Notes under the pieces: model-generated
What the model saw: only the letters and a program-made list of their open reading frames with translations
Database searches by the model: none
What the model was told of the DNA's origin: nothing
DNA from: Promethearchaeota archaeon
GTDB lineage: Archaea > Asgardarchaeota > Lokiarchaeia > Sigyniarchaeales > SOKP01
Length of the DNA stretch: 64,000 nucleotides
Reading direction: 5' to 3'
Assembly (NCBI GenBank): GCA_019058445.1
Contig: JAHPZA010000001.1
Location: forward strand, 64,001-128,000
Shown: piece after piece, positions 1 to 64,000 of the stretch
Numbering within the stretch: position 1 is the stretch's first letter
Layout of the letters: every line of letters begins with the position of its first letter
Position numbers and translations under genes: made by a program

Positions 1-39441: not shown

Positions 39442-40023
39442 ATGGGAAGAAGAAAGAGAAAACAACAAACCTATAAAAGAGTAAAAAGAGTCCCCAAAAT
39501 CTTTAATTGTCCAAATTGCGGGGAAAAGTCTGTAAAAGTGGAAAACATTAGGAAATCAGCAATAGCAACTGTAAAATGTGGTTATTGTGGATTAACTAAA
39601 GATGTCTTAGTGAATTCTATATCAGAACCTGTCGATGCGTTTGGTGATTTTATCGACATTTATTATGCAGATCAGGAGCTTTTAAGATTAGAAAAACGTG
39701 TTGACAAACTAAAAAGTGAGAAAGAATGGGCAGATTTAGCCTTTTGTTATTCTGTATTATCTGACATATGTAAAGCTAAAGCAGCTGAATCGTTAGAAGA
39801 TGATGAAAATGTTGATATAGAGGAGGCTAACAAATGGAAGATAAGGGCAGAGGAATATAAAAGAAAGGAGAAGGATGCTTTATTGACATTAGACACAAGT
39901 GAATTAGAGAGTGGTATTAAAACTGATGATGAGTCATTATTTACCGAGCACGATGAAAGTTCAATGAAAAAAGAGAAAAAGATTGAGGATATTTTCGACG
40001 ACCCAGGCTTTCTTGAGTTTTAG
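39442..40023 (+). CDS. elf1: Transcription elongation factor Elf1 with long C-terminal extension
   Basis: MGRRKRK...FNCPNCG...CGYCG...EPVDAFGDFID. Confidence 0.88.
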   Translation: MGRRKRKQQTYKRVKRVPKIFNCPNCGEKSVKVENIRKSAIATVKCGYCGLTKDVLVNSISEPVDAFGDFIDIYYADQELLRLEKRVDKLKSEKEWADLAFCYSVLSDICKAKAAESLEDDENVDIEEANKWKIRAEEYKRKEKDALLTLDTSELESGIKTDDESLFTEHDESSMKKEKKIEDIFDDPGFLEF

Positions 40024-40116
40024 GAGAGATAGAAACAGATTTTGGGTAATTTCGTGCATCTAAAGCTGATTTTACTTCTTAATTAAGGATTATACTAATC
40101 CGATTGAAATAAATGA

Positions 40117-41853
40117 TTAAGAATTATAGCCCCGTATTTTATTTTTAACACTTGAGGGAATATGAGTCCAAATAGGCAATTTTAAGACAAAATTAAAGAA
40201 TTGGTTAGGACTCATATTTTCATGCTTAATAAAATGGCTCCAATTATAATAAGCTAAATTATTGAAAAGATTCATCAGGTTTACTCCCATAGGATTATAT
40301 TTTGATGAAAAAAATCTAGCTAAATAACTTCCGATACGATTTGTCTGGGGGCTTGATTCCGGATACACTGATTCTGCCAATGGTCTGTTGAAGATTTCAT
40401 AAATAGAAATAATAGGAATGAGTTTATCCAACAATTCGTTTATTTTTGCACCATAGCTATCATCATCCAAAGAGAGAGAACTTAATTCGTTCAATTTTCT
40501 GACAGCATAGCGATAATGTCTCTCTTTGAAATATAGCCACATTTTAGCCATTTGATCCCGTAGTTCTTTAATTGATTCAATCACTTCAGCATCTTTAAAA
40601 TTAAATCCTTGTAATTTTTCGAATCTTTTAATAAAAGTCAATAATATTGAGTTTGTAGATTCTTGATCAAAATCGTCTTCACTCTCATCCTTACTTAAAA
40701 GCTTGTATTTTAACTCCTTTTCAGTAGGGGTATGTATTGTGTGTGTAAATAATGGTGTTGTCCATAAGTATTCCCGGAGTTTTTCCATTAATTTTATCGT
40801 TTGGCCATAGTTTTTAATAACCGTAAATTGTATTGATAAATACTTATCTGGGATTACTTGTTCTATGAAATACCTTATTTTATCTTTAATTTTTAAATAT
40901 TTTACTACGTTCTTCTTTTTTTTCTTGAGAGCAGAGACTTTTCTACTTAATAACTTATCAAGATTCATCAATTTTTCGATATATGAATAGAAATCTATAT
41001 CATACTTTTGAATAATGTTAGTATGTGATATTAAGGGAGTCTTTAATACTTGTGGTGAGGATGAGTCAAGAGCTATCTTGTCAACACTCATCGCATGATC
41101 TCCAATGGTATATGAAAAGATCACATTTTCAAGCGCTTCTTCTAGTGAAGCAAATTTTCCTAAGTAGTTTGGAACGCCCGTAAAAACTCCATGTAATAAG
41201 GTATTAATTCCTTTGAAAGTATCATTATCATATTCTGAAATAATAACTGATTCAAATTCTCCCGGATGATGTCTTTTCGATTTGATTTTCTTGTTAACAA
41301 GCACAATGGCTTGATTCGCTTTATGGCATACAGTATAGCTCCATTTTAAAAATGGTTGTATATATTTTACCATATTAAGATGATAGTTATAAAATTCGGG
41401 TCCGAAATAGATTGGAAATCCAAAACCTCGTGAAGTAGCAAAGATAAACTGAAATACATTTCTTGTTTTCTCTCCTTTTAGTAGCCCTGGAAATTTAAAG
41501 TGTAACACAATTTTAGGGTATAGCGCAGCTAACCCTAAGTTCATCCAAGCTTCAAACAGAATAATACTATCAGGAAATCTAAATGAATCTCTTTTACTTA
41601 AAAAATCATCACTTAACGTATTAAGAGCTATTGGGATGGTAAAGAGCCAATCTCCTTTTTTTCTAATAGTTGTTAATCCTTCTTTAAACTTTTTAAAGAT
41701 GAGCGGTTGGATTTGTTTTTGTATTTCACTTTTTTTATGATAATAGTTATTCATTACTCGAAACAAAGAGAGCATTTCAAGTATCTGCCTTTGAGAATTA
41801 TGGGCTACCTTTACATGAGAGCTTTTTTCCAATTTAAGTGTAGAATTCTGCAC
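40117..41853 (-). CDS. Hypothetical protein
   Basis: 578-aa ORF; no recognised motif. Confidence 0.75.
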   Translation of the reverse strand: MQNSTLKLEKSSHVKVAHNSQRQILEMLSLFRVMNNYYHKKSEIQKQIQPLIFKKFKEGLTTIRKKGDWLFTIPIALNTLSDDFLSKRDSFRFPDSIILFEAWMNLGLAALYPKIVLHFKFPGLLKGEKTRNVFQFIFATSRGFGFPIYFGPEFYNYHLNMVKYIQPFLKWSYTVCHKANQAIVLVNKKIKSKRHHPGEFESVIISEYDNDTFKGINTLLHGVFTGVPNYLGKFASLEEALENVIFSYTIGDHAMSVDKIALDSSSPQVLKTPLISHTNIIQKYDIDFYSYIEKLMNLDKLLSRKVSALKKKKKNVVKYLKIKDKIRYFIEQVIPDKYLSIQFTVIKNYGQTIKLMEKLREYLWTTPLFTHTIHTPTEKELKYKLLSKDESEDDFDQESTNSILLTFIKRFEKLQGFNFKDAEVIESIKELRDQMAKMWLYFKERHYRYAVRKLNELSSLSLDDDSYGAKINELLDKLIPIISIYEIFNRPLAESVYPESSPQTNRIGSYLARFFSSKYNPMGVNLMNLFNNLAYYNWSHFIKHENMSPNQFFNFVLKLPIWTHIPSSVKNKIRGYNS

Positions 41854-42028
41854 TGACTATAATCAACTGAAGATCTAAATGATCTTTTTAATTAATGTAA
41901 TTATTTATTATGATTTTAAATATTTGAATCTTAATTAAAAAAATGATTTCTTGTAGAATATCAATGATAATAGCTGAAGGATAGAAAATTAAGATTTAAA
42001 AAATGAGAAAAATAATAAGCTATTTTAT

Positions 42029-42490
42029 CTACTTCTTCCGCTTTGCGAAAAGCTGCTTCAACTCACCCATGATTGCCCCACGTAGGCTTTGAGGGCTTGC
42101 GGGTCGGCTAGGTCCGGGTGGTGGGCCTCCAGGGGGACCTCCGGGTGGACCTCCAGGGGGAGGTGGTGGACCTCCAGGGGGACCTCCGGGTGGACCTCCA
42201 GGGGGACCTCCAATAGAAGGTGCTATAGGTGCTACAGGCGCAGCGCCAGGAGAAGCTGGAGCTGCCACACCTCTAGTTTTTATAGCATTTAAATCGTTCG
42301 TCATCGTGTTAACTCTAGATTGTAGACTTGAAATTTGTGTTTTTAAATCAGCTAAAGATCCATCAACAAGGTCAGGTATTCGTAAAACAATTGTCATTAT
42401 TTTTTCAACAATGTCCCCAAACGCATTTACTTTTTCTTCTATTGGGGATTTCTTGGCTTTATCAAGGAAGCTTGCAAATTCTTCGGCTAT
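42029..42490 (-). CDS. Coiled-coil plus polyproline plus C-terminal amphipathic helix protein (WAVE/WASH-like architecture); probable ATA start, 153 aa
   Basis: GGTGA RBS then ATA at 42490 gives IAEEFASFLDKAKKSPIEEKVNAFGDIVEKI ahead of the track ORF; (GGPP)n and PPPP repeats; ends SLRGAIMGELKQLFAKRKK. Confidence 0.75.
   Translation of the reverse strand: MAEEFASFLDKAKKSPIEEKVNAFGDIVEKIMTIVLRIPDLVDGSLADLKTQISSLQSRVNTMTNDLNAIKTRGVAAPASPGAAPVAPIAPSIGGPPGGPPGGPPGGPPPPPGGPPGGPPGGPPPGPSRPASPQSLRGAIMGELKQLFAKRKK
42117..42210. repeat. Coding GC-rich tandem repeat encoding (GGPP)n
   Basis: Repeated ggacctccagggg / ggacctccgggt 12-mers. Confidence 0.85.
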
Positions 42491-42648
42491 GGCTAATCAC
42501 CAATAATTTTTGTTAATAATTACATTTTGAAAGATTATTTTTTCTAATAATTATATAATAGTTTTGTTTAATAAAAATATGTTTTGATGCAAACTTACCT
42601 TATACCTTGAAAAATAAGAGTAGAAAAAAAGTATAATATATATAGGAC

Positions 42649-43269
42649 TTAACTCATCTCAGTGGTTGAATCCTTTAGTTTTAACCATAAATCGTCAAGT
42701 TCGTCTTGCATTTGAACAAATTGTTCAATTTCTTTAAGTAAAATATTTCTGGCCCTATCGAAATCTCTTTGTAAATCATTTAACTCGTTTTCAAGCATAG
42801 TAAGTTTACTTCCCTCAATCATTTTATTTTTAGTTTTTTCTATGCTTAAAGCTTTTTTAATTACGCCTGATCTCCTGCCGGCAATAGTAGTAAGAGCTTC
42901 TGCAAATAAATCTCCCCTAGTTGCTAAATCATCTTTTCGAATAGCTAGATCTTTGATTGAGTTAACAAAATCATTGCTTGCTTCAATATATTTATCATTT
43001 TTGTGGATAAAATCTTGATAGTAATTTATTTCATCATCTTTTACATTTGATTTTGATTCTCTTGCAAGGGTTTGCATTTGTTTTAACACATCTCTAAATG
43101 TTCGATTAAGCAATTGCCGGGCGATATTTAATTTCGCAATATTGTCTGCAAGTTTTTTATGAGAATCAGAAACTGTTCTCTGTAATCTTGCGACTTTTTT
43201 AAGATGGGAAGCTAAATCTTTTTCCATTTTCGCAAGATCTAATTCATCTTCATGGGTTATAATTGGCAT
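42649..43269 (-). CDS. All-helical protein, BAR-domain-like
   Basis: 206 aa with three long amphipathic helices; KLTMLENELNDLQRDFDRARNILLKEIEQF resembles SNX/Vps5-type BAR helix 3. Confidence 0.55.
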   Translation of the reverse strand: MPIITHEDELDLAKMEKDLASHLKKVARLQRTVSDSHKKLADNIAKLNIARQLLNRTFRDVLKQMQTLARESKSNVKDDEINYYQDFIHKNDKYIEASNDFVNSIKDLAIRKDDLATRGDLFAEALTTIAGRRSGVIKKALSIEKTKNKMIEGSKLTMLENELNDLQRDFDRARNILLKEIEQFVQMQDELDDLWLKLKDSTTEMS

Positions 43270-43359
43270 TTTATCAAATCTCGAAAAAATTTTTTGTTTT
43301 ATTCAACTACGTTATTATGATCATAATAACTTTTTTTATATATTTTTATGCAATCAAGT

Positions 43360-44394
43360 TCAGAAAGGAAAAATCGCAGTAATGATATTATCTTTATAGT
43401 TAGCCTTTATGACTTTAGCTTGTATTTCTTTTCCTAGTAAATTATCCGAATATTGAAATGGCTTATTTAGAAGTATCTTTATTCCAATGTCTTTAGCAAT
43501 TTTGCCTATGCATTCATTCGGCCATCTTCCTATGGAGACTATTTCTAATTTTATAACATCCCCCTTTCTATACGGTAAAGGCATACCTACTTTTCTTTTT
43601 TGGATATTAAAATCCGTAGGGCCCAGTTTTAATTTTAAATCATATCTCCTTTCTAGTTTAGATAATTGTTTATAAAAGTAGTCCCATGATTTAGGTCTAA
43701 TTTTTTTCAATTTTCGACCTGTTTTATAAACTAAATATTTTTGAATTCCGAGTTGAATTTTTTTCTTAGAAAATCCTTGATTTCTTAAATTAATTACGAA
43801 TTCAATGATATCTTCGATATCCTTGTCATTCTCTCCAGGAAACCAAACCGGAGCTAATAAAACGTCGATATTTGTATTAAGTATCGAATATATGTTTTTA
43901 ATTAAGTTTTTTAAATCATAATTTTTACAATCACAAAAATATTCGGCTTTTTCTTGGTTTAAGGTATTGAGGCTAATGTTTATACGTGAAAGTTGGACAT
44001 CTGCCAATTTTTTTATATTTTCATTAGTTAATAATAACCCGTTACTTTGCATCGAAATGGTTTTCACACCTTCTAATTCCCAGAGCATTTCTATTAAACC
44101 AAATAATTCAGAGTATAATAAGATTTCTCCATAAGGAGCTAAGTGAATTTCTATATTGTATGATCCTTTAATGTCTATGAGTTGCTTAATTTTTTGAATT
44201 AAATATTGAGGTTCTACGATAAAATTATTTATAAAATCTCCTGCGCTCACAAAACAATATTTACATTTGAGATTACAAAGGGTTAGAGGTTTGAGTTCAA
44301 TAATATTTGTCCCCCGATCAATTACACCTATGAAATCGACTCCATAGAGCGGAATAGCCGAGCTTTGATTGACATAAATCGTATTTGGACTCAT
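43360..44394 (-). CDS. Radical SAM protein (COG2100 type) with C-terminal TRAM-like domain
   Basis: IPLYGVDFIGVIDRGTNIIE..CNLKCKYC. Confidence 0.9.
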   Translation of the reverse strand: MSPNTIYVNQSSAIPLYGVDFIGVIDRGTNIIELKPLTLCNLKCKYCFVSAGDFINNFIVEPQYLIQKIKQLIDIKGSYNIEIHLAPYGEILLYSELFGLIEMLWELEGVKTISMQSNGLLLTNENIKKLADVQLSRINISLNTLNQEKAEYFCDCKNYDLKNLIKNIYSILNTNIDVLLAPVWFPGENDKDIEDIIEFVINLRNQGFSKKKIQLGIQKYLVYKTGRKLKKIRPKSWDYFYKQLSKLERRYDLKLKLGPTDFNIQKRKVGMPLPYRKGDVIKLEIVSIGRWPNECIGKIAKDIGIKILLNKPFQYSDNLLGKEIQAKVIKANYKDNIITAIFPF

Positions 44395-44406
44395 TTTGGG
44401 ATATGG

Positions 44407-45480
44407 TTATAATTTATATCTTAATATACCTACAATGGAACCTAAATCTATTATTTGTTGACCAGTAGAAGTTTGACTACTAACTATATCAACTTCCCCT
44501 CCAGAATATTCCACGTTGGTAATAATTCTCTCAATACTAAGTTTTTGAGTTTTTGAAGTCCCTCGAATTAATATATCTGCCACAAATAATTGTTTAATAG
44601 CACCCCTCTCAGAAGCTTCGCTGTTTTCATTAATACCAATTGAAATTAAATCGGGGTCTGTATTAAATAATTTAAAAATTTCTTCAATTTTTTCCGTTTC
44701 TTGTAATATTTTTATTTTCTCTTTTAATCCCGCCAATTCTTTAGATTTTAATGTCTCTCGAATAGCACTTTCCGTACCGGAGCTAGCGTGTATGCTTCTA
44801 ATTTTATGTATGTAATTGGGATTATATTTTTCTTTTAAATAATTTAGTAATAAATCTCTTGTATTTCCCGGGCCACAAAAAACAATTAAATTAATATCAG
44901 TTGAGTTTAGATTTTCTTCAATAATTTTTTTTAAATTTTCAAAAAAGTCAGTTAACGCTTTATTTCTTTGTGATTGTTCGTATCTTTTACCTGGTATGTG
45001 TGATTTTATTGTAGCTATCTTATTTTGACTAAAGTTTGTAATAATTTCGATTGTTGCAAGTCCCGTTTCAATCGCTATCATTAATATTACAAAGTTAGAC
45101 TCAAACTTAGAGGATTGTTTTAATCTTTTCATTTCTTGAGAAGACCATTTTTCTTTTATGATCGCAATTTTCTGTCCTTTTTCGATATTAAAGGTATGGT
45201 ATGTACCAAAACTTACAAAATCTTCTGGTCCCTCTATAATTGTCCCTTTAACTCTCAATCTATTTGAAAATTCATGAAAGGAAACATCCTCAACATTTAA
45301 TTTTAAAAACATAGGTTTTCTCTCACCTTTAGAGCCCTCTTTAAGTACTACTCTTCTTTGGGTTCGCGCAGCGACTTTATCATTTTTCGAGATGATATTA
45401 TACAGTGTCCACAGATCGTTTAAATTTTCTATTTTAACGATAATCTCTCCTTGTTTTTGATTGATTTCACGTATTTTCAA
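44407..45480 (-). CDS. pelA: Pelota/Dom34 ribosome rescue factor
   Basis: ENLNDLWTLYNII, FHEFSNRLRVKG, GTYHTFNI, LGSIVGILRY. Confidence 0.95.
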   Translation of the reverse strand: MKIREINQKQGEIIVKIENLNDLWTLYNIISKNDKVAARTQRRVVLKEGSKGERKPMFLKLNVEDVSFHEFSNRLRVKGTIIEGPEDFVSFGTYHTFNIEKGQKIAIIKEKWSSQEMKRLKQSSKFESNFVILMIAIETGLATIEIITNFSQNKIATIKSHIPGKRYEQSQRNKALTDFFENLKKIIEENLNSTDINLIVFCGPGNTRDLLLNYLKEKYNPNYIHKIRSIHASSGTESAIRETLKSKELAGLKEKIKILQETEKIEEIFKLFNTDPDLISIGINENSEASERGAIKQLFVADILIRGTSKTQKLSIERIITNVEYSGGEVDIVSSQTSTGQQIIDLGSIVGILRYKL

Positions 45481-45610
45481 ACTTAAATCTAAACTCCAAT
45501 AAAATTTTCTTATATTATAAGAAGAATAGATAGTAGAAAAATTGATTTACTATTAGAATGAAGTGAAGTTTAAAAAAATAGAAAAAAAATAAAGAAAAAA
45601 GAAATCTGAA

Positions 45611-45760
45611 TTATCCCTCTCCTAAAGCCTGCTTAACCTTCTCTAATTCTTCCATACGCTTCCTTTTTTCCTCTTCTCGCTTTTTCATCTCTGCTTCGTC
45701 TGGCTTAGCTAGAGATACTCCTTTCTTAATTTCATTTTCAAGCTCTTTATCTATTGGCAT
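45611..45760 (-). CDS. 49-aa peptide with WH2/actobindin-like motif and charged helix, absent from the ORF track
   Basis: MPIDKELENEIKKGVSLAKPDEAEMKKREEEKRKRMEELEKVKQALGEG; AGGTG RBS; TTATAAAT at about 45805-45812; T-rich tract after the stop. Confidence 0.75.
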   Translation of the reverse strand: MPIDKELENEIKKGVSLAKPDEAEMKKREEEKRKRMEELEKVKQALGEG

Positions 45761-45835
45761 ATTTCAGCAACACCTTTTTTTTTTATCTTATTATAAAAAA
45801 ACTTATTTATAAGTTTTAGTTTATAGAAAAATCAT

Positions 45836-46285
45836 CTAAAGAATATCTAATTTCATTAAATATGCGTCCTCTTTTGATTGGTAATATTGATTTATTTTCT
45901 GTACTATTTTGAAGCCAAACTTACGATATAATTTTATAGCGGTAGAGTTTTTGACTTGTACATTTAGGACGACTTTTTTGATATCAGTTGATTCCTTGAT
46001 TTTTTTAACGGTGTTGAATAAAAGAAAAGAGCCATACCCTTTATTGTGATAGTTAGGATTAACCAAAAAATTAATTATATTTGCTCTATCAATTCTATCT
46101 TTTACTACAATAATGAACCCTATAATTTCTTTTCTAATTTTATTTTTTTCTAATTTTAAAAAATAGAGATTATTTCGAATTAATTTTTTTATTAAGGCTT
46201 TCGAAAATGCATTTTTATTGAACACCGATTTTTCCAGAAAAAAGATGTCATTTACATCTTTCGAAGATACTTGTTTAATTTTCAT
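45836..46285 (-). CDS. rimI: RimI/Ard1-like GNAT N-acetyltransferase
   Basis: YHNKGYG, NSTAIKLYRKFGF, YYQSKEDAYLM. Confidence 0.85.
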   Translation of the reverse strand: MKIKQVSSKDVNDIFFLEKSVFNKNAFSKALIKKLIRNNLYFLKLEKNKIRKEIIGFIIVVKDRIDRANIINFLVNPNYHNKGYGSFLLFNTVKKIKESTDIKKVVLNVQVKNSTAIKLYRKFGFKIVQKINQYYQSKEDAYLMKLDIL

Positions 46286-47427
46286 TTAGATCCCTTCATT
46301 TCATGCTTGAAAACCTTAATGGGTGTTTTCTCTGTAATTTGACGGTATTCTCCTCTAAAAGGGATAATCTCTTCAACAAATCCATCCAAATTTTTATTTT
46401 CCAAAAATTCTATAAATTTATCTGTCAAAGCAATATAATATGGTAATCTTATTTTATTTTTTTCGATGGTTATTTGTTCTTTAGGGACATTAAATTTTGA
46501 GATAATTAATTCTTTTAGAGATGTTAAATTTTCGTCACTACCCTCAATTTGACCATATATAAGGAGCCCCTCCTCAGTTATTACTTCATATGGTAATTTA
46601 ATTGTTTTTGCTCTTCTTAAATAGCGGTTTTTTAATTGATGATAATCTTTTGCTTTAATTGTACAAAAATGAATTTTAAGAGAGGTTTTAGGAGCTAATT
46701 TTGTAATGAGCTTCATGGCCGTTTCTTTACTATTTTCAACAGTTGCAACCGTGTCTTTTTTTAATTTAAACCCTTTTTCCTTTAAATATTGACTATTAGG
46801 ATAACATATTTCAAATTCATTCAGATTAATGAATTCTGCTCCAATTTTATTTAAAAAAAGAATAAGATTTTCAAGATTATTGTTATATTCAAATCCGGGA
46901 ATTACAGGAACTTCAGCTCCCACAGAAAATCCTTTATTTAAAGCAAATTTAATATTTTCCCATTTATTTAGAGGAGGATGAAAGCGTATCTCATCTAGAC
47001 CAACTTCTGCTAATTTTTCTGCAATAGATTCATTGAAGTTCATTCCATTTGTGTACAAGTGTACATGAAATTTCTTCCCTTTCATTTTTTTAACATATTT
47101 TATGTAATCATAAGTTTTTTCTAAATTTGATTCTAAAAGTGGTTCTCCGCCAGTTATACTCATTCCTTTCGCATTGATTTTGTTAATCTCAATTAATAAA
47201 TCCTTATGAGAGAATACATGAATTTCATCAGCAAATGTTATATCCTTACCTCTCCTCTCTTCTGAGATGGGACAATACCATGAACAATGAGCAGGTTTTT
47301 GACATATGCCATTTAGAAATAATACAACTTTTACTCCCTTTAAACAAAGTTGACAACCTTTTGGGAGGTTTCTCCCCTTTATATAAAATGTGCTTCCTTT
47401 AGATTCTAAGATCTTGGTACTTTTCAT
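46282..47427 (-). CDS. Radical SAM protein (COG2108 type)
   Basis: LPKGCQLC..G.KVVLF..GICQKPAHCSWYCP, ITGGEPL, LDEIRFHP. Confidence 0.88.
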   Translation of the reverse strand: MKSTKILESKGSTFYIKGRNLPKGCQLCLKGVKVVLFLNGICQKPAHCSWYCPISEERRGKDITFADEIHVFSHKDLLIEINKINAKGMSITGGEPLLESNLEKTYDYIKYVKKMKGKKFHVHLYTNGMNFNESIAEKLAEVGLDEIRFHPPLNKWENIKFALNKGFSVGAEVPVIPGFEYNNNLENLILFLNKIGAEFINLNEFEICYPNSQYLKEKGFKLKKDTVATVENSKETAMKLITKLAPKTSLKIHFCTIKAKDYHQLKNRYLRRAKTIKLPYEVITEEGLLIYGQIEGSDENLTSLKELIISKFNVPKEQITIEKNKIRLPYYIALTDKFIEFLENKNLDGFVEEIIPFRGEYRQITEKTPIKVFKHEMKGSK

Positions 47428-48125
47428 CTTTGATATAATTTTTTTCGAATTATTGTCTTTTTATTTGATAATTTTTTGAGAACTTCTTCCGTTGATTCAT
47501 TTATATCAAGCGATCTTTTTAAAAATACCCCCGTTTTTCCATGCTTCTCTCTTTTTAAGAGAACTTTTTTTCGTTCTAATATGGTATCAATACCAATACC
47601 TAATACTTTGGCTGCTACTGCTTCATTATCAATTATAGATAGTTCATCATGTCCTTGTGTGTTTGGCTGAATTAAGACCAATCTTTTATCAATGCCCGGT
47701 ACTCTCATACCTAATTTTAATTCATTTAAGCTTATTTTTCCTCCAAAATCATAAAATTCCAATGATTTCTTTGGTAGTTTAGTTAATGGTATAGTAATAC
47801 TTTCCAATTCGCTCAAATATATATAAAGCTTTATTGAATCTTTTGGAGTTGCCATAATAATTTCTCTAAAATAATGTTTGAAGCCATTTTTATTTAATAT
47901 AAATTCAATTCGGAATGATTGAATTGGTTCCGTGAAAATAATATCTATATCACTATTTTTATGTACGTTCCCTCGTGCGATGCTTCCATAAACATGCGGG
48001 TTTAAGCCCTCAAACATTTTTAAGAAGATAGCAGCCCTATCTCGTTTAATTTTAAGTAGAGCCCAATCAGATTTAGTGTATAGTATTGATTCGGAATACT
48101 CTCTTAAAATCTTTTCTTTTGACAT
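47424..48125 (-). CDS. Nucleotidyltransferase domain protein (COG2413 type)
   Basis: YGSIARGNVHKNSDID, RVPGIDKRL, GKTGVF. Confidence 0.88.
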   Translation of the reverse strand: MSKEKILREYSESILYTKSDWALLKIKRDRAAIFLKMFEGLNPHVYGSIARGNVHKNSDIDIIFTEPIQSFRIEFILNKNGFKHYFREIIMATPKDSIKLYIYLSELESITIPLTKLPKKSLEFYDFGGKISLNELKLGMRVPGIDKRLVLIQPNTQGHDELSIIDNEAVAAKVLGIGIDTILERKKVLLKREKHGKTGVFLKRSLDINESTEEVLKKLSNKKTIIRKKLYQR

Positions 48126-48128
48126 GAA

Positions 48129-48983
48129 TTAGGATAATTTTTGGGATTTTAATATATTTGATTCTACTAAATTAATGATTATCCCTAAAAGAATGGTCTC
48201 ATAGCATTTAAATAAACTCTTGCTTTTATCTAATATCCATAAATTAGTATTGGGAAGATTATAATCTGCTAAATGGGTGGATAGCAGTTTTATCTTTTTA
48301 CTTGTTAGAATTTTACTTGATTTCTTACTAAAAATAATAAACAGTTTAGACAATATATCCTCTTTCTCAGTAATGCCAGTGATATGTTTCTTGGCTATTA
48401 ATTCAAATTTCGGATTAATTAAAATCACTCCAGCATTATTTTTATCATATATAAGGGGAGTAATAAAAACCATTATTTTATGATGAGTAATAAGTATATA
48501 GTTAGAATTGGTGATCACTTCTTTTTGTTTTAGGGAGTGTAAGATAGAGGAACTTAGATTTGCAGATTCTAAATGTAGTTCTTTATCTAAATTACCATGA
48601 TTAAGAGAGCATTTATTACTAAGAACTATATTAATCACATCAAATCCATAGCTAGCCAAACCTTCGGTTAAAACGTTAAATAATCTATTATACTTGTGAG
48701 ATCTAATTAATAGAATTGATGGATTTTGCATAGCCTTCCTTTTTAAAACATGATTAATGGTTATAGTAATTTTTTTGAGTTTAACGGATTGATTTATTGG
48801 TTTAAAGGACTGAATATTTAATATAACCCGGGACAAATAAACGTTAGATAATGTGGATCTCCACCTAACTCTTTCCTTAAAAATTCTCACACTAACCAAG
48901 AACACAATTAATAATAGAATTACGACGGTATCAATGAAAATCCAATCAAACTGAAAAAAATTTATAGCCAAATTATTCAACAA
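48129..48983 (-). CDS. N-terminally anchored protein with degenerate alpha/beta-hydrolase-like fold
   Basis: TM helix; LTEGLASYGFDVI and GVILINP motifs; no GxSxG. Confidence 0.5.
   Translation of the reverse strand: MLNNLAINFFQFDWIFIDTVVILLLIVFLVSVRIFKERVRWRSTLSNVYLSRVILNIQSFKPINQSVKLKKITITINHVLKRKAMQNPSILLIRSHKYNRLFNVLTEGLASYGFDVINIVLSNKCSLNHGNLDKELHLESANLSSSILHSLKQKEVITNSNYILITHHKIMVFITPLIYDKNNAGVILINPKFELIAKKHITGITEKEDILSKLFIIFSKKSSKILTSKKIKLLSTHLADYNLPNTNLWILDKSKSLFKCYETILLGIIINLVESNILKSQKLS

Positions 48984-64000: not shown

Follow-up and report, generated by a model that had tools for sequence, protein, structure and literature searches.

The locus at positions 40117-45760 of the window (the whole 64,000-nucleotide stretch of Promethearchaeota archaeon contig JAHPZA010000001.1 that was analysed) raises the question of whether its neighbouring genes form one ancestral module coupling actin to curved membranes. 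The actin cytoskeleton of Asgard archaea is dynamic. To our knowledge, profilins and gelsolins alone have been characterised among the Asgard actin regulators, and we know of no description of a nucleator or of a monomer-sequestering peptide. The original prediction assigned the locus to such a module, assembled from BAR-like, WAVE/WASH-like and WH2 peptide genes. The analysis presented here leads to another answer: the locus contains two separate order-restricted inventions and not one ancestral actin module. With a probability of roughly 0.55, these are two independent cytoskeleton or membrane elements of one Lokiarchaeia order, syntenic in one family and accompanied by an unrelated orphan.

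Gene content of the locus

The predicted set of minus-strand genes was confirmed, with every gene at its place:

40117-41853, minus strand: 578-aa orphan protein (ORF), present within Lokiarchaeia in one family only
42029-42490, minus strand: 153-aa proline-rich protein (coiled coil, polyproline, helix), starting at ATA
42488-42490, minus strand: ATA start codon of the proline-rich gene, with a GGTGA Shine-Dalgarno-like sequence at 42501-42497
42649-43269, minus strand: 206-aa protein, predicted BAR-like with three helices (AF2 fold, Foldseek, conservation)
43360-44394, minus strand: radical SAM protein (Pfam)
44407-45480, minus strand: Pelota (Pfam)
45611-45760, minus strand: 49-aa WH2/beta-thymosin-like microprotein (ORF, conservation, selection, profile likeness)

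Pelota and radical SAM, which lie 12 nts apart (43360-45480, minus strand), are housekeeping genes without a part in any actin function, and they separate the 49-aa gene from the 206-aa and 153-aa pair. Every gene of the locus comes with a T-rich terminator and a promoter-like region of its own. The genome contains six actin-family loci, and the identity of Lokiactin in relatives is 88-100%; together with homologues recorded under the names Promethearchaeota or Lokiarchaeota, these mark the host as an Asgard archaeon.

The 578-aa protein is an orphan restricted to one family and unrelated to the other elements. Searches returned no Pfam or NCBIfam family, no PDB sequence match and no Atlas match, and its AF2 model is poor (pLDDT 51.6), with a helical part that matches generic bundles only (Z <= 7.2).

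The proposed ATA start of the proline-rich gene was borne out. The frame is open back to a TGA at 42499-42497, the N-terminal M-A-E-E-F is kept among relatives and the GGTGA sits 6 nts upstream of the ATA. In this genome, as in another species of the same genus, the codon homologous to the start is ATA (42490-42488), and neither offers an ATG, GTG or TTG as an alternative start. Together, the ATA codon, the Shine-Dalgarno-like site, the conserved N-terminus and the lack of another start define the gene as 42029-42490 (153 aa); a 122-aa form started at an ATG was rejected. The source contig (depth 23) shows no differences around the ATA codon.

A WH2-like unit in the 49-aa protein

The 49-aa ORF represents a genuine gene that evolves under strong purifying selection. 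It is matched in 37 of 41 relatives, with a dN/dS of 0.05-0.15 (dS being saturated), and is preceded by a GGTG ribosome-binding site and followed by a T-rich tract. That the gene had been overlooked is true only up to a point, since more than 500 clusters of 48-53-aa proteins are already in public records as "hypothetical proteins".

The protein is laid out as an N-terminal amphipathic helix (ELENEI), a glycine, an L-A-K-P motif and a charged helix. In the family alignment, the unit has the consensus ELxxEIKxGxxLxK[VPI]DE with an invariant leucine; L17, G14 and K19 are invariant and the helix positions hold L or I, the pattern expected when an LKKT/V-type motif comes after an amphipathic helix. 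The short amphipathic helix, the glycine and the L-x-K-[V/P] are features of the WH2 motifs of N-WASP, WAVE, WIP, Spire and Cobl and of beta-thymosins, and the helix following the motif resembles that of the beta-thymosins (thymosin beta-4, ciboulot, actobindin). Furthermore, the unit stands alone like thymosin, in tandem like Spire, Cobl and ciboulot, and beside other actin binders. It differs from WH2 in that A, Q, D or S often takes the place of the first basic residue of LKKV, and in its length of about 47 residues with a long E/K/R helix.

The unit also remains below the Pfam threshold for WH2 (PF02205, gathering threshold 23.1 bits). This model did not match the 49-aa protein, reached at best 13.3 bits (E 0.07) on a tandem relative and recovered none of the loci of the unit across 41 genomes; beta-thymosin (PF01290) gave no Pfam match at E <= 1, and the motif-plus-helix architecture is similar. 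When the family profile was compared with the PDB, 4 of the 9 matches, ranking at the top, were chains of WH2-actin structures, two from N-WASP (E 7.9e-5 and 0.043) and two from Spire (0.42 and 1.4), and N-WASP remained the top match of a profile built from orthologues only. An exhaustive profile search of 1.84 billion proteins yielded 73 matches, four of which exceed the Pfam WH2 threshold (Pfam E 1e-13 to 1e-7) and are bona fide WH2 proteins; they were found at library E-values of 1.4e-4 to 4e-4, which their repeats help. Matches of a single unit to WH2 score 8-10 bits only, and the significant E-values stem from repeated copies.

These weak scores per unit and the shortfall against Pfam WH2 favour a reading without any actin role, in which the WH2-like pattern of the 49-aa protein, a charged microprotein, arose by chance and the other two, of 206 and 153 aa, are generic coiled-coil proteins with another role. 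We consider this reading unlikely, although it keeps more weight than the other alternatives discussed below. Speaking against it are the enrichment of WH2 chains among very few PDB and library matches and the company kept by the unit in other proteins.

Fused and tandem relatives

Profilins are fused to one, two or four WH2-like units, and one such fusion is present in this genome (E 1e-10 to Asgard profilins in the PDB), again arguing against a chance pattern. A precedent for joining profilin to another actin-binding module is the Asgard profilin-gelsolin fusion ProGel. Further fusion partners of the unit are GTPases as well as LRR and RING domains. The unit is also repeated 2-10 times in tandem, with ten copies in proteins of MK-D1 and Harpocratesius. 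No actin genes were found among the neighbours of the profilin-fusion and tandem genes.

The ten-unit protein of L. ossiferum has 488 aa and a monoisotopic mass of 56.41 kDa. In the rows covered of a published Lokiactin co-immunoprecipitation (10.1101/2025.11.30.690169, Suppl. Table 2), a protein of this same mass, GNAMCCOK_04085, stands at the top with a log2FC of 4.53 (adjusted p 0.002), next to Lokiactin itself with 4.44. GNAMCCOK_04085 is apparently the ten-unit protein, as judged from mass and map position in that table and not from its sequence; GNAMCCOK_04217 (56.2 kDa) was rejected in its favour. The position of GNAMCCOK_04085 in the co-immunoprecipitation argues against a reading without any actin role. 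A 38.1-kDa ARF GTPase was also reported to co-precipitate with Lokiactin in L. ossiferum (PMC13716822); the GTPase-plus-unit fusion P0128 comes from a MAG and not from L. ossiferum, so that this ARF is tied to no fusion.

The WH2-like reading of the 49-aa protein is hence supported by profile matches to true WH2 proteins, by the profilin fusions and by the Lokiactin co-precipitation of a ten-unit relative identified by mass and position. In a literature search, independent WH2-like units were not found described in archaea, and the only related elements were the WH2-like LKKT-type linkers inside Asgard gelsolins (PMC9433394). Both are Asgard motifs of actin-binding type, actin binding being a prediction for the unit; the linkers are four residues within gelsolin folds, whereas the unit is independent and occurs alone, in tandem or fused. 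Because it is confined to one archaeal order, the unit may be convergent with WH2.

We infer that the amphipathic helix and the L-x-K-[P/V] motif of the 49-aa protein most likely bind directly to the barbed face of Lokiactin monomers, with the charged helix extending along the monomer. In such a geometry the protein would sequester or shuttle G-actin, as we propose, and its profilin-fused and 2-10-unit tandem relatives would hold several actin monomers.

A predicted BAR-like fold in the 206-aa protein

The BAR-like character proposed for the 206-aa protein gained support from structure prediction. The AF2 model is confident (pLDDT 92) and consists of three helices (6-70, 78-148 and 153-205). 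Its top Foldseek matches are BAR proteins (E 6.5e-3 to 5e-2) and, with VIA, the best six matches are all BAR (Z 11.1-13.3), led by arfaptin with a Z of 13.3, a value at the edge of those that long helical bundles attain by chance. The best structural matches cover 165-187 of the 206 residues. The protein has a basic KTKNK tip and basic stretches at residues 21-70 and 131-150, and its N-terminal MPIITHEDE is conserved. It thus resembles the BAR superfamily (arfaptin, SNX-BAR/Vps5, APPL, ACAP, Lsp1) in its size of about 200 residues, its three long antiparallel helices and its basic distal tip.

This likeness is structural only and concerns a predicted single-chain model. Pfam BAR, Vps5 and Arfaptin matched neither the 206-aa protein nor any other sequence of the genome, the sequence profile retrieved designed coiled coils only from the PDB and a fold search of the ESM Atlas with the model returned nothing useful. 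No Pfam family at all matched the 206-aa protein, and a weak hit on CDK5RAP3, below cut-off, was dismissed as a coiled-coil artefact. Overall, the 206-aa protein is confidently predicted to fold into a BAR-like bundle without belonging to the BAR families by sequence, and the Asgard "Vps5-BAR" (PMC10307638) serves as its comparison. The reading of the pair as generic coiled-coil proteins can draw on the high Z-scores that arise by chance in long helical bundles and on the automatic UniRef label "Smc" of the MK-D1 orthologue, whereas the exclusive occurrence of BAR proteins among the best six structural matches speaks against it.

In L. ossiferum, mass and neighbour point to GNAMCCOK_02568 as the orthologue. 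This protein is abundant there, and its enrichment with Lokiactin is weak (log2FC 0.71, adjusted p 0.053; 10.1101/2025.11.30.690169). The proteins that the L. ossiferum authors named Bar1 (24.73 kDa) and Bar2 (51.36 kDa) were rejected as orthologues on mass and position.

The proline-rich protein

The 153-aa protein contains N-terminal helices, a coiled coil (about 44-75) resembling trimeric coiled coils, GPPPPPG repeats including two conserved GxPPPPPG motifs, and a near-invariant C-terminal helix, SLRGAIMGELKxLFAKRK, with a net charge of +3 to +5 and a moderate hydrophobic moment (0.33-0.36). Its oligomerising helical N-terminus, polyproline tract and short conserved C-terminal helix recall WASP/WAVE and Ena/VASP proteins. 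The description of this protein as a mini WAVE/WASH did not hold. Unlike WASP/WAVE and Ena/VASP, it lacks WH2, an acidic tryptophan-containing tail and EVH1, and any WH1/WHD signal stays at the level of a generic coiled coil. Pfam WHD/WH1 gave no match, BRICK1 (E 0.044) came in at about rank 40 in a list of generic trimeric coiled coils, and no acidic tail or tryptophan was found in 18 relatives, the tail of the 153-aa protein being basic (KRKK). We also know of no complete Arp2/3 complex in Lokiarchaeia that could serve as a target.

The protein could alternatively be an Ena/VASP- or WASP-type regulator whose coiled coil clusters polyproline arms recruiting profilin-actin and whose C-terminal helix binds actin. 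The succession of two GxPPPPPG motifs and a near-invariant amphipathic helix, behind a coiled coil resembling trimeric ones, would fit such a regulator. In addition, the module of the proline-rich family is fused to Arf/RagA-like GTPases elsewhere and ends Arf-like GTPases in Sigynarchaeota and CR_4, which can be set beside the ARF that co-precipitates with Lokiactin, but this ARF is tied to no fusion with the proline-rich module. Furthermore, the profile of the C-terminal region of the family has no PDB match and is unrelated to the WH2-like unit, and a lack of binding to VASP polyproline was reported for Loki profilins (PMC8410842). The co-immunoprecipitation rows covered do not include the presumed counterpart of the 153-aa protein in L. 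ossiferum, GNAMCCOK_02219. We therefore regard an Ena/VASP- or WASP-type function as improbable.

The C-terminus also resembles MinD and FtsA helices and the polybasic tails of small GTPases, in which the protein ends, after a flexible linker, in a basic amphipathic helix. It departs from such tails in its moderate hydrophobic moment and in its linker, which is a conserved polyproline and not variable; membrane binding is a prediction. We favour a protein that would form an oligomeric coiled coil whose polyproline arms end in the basic amphipathic helix. This helix most likely serves as an anchor, either to the membrane, as do the hypervariable tails of small GTPases and MinD-type targeting helices, or to a partner. 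The 206-aa protein would be a BAR-like helical scaffold working with it. Beyond the predicted fold and the conserved linkage of the two genes, which are observed, we propose a complex, a dimer and membrane binding.

Linkage and distribution

The expected linkage of the 206-aa and proline-rich genes is conserved, as they are adjacent in four families and three arrangements: throughout family f1, and in other gene orders or orientations in f2-g17, f3 and f4. Orthologues of the 206-aa protein and of the ten-unit protein are present in both MK-D1 and L. ossiferum, as is one of the 153-aa gene, and the two genes of the pair are not neighbours there. The 205-206-aa ORFs found beside the proline-rich gene in MK-D1 and Harpocratesius were rejected as BAR-like paralogues, being Elf1 homologues.

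Linkage of the 49-aa gene to the pair is confined to f1; in genome G030, 77 kb lie between them. Both the WH2-like unit and the 206-aa family were found in one order only, against 0-1 of the 157 genomes from other Asgard families, and the search for the proline-rich family covered that one order. Built on the original prediction, one rival reading takes the BAR-like protein, the proline-rich "mini-WAVE" and the WH2 peptide to be one co-functional, ancestral actin-nucleation-promoting module coupling curved membranes to actin. The general shapes of all three proteins are right for this, their genes are syntenic throughout f1 and the L. ossiferum BAR-like orthologue, in the rows covered, is weakly enriched with Lokiactin. 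Such a module is nevertheless very unlikely: Pelota and radical SAM intervene, T-tracts flank each gene and no WH2, acidic tryptophan tail or WHD signal was found in the proline-rich protein. The restriction to one order and the linkage of the 49-aa gene in f1 only leave the "ancestral module" unsupported, and the reading of two independent elements is retained.

Implications for Lokiarchaeia

The restriction of both elements to one order cautions against regarding either as inherited by eukaryotes. A broader picture can be drawn, which we offer as a speculation with the odds clearly against it: one Lokiarchaeia order, including the cultured MK-D1 and L. ossiferum, may possess a toolkit for actin built on WH2 (a thymosin-like binder of monomers, fusions of profilin with WH2, and proteins of ten units that are possibly the missing Asgard nucleators) fed by a membrane-bound, GTPase-linked BAR-like and polyproline platform, an archaeal-born functional analogue of the eukaryotic coupling between BAR proteins and nucleation-promoting factors. 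The stand-alone, profilin-fused and tandem forms of the WH2-like unit make the control of Lokiactin assembly directly testable with peptides, and the case gains strength from a cultured species in which, in the rows covered of the co-immunoprecipitation table, Lokiactin apparently brings down the tandem form. The BAR-like and polyproline pair, together with the GTPase-fused version, provides a second and independent entry to membrane shaping in Lokiarchaeia cells.

Gene organization of the locus

The source genome (4.6 Mb, G+C about 29%; the window is G000:C1:64001-128000) belongs to an order that also holds Promethearchaeum syntrophicum MK-D1 (G038), Ca. Harpocratesius (G032), Lokiarchaeota CR_4 (G026) and Sigynarchaeota (G027), and the homologues of its genes carry the names Promethearchaeota or Lokiarchaeota. 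Another member of the order, G226, we take to be Lokiarchaeum ossiferum, as two of its consecutive genes match by mass two consecutive locus tags in the proteome table of that species. Six actin-family loci were found in the source genome, including two Lokiactin paralogues, 88-100% identical to the copies of relatives. Two of the actin-family loci, L003 (G000:C10:653495-654577; two stops) and L006 (G000:C9:593898-595019; one stop), contain in-frame TAA codons and could be pseudogenes or something else.

The original observation was confirmed in every detail. The genes at and beside the locus are:

45611-45760, minus strand: 49-aa WH2-like microprotein gene, first in the minus-strand order
44407-45480, minus strand: Pelota, next after the 49-aa gene
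43360-44394, minus strand: radical SAM protein of no assigned subfamily, 12 nt from Pelota
42649-43269, minus strand: 206-aa BAR-like protein, after the radical SAM gene
42029-42490, minus strand: 153-aa proline-rich protein, between the 206-aa and 578-aa genes
40117-41853, minus strand: 578-aa protein, last in the minus-strand order
39442-40023, plus strand: Elf1 zinc-ribbon protein, 193 aa, with a long acidic C-terminal extension

Because the intergenic gaps carry T-tracts and TATA-like sequences, the genes are separate transcription units, except Pelota and the radical SAM gene, a pairing retained across the whole of family f1. Together with the linkage of the 49-aa gene in f1 only, this argues against the proposal that the genes form one module.

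The unusual ATA start proposed for the proline-rich gene was upheld. Counted from the first ATG, the ORF encodes 122 aa, while the frame is open to a TGA at 42499-42497, and in 38 of 41 relatives the match begins within residues 2-5 of the longer frame. The proteins of relatives begin M-A-E-E-F. The source genome and one other species of the genus have ATA as the homologous codon, with GGTGA 6 nt upstream and no canonical start codon available; elsewhere among the relatives this position holds TTG, used as the start, or ATT. In the source run, the Logan contigs are broken into short fragments at a GGPP-coding repeat (42126-42200), and the gene may be truncated at this repeat in other MAGs, as at some contig ends in relatives.

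The WH2-like unit

The 49-aa ORF is a real gene. It was found in 37 of 41 relatives, is preceded by a GGTG ribosome-binding site, has a dN/dS of 0.05-0.15 with saturated synonymous sites, and its family takes in over 500 public clusters of “hypothetical proteins” 48-53 aa long. This unit, which measures about 47 residues, is repeated nine to ten times in tandem in proteins of 479-505 aa from family f2 (MK-D1 among them), and is joined to Ras/Arf-like GTPases, to an LRR domain or to a RING domain. It is also fused behind Asgard profilin, with one, two or four units, and the source genome encodes one such protein:

L069:2017-2790 (G000:C3, about 76016-76789), plus strand: 258 aa, profilin, one WH2-like unit and a C-terminal domain of about 55 aa

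Its N-terminal domain matches solved Asgard profilins (E 1e-10); the gene is flanked by a CheB-like response regulator and a Ras-family GTPase. Among metagenomic proteins, the unit comes after a leucine-rich-repeat domain in P0344 (415 aa), reminiscent of leiomodin, and before a RING finger in P0351 (180 aa).

The unit has the consensus ELxxEIKxGxxLxK[VPI]DE, with an invariant Leu, followed by a charged helix. When the family profile was compared with 177,635 PDB sequences, four of the nine matches were WH2 chains solved with actin (N-WASP, E 7.9e-5 and 0.043; Spire, 0.42 and 1.4), all aligned to the motif, and N-WASP still ranked first with a profile of orthologues only (E 3.6e-4). HMMER, run exhaustively against 1.84 billion representatives, found only 73 matches, four of which cover the motif part only; these are bona fide WH2 proteins according to Pfam (E 1e-13 to 1e-7) and carry polyproline and acidic-Trp tails. 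Conversely, the Pfam WH2 model stays below threshold on the archaeal unit proteins (best E 0.07) and recovers none of the unit's loci, and a single unit scores only 8-10 bits. The resemblance to WH2 is thus modest, though specific, and may have arisen by convergence.

Published co-precipitation data from L. ossiferum bear on this unit. For the ten-unit protein of this species, 488 aa long, the monoisotopic mass is 56.41 kDa, and GNAMCCOK_04085, a protein of 56.41 kDa with 44 peptides, was enriched with Lokiactin (log2FC 4.53, adj p 0.002; Suppl. Table 2, 10.1101/2025.11.30.690169), directly beside Lokiactin itself (log2FC 4.44; 10.1101/2025.11.30.690169). With tags calibrated to map position through Lokiactin (GNAMCCOK_03343 at 3.92 Mb), the expected tag is about 4026, within 1.5% of that observed. 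This match, by mass and position and not by sequence, hints that GNAMCCOK_04085 is the ten-unit protein, which goes undiscussed in the text of that report (10.1101/2025.11.30.690169). In the same table, GNAMCCOK_02218 (24.01 kDa), which matches the G226 Elf1 copy, has a log2FC of 1.36 (adj p 0.034), and GNAMCCOK_04250 (20.61 kDa, 91.7% coverage) shows the highest Lokiactin enrichment among the rows listed (log2FC 5.1; Suppl. Table 2, 10.1101/2025.11.30.690169) and is absent from the proteins named by the authors (10.1101/2025.11.30.690169).

The BAR-like and proline-rich proteins

The 206-aa family has 496 members, annotated as hypothetical throughout. An AF2 model built with 17 relatives (pLDDT 92) consists of three helices of 65, 71 and 53 residues, for which the best Foldseek matches are nearly all BAR domains (E 6.5e-3 to 5e-2). 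In an exhaustive VIA search the six best matches were all BAR, arfaptin first (Z 13.3, 186 residues, rmsd 4.7), then SNX1-SNX5, Lsp1, ACAP4, SNX1 and APPL1 (Z 11.1-11.4), such Z scores being reachable by chance for helical bundles. The Pfam BAR, Vps5 and Arfaptin models match neither this protein nor any other in the source genome. Invariant basic residues are clustered along helix 1 and, as KNK, at the tip between helices 2 and 3. The L. ossiferum orthologue (23.92 kDa) and its neighbour's product (29.28 kDa) match GNAMCCOK_02568 (23.9) and GNAMCCOK_02567 (29.26); the former is an abundant protein (mean log2 intensity 22.0) that shows only weak enrichment with Lokiactin (log2FC 0.71, adj p 0.053). 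Its identification with the authors' Bar1 or Bar2 was rejected.

The 153-aa protein combines conserved N-terminal helices, two GxPPPPPG motifs and a near-invariant C-terminus (xPVSLRGAIMGELKxLFAKRK). A profile search with its coiled coil finds trimeric coiled coils (reovirus sigma-1, trimeric adhesins, Lpp), with BRICK1 only at about rank 40 (E 0.044). The suggested WAVE/WASH homology was not sustained, as the protein has no acidic or Trp tail and its C-terminal helix is unrelated to the WH2-like unit. Residues 13-153 also form a module behind Arf/RagA-like GTPases of 443-477 aa in Sigynarchaeota and CR_4, which have a further domain of about 140 aa at the N-terminus:

L077:2202-3632, minus strand: GTPase with the whole coiled-coil/Pro-rich/C-helix module as its tail
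L078:2223-3551, minus strand: GTPase with the same tail

This arrangement resembles a hypervariable linker with a membrane anchor. Since the C-terminal helix matches neither the PDB nor the unit, is basic (+3 to +5; moderately amphipathic) and ends a GTPase tail, and since Loki profilins reportedly do not bind VASP polyproline (PMC8410842), it is tentatively viewed as a membrane or partner anchor rather than an actin binder.

Linkage and distribution

The 206-aa and 153-aa genes are neighbours throughout f1, save contig breaks and one rearranged genus; elsewhere in the order, one f2 genus (g17) has them side by side the other way round, in f3 they converge, and in f4 one gene lies between them. 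In the remaining f2 genera, MK-D1 and L. ossiferum among them, they are unlinked. There the 153-aa gene adjoins Elf1, its direct neighbour in MK-D1, Harpocratesius and G226, and it nearly does so in the window. The 49-aa gene holds its place, and the 578-aa gene exists, in f1 only.

A phylum-wide sample of 200 genomes yielded the unit in families f1 and f2 alone (0 of the 157 genomes from other families), and the 206-aa family gave one marginal match in 157; the search for the 153-aa family covered its own order. Given that the unit and the 206-aa family were found in one order, the description of the locus as ancestral is unsupported.

The original prediction as a whole was thus partly right. 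The microprotein is a credible WH2-like actin binder, in view of its N-WASP and Spire profile matches and the profilin fusions, and the BAR-like/polyproline gene pair is genuine, its conserved adjacency across families supporting a functional tie between the two proteins.

What the first reader, a model, noticed from the sequence alone, without database searches (positions are those of the whole stretch)
45611..45760. Unannotated 49-aa WH2/actobindin-like peptide with its own promoter
Seen: LENEIKKGVSLAKP fits LxxxIxxGxxL(K/R)(K/H)x except Ala for the first basic residue; it is followed by an E/K/R-rich helix; TATA box, RBS and T-rich terminator suggest a monocistronic gene. Known: beta-thymosin and actobindin are small G-actin-sequestering WH2 peptides. 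Inference: a stand-alone Asgard actin-monomer binder.
Basis: partly seen in the sequence, partly recalled or inferred. Interest (0 to 1): 0.8.

Follow-up and report, generated by a model that had tools for sequence, protein, structure and literature searches.

The report
WH2-like actin-peptide candidate in Lokiarchaea
This is a real, very strongly conserved 49-residue protein gene of Loki-type Asgard archaea whose front half looks like the WH2/thymosin motif that eukaryotes use to hold actin monomers and whose relatives are fused to profilin, so it is probably a new archaeal actin regulator, although binding has not been tested.

Summary
The ORF at 45611-45760 (-) is real. About 50-aa orthologues occur in 39 of 41 related genomes, under strong purifying selection, behind an invariant 20-nt TATA-type promoter block. 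They include cultured Ca. Lokiarchaeum ossiferum (NEF87_002417).

The bare motif occurs at chance frequency in this genome, so other evidence carries the case:
- The motif columns are conserved order-wide, and some orthologues carry a canonical L-x3-I-x2-G-x2-LKKV.
- An AlphaFold model gives helix, extended segment, helix, with the break at the Gly.
- The family profile's best hit among solved structures is the N-WASP tandem WH2 construct.
- Among 1.84 billion proteins, the profile's only hits outside its own family and fusions are three tandem WH2-type proteins, two above Pfam's WH2 cut-off.
- The same module is fused 1, 2 or 4 times to genuine Asgard profilins, including a paralogue in this genome, and forms 8-10 tandem copies in ~480-aa proteins.

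Against this, Pfam's WH2 and Thymosin models do not reach threshold. The most invariant residues lie in the second, family-specific helix. Co-folding with actin could not be run.

Best reading (about 0.55): a Lokiactin-monomer-binding WH2/beta-thymosin-like peptide. No such free-standing Asgard peptide is described in the searchable literature. The scan flagged this same stretch twice, on this genome only.

The parts
45611..45760 (-). Coding sequence of the 49-aa protein (P0001), stop codon included
   Evidence: ORF and translation. Orthologues in 39/41 relatives. pS 0.35-1.0 against pN 0.03-0.18.
45701..45742 (-). Residues 7-20, the WH2-like segment: end of an amphipathic helix, Gly, then an extended L-A-K-P
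   Evidence: Invariant I11 K12 K13 G14 V15 L17 and near-invariant K19 in 33 family members. Aligned to N-WASP WH2 repeats. AlphaFold model: helix 5-13, extended 14-21.
45620..45697 (-). Residues 22-47, a long charged helix with an amphipathic C-terminal third; the family-specific and most conserved part of the module
   Evidence: AlphaFold helix 22-47, pLDDT 93-95 in this part. K34, R35 and K41 are invariant, and E24, E31, E38 and L39 near-invariant, across the whole order.
45771..45774 (-). GGTG Shine-Dalgarno-like site, 10 nt upstream of the ATG
   Evidence: Sequence. GGTG is kept in the orthologous loci.
45803..45822 (-). Invariant 20-nt promoter block (A-rich BRE-like element plus TTATAAAT TATA box), just after the stop of the upstream GNAT gene
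   Evidence: 100% identical in 8 loci from several genera, inside an otherwise variable and length-variable spacer.
45572..45604 (-). Three oligo-T runs after the stop codon; archaeal terminator-like
   Evidence: Sequence. A T-rich tract is present in all 8 orthologous loci. The hairpin-type terminator scan found none, as expected for archaeal oligo-T termination.

Best explanation
The gene encodes a 5.7-kDa cytosolic peptide, transcribed from its own conserved promoter, that binds monomeric Lokiactin in the manner of a WH2/beta-thymosin domain. [quoted passage not shown] The extended G14-D21 segment (L17, K19) runs up the actin surface as the LKKV/LKKT element does. The long charged helix 22-47, with its amphipathic end, supplies a second, family-specific contact. 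The stand-alone peptide would buffer or sequester unpolymerised actin. Paralogues carrying the same module behind profilin (1-4 copies), or as 8-10 tandem copies, would recruit or line up several monomers. Shown here: a real, conserved, independently transcribed gene; motif conservation; helix/extended/helix layout; profile-level likeness to WH2; fusion to profilin. Inferred: actin as the partner, the binding mode, and sequestration as opposed to delivery.
For: (1) It is a real gene under strong constraint. 133 homologues of about 50 aa were found, present in 39/41 relatives. It is more conserved (79-94% identity) than the flanking pelota (68-88%) and GNAT (48-78%). Synonymous sites are near saturation while pN is 0.03-0.18. 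The promoter block is invariant. (2) The motif is conserved. I-K-K-G-V-x-L-x-K is invariant or nearly so in 33 members. Divergent orthologues keep h-x3-h...L-x-K-V, and two carry canonical LKKV (L088:209-370:-, L086:221-385:-). (3) The AlphaFold model (pLDDT 88) shows helix 5-13, extended 14-21, helix 22-47. (4) Unbiased searches point to WH2. The best PDB hit of the family profile is the N-WASP tandem WH2 construct 3m3n_W (E 5e-4), with MIM and another N-WASP WH2 lower down. It remains the top hit with an order-wide profile (E 0.03). Among 1.84 billion representatives, the only hits outside the family and its fusions are three tandem WH2-type proteins; two exceed Pfam's WH2 cut-off (45.8 and 25.8 bits against 23.1). 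(5) Fusions. This genome's 258-aa paralogue (L009:1017-1790:+) is an Asgard profilin (E 1e-10 to Odin profilin 5zza_P) followed by the module (36.7 bits). Other profilins carry 2 or 4 modules (P0144, P0152). Proteins of about 480 aa consist of 8-10 tandem modules. (6) The presumed target is intact. This genome's actin matches eukaryotic actins at E 1e-160, and the cleft-forming segments and the acidic pair corresponding to D24/D25 are conserved. Which residues contact WH2 is from my own knowledge. Asp25 conservation in Loki actins is also stated in PMC9433394.
Against: Pfam's WH2 model reaches only sub-threshold scores (1 of 33 members at E 0.059; one divergent orthologue at E 0.088), and Pfam Thymosin gives no hit. 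The bare motif is at chance frequency in this proteome. The significant profile hits to WH2 proteins sum 2-3 near-identical repeats; single repeats score only 4-9 bits, so homology is not established. The two basic positions of LKKV drift (LAKP here; LSPV, LQSL, LEKI elsewhere). The most invariant residues are in helix 2, which has no WH2 counterpart. The module is also fused to LRR, RING, Ras/Roc GTPase and ribbon-helix-helix domains, which are not actin-specific. Profilin and a WH2 helix compete for the same actin face, so the profilin fusions cannot use both on one monomer in the textbook way.
Confidence: 0.55

Rival explanations
1. A family-specific helical adaptor module whose conserved second helix binds some other highly conserved partner. 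The WH2 likeness of the first half is then convergent or incidental, and the profilin fusions merely tether profilin to that partner.
For: Helix 2 holds the order-wide invariant residues. The module is also fused to LRR, RING, Ras/Roc GTPase and RHH domains. Pfam WH2/Thymosin are not met. The bare motif is at chance level.
Against: It does not explain why the only hits outside the family among 1.84 billion proteins are WH2-type proteins. It does not explain why the motif columns stay conserved and become canonical LKKV in divergent orthologues. It does not explain why the recurrent fusion partner with 1-4 copies is profilin.
Confidence: 0.2
2. A micropeptide regulator that pairs, helix to helix, with the homologous module in the larger paralogues (profilin fusion, LRR and GTPase proteins). 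It would act as a competitor or decoy rather than binding actin itself.
For: The genome has exactly two module-bearing proteins, the peptide and the profilin fusion. Helix 2 has an amphipathic, coiled-coil-like C-terminal third, and its weak PDB hits are to coiled coils.
Against: Many genomes have the peptide, while the fused partners differ between families: profilin fusions in one, tandem proteins in the other. The N-terminal motif would not need to be invariant for helix-2 pairing.
Confidence: 0.1
3. An actin-filament side binder or bundling cofactor rather than a monomer binder.
For: All the actin-context evidence above applies equally. The long charged helix could lie along a filament. 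Tandem 8-10-copy paralogues could decorate filaments.
Against: The layout (short helix, Gly, extended L-x-K-V) matches the monomer-cleft binding type. The fusion partner, profilin, is a monomer binder.
Confidence: 0.08
4. A translation or ribosome-rescue accessory protein, suggested by its fixed position between a RimI-like GNAT and pelota.
For: The GNAT, peptide, pelota, radical-SAM order is kept in both sampled families of the order, down to 42% pelota identity.
Against: The peptide has its own invariant promoter and oligo-T terminator. In 25 loci from other Asgard families, pelota already sits with the same radical-SAM, nucleotidyltransferase and often GNAT genes without any such peptide. 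The neighbourhood therefore predates the gene. A core translation factor would not be confined to one order. There are no ribosomal-protein hits.
Confidence: 0.05

Closest known systems
WH2 domain (Pfam PF02205; e.g. N-WASP, MIM, WIP, actobindin-type tandem WH2 proteins)
   Same: A short amphipathic helix ending at a Gly, then an extended L-[basic]-K-[V/T] element. The spacing L-x3-I-x2-G-x2-L-x-K-V is identical to N-WASP in the HMMER alignments. The family profile retrieves Pfam-positive WH2 proteins. It occurs singly, in tandem arrays and next to profilin-related functions.
   Different: Pfam's model does not reach threshold. The basic residues are variable. It is always followed by a 26-residue, highly conserved charged helix that eukaryotic WH2 domains lack. 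Actin binding is untested.
Beta-thymosin / ciboulot / thypedin repeats (Pfam PF01290)
   Same: A stand-alone acidic peptide of about 45-55 aa with helix, extended L-x-K-[V/T] and a C-terminal helix. It also exists as many-fold tandem repeats of the whole unit. Family-2 orthologues, including L. ossiferum, have a longer helix-to-L spacing that by eye resembles thymosin; this resemblance is recalled from memory and is only a lead.
   Different: No Pfam Thymosin hit and no thymosin chain retrieved from the PDB with the family-2 profile. The C-terminal helix is longer and of different sequence.
WH2-like linker motif of Asgard two-domain gelsolins (LRRV / LKHV / LVDV / LKDV)
   Same: An Asgard protein element of the LKKT type that contacts actin in crystal structures (PMC9433394; bioRxiv 10.1101/2025.11.30.690169). 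The L. ossiferum orthologue of this peptide has M-K-H-V at the equivalent place.
   Different: That is a four-residue linker inside a gelsolin fold. This is an independent gene and a mobile module with its own N-terminal helix.
Trypanosomatid profilin with a WH2-like insertion
   Same: Precedent for profilin and a WH2-like element in one polypeptide, both contributing to actin binding (PMC10907219).
   Different: There the element is a ~20-residue internal insertion. Here 1-4 complete modules follow the profilin domain after a linker.
Arcadin-2 of Crenarchaeota
   Same: An archaeal precedent for a short helical peptide occupying the hydrophobic groove of an archaeal actin, the same 'hot spot' used by WH2 and thymosin (PMC5173319).
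   Different: The sequence is unrelated; arcadin-2 acts on crenactin and belongs to a different archaeal lineage.
Tandem-WH2 nucleators (Spire, Cordon-bleu, bacterial VopL/VopF)
   Same: Several WH2-type units in a row, as in the 8-10-module proteins of family 2 (L010:1312-2748:-, P0126).
   Different: In the Asgard proteins the whole 45-47-aa unit, including the second helix, is repeated with little variable linker. No activity is known.

Membership tests
WH2 domain (PF02205) | Match to the Pfam WH2 model above its gathering score (23.1 bits) | tested here: not met
   P0001 gives no hit. 1 of 33 members hits at E 0.059. The best divergent orthologue scores 13 bits, E 0.088.
WH2 domain (PF02205) | Consensus pattern: amphipathic helix with spaced hydrophobics, Gly, then L-[K/R]-[K/R]-[V/T] | tested here: met
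   L7, I11, G14, L17 and K19 are conserved. Canonical LKKV occurs in two divergent orthologues. This window has LAKP, and the basic positions drift in others.
WH2 domain (PF02205) | Helix followed by an extended LKKV segment | tested here: met
   AlphaFold model, pLDDT 88: helix 5-13, non-helical 14-21. This is a prediction of the free peptide only.
WH2 domain (PF02205) | Statistically supported sequence relationship to bona fide WH2 domains | tested here: inconclusive
   The family profile hits N-WASP 3m3n_W at E 5e-4 and E 0.03, and Pfam-positive WH2 proteins at E 1e-5 to 4e-4 in 1.84 billion proteins. These scores sum near-identical repeats; single repeats score 4-9 bits.
WH2 domain (PF02205) | [quoted passage not shown] | not testable with these tools
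A biochemical assay is needed.
Beta-thymosin (PF01290) | Match to the Pfam Thymosin model | tested here: not met
   No hit at E up to 10 for 33 members or for 10 divergent orthologues.
Beta-thymosin (PF01290) | Profile similarity to solved thymosin beta-4 chains | tested here: not met
   The family-2 profile A5 retrieves no thymosin chain from the PDB at E up to 10.
Beta-thymosin (PF01290) | Small stand-alone peptide with an N-helix, an LKKT-type segment and a C-helix; also found as tandem repeats | tested here: met
   Layout. Lengths of 49-57 aa. 8-10-fold tandem proteins.
Profilin (fusion partner in the paralogue L009:1017-1790:+) | Sequence relationship to structurally solved Asgard profilins | tested here: met
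   E 1e-10 to Odin profilin 5zza_P, 5e-9 to Heimdall profilin 7pbh_A, 1e-7 to Loki profilin 5yed_A. Pfam Profilin is only sub-threshold, 16.6-21.6 bits against 25.

The most novel reading that the evidence does not exclude
Loki-type Asgard archaea possess a complete WH2/beta-thymosin-type toolkit that shares ancestry with the eukaryotic WH2 domain. It would comprise a free monomer-buffering peptide, profilin-WH2 fusions and 8-10-fold tandem proteins acting as nucleators or elongation factors. WH2-based control of actin assembly would then predate eukaryotes.
Probability: 0.2. Interest if true: 0.92.

Novelty: new variant of a known kind. Interest (0 to 1): 0.75.

Why it matters
[quoted passage not shown] A conserved, probably abundant WH2-like peptide would add a third class of regulator: monomer buffering, and possibly nucleation. 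The class also includes profilin-fused and many-fold tandem versions. This would bear directly on how much of the eukaryotic actin machinery existed before eukaryogenesis. It is readily testable. The peptide can be made synthetically, Asgard actin regulators are known to act on rabbit actin, and an orthologue exists in a cultured species, Ca. Lokiarchaeum ossiferum (NEF87_002417). It also shows that microproteins of about 50 aa, labelled 'hypothetical' or easily missed, can hide eukaryote-like functions.

Tried and rejected
- Co-folding of the peptide with this genome's actin, with ATP and Mg: NOT FOLDED by the tool's likeness rule, so there is no verdict. I did not try to get round this with another tool.
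- Foldseek of the 49-aa model against the PDB: no match, which is uninformative for such a short helical peptide.
- AlphaFold of the 258-aa profilin fusion: mean pLDDT 51 from a shallow alignment. It was not used for fold search; only the secondary-structure order is noted.
- Word-indexed search for longer, fused homologues: none scored, because the candidate list was crowded out. The fusions came from the exhaustive search instead.
- Pfam WH2 and Thymosin scans: sub-threshold or absent.
- Thymosin beta-4 likeness of the family-2 orthologues: seen by eye from memory, but not supported by the PDB profile search.
- Looking up the L. ossiferum orthologue in the Lokiactin co-IP and proteome tables: the held supplements use other identifiers, so it could not be mapped.
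- Search for position-equivalent peptides next to pelota in 25 loci of other Asgard families: none found.
- Bacterial sigma-70 promoter and hairpin-terminator scan: at shuffle level, and not applicable to archaea.

Full report
**Observation.** The ORF is present exactly as reported: minus strand, ATG at 45760, TAA at 45611-45613, 49 residues. Residues 7-20 read L-x3-I-K-K-G-V-S-L-A-K-P. The rest is a Glu/Lys/Arg-rich stretch. The protein is 5.7 kDa, has a pI of 5.5, and 27 of its 49 residues are charged. On the coding strand there is a GGTG 10 nt before the ATG, TATA-like boxes upstream, and T6, T8 and T7 runs immediately after the stop. The neighbours on the same strand are a RimI-like GNAT (45836-46285) upstream and pelota (44407-45480) downstream, with radical-SAM genes beyond each.

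**Is the motif more than chance?** On its own, no. In this AT-rich, Lys/Glu-rich genome the relaxed pattern L-x3-I-x2-G-x2-L-x-K occurs 7 times in ORFs of at least 120 aa, against 6.6 in residue shuffles. The case therefore rests on other evidence.

**A real and strongly constrained gene.**
- A word-indexed search found 133 proteins of 44-61 aa at 67-98% identity. Those that carry a name are all from Asgard MAGs and are labelled 'hypothetical protein'.
- Six-frame search found it in 39 of 41 related genomes, normally as a single ~50-aa open frame.
- In eight syntenic loci the peptide is 79-94% identical. Pelota is 68-88% identical and the GNAT 48-78%.
- Synonymous sites are near saturation (pS 0.35-1.0) while pN is 0.03-0.18. 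dN/dS is about 0.05-0.17 in the unsaturated pairs.
- A 20-nt block (window 45803-45822, containing TTATAAAT) is identical in all eight loci, although the spacer around it varies in sequence and length. The GGTG and the downstream T-tract are also kept.

**Distribution.** With the family profile the gene was found in 38/40 and 2/3 sampled genomes of two families of one order. It was found in none of about 157 genomes from 25 other families of the phylum. An order-wide profile gave 50/54 and 5/5, with only two marginal hits elsewhere. Families 3 and 4 of the same order also have it. A search with the divergent family-2 profile found 261 small proteins. These include Ca. Lokiarchaeum ossiferum (NEF87_002417) and Ca. 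Harpocratesius.

- In 33 members, I11, K12, K13, G14, V15 and L17 are invariant and K19 is nearly so. The consensus at positions 17-20 is L-Q-K-V, closer to the canonical form than this window's L-A-K-P.
- The most divergent orthologues keep the hydrophobic scaffold. Two of them have canonical LKKV (L088:209-370:-, L086:221-385:-). Others drift at the basic positions (LSPV, LQSL).
- Family-2 orthologues have a longer helix-to-Leu spacing.
- Order-wide, however, the truly invariant residues (K34, R35, K41; near-invariant E24, E31, E38, L39) lie in the second helix.

**Structure.** AlphaFold with the family alignment (mean pLDDT 88) gives helix 5-13, a non-helical segment 14-21 and helix 22-47. 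The helix ends at the Gly and L-x-K-[V/P] lies in the extended part, as in WH2 and beta-thymosin peptides.

**Unbiased similarity searches.**
- Against all PDB sequences, the family profile's best hit is the N-WASP tandem WH2 construct crystallised on actin (3m3n_W, E 5e-4). All three of its repeats align on L-x3-I-x2-G-x2-L-K-K-V. The MIM WH2 peptide (E 0.41) and another N-WASP WH2 (E 1.2) follow. The de novo TIM barrels in between are repeat-sum artefacts.
- With the order-wide profile, N-WASP remains the top hit (E 0.03).
- An exhaustive HMMER search of 1.84 billion representatives gave only 59 hits at E of 0.001 or better. Apart from family members and fusions, there were three hits: P0164, P0166 and P0176. 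Each matches only profile positions 4-22, and does so two or three times.
- Pfam calls WH2 in P0164 (45.8 bits) and P0176 (25.8 bits), both above the 23.1-bit cut-off. P0166 scores 11.9 bits, below the cut-off, but has the same repeat type.
- These three come from short metagenome contigs. One cluster member lies on a Tara Oceans contig with very low coding density, so a eukaryotic origin is likely but is only inferred.
- Caveat: these E-values sum near-identical repeats, and single repeats score only 4-9 bits. The likeness is specific, but homology is not proven.
- In the other direction, Pfam's WH2 model sees only 1 of 33 members (E 0.059) and one divergent orthologue (E 0.088). Pfam Thymosin sees none. 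A family-2 profile does not retrieve thymosin beta-4 from the PDB.

**Fusions.**
- This genome has exactly one other module-bearing protein. It is a 258-aa protein on contig C3 (L009:1017-1790:+).
- Its N-terminal domain is an Asgard profilin: E 1e-10 to the Odin profilin solved with actin, 5e-9 to Heimdall profilin and 1e-7 to Loki profilin-1.
- Its residues around 164-200 match the family HMM at 35-37 bits.
- Related proteins carry profilin plus 2 modules (P0144) or 4 modules (P0152).
- Proteins of about 480-500 aa in family 2 consist of 8-10 tandem copies of the whole 45-47-aa unit.
- Other architectures are LRR + module + RING-like zinc finger, LRR + module + RHH, and Ras/Roc GTPase + module + RHH.
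- Profilin's known role is binding actin monomers. Its recurrent fusion to 1-4 modules is therefore the strongest contextual argument for actin. The other fusions are not actin-specific.

**Target.** The genome encodes several actins. The main one matches eukaryotic actins at E 1e-160. In the printed alignment, the segments that form the subdomain 1/3 cleft and the acidic pair equivalent to D24/D25 are conserved. Which residues contact WH2 is from my own knowledge. PMC9433394 also notes that Asp25 is conserved in Loki actins.

**Synteny and the translation rival.** The GNAT, peptide, pelota, radical-SAM order is kept in both sampled families of the order. However, in 25 loci from other Asgard families pelota already sits with the same radical-SAM, nucleotidyltransferase and often GNAT genes, and no such peptide is present on either strand. 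The neighbourhood is therefore older than the gene, and the gene has its own promoter. I rate a translation role as unlikely.

**Literature.** The searchable literature describes only a four-residue WH2-like linker inside Asgard gelsolins. [quoted passage not shown] Searches for Asgard or Lokiactin combined with WH2, thymosin or actobindin found no free-standing peptide. Two precedents exist for related ideas: a WH2-like insertion in trypanosomatid profilin, and arcadin-2 in the crenactin groove.

**What could not be done.** The fusion model was too uncertain to use.

**Verdict.**
- The WH2/actobindin-like reading is the best supported explanation (about 0.55) but remains an inference.
- Formally, this is not a Pfam WH2 or Thymosin member.
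- It is best described as a new, order-restricted module that joins a WH2-like front half to a family-specific conserved helix.

Noticed in passing
window 42029-42397 (-): A 122-aa protein with an N-terminal coiled coil, a long (GGPP)n-type poly-proline tract and an invariant C-terminal helix (S-L-R-G-A-I-M-G-E-L-K...) ending in a basic tail. It is found in 38/41 relatives and stays 3.3-3.6 kb from the peptide gene in about 19 family-1 genomes, but lies 78-110 kb away in family 2. By eye, the C-terminal helix resembles the segment that directly precedes the module in the LRR fusions P0160, P0162 and P0179. Poly-proline followed by an amphipathic helix is reminiscent of WASP/VASP-type factors.
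   Followed up: partly
L009:1017-1790:+ (G000 contig C3, 76016-76789): The profilin + module paralogue ends in a conserved ~55-aa domain of unknown function (predicted strand-strand-helix, with an invariant T-D-Y-I-Y-D-D-F core) that always follows the last module in profilin fusions.
   Followed up: partly
L010:1312-2748:- (G038) and L011 (G032); P0126: Proteins of about 480-500 aa made of 8-10 tandem copies of the 45-47-aa module, seen in family 2 of the order. Pfam finds nothing in them.
   Followed up: partly
G000:C6:646253-646639 (-), next to the actin at G000:C6:647116-648231 (-): A 444-aa ORF with a profilin-like N-terminal domain lies immediately beside an actin paralogue. The same pairing recurs in G003, G010, G011 and G028.
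   Followed up: no
G000:C10:653495-654577 (-) and G000:C9:593898-595019 (+): Two actin-family matches contain in-frame TAA stops (two and one respectively). They may be pseudogenes, split genes or sequencing errors.
   Followed up: no
L013:1227-2282:- (G016): A Ras/Roc-type small GTPase fused to a ribbon-helix-helix domain and two copies or partial copies of the module. LRR + module + RING-like and LRR + module + RHH proteins also exist.
   Followed up: partly
window 39442-40023 (+): An Elf1-type zinc-ribbon transcription elongation factor homologue (Pfam 67.9 bits) with a ~115-aa acidic C-terminal extension.
   Followed up: partly
Pfam gives no BAR hit or any other significant hit.
   Followed up: partly
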